This document shows, in pieces, positions 1 through 64,000 of a stretch of 64,000 nt of DNA; position 1 is the first letter of the stretch; every line of letters begins with the position of its first letter. The stretch comes from an uncultured Chthonomonadaceae bacterium (GTDB lineage Bacteria > Armatimonadota > Chthonomonadetes > Chthonomonadales > Chthonomonadaceae), in the NCBI GenBank assembly GCA_963835065.1, contig CAWIEK010000054.1, positions 64,001-128,000 on the forward strand. Reading direction: 5' to 3'. A program made the translations under genes and the position numbers. The notes beneath the pieces are model-generated. The model saw nothing but the letters and a program-made list of their open reading frames with translations, did no database searches and was not told the origin of the DNA.

Positions 1-135
1 GTGAAATGAAACTGTTCGGGCGCAGTCCAGCGAACGCCTTCCGTGCCAATCACGTCGCGCAGCCGCGTTTGAACCTGCTTCATCGCGTCGCGTATCTCGT
101 CCGGCAGCAGTATCGCCACAAAAAGCCGTTTCATC

Positions 136-627
136 TCAGTCGTCTTGTGCCGCCGCGTTCGCGTGAAGCGCTGGTTCGTGGGCGCGGTAATACTGAAACA
201 CCTGATCTACGCTGAACGTGTCCGGGTCTTTGGGAATAAACAGGACGGGTTCCAGCGGGTCGTAGTCAAGCGGGCCTTCCATCATGACCACGTTTTCGCT
301 GAACACTTTGTACCGCTTTTCCAGTTCGCCCAGGGCGGAAAAAATAACGGCGTAAATGGCAGCCGTCAGCGTTTCCTGATTGGCGCGCTCACCCGTCAGC
401 GTCTCCACCGAGATGGCGGCAAGTACGCCCACCAGGTTCAGCGCCTCCTCACCCTTGCGCTCATTGGTACGCACCACATTCAGCAGCACCGAATCCGGCA
501 GCAATTCCAGCGCCATTTCCCACTGCGAATCTTCCGGCAGTTCCTGCACCTGCAGCAGGGCATCCCGCATTTGATCTGCCGCTTCTAAATCAGCCGCCGA
601 AATGTTCGGCTTCGGATAACGTCTCAA
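136..627 (-). CDS. hypothetical protein (163 aa, acidic, helical)
   Basis: ORF with protein-like composition and AGGAG-like RBS upstream; no family recognised. Confidence 0.6.
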   Translation of the reverse strand: MRRYPKPNISAADLEAADQMRDALLQVQELPEDSQWEMALELLPDSVLLNVVRTNERKGEEALNLVGVLAAISVETLTGERANQETLTAAIYAVIFSALGELEKRYKVFSENVVMMEGPLDYDPLEPVLFIPKDPDTFSVDQVFQYYRAHEPALHANAAAQDD

Positions 628-640
628 AACAGGCTCCTTG

Positions 641-759
641 TCAGGGGTCAGGATTCAGGGGTCAGGGGTCAGGGACGTTGTGCCCAATTGCTCTCAATTT
701 TCACAAGTGAAGTGCCAATACACGGGCGTATTTCCCTGACCCCTGAAATCCTGACCCCT
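641..759. repeat. intergenic inverted pair of TCAGGGG heptamer arrays
   Basis: 641-675 TCAGGGG array and 733-759 its reverse complement; both arms carry the same GGAT(T)TC variant unit. Confidence 0.9.
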
Positions 760-760
760 C

Positions 761-2128
<1,368 letters not shown>

Positions 2129-2898
2129 GGGTTCGCGTCCTCTGTGTTTGAAAATTGAAACGATTCGAACGTACTACGACGCAATCCCGCCATGGGGTTC
2201 AAAACTCCTGTGTATTCTTTAGCCGGTCGGCCCTTGACTGCCCACCGAGCCGCGAATGTAAGGTCAGGGACGCGGGCAAAGTCTTGGCTGCCGCGAACTA
2301 TACTACCGGCGTCTGAGAAAGCGGTAATGGGGTAAAATGAAGGTATGAATCGCCTACTCACCGTTCCCGACGAAGAACGCGCAGCGCTCACGCGCCGTTT
2401 CGTGGGTACACGCGCCGTTTGATGTTCTCTACTGCGAACGGAGGATGCGCGCCTTGCTGCGGCGTCTGGGCTACTCCCGCCAAAAAGCGCCTCTGGTACG
2501 CGCCTTAGACACAAAGCCCCTGTTGGAGTTGGTTCCCAATCCCTGCCAACACCTCTCCGTCAAAATGCTAACCATCGAATCCGTTTCCGTCTGCTGGAAC
2601 GCCAAAGTATGAGAATATGCTTTATATGCTAAAACGCGCTCCAATATGTTTGGAGGTGGTCGTCATCTTCCGCCTTACTGAATACCGTCAGACAGCCGCT
2701 GAAAACTCTCTTGCACGATTTGTCGAATTCCGGTTCGGCGGTTTCCGGTTCCGACGTTGGATTCGATAGTGAAGGAGAAGTCATCCTGAGTTTGGCGGCG
2801 CTTTAGCACACGAAAAACGTTTGCTGAACGGGTGACTTTTGACTTCGGGCGCACCGACGGCTCCGGCTTCGGGTAGCTCATCAAGAAGGAGAGATGAC

Positions 2899-3384
2899 AT
2901 GGTAAAGCCAGCAAAGAACACGATCTGTCTGTGGTACGATGGAGACGCCGAGGACGCGGCGCGATTTTACGCCGAGACCTTTCCCGACTCAGCCGTCCGC
3001 GCGGTGCACCGCGCCCCGGGGGACTTTCCTTCGGGGAAGCAAGGGGATGTGTTGACGGTCGAGTTCACCGTGATAGGGATTCCTTGCCTCGGACTCAATG
3101 GCGGACCTGCGTTCAAACACAGCGAAGCCTTCTCGTTTCAGGTCGCCACCGCGGATCAGGCGGAAACGGATCGTTACTGGAACGCCATCGTCAGCAATGG
3201 TGGCGAAGAGAGCGCGTGCGGTTGGTGCAAGGATAAGTGGGGATTGTCCTGGCAGATCACACCGGTCGCTCTGATCCAAGCGATAACCGATCCCGATCCT
3301 GCTGCCGCCAAACGCGCCTTCGAGGCGATGATGCAGATGCAAAAGATAGACATCGCTACCATCGAGGCGGCTCGTCGCGGTTGA
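2899..3384 (+). CDS. VOC/PhnB family (3-demethylubiquinone-9 3-methyltransferase-like) protein
   Basis: NTICLWYDGDAEDAARFY, GLNGGPAF, CGWCKDKWGLSWQI; AAGGAG RBS. Confidence 0.92.
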   Translation: MVKPAKNTICLWYDGDAEDAARFYAETFPDSAVRAVHRAPGDFPSGKQGDVLTVEFTVIGIPCLGLNGGPAFKHSEAFSFQVATADQAETDRYWNAIVSNGGEESACGWCKDKWGLSWQITPVALIQAITDPDPAAAKRAFEAMMQMQKIDIATIEAARRG

Positions 3385-3461
3385 GCGTGCCTCCCATAAG
3401 CGCAAGGGGAACAGGGTAGGTGACCGCGCATACACTCGGACCTGAGCCTACGGGCAATTCT

Positions 3462-3507
3462 GAACATCGGTTCAAAGGGAGCAAGCTGCTCCGTTGAACC
3501 GATGTTC
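3462..3507. other. long intergenic hairpin (14-bp outer stem plus 6-bp inner stem)
   Basis: GAACATCGGTTCAA...TTGAACCGATGTTC enclosing GGAGCA-AGC-TGCTCC. Confidence 0.75.
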
Positions 3508-3548
3508 CTCTTCCAGAAACCCTACCATAGAACTATGAGAAAAGAACT

Positions 3549-4151
3549 ATGAGAAAAATAATCGTCCTATCATTCATTACCTTAGACGGAGTCATGCAAG
3601 CGCCGGGCGGACCTGAAGAAGATACGTCAAGTGGCTTCAAGTACGGTGGGTGGGTTGCGCCGTATTTTGCCGAAGCGGACGAAGCGGCCGGTGAGCTCAT
3701 GGCAAAACAGATGAAGTCCGCCGACCTTCTTTTAGGCAGGAAAACATTCGAGATTTTCGCTTCCTACTGGCCTGAACACGCAGACTATTGGCCGGGCATC
3801 AATGACGTCACGAAATATGTCATGAGCAGCACTATGGAAAAGTCCGATTGGAAGAACTCGGTTTTCCTCAAAAGCGTGGACGATATCAAAAACCTCAAGA
3901 ATTCAGAAGGTTCTGACATCCAGGTCCACGGCAGCAGCAACCTGGCCCAGACATTGTTCAGGCATGATCTGGTCGATGAGCTATGGCTTAAAACCTTCCC
4001 GGTCACGCTCGGTACGGGCAAGCGCTTGTTCGGTGAGGGCACGATGGCAGCAGCCTTTACGTTAACGGAGAGCCTGGTAACACCAGGCGGTGTGATCTTC
4101 GCCAACTACAAGCGAGTCGGAGAAGTCAAGACAGGTACTGTCGGAGTTTAA
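3549..4151 (+). CDS. dihydrofolate reductase family (RibD C-terminal domain) protein
   Basis: FITLDGVMQAPGGPEED, LLLGRKTFEIF, HGSSNLAQTL, DLVDEL, LGTGKRLF. Confidence 0.92.
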   Translation: MRKIIVLSFITLDGVMQAPGGPEEDTSSGFKYGGWVAPYFAEADEAAGELMAKQMKSADLLLGRKTFEIFASYWPEHADYWPGINDVTKYVMSSTMEKSDWKNSVFLKSVDDIKNLKNSEGSDIQVHGSSNLAQTLFRHDLVDELWLKTFPVTLGTGKRLFGEGTMAAAFTLTESLVTPGGVIFANYKRVGEVKTGTVGV

Positions 4152-4312
4152 GGGGAACTCCCCACTCTTAGCAGGGAGGATGCTCTCGTTATTTCAGCAA
4201 TCCATACGCCTGTTAAGTTCGGATTGTCGCTACAGGCAGGGGACTTGAGTTCCGCTTCGGACATGCCCTTGCCATTATAGATAACGGCAACGCGCGACTT
4301 TGCCCATCAATG

Positions 4313-4828
4313 TTACTGATCTCGAACAGCAGCCAGGGCACGTCGAATTTGTCGGCGGGCGAGCGTCAGGTTTTTCCGCAGATTGTGTTCCCAAACACGC
4401 GCGGGGCGTATGCTCATGCCTTTAAGTTTGGCGTTGATTTCACGATCCCGCTTCTTGTTGCGGGCCGTTTTTGCCGCCCAATACTCTTTGTTGTTGATGG
4501 GCATGATGAAGTGACGAGGGCAGCGATGGAAGAAACAGCCGTCCGCAAAGACGGCTAAATGCAGTTCAGGCAGGTAGAAGTCAGGTTTTCCGGGCAAAGC
4601 GGCAACTCGCTCTTCTATCGTTTGCTCCGGGAACATGGTACGAAGAAGGTTTCCTAATCGCAGTTCAGGCGTTGTACCTGAACTGCGGATGCGAGACATA
4701 TTGTAGCGGCGCTGTTCGGGGGTATGGCTGTCAGGCCGCGTCTTCGTCGCATAATGGCTTTCCAACGTACGTAGCCGAGGGAAGGAGAAGTTTAGAGAAT
4801 GGCGGATTCTCCGATGACAGAGGCGCAC
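4313..4828 (-). CDS. vsr: very short patch repair (Vsr) endonuclease; true start probably near 4740-4760
   Basis: PDSHTPEQRRYNMSRIRS..TTPE, LPGKPDF, FADGCFFH.CP, YW..K..RNKKRD, RVWEH. Confidence 0.88.
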   Translation of the reverse strand: MRLCHRRIRHSLNFSFPRLRTLESHYATKTRPDSHTPEQRRYNMSRIRSSGTTPELRLGNLLRTMFPEQTIEERVAALPGKPDFYLPELHLAVFADGCFFHRCPRHFIMPINNKEYWAAKTARNKKRDREINAKLKGMSIRPARVWEHNLRKNLTLARRQIRRALAAVRDQ

Positions 4829-5345
4829 AAACGCGCCTTGATCGTGGCGTATTACCTGTCTCGCTTTGACCGCAAAGGGGTTCGCGCGCTTGGGTACGCA
4901 ACTTCAAAAGAAGCCTTTGTTGAGATAGGCAGAGCATTAGGCGTGAAAACAGCCACCATCAAGCACATGCGCGAACTCGTTCGATCCCTACTGTTCACAG
5001 GTGTGCGTCGGTTGGTATCAGCGTCCCATTCTGCGCTCACGCGCCAATGTCATTCAAGCCTACGACGAGACAAGCGAAGCGGCCTTAGCAGAAATCGTCC
5101 GCGAGTTGCTGAACAGAAGTGGAGAAGCCGTTGAATCGTACATAGCTCCGGTAAGTGGGGGTTGAGGCCAATGCGGAACTGTCGCTTGACGATGAAAACG
5201 CCTTTGCCGCGCGACTGCGAACCGGCGAGACTGCCGAAACCTTCTTCATGCAGCAGTTTCCAACCCTTGCGATGTTTGCGGGCAGCAGGCTGGAAGACAC
5301 GCGCAAGTTCGGTATTGGCTTTGACTTCCGCGCTTCCTTTCCGCT
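4814..5345 (+). pseudogene. frameshifted and truncated putative nuclease-associated protein (DUF3883-like C-terminal start)
   Basis: Pieces in three frames: AYYLSRFDR...TIKHMR / SFDPYC..GWYQRP / RLRTGETAETFF...DTRKFGIGFDF; stops abruptly. Confidence 0.45.
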
Positions 5346-5660
5346 CTGCTTTCGTCTTGTAATACCGCGATTACGCGCGGGTCTCTTGCCCACATTTGCA
5401 GCTTACCGGTTTCCAGAAACAGTTCCTTCAAGTTCTCCATTGCGTCAATCATCATTATTTCCTCTCGAAAGCTCACCTTCCTCCTCGACAATGAACACAT
5501 GGTCGGCGCACAGTTCCGGGATGTTGAGGCTGCTGTCCTCGAAGCGCACATTAGCGGATTCGATACCGGCCAATCGCAGCGCCGCATGAGGCTGGTCGCG
5601 AAACAGCCGCTTGACGCAACGATCTATCAGATTCGGAATGTCGCTGTCCGTATCGCTCAT
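5340..5660 (-). pseudogene. Rpn/PD-(D/E)XK-like putative transposase remnant
   Basis: IDRCVKRLFRDQP...LNIPELCADHVFIV start typical of the family, followed by an out-of-frame C-terminal-like piece. Confidence 0.5.
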
Positions 5661-5708
5661 AGAGTCCCGCCCACCTTTTCACGACTCCATACTTTTCATA
5701 CTGCCAGA

Positions 5709-6053
5709 CTACGACCTGACGCGATAAACGGGAAAGCCTCCAATAGCCGCCTTTTCAAAGCCATCAGGACGCGCCTTTAGGACGGCAGCAACCATATTCA
5801 CAGGCAAACCTGTCGCTTCGGCAACCCCTTCTGACGTATGCCATTGGCCTTTCGTCCGGGAATTGATAATCTCGACAGCTTCGGCAATCTCGACCGGGGC
5901 GGCGAACGGCACACCTGCGCGTTCCTTCGCGTCCGTTGCAGAGGCAACGGTGTATGGTAGGAACTTAGGCCTTCTACGAGGGAATTTGCTTTTGGGACGT
6001 GGTATGTTGTTCATAGCAGGATTATACGTTGCGCGTCGTGTTCTTGTCAACAT
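5709..6053 (-). CDS. small hypothetical protein, possible winged HTH
   Basis: ORF 114 aa; TSEGVAEATGLPVNMVAAVL helix-turn-helix-like segment. Confidence 0.45.
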   Translation of the reverse strand: MLTRTRRATYNPAMNNIPRPKSKFPRRRPKFLPYTVASATDAKERAGVPFAAPVEIAEAVEIINSRTKGQWHTSEGVAEATGLPVNMVAAVLKARPDGFEKAAIGGFPVYRVRS

Positions 6054-6120
6054 AACTCTCAGAGCAACCGCAGGAAGTATTCTTGTTGTCTAACCGCCAA
6101 AATGCACACTCGTTGCATCG

Positions 6121-6262
6121 TCTGAACCATGATTTTACATGATTTAGAGGATGAGCATGAGGCGCTATTCTGTGCGAGGGCCTCTCTCATTAGCGGCATG
6201 TTTTGGCGATGGGCTTCCTCAATCATGGTAATCATCTAAATCATGTAAAATCATGGTTCGGA
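6121..6262. repeat. 9-bp-periodic palindromic element (AACCATGATTTTACATGATT type), copy 1
   Basis: 28-bp inverted repeat with one mismatch; homologous to 41073-41165. Confidence 0.85.
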
Positions 6263-6276
6263 CATCCGTTCGCCTC

Positions 6277-9200
6277 CTATGGCCGCCTCGTCTTCGGAAA
6301 ATCGGCCTCATCCGAATACCAGACCTTCGCTGTTCCGTCACTACTCCCGGTGACGATACGTTTGCCATCGGGGGAGAACGCCACCGCCCTGACCTCGCCA
6401 TTATGCCCTTTAAGAGTGAGCGTCTCCTGCCCTGTTTCAGCGTCCCATACCTTGCTGTCTCCACTCCCGGTAACGATACGCTTGCCATCGGGTGAGTACG
6501 CAACGCAACTAATTGCGCCGGAACTTCCTTTGAGAGTGAGGAGTTCACGTCCTGTTACCGCATCCCAAACTTTCGCGGTGGTATCATCGCTGTCCATGGC
6601 TCGCCAGCCTGTACTGCCTGTGACGATACACTTGCCATCGGGTGAGTACGCCACAGAGCTGATTGCGCTGGAACTTCCTTTAAGAGTGAGTACCTCTCGC
6701 CCGGTAGCGGCATCCCACACTTTCGTGCCGTCGGAACTGGCGGTGACGATATATTTGCCGTTGGGTGAGAACGTTATGCAGTCGCTCCAAGACTTAATAG
6801 TAAGTATTGCTCGCCCGGTGGCAGTCTCCCATACCTTTGCTGTGCTGTCCTCACTTTTTGTGGCAATATGCTTGCCATCAGGCGAGAACGCCACAGAATA
6901 GACAGCGCCTGCATGTCCTTTGAGGGTGAGCATCTCACGTCCTATTGCCGCATCCCATATCTTCGCCGTGTTGTCCCAGCTGCCAGTTACAATATATTTG
7001 TCATCGGGAGAATATGCCACTGAACTGACGCCACTGGTATGTCCCTTGAGGGTAAGGTGCTCTTGTCCCGTTGCGGTATCCCATACCTTCGCCGTGCCAT
7101 CATCACTTCCGGTGACGATATTTTTACCCTTGGGAGAGAACGCGACGGAGAGTACCTTACCTTTATGTCTTTTGAGGGTGAGTGTCTCTCGTCTCTTTTA
7201 TGTGAGTTCCGCGCACGTCTGCTGCACAATGGAGCCGAGCAGCGCCTCTTCGAGAGGCTGTTGAGCTTGGGACGCGAACGCGGCTGGCTCAAGGTACGGG
7301 GCAAGCAGCGTACCGACAGCACACACGTCGTGGCGGCGGTACGCGCCCTCAACCGACTGGAAGGTGTCGGCGAGACCCTGCGTCATGCACTTAACACCCT
7401 GGCCGAAGCGGATCCGCAGTGGTTAGGAGCGCATCTTCCTTCCGAGTGGATCGACCGCTACGCCAAGCGCTTCGCCAGTGTGCGTCTGCCTCAGGGCAAA
7501 GAGGCGCGCGAAGCGCTGGCTCTATCCATTGGCGAAGATGGCTTTCCTCTTGCTCGCCTGGCTCCAACAACCGAGTACCCCCACAGCGCTCAACCTCCTG
7601 CCCGAAATCACGGTGTTGCGGCAGGTATGGATCCAGAATTTTGCCTTTGTGGAGGGCAAACTCACCTGGCGCGACACCAAGGATATGCCTTCTGCCGCCC
7701 AGTCCATCAACTCGCCTCATGATCCCCAAGCGCGCTACAGCATCAAACGCGAGACCACTTGGTGCGGTTACAAGGCGCATCTGAGTGAAACCTGCGATGA
7801 AGACGCTCCGCGCCTGATTACGCAGGTACAGACAACGGTCGGCACCACGCAAGACAGCGACATGACCGCCCAGAATCCATGCCGACCTCGAAGCCGCGGA
7901 CCGCTTACCGTCGCGGCATTTTGTGGACAGTGGGTATCTGGATGCCCAACTCCTCGTAGAAAGTCCGCAGGACTATGCCGTTGATCTCTATGGTCCTGTG
8001 CCGCGGGAGAACAGTTGGCAGGCCGTGGCGGCAGAGGGCTTTGCCGCCTACGACTTTGCGGTGGATTGGGAGAACCACAAAGTCACCTGTCCCGCGTGGC
8101 AAAACCAATGTCAAATGGTTAGAGGCGCCAGGATGCGGCGGGCAATCCGATGATAAACGTAGGGTTTGCCCGTGCCGAATGTGACGCGTTGTGAGGCGCG
8201 GGAACTCGGTTGTGGCATCCCAAACCTTTGCCGTTTTGTCACCACTTCCGGTGAGAATATGCTTGCTATCGGGAGAGAATGCTACGGAATAGATACAACT
8301 TGCATGTCCCTTTAATGTGAGAATTTCCTGCCCGGTTGTGGCATCCCACATCTTCGCTGTTTTGTCGTAACTTCCGGTGACGATACGTTTGCCATCAGGA
8401 GAGAACGCCACACATCTAACATCTCTGGTATGTCCTTTGAGGGTGAGCATCACACGTCCGGTCGCGACGTCCCAGACCTTGGCGGTGATACCGTAACCGT
8501 CCGTGATGATGCGTTTGCCATCGGGAGAGAACGCTACAGAACTGAATCCTTCAGGACCCTTGAGGGTGAGTTTCACTTGCCCTGTCGCAGCATCCCATAC
8601 TTTCGCTGTGCCAGCATGACTTCCAGTTAGGAGATATTTGCCGTCAGGAGAGTACATCACAGAACTGACGTCCCTAGTATGTCCTTTGAGAGTGAGCAGC
8701 TCTCGTCCTGTAGCTGCATCCCACACTCTCGCTGTGCCGTCGCCACTTCCAGTGGCAAGGCGCTTGCCATCGCGAGAGAATGCTAAAGTTTCAACCATCT
8801 GTGTACTCCCCTTCAGAGTGAGCATATTAAGGTGGAGCATCTCTCGTCCAGTATCAGCATCCCATATCCTCACTGGGTTATTAAAACCGCCTGAACTTTC
8901 AAAGCTGCTTGTAGCGATGCGTGTGCAGTCGGGTGAGACTGCTACGGAGTTGACCGCTATATGATGCCCTTTGAGAGTGAGAATCTCCCGACCGGTGGCT
9001 GCATCCCACACTTTGGCTGTGGTGTCGGCACTGCCTGTGACAATGCGTTTACCATCGGGAAAGTAGGCTACAGAGAGGACATCGCTTCTATGCCCCGCAA
9101 GAGATAACAGCGCAAGGTGGCTGAGACGATTCCAGTAGCCCCACTCGTAACCATGAAATCGACTCTGTCGCGTGTCTGCCAGCAGATCCGTGACATCGCT

Positions 9201-10558
9201 GAGGTCATTTGTTTCCCAATCGCGCTGAATGAGATTCATGCGGGCAATGTAGGAGGTACGTTCTGCGGTATCGGCCTGTATTTGGGCTTCCGTGGTAGCC
9301 TTACGGGCGAGGTCTGCGTTGTGGTTGGCGAGACGTGCCTGTGAAAAGCCATAGACAGCCAGCCTGATGACGACCGCGAGAACCGCACTGCTCAGGGTCA
9401 AAGCGCGTATAAGCCCCTGTCGGTAGGCGATACGCTGCCGCCGCAATTCCGCGCCCGGTATATGCGCTCGTACCCATTCACGGTCGAACACATGCGCATA
9501 GATACGGTTGCGGACTTTCAGTTCCCCACGCTCCACGCGGACGATTCCCGATAGTTTCAGTATGCTCGTCAGCGCGTTGGTTTCATCGTCTGCAACCCGC
9601 GCGTTTTGCCGCACTCTGGCGTACAAATCCAGCAGCGCCGTCAGGTCTACCTCGCTTTGCAGTAGACGGTTGCGCACAAACTGAAGGTTGTCGTCGCTTT
9701 CCATGGCTTTGTGCGCCAGAAACAGATTTGCGCACAGTCGGTCTACATCCTCATCCCGCAACGCCGCCGTGTCCTCCGCCACCAATTTGCACAGGCGCTG
9801 CGTCAGGTAGGGATGCCCGCCCGTCCAGTAGAGAACCCGGTTCAGGAGGGCGTACCCGTCGCGATCCGTCATGCTGATCCCTACGGATAGCGTAGCGGCC
9901 TCTTCGGGAGTGAAGTCGGTCAATTCGATGCGACGCCCGATGTTGAAGGGTGTCATCAGGGTGTTCTGAATCAGGTCGTTTGGCGTCGCCACCCCTAACA
10001 GGCAAAATGTCAACTTCTCGTACTCTGGTTCCTGCGCCCGCCGGTTGTAGCACTCCCGAATCGCCGCAAAGAATTCGTCCGTTGAGAACGGCAGCGAGCG
10101 CACAATGTCTATCTCATCCACGAACACCACAATAGGATTGGAACTGACTGCTAAAGTACGACATCGCGGATTGCCGCCATCCAGCGCTGCATCGGCCCCA
10201 GCGCCTTGTGGGACTGCCAGTAGTCGTCCAACTCGTCTTCAATCCGCAAATGCCGGCCCAATTGTTCCAACAGTCCGTAGTACCACTGCTCGACAGAGAG
10301 GTTCTGCCCCAGCGCGGTGAGATCAAGAACCGCGACCGCAACGCCCTCCTCCCGCAGCCGGTTAGCGGTCCGAACCATGAGCGAAGATTTGCCCATCTGC
10401 CGCGACGTAAGCACATAGCAGAACTGCCCGCCGCGCAGCCCTTCCAGAAGGTTGTGATCGGCCTGCCGGGTGACATAAGAGGGCGCATCGCCGGGCAGCG
10501 TTCCGCCGGGAATAAAGAAGGGCCGATTGCCGGCAGCAGATAAATCGTTTGGTTTCAT
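6277..10558 (-). pseudogene. AAA_35 (STAND-type) ATPase - TM helix - long WD40 repeat protein, interrupted by a transposase fragment
   Basis: [51 protein letters not shown] segment; many LKGH..V.SVAFSPDGKRIVTGS.D.TAKVWDA repeats on both sides of the insertion; extra frameshift near 10150. Confidence 0.88.
7194..8206 (+). mobile_element. internal fragment of an IS1182-like DDE transposase (frameshifted)
   Basis: LCEFRARLL, KQRTDSTHV, SPHDPQARY...WCGYKAHLSETC, VDSGY, F.VDWE..VTCP; lacks N- and C-termini. Confidence 0.85.
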
Positions 10559-12369
10559 AACAGACTCCTGGTAAGATAGAGAGTATAGAGTTGACAGCGG
10601 GGGTGGATGTCTGCCGGTGTTTCCCCGACCATGACACCCGCGCTGCGAAGACGGTAAAAACTTTCGGCGGACGGACAACCCTGCCCGCGCAGCAGGTCCC
10701 GAACCACTTCCATCAGGTCGGTATCCTGCCGGAGCGCAAGCAGCATCCGCTCCAGATGGTCGCCGAAAATGCCGTCGTCGCGCTCCGCCTGCGCTTCGAT
10801 AGCGGCCATGTCCAGCCCGCGCGCCTTCATCTCGTGCAGCGCGCGCCGAACAAGGTAGGGATGGCCTCCCACGAGATCGAAAAGACGGGCGACTTCCTCC
10901 CTGCCCGCAAGCGGCGTCCCGTAACGCCGGTTGAGGTCGGCTGCCTGCTCCCCTGTCAGGTCGTCGAGCGCGACGCGCGTACCGACGTTGAAGGGCGATT
11001 GGTTCAGGTCGGTGATGAAAAGCCGCGCTTCAGTCGCATACGCCATTACCAGCGTCAGGCGGCTGATCAGACCTTCCGGGGCGAAGGAGCGCTCGTTATA
11101 CCAGGCGCGAAATAGTCCGAATACGTCGCTGCGATACTCGCAGGGTAAGAGGCGATCCACCTCATCCAGCCCCCAGACAACCGGCGTGTCCGCTTTGTTT
11201 AACACCGCATTGCGCAGAAACCGCTCGAAGTTGGCCCCGGGCGCGCGATCCGGGTTCCATGCCTGCCGGGGAGAAGCGTCCAGTTCCAGTTGATCGGCTA
11301 TCAATTGCGCCAGCGCCAGGAAGAAGGTTTCGACCGTCTCAAAGTCCGCCGCCGCCAGCTTCTGCAAGTCTGTGAGAATCAGGTGCGCGCCTGCCTGCCT
11401 TGCCTGATCAAGCCCGCGAACCAGCAGACTGGTTTTACCGATTTGCCGGGGGCCTTTCACCAGAACGATGCTGTCGCGCCGGGCAATGGCGGCGCGGAAC
11501 TCCCCGTCTGCCAGTCGCGGGATGTAGAAGGGCGACTTGAGCGGAACCGCGCCCCCAACCGGCTCGTAGCCCGTAAAATCCGGCAGCAGTTCCACCGCAA
11601 CATGTGTCGGCTTCTCCTGCAATCGGTTGTACAGCGCGGTCATGTCGGCAGGGGGTTCCAGCCTGCCGCGCCGGTAGAGGTAGTCGCGATAATGCGCGTA
11701 GACGGTCATCGCTTCCAGTCGTTCTCCGGCCTCCGCAAGCGCCTCCATAAGCTGACGCCACGCCGTTTCAAGTAGGGGCATTTCGATTACCAGCCGGCGC
11801 AGATAGCGCGCGGCAGCCGTGTATTCGTGTTCCGCAGCCGCCTGTTCCGCCAGTTGCCGCAGCGCGTTTACGTAGAGATTCCGGTATCTTTCCCGCGCTT
11901 TGACGACCCAGCCTTCCTCCCAGCCTTCCAGCAGCGGCCCCCTGTAGAGCGACACGGCTTGCTCCATCGCGGCCCGGTCGCCCTGCGCCAGCGCCTGCTC
12001 GAAGGCGATAGTGTCCACGAACACGCCGTCAGCGCGAAAGACGACGGTTCCATTTGTCGCTTCGATGCGCCGCCCCTCGTTTGCAAGCGTCTGCCGCAAT
12101 TTGCGGACACTCTGGCGCAGACTGGCGAGCGCCTTTTCGATCTCTACAGGCATCGAATCCTGTTCCGTCCAGAAGGTTTGCGCCAGCGCTGTGGCGCGGA
12201 GCGCCTGGTCAGGATGCAGGGCGAGAAAGGCGAGCAGCGAGGCTCCAGACCGCAGGCGCAGTTCCGGCAACAATTGGCCGTTGCGCAGCGCCTCAAACGC
12301 CCCGAATAACCGAATGGTCAGTGGGACATCGTTTATTTCGCTCTTGGATATCGCAGGTGGCGAAAACAT
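10555..12369 (-). CDS. SARP/BTAD transcriptional activator domain fused to AAA_35 ATPase
   Basis: [26 protein letters not shown]...[10 protein letters not shown] (BTAD); [44 protein letters not shown] overlap with downstream gene. Confidence 0.9.
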
Positions 12370-12387
12370 CCTTACTCCTGATAATGC

Positions 12388-12438
12388 CGGTGTTCGGTAT
12401 TCGGTGTTCGGTATTCGGTGTTGGGTATTGGGTGTTCG
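12388..12438. repeat. GGTRTTS heptamer array (about 7 units) in the 5' leader of the BTAD-AAA_35 gene
   Basis: cggtgttcggtattcggtgttcggtattcggtgttgggtattgggtgttcg. Confidence 0.85.
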
Positions 12439-12746
12439 AACAATCCGGCATCTTCATGCTCTAAGGCGCGCGCAGCGCATGGAGGCTAATCAAGATCGTT
12501 CGCTACATCAGTATAAGCGGATTTGAGGCTGTTTTCGTCTTGGTCACAGTTTCGTCACGGGTTTATTTTCGTGTCATTCAGGGGCAGGGGTGACAGTGAG
12601 GGTTGGCGAGGGAATCGAGAGATTGACATGCTTCTTACAGATAGAACAGCCTGACTTTTAACCCGTTCCCTGTCTCGTCCCTCTTCCTCCGCTCGTTTCT
12701 GCCGATAATTCCAGTCGGCAAGGACGAAGCGGGAGGAAAAACCATC

Positions 12747-13298
12747 GTGAGCGCGGAGATAGGTTTGGAACGGAATACGGGCAGGAAGAACGCGCTGCCC
12801 TCAAGCAGTGAACGGGTGCGCGAATACGCGGCGGGGCGCGAGTTCACGCGGCGGTTCCGTAATCTGCTGTGCGAACTGCGGATGCAGCCGGGGATACATC
12901 AGCGGGCGGAAACCCTGCTGACGGAATTTGCCGAAGCGCATCCCCATCTGCGCGCCTCTTATCTGTCGCGGGACGTGGACGAATCGTACTTCAGCGACGG
13001 AAGCTGCGGCTGGGAAGCGAACGCGCGGCCCAAATTGCAGGGCATTGCCATTGAGGGCGAAAACCTGTTCGAGTTTCTGGCCTTTTCCAACGGCCTGCGG
13101 ATGCACTCCACGCCCCTGCAAACGATTATGAACGTGGAAGAATTGTGGCTGGAACCCGCGCCCGATCAGCCGTTCGTGTTTCGCGCCTGCCTGTTCCACA
13201 GCTTTCCCGCCACCACGATTCTATACGCGCTGCACCCGGACGTACAGGAATCCGCCGTCGCCTTTTTGCAGCGATTGAAATACCTGCGGGGGTTTTAA
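12747..13298 (+). CDS. hypothetical protein (183 aa)
   Basis: GGAGG RBS, GC3-biased codons; no family recognised. Confidence 0.65.
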   Translation: MSAEIGLERNTGRKNALPSSSERVREYAAGREFTRRFRNLLCELRMQPGIHQRAETLLTEFAEAHPHLRASYLSRDVDESYFSDGSCGWEANARPKLQGIAIEGENLFEFLAFSNGLRMHSTPLQTIMNVEELWLEPAPDQPFVFRACLFHSFPATTILYALHPDVQESAVAFLQRLKYLRGF

Positions 13299-13304
13299 CG
13301 CGCC

Positions 13305-13664
13305 ATGCCACGCCCGCATTATGCCCCGACAGGCGGCCCTATCCGCGCCGCATGGAATACCCCGGACGCCCGCAAGCGCCACCGCGCCCTCCCCGCCCTG
13401 TCGTCGCGCGGTTCCGCAGCGCCTTCCAGACCTGCGGAAGATGCCGCGCCCGAATTGCAGGTTTCGGCAGCCAAGCCGCACAGCCGGGACGCGGCGCGTT
13501 CCGAACCTTCTTCCCAACAGCCTGCTTGCCTTCCCCCGGCCTCCCGTCAACACCCGGTTGACGCGCTTCCGGTGAACCATCATCGCTTTTTGTTGTGGAT
13601 TACCGCCTGCCTGTGCCTGGCCGCCCTGCTGTTCACCCTTGCCGTTTTCACTTATCGCGGCTAA
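13305..13664 (+). CDS. hypothetical protein with C-terminal TM helix
   Basis: Pro/Ala-rich then FLLWITACLCLAALLFTLAVF; follows previous gene after 6 nt. Confidence 0.5.
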   Translation: MPRPHYAPTGGPIRAAWNTPDARKRHRALPALSSRGSAAPSRPAEDAAPELQVSAAKPHSRDAARSEPSSQQPACLPPASRQHPVDALPVNHHRFLLWITACLCLAALLFTLAVFTYRG

Positions 13665-13699
13665 AAAACGCAGGCTTGTTCTTGCCAATCTATTGAAGG

Positions 13700-14698
13700 T
13701 TAAATTGTTTCCTTAAAGGCGGAGTGGGGGTGGGTAAGCAGGCGATTCATCAGGGCTTCATCGGGAGTGATATCGAGGTGGCGCAGCGCCAGTAAGACCG
13801 CGCCGGCAGCCGAGGACAGGAGGGGCGTTGCCAGTCGGTACGTGTTCGGCGCGCGGGAATCAAGCGTTTCGGCAACCGCCTGCTGCATATACGGACTGCG
13901 GGCCGCGCTGCCGATCAGCGCCACCGAGATTGGAAGCGAAACAAACGCCTGTCCGAGCAAATGGACGCTGATGCCTATCAGTTCCGCCGCCTCCCGGCAC
14001 GTCCGGCGGGGCAGGGGCGCTCCTTCCAGCGCAAACCGCGTGACGAGGGGAGCCATGCGCCCCCATTTGTGAATTTTGTCCGTCCACGTCTGCGCGCCCC
14101 ACTCGGAGGCCATTTGCCACAGGGCTGCCGTGTTCTCCACTTCCCAAAAATCAAGAACGGCCTGCACAAACGCGCCGTCTTCGGCAACGGCCTCGCCCAC
14201 CAAAAGCCGATGCAGGCAGCGCAGCGTCAGGGCGCGCGCCGCCGTATCCGCATACTGGTTGAAATCATAATTGCGCAGTTCTCGCCCGGCCTCGTTGACG
14301 CCGAACGTGATTGCGCCCGTGCCCGCGATAACAATAATGCCGGGTTGGGACAGCAGCGCGCCCGCGTGAGCCACAACCGCGTCGTTGACGTGCAGGCGCG
14401 GCCCGCCAAGTTCCGCATTGTCGGTCAGACGGCGCGCCCATTCCTGATCTTCGGGCTTGTCCAGCCCTGCCAGTCCCGCAACCAGAGCGCGAACATCCGC
14501 CATGCCCCGCCCGATTTGCGCAAGCGCGGCTGCAATCGCCGTTTGCAGATGCTCCCGCGCGTCTGCTTCCCGATTGTGCGATAAGCTCGCGCCGCCTGAC
14601 TCGGCATATCCAAGCGTTTGTCCGTCAAGCCCGCAGCACAAGGCGCGGGTCACGGTTCCGCCCCCGTCCAATCCGACAACAACCCCGCGCTCGTCCAT
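13700..14698 (-). CDS. BadF/BadG/BcrA/BcrD-type N-acetylglucosamine kinase-like ATPase
   Basis: VGLDGGGTVT, AGLAGLD, HVNDAVVAHAGA, IVIAGTG. Confidence 0.88.
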   Translation of the reverse strand: MDERGVVVGLDGGGTVTRALCCGLDGQTLGYAESGGASLSHNREADAREHLQTAIAAALAQIGRGMADVRALVAGLAGLDKPEDQEWARRLTDNAELGGPRLHVNDAVVAHAGALLSQPGIIVIAGTGAITFGVNEAGRELRNYDFNQYADTAARALTLRCLHRLLVGEAVAEDGAFVQAVLDFWEVENTAALWQMASEWGAQTWTDKIHKWGRMAPLVTRFALEGAPLPRRTCREAAELIGISVHLLGQAFVSLPISVALIGSAARSPYMQQAVAETLDSRAPNTYRLATPLLSSAAGAVLLALRHLDITPDEALMNRLLTHPHSAFKETI

Positions 14699-14717
14699 GC
14701 GTTGCTTTCCTCACTTC

Positions 14718-14863
14718 GTAATTCTTCACCACCAAGACGCCAAGAACACCAAATAAAGCAGGCGCTGCCAACAGATCAGAATGCGTCAAGCTTTTAACAT
14801 CTTCCGCAATTCTACAACGTCCTTCTTCTTGGTGTTCTTGGAGGCTTGGTGGTGAAGAATTAC
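14718..14863. repeat. 9-bp-periodic palindromic element (TCACCACCAAG type), copy 1
   Basis: 35-bp imperfect terminal inverted repeats; arms and spacer homologous to 57583-57737 in opposite orientation. Confidence 0.88.
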
Positions 14864-14864
14864 C

Positions 14865-15032
14865 TCACTTCTTTTTTGCGGTTCCATGCGGGGCAGAAGC
14901 GGCGGGCGCGTCCAGATCGGATTCGGCTTTATGCAGCGAATTGGTGTAGGCATTGATACCCCACAAACCGGCGACGATAGCCGCAATCGCCACGACAAGG
15001 CCGATTATCAGCTTCATAGATTTGCCCGACAT
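14865..15032 (-). CDS. small membrane-anchored protein (55 aa)
   Basis: AGGAG RBS; MSGKSMKLIIGLVVAIAAIVAGLWG hydrophobic helix. Confidence 0.6.
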   Translation of the reverse strand: MSGKSMKLIIGLVVAIAAIVAGLWGINAYTNSLHKAESDLDAPAASAPHGTAKKK

Positions 15033-15292
15033 GATTTGTCTCCTGAAAACGCGAACAAAATGGAATGGTTTAGAATTCGTCAAAGCAACACAGGAATCCT
15101 GCTTCATTCCACCCCGATGTAACAGTTCAGGGTTGTGAGTATCTTTTTAGCGTCTGCCTCGTAATGCGCTTGGCAAGTCTGATAAAGAGAGGAAACCCCT
15201 TTCGATGAGAATGGTATTTTTATGCTGATGATTTGTAAATAGGTTTGAACATATTTTTTTCAAGGTCACAGTTGCCGGTACATTGGGATATT

Positions 15293-15427
15293 CCGCTCTG
15301 TAACGCAACACAGCCTTGCGGCATAAACGCAAGGCTGTTTTTACGTCACGCTATGGGTTTGTCGGCTTACGCGGCGGGAACTTCCTGCCCGACTTGGAGA
15401 GCCAGCTGTTCGGCTAATTCCAGATTG
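15293..15427. repeat. direct-repeat copy of terminator plus 3' end of the TPR-glycosyltransferase gene
   Basis: aligns with 16609-16686 plus 16783-16841; encodes NLELAEQLALQVGQEVPAA* on the minus strand. Confidence 0.9.
15310..15342. terminator. rho-independent-type terminator hairpin (second copy near 16626-16656)
   Basis: ACAGCCTTGCG-loop-CGCAAGGCTGT followed by T run. Confidence 0.7.
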
Positions 15428-15523
15428 TGCCTGCCGCTTAATCTGTTTCGTTTCGGCAGCCTATGGTATAATCAAAGCAGGATTGCATGGTGATACTGCA
15501 ATAATCACTGCGAAGGAAGGTGC

Positions 15524-16066
15524 ATGTCCGAAAACAACGCCGACAGTCTTCTCGATTATCTTTTATCCGCTTCTGCGCTCCCGTTGCCACCTGCCAGAGA
15601 AGCCGAAGAAGTGGTTCAGGAAATTCTTTCCTGCCTGTACAATCCGGCGCGTAGCGGTGGCGTTACCTATAACCTGTACTTTGGCGATCAGTGGGGACAG
15701 CCCTTATACGCTGTTGGCTTGAACAATGATTGGACTGAGGAGGCGGATGCAGCGCAACTGAGTTATGCGCTCCGTGAGTTTTTGCATAAGCATCAGGGAT
15801 GGCTCAGTAATCCGCGTTGCTGTATCGGCGTGTGGCGCGGTGGTGCAGAAGGCGATTTTGTGGCTATCCTGGACGTTTCCGTACTCGTCTACAATGAAGA
15901 GGTAGCGCGTCGCTTCGGCAGAGATAGCAACCAGATTGCCATTTTCTCCCTGCAAGAAGGCCGCGAAATTCCAACAGAAGGAACCGGCGAATCCACCGCA
16001 GCGCGCTTGCGCCGTTTGGAACAGGAAGACCGCATAACGCTAGATTTAGGAGCAGACAATGAGTGA
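15524..16066 (+). CDS. hypothetical protein (180 aa)
   Basis: AAGGAAGG RBS, TGGTATAAT extended -10 at 15464-15472; IGVW..LDVS..A..G...Q.AIF motif. Confidence 0.7.
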   Translation: MSENNADSLLDYLLSASALPLPPAREAEEVVQEILSCLYNPARSGGVTYNLYFGDQWGQPLYAVGLNNDWTEEADAAQLSYALREFLHKHQGWLSNPRCCIGVWRGGAEGDFVAILDVSVLVYNEEVARRFGRDSNQIAIFSLQEGREIPTEGTGESTAARLRRLEQEDRITLDLGADNE

Positions 16067-16367
16067 AACAATTCTATCGCCGGACGCTGCCACAGAGGAA
16101 CCGTCGCGCCTGTATACGCGATGGCGGGGCGTGACCGTTTCGCATATAGAGTACGGCAACCCTCTCCACCTGACCTTTGTTATTGCTCTGACATTGGACA
16201 ATGGCGCAATCAGGCACTTTTCCAAAGCGGTGTGGGTAACGGATGCCATTTTGCAGGAACGTTTGCGCCGCGAAGTCAGACCCGGCGACCACATCCGCGT
16301 CCATCTGGAAACCGATTGGGCGGACGCTGACATTCCAACGGTTCTCAAAGATTTCTGTCTCGCATAG
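16059..16367 (+). CDS. hypothetical protein (102 aa, beta-rich, OB-like)
   Basis: AGGAG RBS; overlaps previous stop. Confidence 0.65.
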   Translation: MSETILSPDAATEEPSRLYTRWRGVTVSHIEYGNPLHLTFVIALTLDNGAIRHFSKAVWVTDAILQERLRREVRPGDHIRVHLETDWADADIPTVLKDFCLA

Positions 16368-16383
16368 GAGCATTTCGGCGAAG

Positions 16384-16619
16384 ATGCAGCATACCTGTCC
16401 TGTTTGTGGATACGATCAGCTTGCAGAACCTCCGGCAGATAACATGATTTATCCGTGTTGCGGGACGGAGTTCGGCTATCACGATTTCTCCTTCTCGTAT
16501 ATCGAACTGCGGCTGAAATGGCTTGACGCGGGCGCTCAGTGGCACAGCCGCCTTTTGCCGTCTGCACACTGGTCGGCAGAAACGCAACTTTCTCGTGCCG
16601 AATTGCTGCCGCTCTGTAA
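16384..16619 (+). CDS. small Cys-rich CPxCG...CCG protein; end uncertain
   Basis: HTCPVCGY, YPCCGTEFGYHD, ELRLKWLDAGAQW; AGGAG upstream; likely frameshift before TAA near 16617-16619. Confidence 0.6.
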
Positions 16620-16686
16620 CGCAAGACAGCCTTGCGGCCTAAACCGCAAGGCTATTGTCACGTCACGCTATAGTTTTGTTGGCTTA

Positions 16687-16779
16687 GAGCCTATACCGAT
16701 AGGGCTTGTCCTTGCGTCTGAAAGACGCTTGCACTTTCCTGCCGGGTATTTTCAATACCCGGCCAATTGGGATAGGCTC
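16687..16779. mobile_element. 93-bp MITE with TTA target duplication
   Basis: tta-GAGCCTAT...ATAGGCTC-tta; empty site with single TTA at 15367-15369; second copy 44880-44972. Confidence 0.88.
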
Positions 16780-19700
16780 TTACGCGGCGGGAACTTCCTG
16801 CCCGACTTGGAGCGCCAACTGCTCGGCTAACTCCAGATTGTTGCGGGCTTCCTGATGAGTTGGGTATTGGGCGAGCGCCTGCCGGTAGGATACGACGGCG
16901 GCGGCATAGGCTTCCGTGCGGAAGTAGCAGTTGCCCAGCACGAAGAAGCCGCCCTCCTGTTCGGGGCTGACTTCCAATCCGGCAAGATAGGTTTCCGCCG
17001 CCTTGTCGTACACGCCCAATTGGTACATCAGGTCGCCCGCGTTGAAGTAGGCGTTGCCATACGTCGGGTCGCGCTGAATGGCCTCGGCGTAGTATTCCAG
17101 CGCTTCGCCCGGCGCGTTCAATCCTGCCAGTACGCGCCCCAAATTGACGCGCGCTTCCACCGACTCGGGACGCAGGCGCAGCAGGTTTTCGAACGCGGCG
17201 CGCGCTTCGTCCAGCAGATCGAGCTGTTCGCAGCAGGCCGCCAGTCGCGCCTGCGCCTCGTCATCGTCGGGTTTCTGCCATGCGGTGTGGCGCAGGTGCG
17301 GCAGGGCGCGTTCGTACTCCTTGCCCGCGTAATAGATCATGCCCAAATCGCGGATCGCGTCGTCGTGGGCCGGGCTTTGCGCCAGAACCATTTCCAATTC
17401 TTCACTTGCTTCCCACGTCCGATCCTGCTGCGTCAGGATGATGGCAAGCAGATACCGCGCTTCCACCATATTCGGCTGCTCTTCCAGGACTTCTTGACAG
17501 CACGGAATGGCTTCCACATGCCGATCCTGCCCGACAAGCGCCAGCGCAAGCCCGTACCGCGCCTTGTACGTGGACGCGCCCGCATCCCCGGTCTGCGTAA
17601 AGTGCGTATCGCTTGTTTCTTCGCGCCCTATGTCAATCGCCGCCCGGAACGCCATTTCCGCCGCCTCGTACTGTTCCGTGTGCAGCAGGCAGTAGCCGCG
17701 CGAAAATTCAATGCCCGCCTGCCGGAACCCTTTGGCGTCCGCCATCGCGCACACGTCCAAACCTTCCCAGGGCTGCTGCATCCGGTGCAGGGCGGTGGAC
17801 CATTCGACAAACAGGGTGACGCCGAACTCTTCCTCCTTGCCCACGCCCGGCGCGGCCAGGCTGAAATTGCGCGCGGCGTTGTCCATATCACCGAAGGTAA
17901 AGTAGGCGTTGCCAAGATTGAACAAATGGAAATCCCGGAAACCTTCGTCCGGGCACTCCTCCACTTCCCGCGTCAGCATACGGATAAACCGCTCGTGCTT
18001 GTTGCGCAGCGTCATGATCTCGCCCGCATACCCGAAGTGGTCAATCAGCAGGCCGTCGAACCGCGCATACGTGTAGCCCAACGCCTGCAAGGAGCGCAGG
18101 TTCTGCTCGTGGATACGCCCCTCGAACTTTACGCCATCCACGCGCCGAAACAGGCGGCAGGCATGGTGAACCGCCATTTCGCCGCCCATCTCCTGCCCGG
18201 GTTTGGGCCGCGCCGCGGACGTAAGCCAGTTGTGAAACTTGACCATGTAGCCGCCCACTTCGGCAGGCGCGTTCCGCATGGCCTCGCGGAACAGAGGCCC
18301 GCTCCCCGGCGCAATCTCTTCGTCCGCATCCAGCCACAACACCCAATTGCCTGTCGCGTGTTCCAGCGACAGATTGCGCGCTTCGGCAAAATCGTCGTTC
18401 CATTCATAGGGCACGATCTTCGCGCCATATTCGCGGGCAATGTCCAGCGTCCCATCCGTCGAGCCGGTGTCCACAATCACAACCTCGTCCACAACGTCTT
18501 TCACCGATTCCAGACAGTTACGCAGGAACCGCTCCTCGTTTTTGACGATCATACACAGGGAAAGTGATGAGTGATGAGTGATGAGTGATGAATGGTCCTG
18601 TTCTTCTGTTCCCTGTTCCCTGTTCCCTGTTCCCTTTATCGCTTCTTCCGCCCGCTCATACCGCTCCATCAGGCTGCGATAGGCGGGGGCGCGCTTGACG
18701 GCGGCGCGCTGCCTGTCGGGAACGCCGCGCAGCAGTTTGCGGGCTTTTTGCAGCACGGCGGTTTGGGCGCGCTCCACCGTGCGGCGCAGGTTGGGGTCGT
18801 CGGGCGTGGCCGCAAAGGCGAGAAGCACGTTTTCCAGCGCTTCTTCCGGCTGGCCTTCCGCCAGCAGAATAAAGCCCAGGTTGTGATGAAAGTCACGGGT
18901 ATTAGGCGACGCGGCAATGCCCTGATGCAGCAGTTCCAGAGCGCGCGTTTTATCCCCGTTCGGTAACACGCGGCGGCAAGCGCGTTCACCACGTCCCAAT
19001 CGTCCGCCCGCTCGATCAGGCAGGCATCCAGTTCTTCGACGGCGTTTTTCCAATCGCCGTTACGCGCGGTTTCCAGCGCGGCCTGTTTGCGGTCCTCGTA
19101 CATATCCCCGGCAGCTCGCAGTCCGGGCGTGGCAAAACTTCCCGGCAGGTTCAGCCCGCCCAACCCGGTATTTTGCCACCCCCCGCCCAGGCTCAAACCG
19201 CCCAGACCCATAGGGAGGTTGAGGGTTGAGGGTTGAGGGTTGAGAGGGGAAGACAATGCTGAATGCTGAGTGATGAGTGATGAATGGGATTCTGATTCAT
19301 CATTCATCATTCCGCGTTCAGCACTGATTTTCCCTGTTCCCTGTTCCCTGTTCCCTGTTCCCTCACCCAGCGCGGACAGGCGCTCACCGGCAATCTGCGC
19401 GGCGTGATGCCAGGTATGTTTGGCCGCGATGTCGCGGGCGGCTTGCGCGCCTTTGGCCTGCGCTTCTTCCGGGTGGGCGGCGACGTGGCGGAGCAGTTCG
19501 CTCAGGGCGGCGCGGTCAGGTTCGGCCCAGAACGGATAATCTACCGTCGGCATGTTGCCGACGTTCTTTTCCGCCATGCGCTGCGCTTCGGCGGGGATGA
19601 GATAACTATTCCCGGAGTTAGCGAAATCGAGAGCCGCGCCGAAATCAGTAACGATAGTTGGCTTGCCGCAGGCCATCGCTTCCGCAATCGGCAGGCCGTA

Positions 19701-20615
19701 TCCCTCGCCCCGGTACGGATGTGCCAGGCAGTCACACGCGGCGTACAAACCAGCCAGTTCCGCTTCGCTCATGTCCTCATTGATATATACAATGTGCGCG
19801 CCATTGGGCTTGGCCTGCAATGCCCGAATCAAGGCTCCCGCGCCCTGATTGGCATAAAAGCTGTCCGCGCCGAAGTCCTTGACAATCAGTACAACCGGGT
19901 CCTGCGCCGTAAACGCCCGGTCATAAGCGTCCAGCAGTATATCAATCCCCTTTCGCGCAATCGTGCCGCCAACGAACAGGAACTTATAAAGTTGAGGGTT
20001 GAGAGTTGAGAGTTGAGGGTGATTGTCTGTTCCCTGTTTCCTGTTCCCTATTCCCTCACTAATGCCCGGATGAAACACACCGGTATTGACGCCATTGGGC
20101 ACGACGATGACTTTTTCGCCCGGAACGCCGCTGGTGATATAGGTGTCGCGCACAAATTGGGAGGGAACCCAGATTTCGTCTACGCCGCGCTCAATCGCGC
20201 TGACCCAATGGCGCGGCAGAGAACCGAATTCCCAAGGCTGAATGAGAACCAGCTTGCCGCTTGCTGTGGGCGCAAACTCCGGGGGCCAGCGATGCCGAAC
20301 CGTCACGGCGGGCGCGGACGCGGCCTCGCCCATGCGGGCCGCGAGGGACGCAAAACGCGCTTCGCCGCGCAGGGCAGGCAGGGGCGCGTCGTAGTGTTCC
20401 AGGCGCAGGTCGAAGCGTTCGGCAAAGGCCGGCGTATCGAGCAGCGCCAGCGTGAGTTCGCGATTCACAAGCGCCAGGCTATGCTGCACGAAAAACGCGC
20501 CGTTCCACGCAACGGTTTGCCGCTCCGAATAAGAATGGCTATGGGAATGGATTGCCGGAAACAACGGTTCCGAACCAAAATGCAGGGGCATGGGAAACTC
20601 CTCACGGGAAGACAT
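16780..20615 (-). CDS. multidomain glycosyltransferase GT4 - TPR - GT2 - TPR (one frameshift near 18955)
   Basis: PWEFGSLP, HPYRGEGYGLPIAEAMACG (GT4); LSLCMIVKNEE, IVDTGSTDGT, WLDADE, GRIHEQ (GT2); TPR repeats; missing G in a G-run joins ORFs 18669-20615 and 16780-19053. Confidence 0.85.
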
Positions 20616-20708
20616 CAGGCATTAGGCATTAGGCATTAGAGAAGAAGATAGAAGACAGAAGTGAATTCATCCTCCTCTAATGCCTAATACCTAATGCCTG
20701 ATGCCTAA
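20613..20708. repeat. inverted pair of GCATTAG heptamer arrays overlapping a stop and a start codon
   Basis: CATCAGGCATTAGGCATTAGGCATTAGAG mirrored with one mismatch. Confidence 0.9.
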
Positions 20709-23292
20709 CTCTTCTATCGTCAAAATCGGCACACAGCGCGCCTGCGCCAGTTCGCGCCAGAAGGGGGGCAATTGGTCGGCGATGAGCGCGTCGGCGACGT
20801 GCAGCAGTTTCCAGCAATCGGTTTGCGGAAGCGGCTGATGCAGCAGGGTGATGTTGGGCAGGCGGTCGGCTGTGATTGCCAGAGTTTGCCGCAGGAATTG
20901 CTCCATTTCCCACAGCAAGGCTTGCGCGTTCGGATGCGTGGCGGGGTCGGCCCGCAGCATCAGCAGAACCGGGTCTGTGGGCGCGTAGGCCAGTGTGAAG
21001 GCGCGTACCAGCGTCTGCCACTCCTCGGCGCGATTCCAGTCCGGCAGGGCCAGCAGACGCTTGATGGCGACGGGCGAACTTACACCGGCCTGCTGTTGCG
21101 GCGCTTCTTCCGCTTGTGGCCCTTCTTCCGCTTGCGGCATAGCCTGCCTCGGAGAAGTTACATCGCCTTGCTGTCGCTGCAATGCCTGCGCCTGACGCCG
21201 TAATGTCTGCGTGGCGGGAATGAGAGGCGCGTATACCGGACAGCCATTCAAAATTGCCAGCCATTCGTCCAGTCCGGTGAGGGCATCATTCGCGCGCTCC
21301 ACGTCCAGGCACAGACGCGCCGATTCTTCTCGCGCCTGCACATGAAACGGCGAAGCCGTCAGGGTTGACCGGTAGGCGGCAAGCGCTTCTTCCACCCGGC
21401 CCAGGGCGCGCAAGGCGCAGGCAAGGGCGTTATGCGCTTCGCCCAATGCAGGCATTTCCGCAACAGCGATTTCGGCATGACGCGCGCTGTCCGCGAACTG
21501 CCCCCGCGCAAACGTGATTTCCGCCAGGGTCAGATGGACTCGGCACGTCAGCAACGCTTGCATCTCAGAGCGCCAAGCCTCGCTTTCGGGCGCGTGTTCG
21601 CCATAAATGCGTTCCAACGCCACATCGAACCATTGAAAACAGCGCGGAAACACGACGCCCTGCAGCTGCCAGGTTGCTAAATAGTTGATAGTTGATAGTT
21701 GATAGTTGATAGGGAGGAGGGAACTATGAACTTTCTGCGTCCCACCGCTTTGTGATTCGGCCTGCAACTGCTCCTGAACTTCCCGCAGAGTGTTCTCGCC
21801 TTCCTCCGTTCTGCCTCCCGCAAAATACAAGTATGCCAGATTGAGCCGGGCCAGTACGTACTCCGGCTCTTCTTGCGCCAGTTGCCGCGCCAGCCCAATC
21901 GCCGCCTGCAATTTTTGCCGCCCATACTGCGGCGATACCGCGCACCGCGCCATCTCCCCGGCAAGTACCGATTTGAAGAGGTTGAGAGTTGAGGGTTGAG
22001 GGTTGAGGGGAACAAGAGTTGATAGTTGATAGTTGATAGTTGATAGGGTATCCTCTCCTGCATGTATCTTGTATCTTGTATCTTGTATCTCTTCCCTTTT
22101 CCCTTTTCCCTTTTCCCTTACCCCTTCTTCCGCCTTACTGTACACGGCGACGTTACAGGTCAGCAGCCAATGCGTGGCGAGCTGAAGGGATTGCTGCGCG
22201 GCGGGCAGGCGGCAGAAGGCGCGCGGAGGAAGCGAACCGGCCCGGCGAGAAGCGACGAATGGCTCCAACCGGTTGAGCAGGTCGGCAAAATGATGCGCGT
22301 AACTGTGCTGTGTGACTCGTTCGCGGCCATTGCGGGCGGTTTGTTCGCGCTCAAATCTGTTTTCGGGCGCGAGGTAATGAGCGAGCAGGTCTTCCAGATT
22401 GCTGTCGTTGTACAAAACGCAATGCTGGAGATCCGCGTACACATCGCGGATTTCGCGGTTTTCGGCTTCGTAGAACATCAATGCGCCGCAGGCCGGGGCC
22501 TCATACGCCCGCATGTTGGCTTCGCCCCGGATGCTGCGGTTGAACACGATTTTGGCGCGGTTCATCAGCCGAACGTACTCATCCCCGTAAACGCCACTGG
22601 TCAGCACAACTTTATAGCGCGTGGATAAAGCCGCCACCCGCGCCAGCCACCGCGCCCGCTCCCATTGTATGGCGTGATTGAAGTTGCCGATCATCAGAAT
22701 GTCTATGTCGCGCTCGATGAAGTCGGTGTTCAGGTATTCGGGTGTTCGGTGTTCAAGGTGTTCGGTATTCGATGTTTGGTATTGGGTGTTTGGTATTGGG
22801 TATTTGGTGTTTGGTGTTTGGTGTTGGGTGTTCGGGTGCAGGAAGGCGGGACGCAGGATTGCGCAGAACGCGGTGCTTGTCTGGTTCGTGCGCCCAGAGC
22901 AGGCTGTGCAGGACGCTGGTAAATCCCATGTCGCGCAAACGCTCACAGCCCACACGATCCGCCACCAGAACGTCGAAGAGGCTGCCTACCGCCCGCATTG
23001 CCTGCCCACCCAGATTCCAATCCCCGAACACGCCCACTGTCAAACAATCGGCGTCTTCCAGTCCGGCGGGAATCGGGTTGTACTCAGGACTCCAGTGGAT
23101 GTATACTTCCGGCATCCAGCCGACAGGGCATTGCGCCAGTACGTCCGTCCACTCCCTATCCGGCGTGACATTCAGATGGGCGTACCCGGCCCCAAACGCC
23201 AGAATGTCATCCCCGGCCTTTTCCCGGCCCGGCAGCGAACGCTTTTCCGCCACTTGCGGCATCTGATTGGTATATCCGACGAGGAGGCGCAT
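20691..23292 (-). CDS. CgeB/Glyco_trans_1_2-type glycosyltransferase with TPR region (frame break within repeat tract 22724-22860)
   Basis: GDWNLG, RDIDILMIGN, KIVFNRSIRGEANMRAYEAPACGAL; TPR-like helices; three heptamer inserts. Confidence 0.78.
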
Positions 23293-23304
23293 AGCAGTCT
23301 CCGA

Positions 23305-23427
23305 AGTAGTCAGAAGTGAGTAGTCAGTAGTCAGTAGAAATGCCTGTCTACTTAAGTTGTGCGGCATAGTCATGGCTTACAAGAAGAGGTTCCTCTACTG
23401 ACTACTGACTACTCACTTCTGACTACT
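23305..23427. repeat. perfect 34-bp inverted repeat made of TAGTCAG heptamers
   Basis: 23305-23338 is the exact reverse complement of 23394-23427, including the variant unit. Confidence 0.95.
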
Positions 23428-24770
23428 CTCCTTACTTCTTCTTCAATCCTTGCCGCGACAGGCGCATACGTGAAATGGGTTTCCAGATGGGCGCGGGCGG
23501 CTTCGCCTAAACTTCGGCCTTCCGCGCGGTCTTCAAAGGCGCGGCGCATCAATTGCCGCAGGTGGGCGCAGGACGGCTCCGCCCAACGGTGGCCGCGATA
23601 CGTGGGGGTTTCGCGCCAGGCGGCTTCGGGCACATCCACGACTTCGTACTCCAGAACGTAGCTGTTGGCCGCGTTCATAAATTCCGTTTGGCCGCTCCAG
23701 CCGGTTGCGATCACGGGCAGTCCCATCGCCATCGCTTCCATGTACGGGCGGCCCCAACCCTCGCCCCGCGACGGCATCACGTAGCAATCGGCGGCGCGGT
23801 ACAGATGGGGCATACGCGCATCCGGTACATTCGCGTCCTGCAGGACAATATCGGGAATGTGATTCAGGTCGCCTTTCAAAACTTCGGAGATGTAGGACGC
23901 CATGCAGTCCAGCATCTGCGCCCCCGTATAGCCGAGCGAACTGTGCGTTTTGACAATCAGCGCGACCTCTTCCCCAACCTGAAACTCCTCCACAAACGCC
24001 CGCAGCAGAACGTCCCACCCCTTGCGCAATGTCCAATCGAAGACGGCCAGAAAATTGAAACCGCGCGCGCCATTGATTTGGAGGGGAACGCAACCGGGAT
24101 TGTACGGCGCTAAATCAATTGCGCCCGGAACCACGCGCAGCTTGTCCCGCTCCACGCCCGCGCCCGCAAACGTTTCCACGTTGAACGCGCTCGGAACCCA
24201 CACGGCATCCATCCGGTTACACGCCTGCGCCCAGCCTTCAGGCAGGCGATCCGTTTCAAACATCGTGCGGCCTATGTTGGCGCGGGCGTTAGGGTCGCGC
24301 TCAAATAGGGGCGCAAGAATATGGCAGACGGAAATTCCTCCCCGAAGCGCGGGCTGCCGCATCAACTGCTGCAAAATCCGCTCCCGTTCGGCGGGCAGGA
24401 CAACGGCCTTATCGCTCCAGCGAATCGCCCGCGCCGCCACCTTCACCCCCGCCTGATGCAAGGCAAACAGAAAATGCCGCGCCTCGTCCGCATACCCGCT
24501 TGGATCGCGCAGGGGAGCGCGCCAGGTCAGGGGAAAGGATGAAGGATGAAGGATGAAGGATGAAGAGTCTGTAGCTGATAGTTGATGGTTGATAGTTGAG
24601 CGCATTTCTTCTGTCTTCTGTCTTCTGCCCTTCTTTCCTATGTATCGGAAAGCGCGGCGTGGAAATTTAGCGGTTTGCAACGGCCTGTAAGACTTACCGG
24701 TTTGCAGGCGGTTGTCTTGTGATGTTTCCAGCCTGTCTGAAGCGCGTTTGAATTCTGCCGACAATTCCAC
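23409..24770 (-). CDS. GT4 glycosyltransferase; start may be ATG at 24605
   Basis: DPSGYADEAR, TMFETDRLP, RKGWDVLL, PSRGEGWGRPYMEAMAMGLPVI. Confidence 0.88.
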   Translation of the reverse strand: MELSAEFKRASDRLETSQDNRLQTGKSYRPLQTAKFPRRAFRYIGKKGRRQKTEEMRSTINHQLSATDSSSFILHPSSFPLTWRAPLRDPSGYADEARHFLFALHQAGVKVAARAIRWSDKAVVLPAERERILQQLMRQPALRGGISVCHILAPLFERDPNARANIGRTMFETDRLPEGWAQACNRMDAVWVPSAFNVETFAGAGVERDKLRVVPGAIDLAPYNPGCVPLQINGARGFNFLAVFDWTLRKGWDVLLRAFVEEFQVGEEVALIVKTHSSLGYTGAQMLDCMASYISEVLKGDLNHIPDIVLQDANVPDARMPHLYRAADCYVMPSRGEGWGRPYMEAMAMGLPVIATGWSGQTEFMNAANSYVLEYEVVDVPEAAWRETPTYRGHRWAEPSCAHLRQLMRRAFEDRAEGRSLGEAARAHLETHFTYAPVAARIEEEVRRVVRSE

Positions 24771-24865
24771 CGGAGTATTTATTGACTATGACAACAGCGC
24801 CACTGGGACACAACCCGCCGGATGAATCGCTTACGGATCGCGCGTCTATAAAAATGGCACTACCG

Positions 24866-24900
24866 TAAAACCATAGAACCCTAAAACCCTGAAACCCTAA
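24866..24900. repeat. AAAACCCT octamer array upstream of cheY
   Basis: 26 nt identical to the reverse complement of the array at 43673-43708. Confidence 0.85.
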
Positions 24901-24916
24901 GAAAAGGAAAATGGAT

Positions 24917-25282
24917 ATGGCAAAACGAGTTTTGATTACGGACGACGCGCTGTTTATGCGGGTCACGCTGCGCAACATTCTGACAAAAGGCGGCTATGAG
25001 GTGGTTGCCGAAGCCGCGAATGGACTGGAAGCGGTGGCGCGGTATCAGGAGTTTCGGCCCGATCTGGTGACAATGGACATCACGATGCCGGAAATGGACG
25101 GAATCACCGCGCTGAAGGAGATTCGGGCGCGCGATCCCCACGCCAACGTTGTTATCTGTACCGCGATGGGGCAAAAATCTATGGTGATGGAAGCGATGTC
25201 TGCCGGGGCCAGAGACTTCATTGTGAAACCGTTTCAGCCGGACAAAGTGATTGAAGCGGTGCAGAAGCTGATTGGAGCATAA
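24917..25282 (+). CDS. cheY: chemotaxis response regulator CheY
   Basis: VLITDDALFMR, DLVTMDITMPEMDG, DFIVKPF. Confidence 0.9.
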   Translation: MAKRVLITDDALFMRVTLRNILTKGGYEVVAEAANGLEAVARYQEFRPDLVTMDITMPEMDGITALKEIRARDPHANVVICTAMGQKSMVMEAMSAGARDFIVKPFQPDKVIEAVQKLIGA

Positions 25283-25291
25283 CGTGGCGCA

Positions 25292-25765
25292 ATGAAAATT
25301 CAGTACATCAATCCGTTTGTAACCGCCTCGTTTACGGTCATCGAGCAGGCACTGGGCATGAAGGCGCAGAAGGGGCCGCTTGCCATGCGGCCGGAACTGT
25401 TCACCACGCAGCAATGCAACATTCTCATCGGCCTGACCGGCAACGTGCATGGACAGATCATCTATGGCATGAGCCTGACCACTGCGGACAAAATCGCTTC
25501 CCTTATGCTGGGACAGCAGGTACGCACATTTAATCAACTGGCGGCAAGCGCGATTGCCGAATTAGGCAACATGATTACGGGCAATGCTTCCGCGCTGCTG
25601 GCCGAAGCCGGAATCGTCTGTGATATTACCCCGCCCACTGTCGTGCGCGGCGCCAACCTGAAAATGACCACGCTGGCAATTCCCGCGCTCGTCGTGCCGC
25701 TGTGCCTGGAATTAGGCGAGATCGAGCTGACGGTGTGTTTGGAGGAGGTAGACGGTAGACGGTAG
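25292..25765 (+). CDS. cheX: chemotaxis phosphatase CheX
   Basis: YINPF, LIGLTG, SAIAELGNMITGNA, DITPP. Confidence 0.9.
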   Translation: MKIQYINPFVTASFTVIEQALGMKAQKGPLAMRPELFTTQQCNILIGLTGNVHGQIIYGMSLTTADKIASLMLGQQVRTFNQLAASAIAELGNMITGNASALLAEAGIVCDITPPTVVRGANLKMTTLAIPALVVPLCLELGEIELTVCLEEVDGRR

Positions 25766-25879
25766 ACGGTAGACGGTAGGAGAACTCCTTCTTGTAAGCT
25801 ACTACTGAAGTTGAGAACTGTGAACGGTAGACGAGTATTTCTACCGTCTACTATCTACCGTCTACCGTCTACCTCCTCC
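25741..25879. repeat. inverted pair of GGTAGAC heptamer arrays between convergent cheX and prs
   Basis: GGAGGAGGTAGACGGTAGAC... mirrored by ...GTCTACCGTCTACCTCCTCC; cheX stop lies in the array. Confidence 0.9.
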
Positions 25880-26874
25880 TAATCAAACAAACTCGTAATA
25901 GACAAATCATTGCTGGCGCGGTGGATGGCTTCGCCGAAGAGGGACGCGACGGAAAGAACCTTTATTTTGGGGTGGTACTTTTCGGGCGGCAGGGGAACGC
26001 TGTCCGTAATGACCACTTCGGCCACTTCGGGGCGGGAACAGATGCGCTCCACCGCGTTGCGGGCTAAAATGCCGTGCGTGGCGGCAATGTAGATTTCGGG
26101 GCGGCAGCCGTGCGCGAGGAGGGCGTCTACCGCCTGAATGATGCTGCCGCCCGTCGTAATCATGTCCTCGATGATAATGGGAATTTTGCCCCGCACGTCG
26201 CCGGCCAGGTGCGTCACTTCCGAAACCATGTGGCCGGGATGGTGCTTGTAGCCGACGGCAAGCGGCGCTTTCAGCGTCTGCACCACTTTGCGCACCTTCT
26301 TCACGCGCCCCTCGTCCGGGGAAACAACCACGATGTTGTCCATGCCGGTATCCCATTTGGAGCCGAAATAATCTATAAACAGCCCGACGGCTTCCAGATG
26401 GTCTACGGGAATGTTGAAAAAGCCTTCGATGGTATCGGCGTGTAAATCCAGGCACATTACGCGGTGCGCGCCTGCGGCTTCAATCAGGTCGGCAACCAGT
26501 TTGGCGGTAATGGGTTCGCGGGGCAGTGCCTTTTTTTCCTGCCGCGCGTAGCCGTAGTAGGGGATGACCGGGGTAATGCGCCAGGTGCTGGCGCGGCGCA
26601 GGGCGTCAATGGCGGACAGCAGCACGATCAAGTTGGTGTCTACGGGCGGGCAGGTCGGCTGAATGATATAGGCGTCGGTGCCTCTCACGCTTTCATCGAA
26701 GCGCACATAGTTTTCGCCGTCGGCAAACTGGCTGTAGTGCATCTTCCCAAGCGGCAGGCCAAGCCACTCCGCTACGGACTGCGCCAGGGCGGGGTTGCCC
26801 GGCCCGGCAAAAATCTTCACTTCACTGTTTCCGCCCGGTTGGTTCTGGTTCAACGCGCGTCCCTTCTTCTCCAT
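25879..26874 (-). CDS. prs: ribose-phosphate pyrophosphokinase
   Basis: FADGE..V, PYYGYARQEK, DLHAD.I.GFF, VVSPD.G, EDMITTGGS, ATHG. Confidence 0.96.
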   Translation of the reverse strand: MEKKGRALNQNQPGGNSEVKIFAGPGNPALAQSVAEWLGLPLGKMHYSQFADGENYVRFDESVRGTDAYIIQPTCPPVDTNLIVLLSAIDALRRASTWRITPVIPYYGYARQEKKALPREPITAKLVADLIEAAGAHRVMCLDLHADTIEGFFNIPVDHLEAVGLFIDYFGSKWDTGMDNIVVVSPDEGRVKKVRKVVQTLKAPLAVGYKHHPGHMVSEVTHLAGDVRGKIPIIIEDMITTGGSIIQAVDALLAHGCRPEIYIAATHGILARNAVERICSRPEVAEVVITDSVPLPPEKYHPKIKVLSVASLFGEAIHRASNDLSITSLFD

Positions 26875-26940
26875 GCTTGCAGGAACACGCGCGTCAGCGT
26901 GGACGGCAACAGTTTGTTCCTTTGTAATTTTCTCTACACT

Positions 26941-26985
26941 AAAGTATAGCCTAAAAGTATAGCCTATCGGGTTTCAGCGTGTCAA
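26941..26985 (-). promoter_or_regulatory. sigma70-like promoter of prs with tandemly duplicated -10 region
   Basis: TTGACA (26985-26980), 18 nt, TATACT; AAAGTATAGCCTA repeated twice at 26941-26966. Confidence 0.55.
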
Positions 26986-27187
26986 CGACAGCATGCTTGG
27001 TGACTGATGGCTGGTAGTTGGTGGCTGGTGATTGGAAATAATACTTACAGCCTCTTGTCAGAACCTGTGCATTATGTTAGAATACTCCTACCCTACAGCG
27101 AATTGTATTCGCTTCGGCGTAGATTTGGTTTTCGATTGATTCAGTTGTGGTCGGTGTGCTTTTGTTTTCGCGAAAGGACGTGTACCC

Positions 27188-27874
27188 ATGACGTGCCCCC
27201 ATTGTGGTTTTCTGATGTCGCCGCTCGATAGTGACTGCGCCCGTTGCCGTCATCGCGGCTATGTGCCGCCTCCTCCGCCTTCCGCCCCAATCCCCAACGC
27301 CCAACACCCAACACCCGCTTATGCCCAAACACCTAATCCCCAATACCCAACCACGCAGCCCTCCCTGCATACCCTGACGGTTGTGGCGTGTTTGATGAGC
27401 ATGGTGGCGTTCGCGAGTCTGGCGATGTTCGGCCTGATGCTGCGTGAACGGCGCATGGTTCGGCAGGAAGCGCAAATCGCTGCCCGGCAGGAAGCGGAAA
27501 TCGCCGCCCTGCGCCGGCAATATGTCGTAGCGCCGGAAGCGCAATTCAACGCGCCCGCTCAGGTTCTGACGCCACAGCCGCAAATCATCCATGTTGAGGT
27601 AAATTCTCCCGCCTACCCGGTTTACGTTCCAACGCCTGTGTACCCGGTGTACGATCCCTTCGCTGAACATAGACGCCTGCACAATGAATTGCTGTACCAA
27701 CAGCAGCAGATGTTCCGGCAGCAAAACGAGGACATGATGCGCCTTCACGCGGCCAATGTGGAGCGCATGAACGCCGACATGCAGCGTATGCGAGACCGGA
27801 TGCAGGATGCGCGCCAGCAAACGCAAAGCGTCCGCGACCTTCACGACCCCTTCAACCCCTTCGGGCGTTTCTGA
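27188..27874 (+). CDS. hypothetical zinc-ribbon / TM / Gln-rich protein
   Basis: CPHCG...CARC, hydrophobic helix; AAGGA RBS; degenerate CCCAAYN heptamers in Pro-rich linker. Confidence 0.65.
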   Translation: MTCPHCGFLMSPLDSDCARCRHRGYVPPPPPSAPIPNAQHPTPAYAQTPNPQYPTTQPSLHTLTVVACLMSMVAFASLAMFGLMLRERRMVRQEAQIAARQEAEIAALRRQYVVAPEAQFNAPAQVLTPQPQIIHVEVNSPAYPVYVPTPVYPVYDPFAEHRRLHNELLYQQQQMFRQQNEDMMRLHAANVERMNADMQRMRDRMQDARQQTQSVRDLHDPFNPFGRF

Positions 27875-27917
27875 ACCGCCGTCCTCCTTCTGCTTTGCAA
27901 TTTATGCGACACAACAG

Positions 27918-27963
27918 CAGCCCGCGTCCTTCCCACCAGCAAGGGAACGACGCGGGCTGTTTT
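27918..27963 (+). terminator. rho-independent terminator
   Basis: CAGCCCGCGTC...GACGCGGGCTG followed by TTTT. Confidence 0.7.
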
Positions 27964-28045
27964 GCGGCAAGTTCCAATTGGCCCTCAACCCCTGCCCCCT
28001 TCTCTCCAAAAACATGAGCAAAGGGGAGCGTGCCGGGGCAGGCTC

Positions 28046-28810
28046 TTAGAACAACTCATGGCTGCCGGTAAAGGTCCCGGAGAACTTCACGGAGTACAGG
28101 ATCGTGGCCTTGTTGGACAGCCAATCCAGGTCGGTGTTGGCGCCACCCTGCGCGCCGTCGCTTTTGCACCAGATAACCAGTGTCCCACTGATGCTCACGC
28201 CATTCTTGGCAAGGGTCATCGTCAGGTCGGCATTGTTGTTACCGGACAGCCCTACCATGCGGTAAAACGGATTGAAGCCGGTGATTGCCGTGGAACTGGT
28301 GATGCCGGTGAAGAAATTCGAGTTCAGCACCGCGTCAACGTTTGGATTGGCTTTCGCGTAAATGACCGTTCCCTGCGTGGTATTCTTCGTCCAGACCGAA
28401 GCCAGATCGCTGGTGTAATAGCCATAAAAGGCTGTGTTGCTGGCAAAGGACGCGGTTCCCGAAGTCGCCTGCCCCGCCTGCGCTCCGTAATTATCCAGGC
28501 CGCCGCCAATGTTGAGCGCGAGGTCCGTAGCGTTCGTGCCCCGCGCGTTCAAGCGCGCAGCCAGATACAGTTTGCCGGTGCGAGCGGGCAGCGTTTTGGT
28601 TTCAATCAGTTTGTAGTTGCCGTCGTAGCGCTGATAATAGCCACTGGTGGTGATGTTGATGACATAGCGCGTATGCGTCTGCTGCGCCTGTGCGCAGGCG
28701 GCGCTGCACAGGGCCAACAATGTCAGCATTGCGGCCAGCGCGCGGGTTTGCAGGGCATGGCTGCGAAGGGAAGCCATGTGGGTCAGAAGGGAAGCGAATC
28801 GGGTGTTCAT
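28046..28810 (-). CDS. secreted hypothetical protein (Thr/Gly/Asn-rich, beta-type)
   Basis: GAGG RBS; signal peptide ending CAQA. Confidence 0.7.
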   Translation of the reverse strand: MNTRFASLLTHMASLRSHALQTRALAAMLTLLALCSAACAQAQQTHTRYVINITTSGYYQRYDGNYKLIETKTLPARTGKLYLAARLNARGTNATDLALNIGGGLDNYGAQAGQATSGTASFASNTAFYGYYTSDLASVWTKNTTQGTVIYAKANPNVDAVLNSNFFTGITSSTAITGFNPFYRMVGLSGNNNADLTMTLAKNGVSISGTLVIWCKSDGAQGGANTDLDWLSNKATILYSVKFSGTFTGSHELF

Positions 28811-29112
28811 AACGTGTCCTCTCTTTTCTCTTGTCGTCGAAGCGCCGGGGCGAAGAACACAGCCGCCGCGTAAAACAACGCTGTTGGATAGAAGCGTTGC
28901 GCAGGTTTGTGTTGTGTCCAGTATAAGCGAATTCGAGCGGAGAACACGTGAGGAAACACACGGCGCAATGTGATTTCGCGCACAATTCAAGCCTATTTTG
29001 AAAGACGCGGAAACAGCCCGCAAAGACAGAGGAAAGACAGATTCAGGTAAGCGGCAGAAGCGCGAATGTGGTACGATAAAGAGGAAATACGTGTGGATTC
29101 GTATACCTTTAC

Positions 29113-29129
29113 AACTTGAATTTCAAGTT
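29113..29129. promoter_or_regulatory. perfect palindrome, candidate operator in divergent promoter region
   Basis: AACTTGAA-T-TTCAAGTT in AT-rich intergenic DNA. Confidence 0.45.
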
Positions 29130-29192
29130 TATCGTCCTATAAATGTAGAAATTCAGTACAGTATTCGCGCGTACACAGGAAGTCGAAGTATT

Positions 29193-30239
29193 ATGCAGGA
29201 AGTCAGTCTTGCCGGGGTTGAAATTGCAAGGATTGAACCCCGAAACATCATGCCGAATGTTTCGGCAGGGCAGCCGCTGGAAGGGTTTTGTCAGCAGGTT
29301 GGCAGGCAGATGGAAGGGCGGGGCTGGCATATTCTGTCGCCGTCCGCAATGGCCGAGCGGATCGCGCAGGAGTTTCGGCAGCGATTTGCCCTGCCCACTC
29401 CCCTCCATTCTTCCCTGCTCGACCTGCTGCAAATTCTGGACATTGCGCTCATCCGCCACGAGGCTGTTGTGGAACCGGTCACGCTGGACTGCGACCCGCA
29501 AACAGGGCAATGGCAGCTTCACCTGTCCGCGCAGCCCGACGCCCGCCAAAACATCCGAATTTTGCAGGGCTTGTTTACGCTCGTCTTCTGGCGGTGCGCG
29601 TACCGCGTGTCGTGGTGGAACGATTGGCGGGAACTGCATGGCGTGGAGAATCCCCGGCGCATGGCGGATGCGTTCGCGTATGCCGTCGCCATGCCGCCCG
29701 ACATTTTGCGCCAGCGCGCCCGTGAGTTCGGGTTGAACATTTGGGAAATGGCCGACGCTTTGGGCGTCACTCCCTCCGGCGCGTTTTACGGCCTGCGCCG
29801 CTATGCGCGTTTCCCGTTCCCGTACTTCCTCGCCCGCCTTGATTTCACGCCCGAACTGGATCAGCAGCAGTTCTTTTTCGATCCCCGCGCCGTGCGCGCC
29901 AAAGTGTGGGCCAAGTTCCTCGCTCGCCCGGAAAATACGCCGGACGATCAGCCCACTACGCTTGACCCGCTGGCCCGCTTTCCGCGCCAGAACAGCATCG
30001 TGGAAGTGAAAAGCTACCCCTACCGCGCCATCAAGTTCCGGCAGCCGCTTATCTGGACCGCCGACAACCTGCTCGGCTTGCCCCTGCCGCAGCCCACCTG
30101 TTTTGTCGCCCGCCCCAATCAGCGCGGAACACAACTGCTGCTCCAGGCCGTTCCCCTCGGCGCGCACCACTTTTTAATGGATCGCGCCCTCCAACTCCAG
30201 CAGGAACAGGCGCGAACCCAACAGAAAAAAGCGGGGTAA
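29193..30239 (+). CDS. ImmA/IrrE (DUF955)-like protein lacking HEXXH
   Basis: RQNIRILQGLF at the R.RFT.AHE.GH position, ADAFAYAVAMP, MADALGVTPSGA. Confidence 0.55.
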   Translation: MQEVSLAGVEIARIEPRNIMPNVSAGQPLEGFCQQVGRQMEGRGWHILSPSAMAERIAQEFRQRFALPTPLHSSLLDLLQILDIALIRHEAVVEPVTLDCDPQTGQWQLHLSAQPDARQNIRILQGLFTLVFWRCAYRVSWWNDWRELHGVENPRRMADAFAYAVAMPPDILRQRAREFGLNIWEMADALGVTPSGAFYGLRRYARFPFPYFLARLDFTPELDQQQFFFDPRAVRAKVWAKFLARPENTPDDQPTTLDPLARFPRQNSIVEVKSYPYRAIKFRQPLIWTADNLLGLPLPQPTCFVARPNQRGTQLLLQAVPLGAHHFLMDRALQLQQEQARTQQKKAG

Positions 30240-30244
30240 ATTTT

Positions 30245-30472
30245 TCACCACAGAGGCACAGAGACACAGAGGTTTCACAGAGAAATACGAGGGAGAGAAG
30301 AAGATAGAAGATATAAGATATTAGCGGGACTGCCTGCAAGCGTGTTGTCTCCTTGAATAATCCTGTTTAATCCTTCTAATCCCGTTAATCCTGTCTATTT
30401 CTTCTCCTTTTCTCCTTTTTTCTTTTCTTCTTCTCTCTGTGAAACCTCTGTGTCTCTGTGCCTCTGTGGTGA
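30245..30472. repeat. composite palindromic element with 39-bp perfect terminal inverted repeat (CACAGAG type), copy 1
   Basis: TCACCACAGAGGCACAGAGACACAGAGGTTTCACAGAGA at both ends; near-identical to 34473-34684. Confidence 0.95.
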
Positions 30473-30476
30473 GGTC

Positions 30477-31778
30477 TCAAATCTCCCCGACTGTGCCGAG
30501 TTCCTGCGCGACGTGTTCCAGGCGGACTTCGCGCTGCGCTTTGGTAGCCTGATTTCGGATGGATACGACGCCGCGCGGCACTTCCTGATCGCCGACCAGA
30601 ACAGCGTAGCGCGCGCCTAAATCATCGGCGCGCTTGATTTGTTTTTTGAAGTTGCCGCCCTTGTAGTCCATATCGGACGCGATGCCCGCCTGCCGCAATT
30701 GTCCCAACAGTTTGACGGCTGCGGGGCGCGTGATGCTTTCATCCCCAAGCGTAATCAGGAAGGCAAGGGGCCGCTCGTCCTCAACCGGCAATTCAATGCC
30801 AAGCGCTTCCAAAGTGATTAAGCACCGCTCCATGCCAAGCCCGAAGCCGATACCGGGGGTTGGCGGGCCGCCGCACTCTTCCACCAGTCCATCGTAACGC
30901 CCGCCGCCGCCCAATGCGTCCTGCGCGCCGAGATTTTTGCCCTTGATCTCGAACGCCGTTTTGGTATAATAGTCGAAGCCGCGTACCAATGTCGGGTCAA
31001 TCACGAACGGCACGTCCAGCGCGGTCAGATAGGTTTGCAGCTTGTCGAAGTGCGCCTGCGAGTCGGCGTCCAGATAATCGGTCAGTTTGGGCGCGTTTTG
31101 CAGCAGGCGCAGGTCGTTGGCGTTTTTGGTATCCAGCATCCGCAGGGGATTCACTTCAAAACGGTGCTGGCCTTCCCCGCTCATTTCCGACAAAAACGGG
31201 CCGACGAACTCGCGAAGGGCTTGTTTGTAACCGGCGCGGGAATCGGGCGTACCCACGGAATTGACGCGCAGTTCCATTTCCGTTATGCCCAATGCGCGAT
31301 AGAAACGCATGGCAAGCGCAATTACTTCCGCGTCTATGGCCGGGTCTTCCGCCCCGAACGCTTCCACGCCTAATTGCTGGTGCTGCCGATACCGCCCTTT
31401 TTGCCCTCGCTCGTAGCGAAAATTCTGCCCGATGTAGTACATTTTGAGGACGGGGTTGTCCACAAGCAGATTTTCCTGGATGCAGGCGCGGGCGACGGGA
31501 GCCGTGCCTTCAGGTTTCATGGTCAGGCTGCGGTCGCTGCCTTCGCGTACGAACGTAAACATCTCCTTGCTGACAATGTCCGTCGCTTCGCCAACCGCGC
31601 GCTTGAACAGGTCGGTAAGTTCCAGAATCGGGGTGCGGATTTCGCGGTAGCCGAACTGTCGGCATGTATCGCGGAAAACGCCTTCCACATAGCGCCACTT
31701 GGCGGTTTGCAGCCACGTTTCTTTCGGTGGCGCAACGGGCAGCACGTCATACGTATCCGGCGGGCGAGAGTATTTCAT
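30477..31778 (-). CDS. hisS: histidine--tRNA ligase
   Basis: EIRTPILE, DIVSKEMF, KPEGTA, FRYER.QKGRYRQ, LVRGFDYY, GGGRYDGL. Confidence 0.97.
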   Translation of the reverse strand: MKYSRPPDTYDVLPVAPPKETWLQTAKWRYVEGVFRDTCRQFGYREIRTPILELTDLFKRAVGEATDIVSKEMFTFVREGSDRSLTMKPEGTAPVARACIQENLLVDNPVLKMYYIGQNFRYERGQKGRYRQHQQLGVEAFGAEDPAIDAEVIALAMRFYRALGITEMELRVNSVGTPDSRAGYKQALREFVGPFLSEMSGEGQHRFEVNPLRMLDTKNANDLRLLQNAPKLTDYLDADSQAHFDKLQTYLTALDVPFVIDPTLVRGFDYYTKTAFEIKGKNLGAQDALGGGGRYDGLVEECGGPPTPGIGFGLGMERCLITLEALGIELPVEDERPLAFLITLGDESITRPAAVKLLGQLRQAGIASDMDYKGGNFKKQIKRADDLGARYAVLVGDQEVPRGVVSIRNQATKAQREVRLEHVAQELGTVGEI

Positions 31779-31894
31779 AATAGAATGTCCTTTGGCAAGA
31801 TGAGCATTGAACCTGTATTGTACGGCACAATGAAAAGACAAGTCAAATGCTTACGCCGTGTGCAGCGTATACAGCCATAAGGAAGGCAGGTGGC

Positions 31895-32638
31895 ATGACC
31901 ACACAAACAGGAAACGAACAAATGGAACGGCCCTGGCGCACGGAATTACTGGTATGCGCGGCGACGTGGATGGAACTGCGGTCATGGTGGCCGCGTGAAG
32001 ACAATCGGGCGCGGTTGGCTGAGGGTGAAATGGCGTACAGCGCCGCGCTGACCTTTGCCGTAACGGGTGTCGGCATCCCCGCGTCGCTGGCGTTTCTCAT
32101 TCGCTTGCTGCAAGAAGCGCGTCCTGCGCGTATATGGAATATCGGCATCGCGGGCGCGTACCCGAACGCCGGTATTAACATTGGCGATATTGTAGTAGGC
32201 ACATCGGAAGTGTATGGCGACATCGGCTTTGAACTGCCCGCTGAACCCGGCTTTCAATCCATCCAAACCTCACCTTTTGCCGGCAAGCTGTACGCGGAAC
32301 CCCTGCTCCTGCAAGTAGAACCGGAATGGGTCGCCCCCCTAACCAACAGCAACGCGCGCTCGTATCAGGTGCACGGGGGCAGGGGATGCACAGTCAACCA
32401 ATGTACAGGTACGCCCGAAACCGGCAACCTGCGCGAACAAATGTTCAATGTCGCGTTTGAAAGCATGGAAGGCGCGGCGATAGCGCAGGCCGGGCAGATG
32501 TTCCACATCCCGGTCAGCGAAATCCGCGCCATCAGCAACATCGCCTCCACCCGCGACATGCAGCCCGACAACATACGCCTTGCCATCGCCAATCTGCGCG
32601 ATTATCTGGAACGAATACCCAAAATCCAACACTCATGA
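31895..32638 (+). CDS. mqnB: futalosine hydrolase
   Basis: AAT..E, TGVG, NIGIAGAY, TVNQCTGT, ESMEGAA, EIRAISN; ATGA-coupled to mqnD. Confidence 0.88.
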   Translation: MTTQTGNEQMERPWRTELLVCAATWMELRSWWPREDNRARLAEGEMAYSAALTFAVTGVGIPASLAFLIRLLQEARPARIWNIGIAGAYPNAGINIGDIVVGTSEVYGDIGFELPAEPGFQSIQTSPFAGKLYAEPLLLQVEPEWVAPLTNSNARSYQVHGGRGCTVNQCTGTPETGNLREQMFNVAFESMEGAAIAQAGQMFHIPVSEIRAISNIASTRDMQPDNIRLAIANLRDYLERIPKIQHS

Positions 32639-33561
32639 CAACCCTTTCTTTAGGTATTTCTCCCTGCCCCAACGACGTTTTCATCTTCAGCGGCATCCTG
32701 CTGAACCAAATTCCCATGAACAACCTGCGCTTCGACGTAGATTTTCAGGACGTGGAAAACTTAAATCAGCAGGCGCAGGCGGGCCGTCTGGATGTGGTAA
32801 AAATCAGCTACGCCAACTACATTCACTGCCGCAACGAGTATGACCTGCTGCCCTGCGGCGGCGCGTTAGGCCGGGGCGTCGGGCCGCTGCTGCTCGTTAA
32901 TGCAGAAGAAAAGGAGAAAAGGAGAAAAGGAGAAAAGGAAACGGAAGAGCAGGGAACAGGGAACAGGGAACAGGGAACAGAAGAGAATGCCCTATCAACT
33001 ATCAACTATCAACTATCAACTCCTGCTTCATCCTTCATCCTTCATCCTTCATCCTTTCCCCTCCTCGTTCCCGGCGTAAATACTACCGCCAATTTTCTGC
33101 TGGATTTTTATGCCAATCCGAACGGAACTACGCCGCTGCAAAAGCGGTTTCTGCCGTTCGATGCGCTCTATGACGAACTGTGCCGGACGCCGGGGGCGCG
33201 GGGCGTGGTGATTCACGAGAAGCGGTTTACGTATGAACAGGACGGCCTGACGCTCATTCAGGACTTGGGCGCGTATTGGGAACAGCAGACCGGGTATGCC
33301 ATTCCGCTTGGGGCAATCTGCGTCCGCAAGTCACTCGACCTGGCTGCTCAACTTACCGATATAATTCAGCGCAGCCTCGCCTGGGCTTACGCGCATTACG
33401 AGCAAGCCTTTGAACTTTGCAAACAATACGCGCAGGATTTAAGCGCGGGCGTGGTCGAATCCCATATCCGGCTGTACGTCAATTCGTATTCCGAAAACCT
33501 GGGCGCGGACGGAGAAGCCGCCGTCCGCTTCTTCCTCGAACAACAAGGCGTCAGGCAGTAG
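32635..33561 (+). CDS. mqnD: 1,4-dihydroxy-6-naphthoate synthase with in-frame repeat insert
   Basis: SPCPND.FIF, DVE.LN, GGALGRG.GP, PG..TTA, VIHE.RFTY, IPLG, HI.LYVN; insert 32908-33056. Confidence 0.93.
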   Translation: MTTLSLGISPCPNDVFIFSGILLNQIPMNNLRFDVDFQDVENLNQQAQAGRLDVVKISYANYIHCRNEYDLLPCGGALGRGVGPLLLVNAEEKEKRRKGEKETEEQGTGNREQGTEENALSTINYQLSTPASSFILHPSSFPLLVPGVNTTANFLLDFYANPNGTTPLQKRFLPFDALYDELCRTPGARGVVIHEKRFTYEQDGLTLIQDLGAYWEQQTGYAIPLGAICVRKSLDLAAQLTDIIQRSLAWAYAHYEQAFELCKQYAQDLSAGVVESHIRLYVNSYSENLGADGEAAVRFFLEQQGVRQ

Positions 33562-33642
33562 GTGTCAGGTGTCAGGTGTCAGGTGTCAGGTATTGGCTTC
33601 TGTCTTCTGCCCTAATACCTGACACCTGACACCTGACACCTA
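33559..33642. repeat. inverted pair of GGTGTCA heptamer arrays between mqnD and larC
   Basis: TAGGTGTCAGG...GGTATT mirrored by AATACC...CCTGACACCTA. Confidence 0.9.
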
Positions 33643-33661
33643 AACTATGCTGGAGGCTGGT

Positions 33662-34472
33662 ATGCGTATCGCTTATTTTGATTGTTTTAGCGGCGTGAGT
33701 GGAGATATGATTTTGGGCGCGCTGCTTCATGCGGGCGTGGACGAGGAGGCTTGGCGGGGTGAACTTGCCAAGCTCAACGTGCCGGGGTATGAACTGCAAA
33801 TCGGCATGGTCGTGAAAGAAGGCATTTCGGGCATGGACGTGGACGTGGTTCTGCATGAGCAGGATCAGGGACACGGGCGGCACATGGCTGACATCGAAGA
33901 AATCCTGCACAAAAGCGGCGTGTCGGAAAACATTCGCTGCCGCGCTTTGGGCGCGTTCACCCGGCTGGCCCACGCCGAAGCCAAAATCCACGCCATGACG
34001 CCCGATACCATCCACTTTCACGAAGTGGGCGCGGTGGACGCTATCGTAGACATTGTGGGCGCGTGTATCGGGCTGGAAATGCTGGGCGTGGAGAAAGTGT
34101 ACGCTTCGCCCCTGCCGTTCAATCGCGGGCTGGGTGGAGTGCGCGCACGGCACAATGCCGGTTCCCGCGCCCGCCACAATGGAACTGCTGGTCGGTTTCC
34201 CCCTGCGTCCCGATGACCGCCCGAAAGAACTGATTACGCCAACCGGCGCATGTCTCTTATCGGAATGGGCCGAACGGACGCCCGACGGCGACATTGCTCC
34301 GCTTCCCGCTTTCGTGCCCCGCGTCATCGGCTACGGCGCGGGCAAGCGCGACTCGTGGATACCCAACTTACTGCGCCTAGTCGTCGGCGACACCTATGAA
34401 GAACCGCTCAAAAAGCCCTACGGCACAAAACGCCCTACAACCGTCCGTCCATTAAAAACAAAACATAAGTAG
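33662..34472 (+). CDS. larC: nickel pincer cofactor biosynthesis protein LarC, N-terminal domain only (frameshift near 34128)
   Basis: YFDCFSGVSGDMILGAL, AEAKIH, HFHEVGAVDAIVDIVG, AHGTMPVPAPAT, ELITPTGA, GYGAG.RD...PNLLR. Confidence 0.88.
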
Positions 34473-34684
34473 TTCACCACAGAGGCACAGAGACACAGAG
34501 GTTTCACAGAGAAATACGAGGGAGAGAAGAAGATAGAAGATATAAGATATTAGCGGGACGTGCTCTGTCTTAATCCTGTTTAATCCTAATCCCGTTAATC
34601 CTGTCTATTTCTTCTCCTTTTCTCCTTTTCTTCTTTTCTTCTTCTCTCTGTGAAACCTCTGTGTCTCTGTGCCTCTGTGGTGAA
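34473..34684. repeat. composite palindromic element (CACAGAG type), copy 2
   Basis: same 39-bp inverted repeats and interior as 30245-30472; differs mainly in the central loop. Confidence 0.95.
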
Positions 34685-34692
34685 TGACTCCG

Positions 34693-36648
34693 CTATTTCA
34701 GGGAGCGGCCGAAGGGAGGAACCAGGCCCTGTTCGACGGCGAGACGGGTGGCTTCCGTGCGGTTGGTGACGTCCAATTTGGTGAACAGGTTGGACAGGTG
34801 GTACTCGACGGTTTTGGGAGCGATGAACAAGGCGGTGGCGATCTCTTTATTGCGCGCCCCCTGCGCCAGAAGCTGCAAAATCTCGCGTTCGCGCTCGTTC
34901 AGGTCGAAACGCCCGTGTCCTGACGCCAGCGCCGCAAGATGATCCGTGACAACCGGAGCCAGCAGGGATTTGCCCCGGTGCGCCGCCTGTATCGCCGCCA
35001 CCAATTCCGTCGCGTTGGTATCTTTCAGCAGAAACCCCCGCGCGCCCAATCCCAACGCTTCCGAAATCGCATGTTCCGTGTGCAGCGTCGTCAAAATCAC
35101 GACAGGAACTTTGGGCTTGCGGATATGCAGCCGCCGCAAGCCTTCCAGTCCGTCCACATCCGGCATCTGCAAGTCCATCAGCACGACATCCGGCTCGATG
35201 AGCAGGGTTTGCTCCACCGCCTGCGCCCCATTCGCCGCTTCCCCGACCACAACGACTTCGGGGCTGGTTTGCAGCATCACCCGTATTCCCTGCCGCGCCA
35301 GCGCATGGTCATCCACAATCAACACTTTAATCGGGTTGAGGGGGGCAGGAGTTGATAGTTGATAGTTGATAGTTGATGGCGCATCCTCTGCTTCTGTCTT
35401 CTGTCTTCTGTCTTCTGTCTTCCCTTCTGTTCCCTGTTCCCTGTTCCCTGTTCCCTGATGAATGGGCGTGGCCGGGCGGTAGGGCAGGGACACGCGCAGT
35501 CGGGTTCCCCAGCCGGGGGTGCTGTCTATGTGCAGCATCGCGCCGACGAGTTGGGCGCGTTCGCGGATACCGAACAGGCCATAGCCGCTTTCGGGACCGG
35601 GAGTACGCTCGGCTTCAGGGTCAAATCCAACGCCGTCATCTTCAATGAGCAGGGTGACTTCCTTTGCGCCATATTGCAGACCGACGCGGATACGCTGCGG
35701 CTGCGCGTGTTTACGGGCGTTGGTCAGGGCTTCCTGCGCGATGCGGAGCAGGGACGCGCGCTGATCGGGCGTCAGCGGCTGTTCCTCACCCGAAAGGATA
35801 AACTGCGTGGCAATACCCAACTCGGTTTCCAGTTGCTCGGCTTCCTGCGCAATCGCCTGCGCGGGCGACAGCGCTTCGGCGGCGGAAGCGGCCAGGCCGC
35901 GCACCGCGCGGCGCGTATCTTCCAGCGCGGTTTTCGCCAGCCCGTGCGCCTGTGTCAGCATCTCTTCAGCCCCGGCAATGTCGGAGCGTCGCAGCGCGAT
36001 GCGCGTGGTTTCGATTTGCAGAATCACGACAACAAGAGCCTGCGCAACGGTATCGTGGATTTCGCGCGCCAAGCGGTTGCGCTCTTCCAGCATGGCGATT
36101 TCGCGCTGCTGTTCAATGCGCTGCGACAGGGCGATTGCCAGCGTTCCCATATCCGCCAGGCTTTGAAAACCTTCCATTTCCTCCGGCGCGAACTCTCGAC
36201 CGGCCTCCGGGTAGACTACAAGCGCGCCGGCAAAGCGCTGCTCATATTGCAGCGTAATCATCAGCAGGCTGGAAATATTTTCGTCCCGGTACAGTTGGCG
36301 CAGTTCGGGGCTGAGTTCGTTATCTTCCTGCACGTTAGGTGCGAAGATGGGCTGCCCGGATGCCTGCGCGCGGCGGAGAATGGGAGACATGGGCACGACC
36401 TGCGTGACCGCGTTGGCGTATTCCAGCGACACATTGCGCAGAGCAATCGGCGCGATACGGCCCTGCTCGTCCCGCAAAAACAGGCCGATGCGCTCCACAT
36501 GCAAATGTCGGGCGATCACCTCGCTGATCAAACGCGCCACTTCCGCCAGGGGCTTGCCTTCCAGAATGGCGGCGGCTACTTCCCGTCCATAAAATTGTGT
36601 CGGCGCATTGGCGTCACATTCCGCAGTTGTCGCTATTCGTGGCTGCAT
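34693..36648 (-). CDS. hybrid GAF - HisKA_3/HATPase kinase - REC - LuxR HTH protein
   Basis: ERNRLAREIHDTVAQ, QEALTNARKHA, DDGVGF, GYGLFGIRER; VDDH, DVVLMDLQMP; LNERE.EIL.LLAQG..NKEIA. Confidence 0.9.
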   Translation of the reverse strand: MQPRIATTAECDANAPTQFYGREVAAAILEGKPLAEVARLISEVIARHLHVERIGLFLRDEQGRIAPIALRNVSLEYANAVTQVVPMSPILRRAQASGQPIFAPNVQEDNELSPELRQLYRDENISSLLMITLQYEQRFAGALVVYPEAGREFAPEEMEGFQSLADMGTLAIALSQRIEQQREIAMLEERNRLAREIHDTVAQALVVVILQIETTRIALRRSDIAGAEEMLTQAHGLAKTALEDTRRAVRGLAASAAEALSPAQAIAQEAEQLETELGIATQFILSGEEQPLTPDQRASLLRIAQEALTNARKHAQPQRIRVGLQYGAKEVTLLIEDDGVGFDPEAERTPGPESGYGLFGIRERAQLVGAMLHIDSTPGWGTRLRVSLPYRPATPIHQGTGNREQGTEGKTEDRRQKTEAEDAPSTINYQLSTPAPLNPIKVLIVDDHALARQGIRVMLQTSPEVVVVGEAANGAQAVEQTLLIEPDVVLMDLQMPDVDGLEGLRRLHIRKPKVPVVILTTLHTEHAISEALGLGARGFLLKDTNATELVAAIQAAHRGKSLLAPVVTDHLAALASGHGRFDLNEREREILQLLAQGARNKEIATALFIAPKTVEYHLSNLFTKLDVTNRTEATRLAVEQGLVPPFGRSLK

Positions 36649-36653
36649 CTTTC

Positions 36654-37790
36654 TCACCACTCCCCTTCCGGCATACTCGCGCATCCCGCTTCGCGCAGTT
36701 CGGCGTTGCCGTCACGCCCGCCTGCCGCTACCCAAACCATGCGCCCCTGTTGATGCGCCCGCAGACATTCCGCCGCCATGCCGCCCCCCGCGCGCACATC
36801 GAGGGCAATAATCAGATCGGCCAGCGCGTACAGCATCCGGTCCCGGCGGCGCAGGTTCGCGCCCAATGCGTGATCGTCCAGCCGAAACGGGGAAAGCGCC
36901 AGATCGCGGGTCGTGTCGAAGACGGTTTCGCGGATGCGGGCGGCGGCGAACGGCGGGCGATCAAAGGCGGGGCCAAGCGCGTCGCGCAGGCCGCGATCCA
37001 GCACGTAAAGCGTCGGGCGATTCTGGCGCTGAGCCGCCAGTGCCACCCGCTTGTACGGCGTCCGGTCATGCCCTGTCACGGGAACGCACCCGCGCCCGAT
37101 GAGAATCGCCGCCATCTCATCCATGCGCTTCATCGTGGCATTATCCGCGCCATTGGAAACCGCAATGCTGAACAGGAACGGCGCGCGGGCGGCTTGGCGG
37201 GGCGCGACAACCGCCGGAACTTGTTCCTGATGTTCGGCATTACCATTGGTATCTGTATTATCGGTGTTTGTTCGGTAAAGTTGAGCCGATGTTTTTACAG
37301 GTTTGCGAGAAGCGGACGCAGACGGCTGTATTGGCTGTGAAGCAGGCTGTGCCGTTGCTTTCGGCACGGCGGGCGCAGTCACTTCGGGGCGAATAGGCGC
37401 AGGCGAAAGCAGGCCGAGATTGCCCAATGCGTACACGATGGGCGGGGGCGCGTCGTCGAAACGCTCCAAACGGTCAGGGTACGCGGGGCTTTGAGGCGTG
37501 AGAACGTGCAGATTGTGCTGCCGGACGGTTCGCGCCAGTTCTTCGGCCTGCGCGCGCAATCGTTCCTGTTGTTCGCACAGCATAGCGGCGGCGCGGGCAT
37601 CGAGTTCGCAGCGGGTTTGCCATTCGTCTGCCGACCATTGCAGGCAGGTTTCGGGGTCAAGGCGGCGCGACGTGAGGTGATGAAGCAGGCGAGTCAGCGT
37701 TTTTTCACCAACGTTCGGGATGCTGTGCAGCAGCAGGGCGAAGCGGGTAAAACCGAGGGGTTCCGTGCTTGTTTTGGGGTCACGGTTCAC
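36654..37790 (-). CDS. DprA/SMF-like protein, divergent, with low-complexity insert
   Basis: IPNVGEKT, YPDRLE.FDDAPPPIVYALGN, RRDRMLYALAD...GG....A..QGR.V. Confidence 0.65.
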   Translation of the reverse strand: MNRDPKTSTEPLGFTRFALLLHSIPNVGEKTLTRLLHHLTSRRLDPETCLQWSADEWQTRCELDARAAAMLCEQQERLRAQAEELARTVRQHNLHVLTPQSPAYPDRLERFDDAPPPIVYALGNLGLLSPAPIRPEVTAPAVPKATAQPASQPIQPSASASRKPVKTSAQLYRTNTDNTDTNGNAEHQEQVPAVVAPRQAARAPFLFSIAVSNGADNATMKRMDEMAAILIGRGCVPVTGHDRTPYKRVALAAQRQNRPTLYVLDRGLRDALGPAFDRPPFAAARIRETVFDTTRDLALSPFRLDDHALGANLRRRDRMLYALADLIIALDVRAGGGMAAECLRAHQQGRMVWVAAGGRDGNAELREAGCASMPEGEW

Positions 37791-37964
37791 GGCAATCTGC
37801 TTTCTCGACAGGGCGAGGACAAAAACAAACGTCCGGCTTCTGAAATAGTTTTGTACCGAACTATTTCAACAGTATACCCGATTTTTCTCACCCCGGACGC
37901 TTTTGTACAAAGATATATCGAACGTATGCCGCTTTTCTACATCTATATCAAGGCCGGTAGAAAT

Positions 37965-38435
37965 TTAGAATGTGGCGGCATCTTTCCTCAAGACGGCTCC
38001 ATGCTTTTGCGGCTCGAAACCGACAGGCCAGAGCGTGTCTTCGTCATAGGTTGCGCCGTTCATGCGGGTTCCTGCCAGGCTGGCATTGGTGAAGTCTGCC
38101 GCAAGAATGTAAGCCTCCCGCAAATCCGCTCTGTCAAGACAAGCGCCGACAAAAGAAGTTCCTGAAAGCGTGGCCTTGCGCAGCGAAGCCCCATGCAGCC
38201 AGGCTCCGTCAAGAAAAGCGTTCGCAAGACACGCGGAAGTAAAGTTCGCTTCCTGCAAATCAGCCTGTTCCAGTTCGGCATTGCGGACGTCGGCTGCTTT
38301 AAAAGACGCCCCGCTCATCTTTGCGCCTTGCAAGTTGACGCGATGCAAGTCCTGGCCGTCCAGATTGACATTTTCCAGCGTGTCCGCCTCTACATAAATA
38401 ACCTTCCCGGTAACGCGACTTTTAATTTCAATCAT
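37965..38435 (-). CDS. pentapeptide repeat protein
   Basis: A(D/N)LXX repeats; ATYDEDTLWPVGF C-cap. Confidence 0.9.
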   Translation of the reverse strand: MIEIKSRVTGKVIYVEADTLENVNLDGQDLHRVNLQGAKMSGASFKAADVRNAELEQADLQEANFTSACLANAFLDGAWLHGASLRKATLSGTSFVGACLDRADLREAYILAADFTNASLAGTRMNGATYDEDTLWPVGFEPQKHGAVLRKDAATF

Positions 38436-38737
38436 GGTTTTCCATTCAAGAAGCAGTAGCCGCCCGGCCAGCGAACCGGGTCAACAACCAATTGTCCCCA
38501 CGTAAATGTCCTTGCAAACGGCTCCGAACTTAGAACCAAAACCGGTTCGATGTGCGCTAATCGAGCGGCAATATAGCGATGATGCCCGTCAATAATGACA
38601 TTGCCGTTGTATTTAATTTCCCTGCCAATCCAACTCCAGGTTCCGGCTTGCATCATCAAAATCATGTCGTTGATTTTCGGGCCGGATACTTGTGGCTGAC
38701 GCGCCAGAAACTTGTTTCTGAATGGCAGCGGTGTCAA
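38432..38737 (-). CDS. small ParB/Srx-like domain protein
   Basis: IIDGHHRYIAARL; overlaps both neighbours by 4 nt. Confidence 0.6.
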   Translation of the reverse strand: MTPLPFRNKFLARQPQVSGPKINDMILMMQAGTWSWIGREIKYNGNVIIDGHHRYIAARLAHIEPVLVLSSEPFARTFTWGQLVVDPVRWPGGYCFLNGKP

Positions 38738-39633
38738 AGCAAATTCTCTAAACCAACGACAAGCCCGTTCAGGCCGCGTACTTTGCGGACGGCTAACACA
38801 ACACCCGGCATGAACGAGGTGCGGTTGGTGGAATCATGCCGGATGGTGAGGATTTCGCCCACGCCGCCGAAGATCACTTCCTGATGCGCGACGAAACCGG
38901 GCAGGCGGACGCTGTGGATGGGAATATCGCCCGTGTTGACGTGCCGCGCCCCACGCGCTCCCGGCGCTTTCTCAATGGTATTTTCGGGCGTCGGCGTTGG
39001 CGTTTGTCCCGCTTCCTGCCGCGCCTGCGCGATCTTCTGCGCCGTCAGCAGCGCCGTGCCGGAAGGCGAGTCCAGTTTCTTTTCGTGGTGCAGTTCGATG
39101 ATTTCCACGTCCGGCAAATAGCGCGCGGCCTGCGCCGCAAACTGCATTGCCAGTACCGCGCCAATGGCAAAGTTGGGCGCGATAAATGCCCCAACGCCCT
39201 TTTGCTGCGCCAGCGAATCCAGAAAGGCTAATTCGGTAAGCGCAAGCCCGGTTGTTCCAATCACCGGCGAAACACGGTTATCCAGCGCTACAACCGCATT
39301 GTGTTTCACGCTGTCCGGCAGCGTAAAATCAACCATAACGCTCGGATGCGTCCGCACAATGGCCGTGTGCAGATCGCTTTCAATCCAAACACCTGCCCTG
39401 CCGATACCCGCAAGGTCGCCTGCGTCCGAACCGATTGCCGCCACATCTACGGCCGCCACCAACTGCAAACCCGGCGCTTCTCGGACGGCCCTGACAACCT
39501 CGCGCCCCATGCGCCCTGCCGCGCCGCAGACAAGGACGCGGATCACGTTTGTATCCTCATCTACAGTTTCCTGTTGTGCCAACACCTGCATTCCCATGCC
39601 GCCCTGTGTAATTTGTGTCATTTCCTCACTCAT
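38734..39633 (-). CDS. dapB: 4-hydroxy-tetrahydrodipicolinate reductase
   Basis: GAAGRMG, VDFT.P, VIGTTG, APNFAIG, EIIELHHEKKLDSPSGTA, HSVRLPG..AHQEV. Confidence 0.96.
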   Translation of the reverse strand: MSEEMTQITQGGMGMQVLAQQETVDEDTNVIRVLVCGAAGRMGREVVRAVREAPGLQLVAAVDVAAIGSDAGDLAGIGRAGVWIESDLHTAIVRTHPSVMVDFTLPDSVKHNAVVALDNRVSPVIGTTGLALTELAFLDSLAQQKGVGAFIAPNFAIGAVLAMQFAAQAARYLPDVEIIELHHEKKLDSPSGTALLTAQKIAQARQEAGQTPTPTPENTIEKAPGARGARHVNTGDIPIHSVRLPGFVAHQEVIFGGVGEILTIRHDSTNRTSFMPGVVLAVRKVRGLNGLVVGLENLL

Positions 39634-39672
39634 GCTTACATTTCCGGCGTCGCCTGCCGTTATTCTTTGTTT

Positions 39673-41044
39673 TCATGCGGATTGATTAAAGTCCGCCAAC
39701 CGGATTGTTTCAAGACGGGCGTAAACGGCTTCCAAAAACCGCCCTATCTGAACCGCGATGTCTTCGGGCGCTTCGCCATCCGTCGCAAGCCGCTACAGCA
39801 GGGCGTCCTCATCCTCCGACCAGGGGATGGGCGTACCGGCAGCGGTTTGGCGCGTTCGCGCAAACTGCTGCCGCCACAACAATTGGTCCGGCTTACTGTC
39901 CCATTTGCCGTTTGCTTTGTCGTTTACTTTATCGTTTGGATTATGGTCCGGGTTGCTGTCCTGCTTGGCGGCTTGTTTACGACGCGGCCTGCTCACCCTC
40001 GGCAGTACACTTTCCGAAGGGATTGGAGCAGCGTCCGCTTGTGGCTGCGCAGGAACAAACGAAGGCAGCATACCGGCGACAATGCCGCTTGCGGTTACAG
40101 ACGTACGCCCTTCGGTGACGGCAGCCACCTGATTTTGGACGGCTGCGGCCTGCATGTTGCCGACAAAAGCCTGCATATCGCGGACAAGAGTGGGTATATC
40201 ATCCGCAAACGGATCAGGGTAAGCCGTTAAGTCCGGTGAACTTGTATACGCGGGAATGGATACATCCGTTTTTCTCCTGCGGGACTTGCCTGTCTTGCGT
40301 TCCACTCCTCTGGCATTGCTGCCGGTGACTTTGCTTTGCTCTGCGTTGAGCGCTTCTGAGGGAACCACAACGCCGGCAACCAATTTGTAGCAGTGTTCTA
40401 TGCCGCCTTCCACAGTGGCAAACGGTTCGCCCAGGCTGATGGTGAGCCACACTTCCGCATTGTCGGCAAGGCGGGCGGCCTGATAGGGATGTGTGCCGGC
40501 CTTCAAATGCAATAGGCGCTGTTCCCAAACCGGATCGGTCAGGGGCAGATTGTATTCCGCGCCGTCCAATGTGAACACAACGCGCGTTCGCCGTTCGCCT
40601 TCCTTGTTCGCTGCGATAAGCCATTGCAGGTTTTCCGGCGCTGACCAGCGCAAGCGAGTGGGCGACGGGATGCTCTTGCAGGAAAGCATACGCGATCTTG
40701 TCTTCCGTATTGCCAAGCAGCGGGCCGGGCGACAATTGCAAACGCAGCCATTCGCGCCGGTCACTTTCCGACGCGCTTGCTACCCGCTCCCAACGCAGCG
40801 CCATCACATTCCAATCTTCCGGGTGGTGCGGACGGGGATTGGGACGCGAACAGTGTACCCGCAACGTGTCCAGCAACTGCGGTTCCATATCATCGGGAAG
40901 CGTGTAATGGTGCGAAAACAGGACGCCCTCGGCATTGGAGCCGACAGGCCGCAGCCAGCCCTTGCCATCCGTCCGTAGCCCCGCCACGCACCGCCCGTGC
41001 CGTTTCCGCGAATTGGCAAGACACACAATCTCGAACGTCGGCAT
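39673..41044 (-). CDS. dual OB-fold domain protein with low-complexity linker and C-terminal Myb-like HTH (frameshifts near 40620-40650; in-frame TAG at 39793)
   Basis: IVCLANSRK..GRCVAG...GWLRPV, HHPED, YNLPLTDP, LTISLGEPF...CYKLVAGV; PWSEDEDALL*RL...EDIAVQIGR. Confidence 0.72.
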
Positions 41045-41072
41045 TGCCTCACTCCCTGCACTGCCATTGTCT

Positions 41073-41165
41073 TGAACCATGATTTTCCATGCTTCGGATG
41101 ATACCCGTGAGGAACGCGCCTCCTCAATCATGGTAATCACATAAATCATGGAAGATCATGGTTCA
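41073..41165. repeat. 9-bp-periodic palindromic element (AACCATGA type), copy 2
   Basis: TGAACCATGATTTTCCATG...CATGGAAGATCATGGTTCA; right arm nearly identical to 6217-6262. Confidence 0.85.
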
Positions 41166-41176
41166 GACAAAATAAA

Positions 41177-41614
41177 TCACAAATCCACAATCTGCAAATC
41201 GCCCCACTTTTCCTGCAAATACTCAACGACAAGACGCCGGTGGCAATGCTCGGACGTGGCTTCGCTGCACAACAGCGCGGTGGGAACCATGAAAAGGGTA
41301 CGGTCCAGCGTGGTTTCAATCTGCCGTTCGCGCATCAGGGCCAGAAAGCGCGTCTCGTATTCCGCCCAATCCCCTTTGTGTTTCTTGTAAGCGTCCAGCA
41401 TTTCCTGCGTGGGAGCCAGCCGCGTGTCGTGTTCATACATGATGCCGCCGATCTCGCGCAAAAAGTACGCCAGGTCGTCGCGCTTGGCAAACCCGGCCAG
41501 TTGCGAGACATTGTTCAGGCGCACATCCAGCAGGCGCTTTACGCCCGCCTGCTTCAGCGACTCGAAGAACTGCCGGGCCGTTTTTTGCGTGAAACCGATT
41601 GTGTAGACCTCCAC
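41177..41614 (-). CDS. DUF488 family protein
   Basis: YTIGFT, LLDVRLNN.SQLAGF, LLCSE....HCHRRLV. Confidence 0.92.
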   Translation of the reverse strand: MEVYTIGFTQKTARQFFESLKQAGVKRLLDVRLNNVSQLAGFAKRDDLAYFLREIGGIMYEHDTRLAPTQEMLDAYKKHKGDWAEYETRFLALMRERQIETTLDRTLFMVPTALLCSEATSEHCHRRLVVEYLQEKWGDLQIVDL

Positions 41615-42174
41615 GCCGTCAATTCCTCCTCATCCCCGAACAGCGATTGCTGCCCGCCGTCATCTTCTTCTGCTTTCATTTCTTCCGCCGTCAGTTCCGC
41701 TTCGGTTTGCAGCCTGCCATCCCCCCGAATGTGCATAACCTGCGCCCCGCGTTCGCCCAACACGCGCCCGATCAGCAGCCGCCGGTGACAAATCGCCGGG
41801 TTTTCCTCGCTGCACATCAGCGCAATCCGGTGCTGACTCGCGCCCTTCTCCACCTTTGCCACGCCGGACAGAAATTCCGGCGTTTGCGCCACCAGATCGT
41901 AGCGCACATGCCCCTGCGCGTCGTAAAACTCCCCGCCGTCCGGTCTGCCGCCCAATTCCTGCCCCAAAAACACAAAACGCGCTCCCGCCCCCTCTACAGC
42001 AGGCCGAAGCGCGTCATGGTTGAAATGCGGCACAAAGCGGGAGTGCGGGCGTGACCGCGTATCCACCAGCACGTCAATCCCATGCTGATGCAGCAGCCCC
42101 AAAAACACATCCAGCGCATGATTGGAGTGCCCCACCGTAAACACCACGCGCCCCGCATCCGAAACCTCTGCCAT
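41554..42174 (-). CDS. DUF488 family protein
   Basis: FTVGHSNH, LVDTRS.P.S...PHF, ELGGRP, LMCSEENP..CHR.LLI. Confidence 0.92.
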   Translation of the reverse strand: MAEVSDAGRVVFTVGHSNHALDVFLGLLHQHGIDVLVDTRSRPHSRFVPHFNHDALRPAVEGAGARFVFLGQELGGRPDGGEFYDAQGHVRYDLVAQTPEFLSGVAKVEKGASQHRIALMCSEENPAICHRRLLIGRVLGERGAQVMHIRGDGRLQTEAELTAEEMKAEEDDGGQQSLFGDEEELTAWRSTQSVSRKKRPGSSSSR

Positions 42175-42195
42175 GTGCCTATACACTCCAGAAAC

Positions 42196-42386
42196 AAACC
42201 ACGGAGAACACGGAGGACACGGGGAGGAAAAGGGAAAAACAAAATGATATATTTACCACGAAGGACATGGATAACGCGGATCAACGCAGATTAACAGCAG
42301 AACTCAAATTATCCGTGTTCATCTGTTTCATCCGTGTCCTCCGTGGTTCACGTTTCCCCTTCTCCTCCCCGTGTTCCCCGTGGTTT
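42196..42386. repeat. nested 9-bp-periodic palindromic element (ACCACGG type)
   Basis: outer AAACCACGGAGAACACGG...CCGTGTTCCCCGTGGTTT with inner ACCACGAAGGAC...GTCCTCCGTGGT. Confidence 0.8.
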
Positions 42387-43650
42387 ACTTCTCCTCTTTC
42401 TTGCGCGGGAAGGCTCCAATCGCCGTGAGGGTCAGGTTGTCCTCATTCAGCACGTGGTCGGCGACTTCCGCGATGCTGTCGTGGGTGACGGCTTCGTATT
42501 CGGCCAGCACTTCGCTAATGGGAATCACGCGGTCATAGGAAAGGAGCGAATCGCCGTAGCGGTTCATGCGGGCGTTCATGCTTTCCAGCCCTAAGACAAC
42601 CGCGCCACGCACCTGCGTTTTGGCTTTAGTCAGTTCGTCGTCGGTCAGGCCGTTTTTGCGCACGTTGGCGAACTCTTTGCGCGTCAGGTCCAAAACCTGC
42701 TCGTAGGTGTCGGGGCTTGTGCCGCCGTACACGCAGAAGTAGCCGCCGTCGAGATAGGAGCGGCCATAGGAACCGATGGCATACGCCAGTCCGCGCTTTT
42801 CGCGGATTTCCTGAAACAAGCGCGAACTCATGTTGCCGCCCAAAACGTTGTTGAGAATGGACAGCGAGTAGCGTTTCTTATCGGCCTTGCTGTAGCCGTC
42901 CGTGCCCATCACAAAATGCACCTGCTCCACGTCACGCTTTTTCACCTGCTTGCTTTTGCCGGACGCTTTCGGGCTTTTGCCGCCGCGTTCGGGAGCCAGG
43001 CCGCTCAAATCGCCAAGCGCGTCCTGCGAAATGCGAACCAGTTCCTCGTGTTCCAGATTGCCCGCGCCGGAAACCACGATGCGGTCAGGGCGATACTGCG
43101 TGGCGATATAGTTGGTAATATCGTCACGGGACAGGCCGGACACGGTTTTGTCGCTGCCGATGATCGGCTGTCCGAGCGGATGCTTGCCGAACAGGGTCTG
43201 CTCGAAGATGTCATGCACCATTTCTTCGGGCGTGTCCTCGTACATCTTGATTTCTTCCAGCACGACCCGCTTTTCCCGCTCCATTTCTTCGGCATCGAAC
43301 AGCGAGTTGCGGAACATATCGGTCAGAATGTCAAGCGCAAGGGCGGTGTCTTCGGCCAGAACGCGGGTTTCGTAGCACGTCGTCTCCTTGCCCGTAAAGG
43401 CGTTGAGATGCCCGCCCCGCGATTCGATTTCATCGGCGATTTCCCGCGCCGTGCGCTTGCGGGTTCCCTTGAACAGCATGTGTTCGATGAAATGCGAGAT
43501 GCCCCGGCGCGGATCGTCTTCATCCCGCGACCCGATCCCGACCCACAGCCCGACGGACGCGGACTGCACATAAGTAACGGTTTCGGAAACCACGCGAACG
43601 CCATTGGGCAGCGTGGTAATTTGTATATTTTCAGTGGTTGGCTTGGTCAT
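42385..43650 (-). CDS. M16 (pitrilysin/MPP-beta-like) zinc peptidase
   Basis: GISHFIEHMLFKGT (HXXEH), LNAFT, SSRLFQEIREKRGLAY. Confidence 0.95.
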   Translation of the reverse strand: MTKPTTENIQITTLPNGVRVVSETVTYVQSASVGLWVGIGSRDEDDPRRGISHFIEHMLFKGTRKRTAREIADEIESRGGHLNAFTGKETTCYETRVLAEDTALALDILTDMFRNSLFDAEEMEREKRVVLEEIKMYEDTPEEMVHDIFEQTLFGKHPLGQPIIGSDKTVSGLSRDDITNYIATQYRPDRIVVSGAGNLEHEELVRISQDALGDLSGLAPERGGKSPKASGKSKQVKKRDVEQVHFVMGTDGYSKADKKRYSLSILNNVLGGNMSSRLFQEIREKRGLAYAIGSYGRSYLDGGYFCVYGGTSPDTYEQVLDLTRKEFANVRKNGLTDDELTKAKTQVRGAVVLGLESMNARMNRYGDSLLSYDRVIPISEVLAEYEAVTHDSIAEVADHVLNEDNLTLTAIGAFPRKKEEK

Positions 43651-43672
43651 AGTCAGTATAATACCACAGGAG

Positions 43673-43708
43673 CAGGGTTTTAGGGTTCTATGGTTTTAGG
43701 GTTTTAGG
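43673..43708. repeat. TTTTAGGG octamer array upstream of the M16 peptidase gene
   Basis: cagggttttagggttctatggttttagggttttaggg. Confidence 0.85.
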
Positions 43709-43756
43709 GAAGCAGAGTGTTGAGCATCGGTGTTCGAGGAAGGCAGGTACTCGGCT

Positions 43757-44818
43757 CTAAGTTGCTGGCAATGTAAAATTCGGTTTGCGCTTGTAGCGGT
43801 CAGTGAGTGGCAGTCCAATTACAGCAAGCAGGGTAAGCGCGCCGTACAGTCCCAACATTGCGCGTCCGTAGAACGCTGCATTGGAAAGGGTTGTTCGCGC
43901 CGTGTGGGGATAATCCGGCAGATACAGCAAACGGATGCGGCTTCCTGTTGGCGTTTGCTCGTAAACAACATCCGTCACTTTGTCTTTGATTTGATACGTT
44001 TTGCCGTTGACCTGATATTCGACTTTAAGGTAGTTCTGCTTGCCGCGTCGCCTGTCAATTACCGTTCCCGTTGCAGGCAGACCCTGCGCTTGCAGCATCT
44101 GCCCAATAATCGCGTCCGGGGCCGTCAGCAACAGCAGCATGAGCATCATTCCGCCTAATGCCAGCCGACGCAGAACGTGCTGTTGCCGACGCGGATAGCG
44201 GCTGTTGCGCTCCCGGTTTTCCGGCAGTGTGCCGTCTTCGGAGGGTATGTTTAAGGCGGAAGCAAGGGGCGCAATTTGCTGCATAGCGGCTTCCGGGGTT
44301 TTGGCAAGGCCGAGCAGAACATCATTGCGCCTGCGAACATCGCCGTTGCCAACTAGAAATACGCTGCGGCTGTCATCCGATTTCCAGGCAAGCAGCGCAT
44401 GGTACGACGGACGGTTGTTTTGCCGCTTGTACGCTTGTGTATACAGGCAGCGAATATCATCCCTCGGCCCGGTTTGCCACTTCGCCAGCAGGGGGAAGCC
44501 GCGCCGGAAACGATACGCGCCTGTCAGCAAATCAACAATCAGTTCTTCAGGCCCGGCTGTGTACCAAAGCAACAGCGGAACAAACAGCGTCAGCAACAGG
44601 TACAACATCAACGCCCCACGCCCAACGATTTCGACGGGAGCCATGTCCTGCCATGCTTGTCTGGTAAGCACATTCGACAACGACGCCATCACTAATGCAA
44701 GCGCGCCCACGAAAAGCAACGCCGTTACGCCGCTGCACACGCGGAAGGTCAGGGGCTTGCAGTACACAATTTCGCGCTCGTTACTGACAACAACTTTCAT
44801 GTCGCGCCTCATCAGCAC
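43757..44818 (-). CDS. membrane protein with C-terminal DUF3592-like domain
   Basis: four hydrophobic helices; G...TGTVI...VEYQVNG..Y...G..I.L.Y.P..P. Confidence 0.6.
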   Translation of the reverse strand: MLMRRDMKVVVSNEREIVYCKPLTFRVCSGVTALLFVGALALVMASLSNVLTRQAWQDMAPVEIVGRGALMLYLLLTLFVPLLLWYTAGPEELIVDLLTGAYRFRRGFPLLAKWQTGPRDDIRCLYTQAYKRQNNRPSYHALLAWKSDDSRSVFLVGNGDVRRRNDVLLGLAKTPEAAMQQIAPLASALNIPSEDGTLPENRERNSRYPRRQQHVLRRLALGGMMLMLLLLTAPDAIIGQMLQAQGLPATGTVIDRRRGKQNYLKVEYQVNGKTYQIKDKVTDVVYEQTPTGSRIRLLYLPDYPHTARTTLSNAAFYGRAMLGLYGALTLLAVIGLPLTDRYKRKPNFTLPAT

Positions 44819-44879
44819 CTACACCGTTTGAGTTTTGGCGGTGCGTGGCTTAAACCTAATATTATGGTCGCCGGAATAA

Positions 44880-44972
44880 GAATCTATCCCATTAGGCGTG
44901 GTATCCGCGTCCGCAGGACGCTTGTACTTTCCTGCCGGGTACTTTCAGTACCCGGCCAATTAGGACAGGTTC
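44880..44972. mobile_element. 93-bp MITE, second copy, TAA target duplication
   Basis: taa-GAATCTATCCCATT...AATTAGGACAGGTTC-taa; same internal hairpins as 16687-16779. Confidence 0.85.
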
Positions 44973-45172
44973 TAAGCAAGCGCCCTGCCCCGTGTCCCGC
45001 GCAGTGCCAACAGCAACCCTCCCGCAAAAACAATCTCTAAAAAAGACAGAAAAAAAGCCAAACAACGCGAAAAGAATGAACTCTTTGCCCTACACAGCCG
45101 TCTAATAAATAGAATAAAGTCTACTATACAGACAAAAAGGTTGAACGTTGGCAGTTTTTATCAACTCTCAAC

Positions 45173-45360
45173 CTAAAACCAATACCGTTCAAATAAGCGG
45201 TGGTAGGGACACAACTTGTTGTGTCCTCTTGCGGTCGTTGTGTCCTCTTGCGGTCGTTGTGTCCTCTTGCGGTAGATGAGAGCGCGGACACAACTTGTTG
45301 TGTCCCTACCATGTTCTTTTTGAGGGGAAAAGTGCCTTATTTGAACGGTATTGGGTCTAG
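45173..45360. mobile_element. nested non-autonomous element: 26-bp outer inverted repeat around a GTAG-type REP doublet and three 19-bp tandem repeats
   Basis: CCAATACCGTTCAAATAAG / CTTATTTGAACGGTATTGG; GTAGGGACACAACTTGTTGTGTCC...GGACACAACTTGTTGTGTCCCTAC; GTTGTGTCCTCTTGCGGT x3. Confidence 0.8.
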
Positions 45361-45843
45361 CTCCTGATGCCGCGCCGCCACGTCGGGCAAGTACCACCCC
45401 GGCGGAGGACGCGCACGGCGGACGCGCTTGCCAACGTCAAAGACGCCATGCCGCGCCAGGAGGCGGTTGATGGTCGGCACCGAGGGCACCGAACTCACCC
45501 CGGCGGGGTCGGTGGGAGCCACACCCAAGAGCCGTTCGCGGCGAATGGCTTGCGCGCCGTACTCGCCCAGGTCGCTGCTTTGCGCCAACGCGGTGCGCAG
45601 CATCAGCACTTGCTCTTCGACCGACAGAGCCGTTTTGTTGGCAATCGTGTGCGGGCTGTGCGAAGTATCGCGCCAATCTACTTGTTCTAAGGGCAAGTCG
45701 CCCGCCCGTGCCAGCCAACGCGGCACCGGCAGCAGGCTCACGCCGAAGGTACGCGCCACCCCGCGTTGAGACTGGGCGGCGCGTACGGCAGCCACCCTAT
45801 CTTGGCGGCGGTTGCGGGAGGTGCGTTTTTGTTCAGGGCACAA
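45337..45843 (-). pseudogene. N-terminal fragment of an IS481-like transposase
   Basis: HTH VARTFGVS...RW, YGAQAI, PSVPTINRLLARHG, PPPGWYLP; truncated at the element 45173-45360. Confidence 0.7.
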
Positions 45844-45922
45844 CCTTTCTGGGTTTCCCTACTATTGTGCCTGACTTGCATCCGCTGAGACACGACTGAC
45901 TTGTATCTGATGATACTTGTCT

Positions 45923-46011
45923 GATAAGAGATAAGAGAGTGGTTTATGTAACTTGTATGTAGAGTCTGAGTAAGCTTTTTCCTCTTATCTCTTATCTCTT
46001 ATTTCTTATCT
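45923..46011. repeat. GATAAGA / TCTTATC heptamer inverted pair just downstream of the cyclase-TIR gene
   Basis: gataagagataagag at 45923 and ctcttatctcttatctcttatttcttatct at 45982. Confidence 0.75.
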
Positions 46012-46018
46012 CCCGCCT

Positions 46019-48301
46019 TCAAATCAAATGCCGCTCCAAGTACGTGGCATATAGGCGGCAGCGCAGGTGCGCGTCCTGCGGGGTTGTGCCACCCAATAAA
46101 CCGGCGGCGCGCAAGCGGTAAAAACTGATGTGGCTGGTGCAGGGATTGCCGCGCAGCAGGTTGCGCACCACGTCCATGAGCATGTCGTCCTGCGACAGCG
46201 ACACGAGCAGGCGGCGCAGGTGGTCGCCGAACGGCCCGTCGTCCTGCGCCGATTGCGTTCGCAGGGTCTCTATATCCAGTTCCTTGCTCACCAACTGATC
46301 CAGGGCGCAGCGCAGCAGGTAGGGCTGGCCGCCCACCAGATCGTATAAGGCTTGGACTTCCTGCGCGTTGCGCAGGGGCTGGCCGTAGCGCCGGTTGAGT
46401 TCCTCGGCCTGTTCCAGCGTGAAATCCTGAAGTGTCAGGCGCGTGCCCACGTTGAACGGCGATTGGTTGAGGTCGGTAATGAACAAGTGCGCTTCCGTCG
46501 CATACGCGATTGCCAATGTCAGCTTGCCCCAGGGACCGGTCGGGTCCAGCGAACGCTCGTTGTGCCACGAGCGAAACAGGCCGAATACTTCGCTGCCGAA
46601 GTCGCACGTAAACAATCGGTCTACCTCGTCCATCGCCCACACGACGGGCTTGTCGCTTTTTGCCAGCACTTCCCGCCGCAGATAGCGCTCGAAATTGACG
46701 TTGGGGCCGCGCTTGGCGTTCCACACGTCTTCGGGCAGGGTGTCCAAATCCAGTTGGTCGGCGATCATTTCGGCCAGCGTCAGGAACAGGGTATCGGCGG
46801 AAACCAGATGCGCGGTATTGAGTTTTTGAAAGTCGGTGCGGATGCACAGCGCGCCCATTTCGCGCGCCTGCTGCAAGCCGCGCGCCAGCAGGCTGGTCTT
46901 GCCCATCTGCCGCGCGCCCTTGACCAGCACAATGCTGTCGTGGCGACGCACGGCGGTGGTAAATTCCTCGTCCGTGCGGCGCACCAGGTAAAAGGCCGAG
47001 TCGAGAGGAACCGCGCCGCCAACGGCTTCCAGTTGGCTGACGGGCGCGGGCGGCGCGGGCGGTTCGGGAGCGCGCAGGGCATTCCGCATGGCGTCGGTAA
47101 GCGCGGCATCGTCTGCCGGGCTTTTCCACGAGGCATGGTGCAGGGATTCCACAAACGACGCAATCGCGTCAGGCAGGGGCGTGGAAATTTTGATATACAC
47201 GGGCAGCAGGCGCGGACGCGCGGGCAGGCCGTTGACAGCCTGTTTTTGCGCCTCGTTTTGCGCGGTTTGCAGTTCGAACTCGACCATTTCGCTTTGCGCC
47301 GAGGCTTCGGAAATCAGCGCGATCACCACGTCCGACGAGCGGATGCGCTGTTCGATTTCTTCGGCCCACTGAACGCCGATTTTCAATTGCCGATCTATGA
47401 ACAGGTCATGCTCCGGCTTCAGGGCCGTTTCCAGCAGCGCGCGGACGTACTCGTCATCAGGCGCGTTGCGCTTGTAAATCAGCGTTATCTTCAGCGCTTG
47501 CGCCGCCACATTTCCGGGCGCGGGCGTTGCGGCAGGAGGCGTTGCTGACGCCGCAGAATGGGCTGCGGATGTGAGTGTGGACGCGGTAGGAATTGTGGGA
47601 ACGGCAGGAACAACCGGCGCGGGCGTTTCGGTTTTGGAAGTCGGCACGAGCGCGGGGGATGTGTTGGCCGGGGCGGTACTAGCGGCGGGAACGTTGGCTT
47701 GCGGTTTCGCAGGTTGGGCGCTGACGCGGGCAACGCGGGGCGGCGCGGGGTTGCCGACCTGTTCCATGCACAGATTGAACAGGCGCATCGTCCGGTCATG
47801 CTTGATTTCATACTCGCCCAGGTCGTACAGCGACCCCGCCCAACTGCTGAACTGCCGCATCACGTCGGCGCAGGTTTGCGACAGCAGGATATGCCCGGCT
47901 TCCCCGCAATTCATCACGCGCTGCGCCATGTTGATGCCGTCGCCGTACACGTTTTCGTTGCCGTTGATGTCTTTGGTGCGCGACACCAACCCGCTGTTGA
48001 TGCCCATGCGCAGCCGCACTTCCGGGTGGTCATTGAGCGCGCGGGCCAGTTCCGCCGCGCATTGCACCGGGGCAGTCGGGTCACGGAAAAACACCAGCGC
48101 CAGGCCATCTCCCGTGTCGAGGGAAATCAGGTTGCCCCGCGCCTGCGCCCGCTGAAACTCCATCGTATTGCGCACCACGTTTTGCAGCGTGGCGACCGCC
48201 TGCGTTTGATCGTCAATGGTAGGCAGCAGGGAATAGCCCACAATATCCATAAACAGGATGTGAGCATACTCCGTTGTCAGCCGGTCAAGTTCGTGATTCA
48301 T
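46019..48301 (-). CDS. class III nucleotide cyclase - Pro/Ala linker - TIR - AAA_35 ATPase fusion
   Basis: [46 protein letters not shown]...[45 protein letters not shown]. Confidence 0.9.
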
Positions 48302-48338
48302 AAAACATAACCTTTTTTACAGGAGGTCTGCTGTAGCG

Positions 48339-49667
48339 TTAATGTTCCCGATAAATGTTGAGATGATGCTCTTTGAGAAATGGCGCGCGCTCCTGCACCC
48401 GGTTGGGAACGAGGGATAAACCCGACCCCGCCCCGTAGTTCAGCAGCAGCATCTGCGCTTCTACAGGTTTGATAGCATGGTACTGCTGGCTGAAAACGCC
48501 GATGCCTTTCAGGGAATTTATCGCCAGTACCAAACCGGCGGCGACAAGAACCTGCTTGCTCCCTTTACCCCATTGCGCCGTTTTCAGCGTCGCTTCCCCC
48601 TGCCGTATCGCCAGATACCCTAATGTCAGCGTGGCGATCCAGAACAATTCGGAAATCGTCAGGTAGCGCGACGACATCGCCTGTTTGGCCCCAAATCCCG
48701 CGCGGCCAACCGTGCTGACAAGCGCGCTGAGAAGCGCATACAGCGCATACGCCAGATAAGGAGCCACCACAGCAAGCGGAATCTGCCCCGACGCGCGCAG
48801 CCGACGTAACGCGAGGCTGAAAAGCGCCAGTCCGATTATGCCCATCGGAACGCCGATAAGCGGTGTGTCCTTGAGGCTGATAAACGCGCCGATGTAGCTC
48901 AGGAAGTACGCGACGGCAGCGCCCGGATGCTGAAGCACGGCCAGCAGTGGCGGACTGTCGGACGGCTTGGCATAGTGGTAAAAGTAGGAAGCCATCGTCA
49001 GGACGGCGCAAACGCTCCAGGCGGCGAAACGGAGTTGAAACGCTTTATCGCGGGGGGAAATCAGAAGTAAAAAACCGCCGACAAGCCAGAACAGCAGGCC
49101 GTTGGCAAACGAATAGGTGGCGACAATGGCGCAAAGAATCGCGGCCATCAGGCGCGGCCAGGTTCGCGTGGGATGCGTCAGCAGGGCAATACCGGCCACA
49201 ACCGCCAGAATATTCAAAAAGATTTGAAGCTGCCAGCCCCACATCCAGTTCTGACTCTGGCGCAGGGAAAACACGATAATGCCGATGACAGGGAACAGCC
49301 AGATAAGCGTATTGTCTTGAAGGGCTTGCCTTGTCTGTCGAATCTGATAGCCGATCACGCCCAAAATGGCAACAGCAAACAGCAGGCTCGTGGTCAGTTC
49401 CCAGCGCAAATCCCAATCGCTCATGTGGGCTAAGGCCAGCATAATCAGGCGCGGAAACACAAGGCGATGCTCGTTATGCTGCGCCCACAGGTCGCCGAAT
49501 GTCAGTTGCCCTTGATACGACTTTAGCAGCGCGGGCACGAAGTCCCATTGGTCTATCATCGGGACGGCAATCACATAATGCAGCGTCAGAAACGCCAGCA
49601 GCGCGAAGCAGGCGCAGGGGATGCCGAAAATCAGAACCCGGTCACGAAGTGAGATACGCCGCTCCAT
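48339..49667 (-). CDS. polytopic membrane protein, putative GT-C-fold glycosyltransferase
   Basis: P..DQW after TM1, QHNEHR, N..WGWQ, GR...G...A.SSRY; about 11 TM helices. Confidence 0.65.
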   Translation of the reverse strand: MERRISLRDRVLIFGIPCACFALLAFLTLHYVIAVPMIDQWDFVPALLKSYQGQLTFGDLWAQHNEHRLVFPRLIMLALAHMSDWDLRWELTTSLLFAVAILGVIGYQIRQTRQALQDNTLIWLFPVIGIIVFSLRQSQNWMWGWQLQIFLNILAVVAGIALLTHPTRTWPRLMAAILCAIVATYSFANGLLFWLVGGFLLLISPRDKAFQLRFAAWSVCAVLTMASYFYHYAKPSDSPPLLAVLQHPGAAVAYFLSYIGAFISLKDTPLIGVPMGIIGLALFSLALRRLRASGQIPLAVVAPYLAYALYALLSALVSTVGRAGFGAKQAMSSRYLTISELFWIATLTLGYLAIRQGEATLKTAQWGKGSKQVLVAAGLVLAINSLKGIGVFSQQYHAIKPVEAQMLLLNYGAGSGLSLVPNRVQERAPFLKEHHLNIYREH

Positions 49668-49714
49668 TTATTATGATAATCCTTGCTGATTGCCGGGTGT
49701 GTTTTACTAGATTG

Positions 49715-50500
49715 TTATTTTTGTCCGCAGGTAATCACGAACGTGCCGAACCAGCGTCCCAAGCCGATACGCTCCCAAATCCAATCTCCCACATTATAGG
49801 CTGTCAGGAACGTGTTGATTAGTTTGGGCGCGACGGCGCGGTAGGGAAGATCGGATTGGCCGCGCTGCCGAATATGCTGCAAGCCGGCGGATTCAAAGGC
49901 GCGATGGAGGCTGCGCGGCAGGAGGGGCCGCTCGTTGGGGCTGACGCCCTGCGGCAGATACAGCGGGCTTTTGGGGTGCCGGAACAGCGCCATTGCGGGA
50001 TGCAGCACATTGGGATCGAAGGCGAACGCGAAGCCACCGGGTTTCAGAACGCGCTGCGCTTCCCGCACGGCCAGCCCGTAATCAGGAATATGGTGCAGGA
50101 CGCTGCTGAAAGCCACCACATCGAAACGGTTGTCTTCAAACGGCAGTTCACAGGCGTTGGCGCGCAGCCACGTATTGTCCGGGTACTTGCGGCGCGCGAC
50201 CACAAGGGCTTCTTCGGAAAGGTCAATGCCCGTATAGGCACGAGCATGAGCGATATAAAGCTGGCGCGACTGCCCAGTTCCGCAGCCCACGTCCAGAATG
50301 TCAAGAGGCGTTTGCGTGGGAACCCAGGCAGCGAAGCGATTGGCAAGCGTCTGCCAGCCGCGCTCCTGAAAGGGATTGAATTCCCCTTCGCCGCTTACCA
50401 GGCTGTCAAAATACGCGCTTTCCGAATCGGCGATTGCAACAACCGCCTTCGTATCCATCGGAGTGGAAGGGGGTGACTTGTAGGAAGCTTGTTTTGTCAT
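49715..50500 (-). CDS. class I SAM-dependent methyltransferase (type 11)
   Basis: LDVGCGTG, GIDLS, LPFED..FD, VLHH, RVLKPGG. Confidence 0.92.
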   Translation of the reverse strand: MTKQASYKSPPSTPMDTKAVVAIADSESAYFDSLVSGEGEFNPFQERGWQTLANRFAAWVPTQTPLDILDVGCGTGQSRQLYIAHARAYTGIDLSEEALVVARRKYPDNTWLRANACELPFEDNRFDVVAFSSVLHHIPDYGLAVREAQRVLKPGGFAFAFDPNVLHPAMALFRHPKSPLYLPQGVSPNERPLLPRSLHRAFESAGLQHIRQRGQSDLPYRAVAPKLINTFLTAYNVGDWIWERIGLGRWFGTFVITCGQK

Positions 50501-50552
50501 ATCCGTATAAATAATCCTCAACACTATGTTTCTGACCGGGCCATTGCGCGAC

Positions 50553-52667
50553 TCACTTGTCGGAGGGGCTGCCTGGTGACTGCCACTGCTCCGGCAACAA
50601 CAACTCTCTCATCTCAGCAGACGACAACGGCTGCCCAATCTGTGAAGGGCCGGAAAGAATGTTGATTTCTACCCGATTCTCCGCCCATAAACCGTTTCTC
50701 GAGTATTGCAGCACAAGGAAGCTGTGGACGCGCCTTTTTGCCGCTCCGCCATAAAGGGTAAGCGCATCGTGGGTATCTTTAAGGACAGGGTCTATCAGGA
50801 AGAAGCATTTCGCCATCTCCGTCGGCAGTAAGAAGCGATCTGTAGTCCCATCCGTCATTTCCGTTATCAGGTAAGTGGGATTGGGACGCAGAACCGCGCT
50901 GCGTATCTTGCCTGCAAGGGTCGGTTTTATTTGCAGCGAGACCAGATGCCATTGCGCGCCGTCGTCCAAAGGAATGTGTTCCCAAAACTGTGCCACGCGC
51001 TGCGTCTGTGTTAATGCTTTTGCCGGGAGAGACGGAGCGATAGCCCGGCGCGTGGGCTGCTGCGTATTTCGGGTGAGCAGCAGGAATCCTTTTTCCACCG
51101 CGACAGGATGGTACTGCTGCCAGAGTACGGAAAGCGCATCCGAATCATCCAGCATGGGTGGGCGTCCGTCAATGGTTTCAAGCCGCAACAGGACATAGCG
51201 CGGCGCGTTCGCGCCCCGATAGAAATCGCCGTTCAATTTTAGCAGATAGGGAGAGAAAGCGCAGTAGCTCTGGTAAACGGGACGAGAAGCAAAGTTCCAG
51301 CCGTTCAGGAAGGCAATAAATTGGCTATATCCGGGCACGTCAATTGTGGAATTGCCGACGATGGCGTTGATGCGAGGCAGGTTCCATATCCGCGCTTCCT
51401 CAGCATAGCGCGCTTCCATATCCTGTTTATACGCATTAGGCATAAACACAAACTTCGCGCTCTCGATAGTGTGCCGCCAAAAGTAGAGGTTGATGTCAGT
51501 GGGCCACTTCAGGGTGATGTTCACGCCAAACCAGCAGGCAATCAGGCTGGCCGCCACAAGCGTCCGGCATTTGCGGGAAAGCGGACGGTAGGCGCCAAAC
51601 GCGACCGGGGCAAGGAAGAAGGCGGCTATGATGCTGCCGAAAAAAGCCGCCGGATGGGTGTCGTTGCGCACAAAGCCATGCTTGTATATCTGCAAAAAAA
51701 AGAGGGCAAACAACGCTGCCAGGGGAACGTTGCGCCGGGCGCTGTCTTTGTTTATCTGCCACACAAGATAGGCCAGGGCCGCCAGAACCAGCACGCCCAG
51801 GAAAGTCATGGACTCGCCGAACGAGACGCCCATCGCCTGCATGTAGGCGGCGCTCATCAAAGTCGTATTCTTGAAGTAGGCAGGCAGGTCGGAAAGGCGC
51901 TGGCCCAGCAGAAGCCAGAGGGATAAACAGCCGAGGAGATAGGCCGCTAACAGCGCCAGCGAGGAGCGGCTGCGCCTGGCGCCACCCGCTATAACCGCAA
52001 AAGCGATGATCTGCCCCGACATGATTAAAAACGAAAACTTCAGAAACGACAGCGCGACCAGCAGAGCAACATCAATACCCACAGCAAGCGGCTTACGCGG
52101 CTTGGTGTCCAGCAAAAATGTGGCAATAATCAATAACAGCAGATAATAGACTGCATCATCGAGAAACGACAGAAACATTGCGGAAGCCACAACGATGCCA
52201 ATGCGCGTTGTAATAGCGGGATAGCGCAGGCAAATCTGGACTATTTTAGCCGTTATAAAGCCACTGAGGATAATCTCCCATGCCCACTGGAACCGGAACA
52301 GAGAGCCGTCATAAACATTTCTGTAGAAAAAGGCGAGCAAGCCGGTGGGGAATATATAATCAACGCCCGCGCGCCAGGAATGTTTGAGAAAATAGCCGTT
52401 GCTGTAGTGCCAGGAAACGTCCAGATAGCGTTTCGCAAATACGGGCACAAACGGGGACTGGATCAGTTGAAGCCACAAAAACACAATCATCGCTACAAAC
52501 AATAACTGCATCGGCTCACTGGCAAGATGTTTCCAGCCGAGAGCGTGAGCCGAGCCGGATTGATTTTCGCCGGCTCCTGCCTGTTCGCCAGTCCGCAGCG
52601 CGTTTGGCGCTTCCGCTTCCGCTTCCACTTTCGGCATTACCTTATGGTGAGGAACCAACTCGCTCAT
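50553..52667 (-). CDS. polytopic membrane protein with extracytoplasmic C-domain; paralog of 57802-59833
   Basis: LDVSW, GVDYIFPT, KHGFVR.D.H, RPVYQSY.AF, IDGR. Confidence 0.75.
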   Translation of the reverse strand: MSELVPHHKVMPKVEAEAEAPNALRTGEQAGAGENQSGSAHALGWKHLASEPMQLLFVAMIVFLWLQLIQSPFVPVFAKRYLDVSWHYSNGYFLKHSWRAGVDYIFPTGLLAFFYRNVYDGSLFRFQWAWEIILSGFITAKIVQICLRYPAITTRIGIVVASAMFLSFLDDAVYYLLLLIIATFLLDTKPRKPLAVGIDVALLVALSFLKFSFLIMSGQIIAFAVIAGGARRSRSSLALLAAYLLGCLSLWLLLGQRLSDLPAYFKNTTLMSAAYMQAMGVSFGESMTFLGVLVLAALAYLVWQINKDSARRNVPLAALFALFFLQIYKHGFVRNDTHPAAFFGSIIAAFFLAPVAFGAYRPLSRKCRTLVAASLIACWFGVNITLKWPTDINLYFWRHTIESAKFVFMPNAYKQDMEARYAEEARIWNLPRINAIVGNSTIDVPGYSQFIAFLNGWNFASRPVYQSYCAFSPYLLKLNGDFYRGANAPRYVLLRLETIDGRPPMLDDSDALSVLWQQYHPVAVEKGFLLLTRNTQQPTRRAIAPSLPAKALTQTQRVAQFWEHIPLDDGAQWHLVSLQIKPTLAGKIRSAVLRPNPTYLITEMTDGTTDRFLLPTEMAKCFFLIDPVLKDTHDALTLYGGAAKRRVHSFLVLQYSRNGLWAENRVEINILSGPSQIGQPLSSAEMRELLLPEQWQSPGSPSDK

Positions 52668-52697
52668 GACGTCTTCCAATACCCCGCGCGTTACGAA

Positions 52698-53537
52698 TTA
52701 CGACTGTGACGGGGAGGCGACTTCCGCCTCCGCGCTCCGCGCCGTCTGATTGGTCTGCAGCGATTTATGTTTGGCCTGCGTGTCTCGATGATAATCGCGC
52801 TTTGACAGCAGTTTCTCCAGATACACGTACAAAACGATGAACAGGTAGCGGCTCCCCATCTCCTTGATCTTCAGTTTGGACACGCCCACGTCGCGGTTTG
52901 TCCAGGAAATCGGCACGATGGTATAATTGTACCCGCGCACAATGGCTTTCAGGGGCAATTCTACCGTTAAGTTGAAGTGGTAGGAGATGAGGGGCTGCAA
53001 GCCGTCCATTACGTCGCGCCGGTAGCACTTGAAAGCGTTGGTAATGTCGTTGTAGGGCAGGCGGAAAAGGCGCTTGATGAACCAGTTGGCAAGCCGGTTG
53101 ACGATCAGCTTGAACTGCGGATAGTCATTGATTTTGCTGCCCTTGATGAAGCGCGAGCCGAACACGCACTCGTACCCCTCGCGCATTTTCGCGTAGTACG
53201 TGGCGATGTCCTGCGGGCTGTCGGAAAGATCGGCCATAACCACGCACACGCACTCGCCCCGGTAATTTTCCAGCCCCCTGCGCACGGCAAAGCCGAAACC
53301 ATGCGGGGGCGTGTTGTTGATGTAGCGCAGAATCCCCGGATAGCGGCGCGACAAATCCTGTAAGATCGCCTCCGTGCCGTCGGAACTGTTGTCATTGATA
53401 ACCAGAACTTCGATGTCGGACACGCCCCGACGCTCGAATTCCTCAATGATGCTGACGCAGGTGCGCTCGATGCACCCCTCTTCGTTGTGCGCCGGCATGA
53501 CAATAGAAAAGTAGGGAAGACCATTTGTGGTTGACAT
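52698..53537 (-). CDS. GT2 polyprenol-phosphate glycosyltransferase (DPM1-like)
   Basis: VMPAHNEE, INDNSSDGT, GFGFAVRRG, MAD.SD, FGSRF, DITNAFKCYRR. Confidence 0.9.
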   Translation of the reverse strand: MSTTNGLPYFSIVMPAHNEEGCIERTCVSIIEEFERRGVSDIEVLVINDNSSDGTEAILQDLSRRYPGILRYINNTPPHGFGFAVRRGLENYRGECVCVVMADLSDSPQDIATYYAKMREGYECVFGSRFIKGSKINDYPQFKLIVNRLANWFIKRLFRLPYNDITNAFKCYRRDVMDGLQPLISYHFNLTVELPLKAIVRGYNYTIVPISWTNRDVGVSKLKIKEMGSRYLFIVLYVYLEKLLSKRDYHRDTQAKHKSLQTNQTARSAEAEVASPSQS

Positions 53538-53658
53538 GAAGCGACTCCTGTGGCAATCAAATCCTGCATTTTATGCGGCGAGAAATACGTCTGTCCTGAT
53601 ACGGCGCAGGGCGCTTTACACAGGCGCGAAGCCTCGGCGCGTTCCAAAACGGCGACGG

Positions 53659-55071
53659 TTAGCGGTAATAGTTGTGGAGGGTCAGCAGCGCGCAGACATC
53701 CACGCCGACGAGAACCAGAACGGCTGCCACTCCAAGCCCTGCCTGAACCGACCGGGACGCGCGCCCTTGCGCCAGTACATTATAAACGGTTTTCGCGCCC
53801 ACCGCTACCAAAACTCCGATACAGGCAAGGACGCAGAACCAGTAACGCCCCTGCGCCTGCGTATAGGTAAGGTTAAAAACAACAATGCCGGTGAAACAGC
53901 AGGCCACATAGCCGAGCGCGGCGCAAACCAGGGTAGCCTGATAACGTTCAGGCAGGCTTTCCCCGTTTTCAGCACTACTGCCCGCCTGCTTGTTTTGCTG
54001 CATAAGCCGGATTTGCTGCACAAGATAGAGAAAAACGCCTGCCCCGGTGATGCGCAGCAGCAGCGTATAAAAGGTGTAAATGCGCTCCGGCAGCGGCACA
54101 ATCATCCAGCCGAACCTTCCAATGAACGATGTATACAACTGGAAGGGAAATTCCTCGCGGAAATAGTGTGACCGGAGGGTTTTACGCGCAATCAGATGCT
54201 CCAGCGAGCGCTGTTCCATTTGCGTCGCCAGCCAATCCCCGTACAGGAGGCGGTTGCGAATCAACATCAGACTGCTCACCAGCAGAACCGCGCCGAACGT
54301 ATAGGCCAGCCGTGTGGCAAAACCCCGCAGTCCCCACCGATCCCGAACGCCCGCCCAGCACAGACACGCGAAAATACAGGGAAACAGAAACAGCCCTGTC
54401 TTTTTGGTGCAAAGCGAAAGCCCGGTGCAAACGCCCATCAGCACAAAGTCGGCGCGACGCGGCGATCCCGCCAGTATCTTGAAACTGTAAAATATCGCCG
54501 CTGTCGTCAGCAGGTTGCTGAGAACATCGTTGTTGATGTAAGCGCAATTGAACAGGAATTGCGGCAGCGTGACCGCGAACAAAGCCGGAACCGCCTGCCA
54601 GAGCGAATCGGGAAACAACAATTCCGAAATCTTAAAAATCAGAACCACCATGCCCGCGCCGGAAAGCAGCGAAAAGCAGCGTAACAGCATAAACGCCAGT
54701 TTCGCCTTGCCATCGGCGAACGTGCCGAATAGAAGGGGAGCCGGGCCGGGCGTTTCCACGTAAGTCACGTTCACCGCATAGGCATGCCCGCCATTGCTCA
54801 CGCGAACCAGCAGCGCTCCCAGAATATAGTAGAGGGGCGGCTGATGCCCTTCATCGCGGACGAACTCCGAGGGCATGTACTGGTTGGGCAAGTGCCCATG
54901 CGTGGCGACAAAGTTGATAAACGCGAGATGCGAAGGCTCGTCGGGGGCTTGTCCGACAGGAATCAGGAACACGAACAAAGCGCCGACAGCCAGAAAGTAA
55001 AGCAAAATCCCCACGCGCAGATAATGCAGCAGGGTAGGCTTGCCGCCCCTCGTCTTGTTTGTGAATTTCAC
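53659..55071 (-). CDS. ArnT/GT39-like (DUF2142) membrane glycosyltransferase
   Basis: PDEPSH, HQPPLYY, INND.L, KKTG, QGRY. Confidence 0.78.
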   Translation of the reverse strand: MKFTNKTRGGKPTLLHYLRVGILLYFLAVGALFVFLIPVGQAPDEPSHLAFINFVATHGHLPNQYMPSEFVRDEGHQPPLYYILGALLVRVSNGGHAYAVNVTYVETPGPAPLLFGTFADGKAKLAFMLLRCFSLLSGAGMVVLIFKISELLFPDSLWQAVPALFAVTLPQFLFNCAYINNDVLSNLLTTAAIFYSFKILAGSPRRADFVLMGVCTGLSLCTKKTGLFLFPCIFACLCWAGVRDRWGLRGFATRLAYTFGAVLLVSSLMLIRNRLLYGDWLATQMEQRSLEHLIARKTLRSHYFREEFPFQLYTSFIGRFGWMIVPLPERIYTFYTLLLRITGAGVFLYLVQQIRLMQQNKQAGSSAENGESLPERYQATLVCAALGYVACCFTGIVVFNLTYTQAQGRYWFCVLACIGVLVAVGAKTVYNVLAQGRASRSVQAGLGVAAVLVLVGVDVCALLTLHNYYR

Positions 55072-55087
55072 GGCGTATCCTGAAATA

Positions 55088-55232
55088 CCTCACCCCAACC
55101 CCTCTCCTGGACGCTCGTTCCTCGCTAGGAGAGGGGCTAATCTGTTGCAATCCTCTCCTGAACGCTCGTTCCTCGCTAGGAAGGGGCTATTGTTGCAACC
55201 TCTCCCATTCGCTCGTTCCTCGCCGGGAGAGA
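55088..55232. repeat. three tandem about 50-bp hairpin units
   Basis: CCTCTCC..CGCTCGTTCCTCGC..GGAGAGGGG repeated three times. Confidence 0.8.
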
Positions 55233-55238
55233 CTCTTT

Positions 55239-55270
55239 CCTAATGCCTAATGCCTAATGTCTAATGCCTA
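55239..55270. repeat. CTAATGC heptamer array beginning at the epimerase stop codon
   Basis: cctaatgcctaatgcctaatgtctaatgccta; last CTA is the TAG stop of 55268-56335. Confidence 0.85.
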
Positions 55271-56335
55271 CTCTGCCCATCGCTCCCGATTGTACGTATA
55301 AATCTCGTTGAGAATGTCGGACACGTTTTTGGTGTGCGTCCAGGCGGGATAGTGCGTCTTGAACTTGGTCATGTCGCTGATGTACCAGATGTGGTCTCCG
55401 ATGCGGTTGTCTTCCACATACTGCGTTTTCATCTTGTTGCCTGTGATCTCTTCGCACATCTGAATGGCTTCCAGCATGGAGCAATTGCTGTAACGCGCCC
55501 CGCCCACGTTGTAGGCTTCGCCCTGACGCGGGTTCTCATAAAAATGGTAGAACAGGCTGACAAGATCGTGGCTGTGGATGTTGTCGCGCACCTGCTTGCC
55601 CTTGTAGCCGAAGATGCGGTACTCCTTGCCCGTCGCGGCGCACTTCATCAGGTAGGCGAGAAAGCCGTGCAGTTCCGCGCCCGAATGTCCCGGCCCGGTC
55701 AGGCAGCCGCCCCGAAACACGCCCGTGTTCATGCCGAAATATTTGCCGTACTCCTGTACCATCACGTCGGCAGCCACTTTGGACGCCCCGAACAGCGAGT
55801 GCTTGCTGGCGTCAATGGACATGTGTTCGTCAATGCCCTCTTTATAATAGGGGTGCGATTCGTCTATCTCCCAGCGCGTTTCGAGTTCCAAAAGCGGCAG
55901 GCGGTTGGGCGTGTCGCCGTACACTTTGTTGGTGGAAGTGAAGATAAACACGGCTTCGGGGCAGAATTGGCGCGTGGCTTCCAGCATGTTGAGCGTGCCG
56001 TTGGCGTTCACGGTGAAATCGGTAAACGGCTCGCGGGCGGCCCAGTCGTGGGACGGCTGCGCGGCGGTATGCACCACGAGTTTCACGTCGCTGCCGTACT
56101 TCTCAAAAATGCGCGACAGCCCGCCGAAATCCCGAATATCGGCGGCCTCGTTGGTGAAGTTGGGCAGGGACGAGGTAAGTTGGTTCAACTGCCACTGCGT
56201 CGAGGCTTCCTCGCCGAAAAAGTATTTGCGCATGTCGTTGTCAATGCCGACGATGGCAAAGCCCTTGCCGCTCAGATACCGCACGGCTTCGCTGCCGATC
56301 AATCCGGCGGAGCCGGTCACAATCGCTACGGACAC
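55268..56335 (-). CDS. NAD-dependent epimerase, CDP-paratose 2-epimerase (RfbE)-like
   Basis: [35 protein letters not shown]. Confidence 0.85.
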
Positions 56336-57399
56336 TACTTTCCTCCCATGAACTTCTGGAACTGCGCCTGATGCGCGTCCAGCCAGTGAAAAATGTCGGT
56401 TAAAATGGTTTCGGGGCTGCGCGTCGGCTTCCAGTCGAACGTGCCTTCTGTCGCGCCGTTGTCCGTCACGTACCAGATCACATCCGCGGGACGGTCTACG
56501 GCGTCGGGCGTCACGTCTACCATTTTACCCGTAATCGCCTGACATAAGCGCGTGGTTTCCAGCAGCGACAGGCTGCCGTTCGCCCCACCCCCCGCATGAA
56601 ATACCTGCCCCCGGTAATCCTTAATGGCGGCAATCTGCTTTGTAATCAATTCCGTCAGGTCGGCGATGTGCAATAGATCGCGCACCTGCTTGCCCTTGCC
56701 GCCGAAGCCGATGTACTTGAGGTTTTTGCCAAAGATGTGCTGCGCCAGCCAGTAAGTGAACACGCCCTGATCCACTTTGCCCAACTGCCACGGCCCGGCA
56801 ACCACGCCGCACCGGTTGATGATACACGGCAGGTCGTACTGGCGGCTGTATTCCTGCAAAATGATTTCGGACGCCAGTTTGGTCGCGCCATACAGCGAAC
56901 GCGCCCCGTCAAGCGGAAAATCCAGAGCAACGCCGCGTTCGCTGACGCCGGGTTTGTTGTCGGCGTACTGGAAGCGGGTTTCGCCCTCGGTAAAATTCAG
57001 TTCGTTCAGCGGCGTATACGGATACACGCGGGACGTGGACAAGAACAACACGCCCATGTTGCGCTGCCGGGCAAACTCGAAGCAGTGCAGTGAGCCGACG
57101 AGATTGTTGTTGAGCATGTACGTGGCGTCCGCGCCCTGCGTCCCGACAAGCACGGAGGGTTCCGCGCTGCACTCGATCATCACATCGAAGTCGCCCTTGA
57201 GCCGCTGCAAGTCTTCCGGGCTGCGAATATCGCCGTGCGCGAACGCGCCGCCATGCTCCAGAACCCGCGCCAGCAGCACTTCCGAACCGCGCCGCGATAA
57301 ATTGTCCAGACAGGTGACGGAATGGCCCTGCCCCGCCAGCGCAACCGCCAGATTGGAGCCGATAAAGCCGCACCCGCCCGTAATCAATAAGTTAGCCAT
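56335..57399 (-). CDS. NAD-dependent epimerase/dehydratase, RfbE-like paralog
   Basis: [36 protein letters not shown]. Confidence 0.85.
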
Positions 57400-57582
57400 A
57401 AGAATTTACAAAGAATCTACAATGGGAAAATCAGTGTGACACATTCGTATATTGCAAGTTTCGTGCCAACCAACGCGGAATCAGGCAAATGTCTGAATTA
57501 AACGTGAATTTTGCGCGTATACCGGGGAAGCCGCCGAAACAAACCGGATTGGGAGAAGAACAACCACTTGCTTATAGTATAG

Positions 57583-57737
57583 GTAACTATTCACCACCAA
57601 GTCTCCAAGAACACCAAGAAGAACGAAAAGAAGGACATTGTAAAATTGCAGAAGATATGGAAAGCTTAACACGTTCTGCTCTGGTGGTATTACCTGCATT
57701 ACTTGGTGTTCTTGGCGTCTTGGTGGTGAATAGTTAC
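57583..57737. repeat. 9-bp-periodic palindromic element (TCACCACCAAG type), copy 2
   Basis: GTAACTATTCACCACCAAG...CTTGGTGGTGAATAGTTAC; homologous to 14718-14863. Confidence 0.88.
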
Positions 57738-57801
57738 TATTATAGCAGACTTGCCGCGGAAAGCCGACAGCCGCGCCGGAGAAATTGTTCAATCACTCAG
57801 A

Positions 57802-59833
57802 TTACTCCGGTGGTTCCTGCATAAGACGTGGATCAAGCAACGACTGGAGTTCCGATTCTGTCACGGGATGCGCAATCATCGGGGGGCAGGAGGTGAGGTC
57901 AACTTCGATTTGCGGCTGCATCCAGAGGTTCGGTTTCCAGGAGTCTACCTCAAGTTTGAAACTGCGCACCCTTTTTCGGGCCGCGCCGTGATATAAATGA
58001 ACAAAATCACTCGTATTGTCCACGTAAGGGTCGAGCAGGAAATTCGTTTCCGCCATCGCGGGAATCAAGCGGCGGCGTACCTGCGTTCCATCTTCAAGAC
58101 GAGCGATGATATAAATGGGAACCTGACGAACCGCGATGTCGCGCAGTTTGCCTGCCAGTGTGGGCCGCGTATGAACCGACAGCAGATGCCATGCCGTCGG
58201 GTCTGTTACGGGTATCTCCGTGCCGAAATCAACGCGGGAACGCGCAGAGCCGGTTTGCAGTCCTGCCGGTTGACGCGGCTGAGACGGGACGGCGGAAGTC
58301 CCGGCCTGGCGTTCAAACAGCACGAATCCCTTTTCGGACAAAACGGGGCGGTACTGCTTTGCCAATTCCTGCATCGCTTCGCTGTCTTCCAGCATCGGCC
58401 AGTGCTGATCAATGGGATATAAATTGAGCAGAATAAAGGCGGGCGCCTGGGAACCGCGATAAAAGTCACCGTTCATCTTGAGCAGGCCGGGCGTAAAGGC
58501 GGAGTAACTCAGATAAACGGGGCGCGGGCGATAGTTCAAGTTGTTGAGGAACGCCACGAACTGGCTGGTCGAAATCACATCAATGGACGCAGCGCCAACA
58601 TAAGCGTCAACGGCGGGAAGATGCCACCGCTGCGCCTCCTGCGTATACTGCGCATCCAGATTATGCTTTACCCTGCAATGGCGCGAACACCATTTTTGCG
58701 ATTGGCAGGGGATCATGCAGCATCCAGAGAATCTTCTCGCGGCTGCCTTCCCTGCCGCTCGCTTTGAAATAACTGAACAGGCTTAACAGTGCGCAGGCAA
58801 TCAGCGCGGCTGCCTGCCACTTTGGCACTGCGCGGCAGGCTCCGAAATAGATGGGAAGCAGGAGGGGAACAAGGGTCATGCACCCGAAGAATATCAGTAC
58901 ATGCCCGTCTGCGCGAACAAAGCTATGCTTCCACACTTCCACAAGTATCAGGGCAAGGATGGCCCAGGAAAGCGCGTTTTGTTCGGGGTAGCCGCGTTGA
59001 ATTTTCCAGGCCATGAAGATCACGGCAAACAGGATGAGAACGCTTAAAACCATGAAATCCGCGCTGATAGGCAGTCCCATCGCGCTGCTGTAGCCCGCGC
59101 TTACCGCCGTCATGTTTTTGAAGTACATCGGCAGCGTACTGATCGGCTGTTTCAGCAGGAGCCAGAGCGCAAAAAACAGGAGCGTGAAAATGCCGGCAGG
59201 ATTGGCGTACCAGGGCCGCTGCAGCCGCTTATTGGCAAGCGAAGCGCAAATCACGACGCAGGCTCCGGCGATGAAAAACGTAAACTTCATAAAGCCGAGG
59301 ATGTTGAGCGCGAATAGATTGACAAACAGATACCCCGGCTTGCAGTCTTTGGAGCCAAGCAACAGCTGCGTGATGGTGATCAGCAGCATGTAGCAGGCAA
59401 TATCCGGGTTGTGTTCAAACGGAATGAACACGCCGCAGGCCAGCAGAAAACCGGCCTGCAGACGCCAATTTCCGTAGCCTTTCGCCAGACGAAACAGATT
59501 GTAAGCGAGCAGGCCGTACAGCGCGCATCGGAAGGCGAGGTACCACCAGAAAAGTTCCGGGTCATACACGCTGGTAAAAAAATAGCCCAGCAGGGTTGTA
59601 GGGAAAACGTAATCCACGCCCGCGTGAAAGCCATGTTTCAAAAAGTAGGCGTTGCAATACATCCACGAACTGTCCAGCATCGCCGCCGTTGTGCCGTGTG
59701 GGACAACAGGAACCATCAACAAGCGCAGCCACAGCAGCGCGCCGAGGCCGCCGAGCAATATATCTGCCGAATGGCGCGTAAGCCAGTCTTTCAGGGAAGC
59801 ATATAGTGGTATCGTGGAGTGTTTTGGAACCAT
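57802..59833 (-). CDS. polytopic membrane protein, paralog of 50553-52667 (frameshift near 58690)
   Basis: LDSSW, GVDYVFPT, KHSFVRADGH, RPVYLSYSAF, MNGDFYRG. Confidence 0.72.
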
Positions 59834-59840
59834 AACCGGA

Positions 59841-59876
59841 GAAAAGAAGGTTCTGTCTTGTTTTGACAGAACCTTC
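59841..59876 (-). terminator. rho-independent terminator after aspS
   Basis: 12-bp stem GAAGGTTCTGTC / GACAGAACCTTC followed by TTTT on the minus strand. Confidence 0.75.
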
Positions 59877-59886
59877 CTGCCTGTTT

Positions 59887-61704
59887 CTACTCGCTCTTTT
59901 TATGTGGTATGGGACGCAATCCGAGTTCCTTCAATTGCGATTCATCCACGTCGGAAGGCGAGTCCATGAGCGGGTCGTAGCCCAAGCCCATTTTGGGGAA
60001 CGCCATCACTTCGCGGATGTTCGGCTCGTCCAGCAGGTTCATAATCAGGCGGTCTATGCCGGACGCGAACCCGCCGTGCGGCGGCGCTCCATAGGAAAAC
60101 GCTTCCAGAATGTGCCCGAACCGCTCCTGCTGCTTTTCCTTGCTGATGCCCAACAGGTCGAAGACGCGCGCCTGTATGTCGGAGCGGTGGATACGGATGC
60201 TGCCCGACGCCGACTCCTGCCCGTTGCATACGAGGTCGTAGCACTGCGCCCGGATTTTGCCCGGATCGGTGTCGAAGTAGGCCAGATGCTCCTCATACGG
60301 CATGGTAAACGGATGGTGTTCCGCGTCCCAACGGTTCTCGTCCTCGTTCCACTGCACGAGCGGAAAGTCCGTGACAAGGCAGAACGTCAGCTTGTCGGGG
60401 TCGCGCAGGTTCAAGCGCCGCCCGATTTCCAGCCGCAGCCGCGAAAGGACATTGGCGACAACCGCTTTTTTCGGGTCGGCAATGATGCCGATCAAGTCAC
60501 CGGTTTCAGCTTCACACGCGCTCAGTACCTGTTCCAACTGCTCTTCGCTCAGGAACTTGGCAATCGCGGACTTTACGCCGGAGGAGAGCGGCTGCGCGGT
60601 TCTGTCCGTGACCGCAATCGTCGCCAGTCCCTTCGCGCCGAACTCCTTGCAGAACTCGCCCAAGGTGTCCACGTCCTTGCGCGACAGGCTTGCTCCGCCC
60701 GGATAGCGAACGGCCTTCACCTGCCCGCCCGCTTCCAACGCGGTTTGAAACACGCTGAAACTCGATTCGCGGACGAGTTCGCCCAAATCCACAAGGGTCA
60801 GGCCAAAGCGCAGGTCGGGCTTGTCGTTGCCGTACAGGCGCATGGACTCGTCATACGTCAGGCGCGGAAACGGCGTGACCATTGTTTTCGCGCTGACCCG
60901 GCTGACCACTTCCGTCGTCACGCGCTCGATGACCTGCAAGACATCTTCCTGCGTGACAAACGACATTTCCACGTCCAGTTGCGTAAACTCCGGCTGCCTG
61001 TCCGCCCGCTGCGCTTCGTCCCGGAAACAGCGCGCGATCTGGAAATACCGCTCGCACCCGCCCACCATCAGCAATTGCTTGTACTGCTGCGGCGATTGGG
61101 GCAGGGCGTAAAACTGTCCCGGCTGGATGCGGTAGGGAACCAGGTAGTCCCGCGCGCCTTCGGGCGTGCTTTTGGTGAAAATCGGCGTTTCGATTTCCAG
61201 AAAGCCCTGCTCGTCCATCACGTCCCGGATGATTTTAACCGCCCGATGCCGCAGTTCCAGCATCTGGTACATCTTGGGACGGCGCAGGTCAATGTAGCGA
61301 TGCTTCAAGCGCAGGGTCTCGTCCACATTGACCATCTGCTCCTCGTCGCTGACCGGGAACGGCAGCGTTTTGGAAGCGTTCAGCACGTCTATGGACTTCG
61401 CCGCCACTTCGATCTCGCCCGTTGCCAGTTTGGGGTTTTCGCGCCCCGCCGCCCGCCTGCGCACGGTTCCGCGAACGCTGAGAACGTACTCGCTGCGGAC
61501 GCTGTTGGCAAGCGCCACCAGTTCCGGCACATCGTTTTTATCTATCACGACCTGCACCAGACCCGTGCGGTCCCGCAGGTCAATAAAGACCAGATCGCCA
61601 AAATCGCGCTGCCGGTGAACCCAGCCGTTGAGCGTCACCTCCGTGTCAACCTGTGCCGCCGTAAGCGCGCCGCAATGCACGGTACGCTGCCAGTTGCCTG
61701 CCAT
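59887..61704 (-). CDS. aspS: aspartate--tRNA ligase
   Basis: FIDLRDR.G, STPEGARDYLVP, ALPQSPQ.YKQLLM, CFRDE..RADRQPEFTQLD.EM, HHPFT, GAPPHGG. Confidence 0.97.
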   Translation of the reverse strand: MAGNWQRTVHCGALTAAQVDTEVTLNGWVHRQRDFGDLVFIDLRDRTGLVQVVIDKNDVPELVALANSVRSEYVLSVRGTVRRRAAGRENPKLATGEIEVAAKSIDVLNASKTLPFPVSDEEQMVNVDETLRLKHRYIDLRRPKMYQMLELRHRAVKIIRDVMDEQGFLEIETPIFTKSTPEGARDYLVPYRIQPGQFYALPQSPQQYKQLLMVGGCERYFQIARCFRDEAQRADRQPEFTQLDVEMSFVTQEDVLQVIERVTTEVVSRVSAKTMVTPFPRLTYDESMRLYGNDKPDLRFGLTLVDLGELVRESSFSVFQTALEAGGQVKAVRYPGGASLSRKDVDTLGEFCKEFGAKGLATIAVTDRTAQPLSSGVKSAIAKFLSEEQLEQVLSACEAETGDLIGIIADPKKAVVANVLSRLRLEIGRRLNLRDPDKLTFCLVTDFPLVQWNEDENRWDAEHHPFTMPYEEHLAYFDTDPGKIRAQCYDLVCNGQESASGSIRIHRSDIQARVFDLLGISKEKQQERFGHILEAFSYGAPPHGGFASGIDRLIMNLLDEPNIREVMAFPKMGLGYDPLMDSPSDVDESQLKELGLRPIPHKKSE

Positions 61705-62574
61705 AGAGCAACCTCCTGCCTGAAAAATCAATGCGGAAAAAGTGGGTATCATTAAGACAGCGCAGACGCGCTGCAGGTTGCGCTCCGTAACCACAAAACG
61801 TGAAAATAGCCGCGAATGAACGCGAATGAACGCAAATAAACTGTCAATACCCCTTCATTCTATCTCATTTTGCCTCGTTCTGTCCACAGCCGGAACTTCT
61901 TACGCAGGGTCGGCGCCTCTAAACGGAAAAAGAAAAAGAGTATGTAGAGACAGCGTCGAAATCTTGGCAATGCAGCGCTTCCAGCCCGATGTCTCGTTGT
62001 GTCAGATTGTAAGAAGAGAGGCGTCGTGACCTCGTAAGCGTCAGGGCGAACGGGGAGAGTGTACAGGCATCTTCTTGCACCTCCCTTCCGGGTTAGTTGA
62101 TAGTTGAGAGTTGATAGTTGATAGGCACTATGAACTTTCAACGTCCCGCCACCTGGCTCGTTAGCAGTCTCTACTATGTAGACGTGCATTTACATTTAGA
62201 CGAGGTGAAGACAGAGAAGGTTCATTTGATTCTGCTGTTTATGTAGATATTTTTCTACTTTTTGCGCGTTCCTTTTGGATTGGGCAACCAGGAGGAGGGA
62301 CGCAGGCGCAGCACAGGGGCGAATGTATCCCGACGGGAGGGTGTTGAGCATTTTAGATGCGCCGGCCCTGACTTATTACGCGAGGCAGGGATTACCGTTT
62401 TGCGCGGCGAATAGAGTGGCAGCATCCCAAATTTCCGAATACCCGGCTGTACGGCCTCCGTATTATTGTTCAGGCGACAGGTGAATTTGTCAGGATACCG
62501 CCTTTTATTCTATAATATTTATGTTGCTATATCAATGTTCTTGCCTGCCGCCATCTGCGGAGGAGAAGTAAATT

Positions 62575-63578
62575 ATGAGTGCGCCGAATAAAGACCAGAA
62601 CCCCGTATTGATTGCTGCAATGATTACCGCGATTGCCGCGATAATCGCCGCCCTGATCTCAGGCACAATGGGAATTTATGCTGCCGGCAGATCCAATGGG
62701 TCGTCAGCAAACATCGTTACCAACAAGCCGCCTGCGCCTACGCCGGGAACATCCCCTGGACAGTCCTCCGGCCCGTCTCCGATAGAGTCGCGCAATCCAT
62801 CCACGCCGATTTCATCAGGCCCGCTTCCCTTTGAGCCGCCGCGCAGGGATCCCCCGGCGACAAAAATCAACCCCAAAGATGGGGCGGAAATGATCTTGAT
62901 ACCCGCCGGCGCGTTCCTCATGGGCAGCAAGGCTGGGAATTATGAGGACGAAAAGCCGCAGCGCAGCGTGGATATGGATGGCTATTACATCTACAAATAT
63001 CCGGTGACGGTGACGCAGTACCGCAAGTTCTGCGAGGACACAGGAAGAACAATGCCTGCTGCGCCCTCGTGGGGCTGGAATGCGAATCATCCGATGGTGA
63101 ATGTGAGTTGGGAAGACGCGGACGCTTATTGCAAGTGGACAAGTGGAAACAATCCGGGCAGTGTGCGACTGCCGACGGAAGCGCAGTGGGAAAAAGCGGC
63201 GCGCGGTACAAACGGGCTGATATACCCCTGGGGTAACAATTGGGACGCCAGCCGTTTGCAGTGTTCAAAGAAGACCTTTACGACGCGGGCGGCACGGCTC
63301 CCATAGATAGTTTTGAGGCGGGGCAAAGCCCCTATCGCGTCATGCACATGGCGGGGAACGTCTGGCAGTGGTGCGCGGACTGGTATGACAAAGACTACCT
63401 ACAAAACCGCGCCGGAGCAGAACCCAACGGGGCCGAGTTCCGGCTCGGATCGCCGCGTCCTGCGCGGCGGTTCGTGGGTCGACGACGATCCCGACAACTT
63501 CCGCGCCGCCAACCGCCTCGGGTACAGCCCTACTACAGGGACAACTTCGTGGGTTTCCGCTGCGCCTCAGGACTTTGA
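62575..63578 (+). CDS. membrane-anchored FGE-sulfatase (SUMF1) domain protein (frameshifted)
   Basis: N-terminal TM, Pro linker, IPAGAFLMGS, YPVTVTQY, PMVNVSWEDA, RLPTEAQWEKAARG, MAGNVWQW, RVLRGGSW, GFRC. Confidence 0.85.
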
Positions 63579-63579
63579 G

Positions 63580-63900
63580 TACCCGGCCATGAATGGCACG
63601 GGCTGCGAACGGTAAGCCGGATAAATCCGGCTGTAGAAGTGGTTTTGTTTCGGTAATGCAGGCGGTTTTATGCAGGGGTACTGGTACACCATCAAGGTAG
63701 AAGAGTTAGGTAGGGGCGCTGCTTGCCGCGCCATCGTTTGAGGATTTGCACCCTCATTTGCGGAGGGTTCCGCATGTTTGCGGAGGGTTCCGCAAGCAGA
63801 ACCCCTACAGTGTATTCTTACGTTCACCCTTGACGGAGTACGTAGGTGTACAGCCCCGTTTACGGGGCTTACCTTGCGCAGCCCGATGAATTCCTGCGCT
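63580..63900. repeat. cluster of GTAG-type REP-like palindromes
   Basis: GTAGGGGCGC...AACCCCTAC pair, TTTGCGGAGGGTTCCGCA x2, AGCCCCGTTTACGGGGCT, AGCCGGATAAATCCGGCT. Confidence 0.55.
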
Positions 63901-64000
63901 ATAAAAAACGATTGTCCTGCGGACAAATTTACCATGAAGATTGTGCCTGCGCAGCAGCCACTCGCTTTTTCCAGCGCAGGCAAAGAATTTAATTGGTTTT

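Follow-up and report, generated by a model that had tools for sequence, protein, structure and literature searches.

A four-arm heptamer and octamer repeat cassette, probably translated, in a loop of MqnD from a Chthonomonadaceae bacterium

Tandem repeats with a heptamer unit, the STRR, were reportedly described in cyanobacteria by Mazel in 1990, and a different element, RPE, is a small repeat fused in frame inside conserved proteins. The available sections of a report on the GGGAATC and GGGGA(C/T)T heptamer arrays of Xanthomonas and Nostoc describe a preference for four units and an arrangement in inverted pairs, with 70-75 close inverted pairs and 7-11% of copies intragenic in Xanthomonas (PMC4692102); regulatory effects of the Nostoc heptamers are reported in the accessible part of a further source (bioRxiv 2022.06.06.494920). 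The TAACTGA arrays of Beggiatoaceae, Cyanobacteria and Bacteroidetes are excluded from genes on the strand that carries the stop, as far as the accessible text on them goes (PMC4679880); in-frame repeat inserts in proteins, RPE, BRE, BOX and RUP among them, have been reviewed (PMC3184786, available in part); and 23S rRNA intervening sequences (IVSs) that bear S23p are, in the excerpt available, excised by RNase III (PMC4990558).

The locus compared here with these systems lies in a window of 64,000 nucleotides, the whole stretch analysed, from the genome of an uncultured Chthonomonadaceae bacterium (G000). The gene mqnB, for futalosine hydrolase (31895..32638, plus strand; TIGR03664 at 131.7 bits, cut-off 124.7; start as placed by our model gene call), ends in an overlap with the start of mqnD that reads ATGA, and mqnD itself (32635..33561, plus strand) is a single open frame of 308 aa. 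An initial annotation had placed four repeat blocks in frame inside MqnD at 32908..33056, and both the blocks and their frame are confirmed: at 32907-33056, on the plus strand, two G-rich left arms, AGAAAAGG x4.1 (32907..32939, read as EKEKRRKGEKE) and CAGGGAA x4.4 (32950..32980, QGTGNREQGT), are followed by two C-rich right arms, CTATCAA x4.3 (32992..33021, LSTINYQLST) and CTTCATC x4.4 (33026..33056, SSFILHPSSF). One arm is thus built of an 8-mer and three of 7-mers, and each is about 30 bp long. The whole cassette is contained in a variable loop, N89-P142 (54 aa; 32899..33060, plus strand), which in typical orthologs has about 10 aa. From GPxxx to PG the segment measures 65 aa here against 20-23 aa in 100 of the 118 measurable homologs (120 listed), which leaves 44 aa (132 bp) as the net insert. 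The annotation's term "insert" needs a correction, in that the CTTCATC arm sits in place of the native motif W/F-D-P-x-x-E: part of the linker has been replaced, not pushed aside.

By sequence and by predicted fold, both of which match TTHA1568 of T. thermophilus, the product is MqnD rather than MqnA. The sequence match (2CZL/3A3U; E 5.9e-53) is broken at query 88/143, so that the alignment to MqnD structures proposed with the annotation splits around the insert, and 2czl is the first-ranked Foldseek match to the model (E 1.4e-26, TM 0.88 by target). The motifs SPCPND, KISYA, PG..TTA and HE, which have roles in MqnD, are retained; the last includes His194 (33214..33216, plus strand), which aligns with His145 of T. 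thermophilus, a residue that we take to be catalytic. Our literature search found no paper on the MqnD mechanism, the role of His145 included. An AlphaFold2 model made from 119 sequences has a mean pLDDT of 88.7, with most of the core above 90 and residues 91-140 at 49-63, the low values in the loop being due in part to the few homologous rows aligned there; the core is modelled confidently and the insert is predicted to be disordered. Compared with G002 and G001, two genomes of the same genus, the flanks of the cassette have dN/dS values of 0.118 and 0.174 respectively, which indicate purifying selection.

The genome has MqnA-like, MqnB and MqnC genes, and an MqnE-like one just below cut-off; in this assembly, which is 92% complete, MenD was not found and MenB fell far below its cut-off. 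Redundancy of mqnD was considered and rejected: two further MqnD-like copies (G000:C36:19986-20663 and C57:146582-147259), near-identical to each other, show neither the PCPND nor the HE motif in the frames that were read, a third family match, on C51, reads as MqnA-like, and no canonical spare copy was found. Each of the C36 and C57 paralogs adjoins an AAA+ ATPase with a TPR-like N-terminus; the two may reflect a duplicated region or be a binding-only protein. Taken together, the dN/dS values, retained motifs, model, pathway genes and motif-less paralogs make mqnD neither obviously dead nor redundant. The annotation had offered two readings of the insert, a tolerated loop or a segment removed at the RNA or protein level, and it is the first that is supported, by a confident core around a low-confidence insert, conserved core residues, dN/dS of 0.12-0.17 and the lack of a canonical spare copy.

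The second reading is not upheld by the cassette itself. Its two left arms and two right arms include none complementary to another, the insert contains no inverted repeat, and as DNA or RNA it folds like its shuffles (RNA fold z -0.03), with -0.21 kcal/mol per nt against a median of -0.52 for true hairpins. A stable hairpin is thereby rejected, and the long complementary RNase III stem arms of rRNA-type IVSs are missing. As to an RNA family or intron, Rfam returned only sub-threshold miRNA-precursor matches, none of them near cut-off. No intein family was detected: PF02621 is the sole Pfam match, and the junctions differ among relatives. Nor does the cassette have the single conserved full-length sequence with terminal inverted repeats that is typical of MITE or RPE; the interiors of its blocks recur hundreds of times in the genome, and most of its junction 16-mers are unique. 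No target-site duplication was seen in alignments with relatives, which are too diverged for this purpose.

The behaviour of cassettes in other genes bears on the same question. In the 760 kb sampled from G001 and G002, a single open frame matches both flanks of 23 cassette sites, and at 22 of these the frame stays open and unshifted across the cassette. The remaining site (G000:C67:51977) is broken at the cassette's last arm and reads as either an assembly indel or true slippage. A strand test was confined to ten unit families with no stop on either strand. In it, blocks inside genes present the hydrophilic rather than the hydrophobic strand by 321 to 18, against 80 to 52 between co-directional genes (Fisher p 1.5e-18, calculated on copies that are not independent). 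The AAGGATG arm occurs as a stop-free CGG variant in 9/9 cases in coding sense, 2/31 intergenic and 0/23 antisense; the stop form is missing from open frames by definition, but the rarity of the CGG variant elsewhere is not. The same stop-variant test with the AATGATG arm gave no matches.

Frame keeping and hydrophilic bias, seen across the genome, count against excision, since removal from RNA would not require either. It is extremely unlikely that the cassette is cut from the mRNA like an rRNA IVS and the ends rejoined to give an MqnD of normal length, even though its arm families bracket genes for the 23S rRNA intervening-sequence protein, its arms retain a hairpin-like polarity and rRNA IVSs are themselves excised by RNase III (PMC4990558, available in part). 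Besides the unpaired arms, the ordinary RNA fold and the absence of a near-cut-off Rfam match, that route leaves rRNA in two fragments, according to the excerpt of the same source, and, since native residues have been replaced, even a clean cut would not bring the ancestral linker back. Removal of the peptide after translation, by intein-like splicing or by clipping of the loop, is highly unlikely: a protease could conceivably clip a long, charged loop that is predicted to be disordered, but these 54 aa are repeat-derived, are wholly different between close relatives and have no conserved junction residues, and the Pfam scan holds no intein. Mismatched arms, the frame kept at 22 of 23 sites and the hydrophilic strand chosen 321 times against 18 all argue for translation and retention, and the MqnD cassette is likely to be translated and to remain in the protein as a floppy surface loop instead of being excised.

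The arms belong to a system that extends over the whole genome. In 8.0 Mb there are 1,330 exact arrays of 7-mers and 123 of 8-mers with at least three copies, compared with 0 and 0 in one shuffle control (1-kb blocks), so the arrays are not due to chance; 698 of the 1,330 heptamer arrays have four copies. Gene calls came from a purpose-built simple model (6,771 genes, 76% of the genome called coding, some genes missed). On these calls the 2,058 blocks make up 1,388 cassettes, of which 855 are intergenic, a mainly intergenic distribution like that of STRR, 252 lie at gene edges or ends and 281 are internal to 240 predicted genes, the last count being likely low because the model misses some genes. 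The annotation's view of the MqnD cassette as the clearest one in a metabolic enzyme thus needs amending: the cassette is real but not special to MqnD, being one of the 281 in-gene cassettes, six of which were called in the window. Hosts, identified from the 40 scanned of 89 multi-block hosts, each of at most 650 aa, include TrpE, ProB, TrmFO, SucB, BirA, RsmB and PepA. Further in-frame cassettes in the window are found at 1955-2018, 18563-18635, 19217-19363, 19990-20056, 21681-21712, 21980-22131, 24535-24627 and 35350-35457, in glycosyltransferase/TPR-like genes and in the kinase-receiver linker of a hybrid sensor. Elsewhere, G000:C63:64455-67097, by its motifs presumably a leucyl-tRNA synthetase, has a two-arm cassette in frame where G001 has a short loop, and at G000:C49:571508-572566 a four-arm cassette forms the linker of a LarC2 domain fused to a MoaB-like domain.

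Common unit families number about 20, besides the 8-mers, and most of them have no G-quadruplex tracts. Up to five arms are stacked in a cassette, and many in-gene cassettes are multi-arm and lie in mid-gene. Each arm is a module of fixed length with defined ends, and the G-arm strictly precedes the C-arm: heptamer blocks of 30-35 bp number 580 against 18 of at least 37 bp; of the 65 long ACTACTG arms 52 measure exactly 33 bp, with fixed end phases; and the step from one block to its neighbour is from G-rich to C-rich in 429 cases and from C-rich to G-rich in 7, or 470 against 5 after relabelling of four G/C-balanced families, a step decided after the data had been seen. Outside called genes 233 of 334 junctions join true inverted pairs (30 expected at random), whereas inside genes 8 of 136 do so, against 3.8 expected from in-gene arm frequencies, so that the choice of strand suffices and genes need not be supposed to avoid true inverted pairs in any further way. 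We propose that selection on the protein is what leaves in-gene cassettes with the polarity of a hairpin and without its complementarity.

True inverted arms are present next to mqnD, in an intergenic cassette between it and larC (33559..33642, plus strand; AGGTGTC / GACACCT, with a 28-bp perfect stem) that is missing in G002. The larC gene (nickel insertion; window 33647-34472) is split by a frameshift near 34125, where G002 is continuous, and the shift reads as either an assembly indel or a broken gene. Further along, a DprA-like gene (window 36654-37790) has a weak, partial profile match and a low-complexity insertion in its middle. Two near-identical palindromic elements of about 200 bp without a gene (window 30249-30468 and 34478-34679) have 8-mer arms, CACAGAGG / CCTCTGTG, and 8-9-mer arms related to these bracket the three GxxExxY genes of the genome. 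Of the 226 intergenic true hairpins of G000, 159 have their end no more than 60 bp from a start codon, in many cases immediately ahead of an AGGAG-like site, and might act in translation or RNA processing; their spacers are unique, with a median of 57 bp, and the 159 spacers show no excess of -10-like motifs that would mark promoters.

The history of the loop was followed in an MqnD tree of G002 and 33 of the 120 listed homologs, made from the flanks only. The annotation had MqnD normally short at this point, which is true of the distant orthologs; the closest clade, of 15 rows (support 97/93), has a longer loop in every row, of 24-65 aa in the proteins, with different arms. The refuting condition named with the annotation, an equally long loop as a common feature of orthologs, is thus half borne out. 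Four members of the clade (P0009, P0010, P0011, P0082) retain the native motif as F-D-x-x-R-E and are lengthened only on the left, by purine-rich sequence, while P0006, P0007, and P0001-P0004 with G002, have a right arm in place of the native motif. G002 shares both outer arms with G000 (AGAAAAGG and CTTCATC, the latter also in P0003) and differs in its inner arm: CAGGGAA, the commonest in-gene arm of G000 (134 on the MqnD-sense strand), is missing from its mqnD site, and a different heptamer takes the position of CTATCAA, an arm that has stops on the opposite strand. These alignments show that, among close relatives, arms were added or exchanged singly. The loop appears generally permissive, as L103 and P0104, two distant homologs, have unrelated, non-repeat insertions of 49-53 aa in it; in a metagenome scan for the closest relatives, none of 39 loci had a repeat cassette there, and one had an unrelated loop of 49 aa.

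In G002 mqnD is one base out of frame, in an A-run inside the first arm. With units of 7 or 8 bases, not multiples of three, slippage by one unit would shift the frame, and such a switch could turn menaquinone synthesis off and on; the G002 shift and the one broken test site fit this idea. We find it very unlikely. The G002 shift is of one base, not one unit, and probably an assembly error, since hisS, mqnB, larC, a sensor kinase and others are also split in that assembly; the arrays are short, near 4-5 units at most; and the hosts are ordinary housekeeping genes. The Xanthomonas and Nostoc heptamers were likewise judged not to be phase-variable in the sections of that report available (PMC4692102).

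Could the insert now be adaptive, its hydrophobic right arm standing in for the packing of W/F-D-P or its loop binding a partner? The native aromatic motif is lost where an F/L/I-containing C-arm appears, on at least two branches, and G000, G002, P0002 and P0003 have in common the tail PSS(F/L)PLLVPG, but P0005 and P0013 have neither the motif nor an arm of this kind, loop length and sequence vary freely, and pLDDT reaches only about 63 over residues 131-140; on this balance adaptation is quite improbable, and a tolerated, neutral loop remains the reading that we prefer.

At 28 of 89 orthologous cassette sites the relative also has its own exact array; at the other 61 it has none. Arrays are very unevenly dense within the genus, with 166 per Mb in this genome, 75 per Mb over the 360 kb taken from G002 and 15 per Mb over the 400 kb from G001, and the CTATCAA array pattern was present in 2 of 42 family genomes searched; G023, of another genus, has families of its own. 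Local origin of each block by polymerase slippage from chance seeds, with no copying of modules, has been proposed for the excess of heptamers in bacteria (PMC4692102, in the portion available) and would agree with the partial arms of relatives. As an account of this genome it is improbable, because independent slippage would not be expected to yield a limited set of shared units, arms of fixed length and end phase, strict polarity, 233 true inverted pairs at 334 junctions outside genes or whole-arm swaps at orthologous sites.

Four-helix-bundle genes carry inverted, arm-like flanks. In this genome each of the three TIGR02436 genes lies between inverted arms, with the G-rich arm upstream and the C-rich arm downstream, and the one on contig C33 is enclosed by the 8-mer of the first MqnD block. 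Among 16 high-ranking matches out of 30 in relatives, arrays within 260 bp lie on both sides of the four-helix-bundle gene in 10, on one side in 5 and on neither in 1, with CAGGGAA and CTTCATC families among them; control stretches of 40 kb held 1 array in G005 and 10 in G023. At one locus (G005:C1:954439-956750) the gene has TGAGGAC/GTCCTCA arrays of 170-250 bp on each side, although arrays are otherwise sparse in the sampled DNA of G005. Four-helix-bundle genes are present in 19 of the 42 family genomes, most of them without the CTATCAA arrays that 2 of 42 possess, so the gene alone does not explain the expansion. Copy number of four-helix-bundle or GxxExxY genes was rejected as its driver, having no relation to it across the 42 genomes. 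The four-helix-bundle cassette could instead be a place to which arms often move, not the place from which they come. Our searches found neither a mobilising enzyme nor a target-site signature for arm movement.

The mechanism that we propose for the locus would run as follows. The MqnD insert would consist of four arms of about 30 bp drawn from a pool, spread across the genome, of cassettes with heptamer and octamer inverted repeats; four-helix-bundle cassettes of the 23S rRNA intervening-sequence type are the likely source that brought the arm families into it. Short-homology recombination or gene conversion would copy arms into existing cassettes or tolerant loops, and selection at the protein level would spare only those combinations that keep the frame, contain no stop and are for the most part hydrophilic. 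The insert would then be translated and kept as a predicted disordered loop, with the enzyme left working. The parts of this scheme differ in strength. That an arm stack from the genome-wide pool lies in frame, is likely translated and is kept as a disordered loop in a working enzyme is, we believe, probable, at close to three chances in four; short-homology copying of modules from a pool seeded by four-helix-bundle cassettes is the likeliest route, with about an even chance of being correct. The translated neutral loop is accordingly much firmer than the arm-copying route. A bolder version, rather unlikely in our estimation, would have the four-helix-bundle arms actively mobilised as 30-bp modules by a dedicated, undescribed mechanism that builds polar stacks, an escaped combinatorial loop-writing system that has placed ten-residue words in hundreds of proteins and replaced the MqnD linker.

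Taken alone, the MqnD insert is ordinary, a neutral loop at a tolerant place. As a class, the cassettes indicate that hundreds of proteins of one bacterium, housekeeping enzymes included, can each hold 10-60 additional residues, and they map the loops that tolerate them. The rules they follow (arm length, polarity, pairing inside and outside genes, four-helix-bundle arms) narrow the question of how bacterial heptamers originate and make it testable. In practice such inserts split profile matches and can mislead annotation, as in MqnD, which has no NCBIfam match at E 0.001 and is matched by PF02621 in two separate stretches. The initial annotation, made from one stretch of DNA, missed the genome-wide arm system and its link to four-helix-bundle gene cassettes.

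A literature search in which subscription journals were thinly covered returned no polar multi-arm in-frame cassettes and no four-helix-bundle link, and Elhai 2008 may overlap with what is described here. Against the nearest systems, as the available portions of the sources depict them, likenesses and differences are as follows. With S23p (TIGR02436) rRNA IVSs the MqnD-cassette families have the same protein family between their arms, but the MqnD cassette itself lies in mRNA and has no ORF of its own and no complementary arms, and its excision is not indicated. The stem-loop P6b of the Nostoc trnL intron is a hairpin of complementary heptamer arms in which one repeat class has repeatedly given way to another at a fixed site, as here; it is structured RNA and its pairing is kept, whereas in MqnD the pairing is lost and the frame kept (PMC4476775). 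Like RPE, BRE, BOX and RUP, the cassettes are small in-frame repeats that add tens of residues to conserved proteins (PMC3184786), but those are copies of one element, and each insert here is a unique mosaic of arms with unique junctions. The TAACTGA system is of one unit family, has reverse repeats in only 11 ORFs, for the most part at an end of the protein, and is not described as forming compound cassettes in the sections available (PMC4679880). Closest are the heptamers of Xanthomonas and Nostoc, which have in common with these arrays their 7-base units, about four copies, dispersal over the chromosome, close inverted pairs, a minority in genes and fast change between relatives; the present genome differs from them in its approximately 20 families and additional 8-mers, its stacked polar arms and its 281 in-gene cassettes. 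The MqnD insert is thus a good example of a lineage-wide, arm-built and extreme form of the bacterial heptamer repeats.
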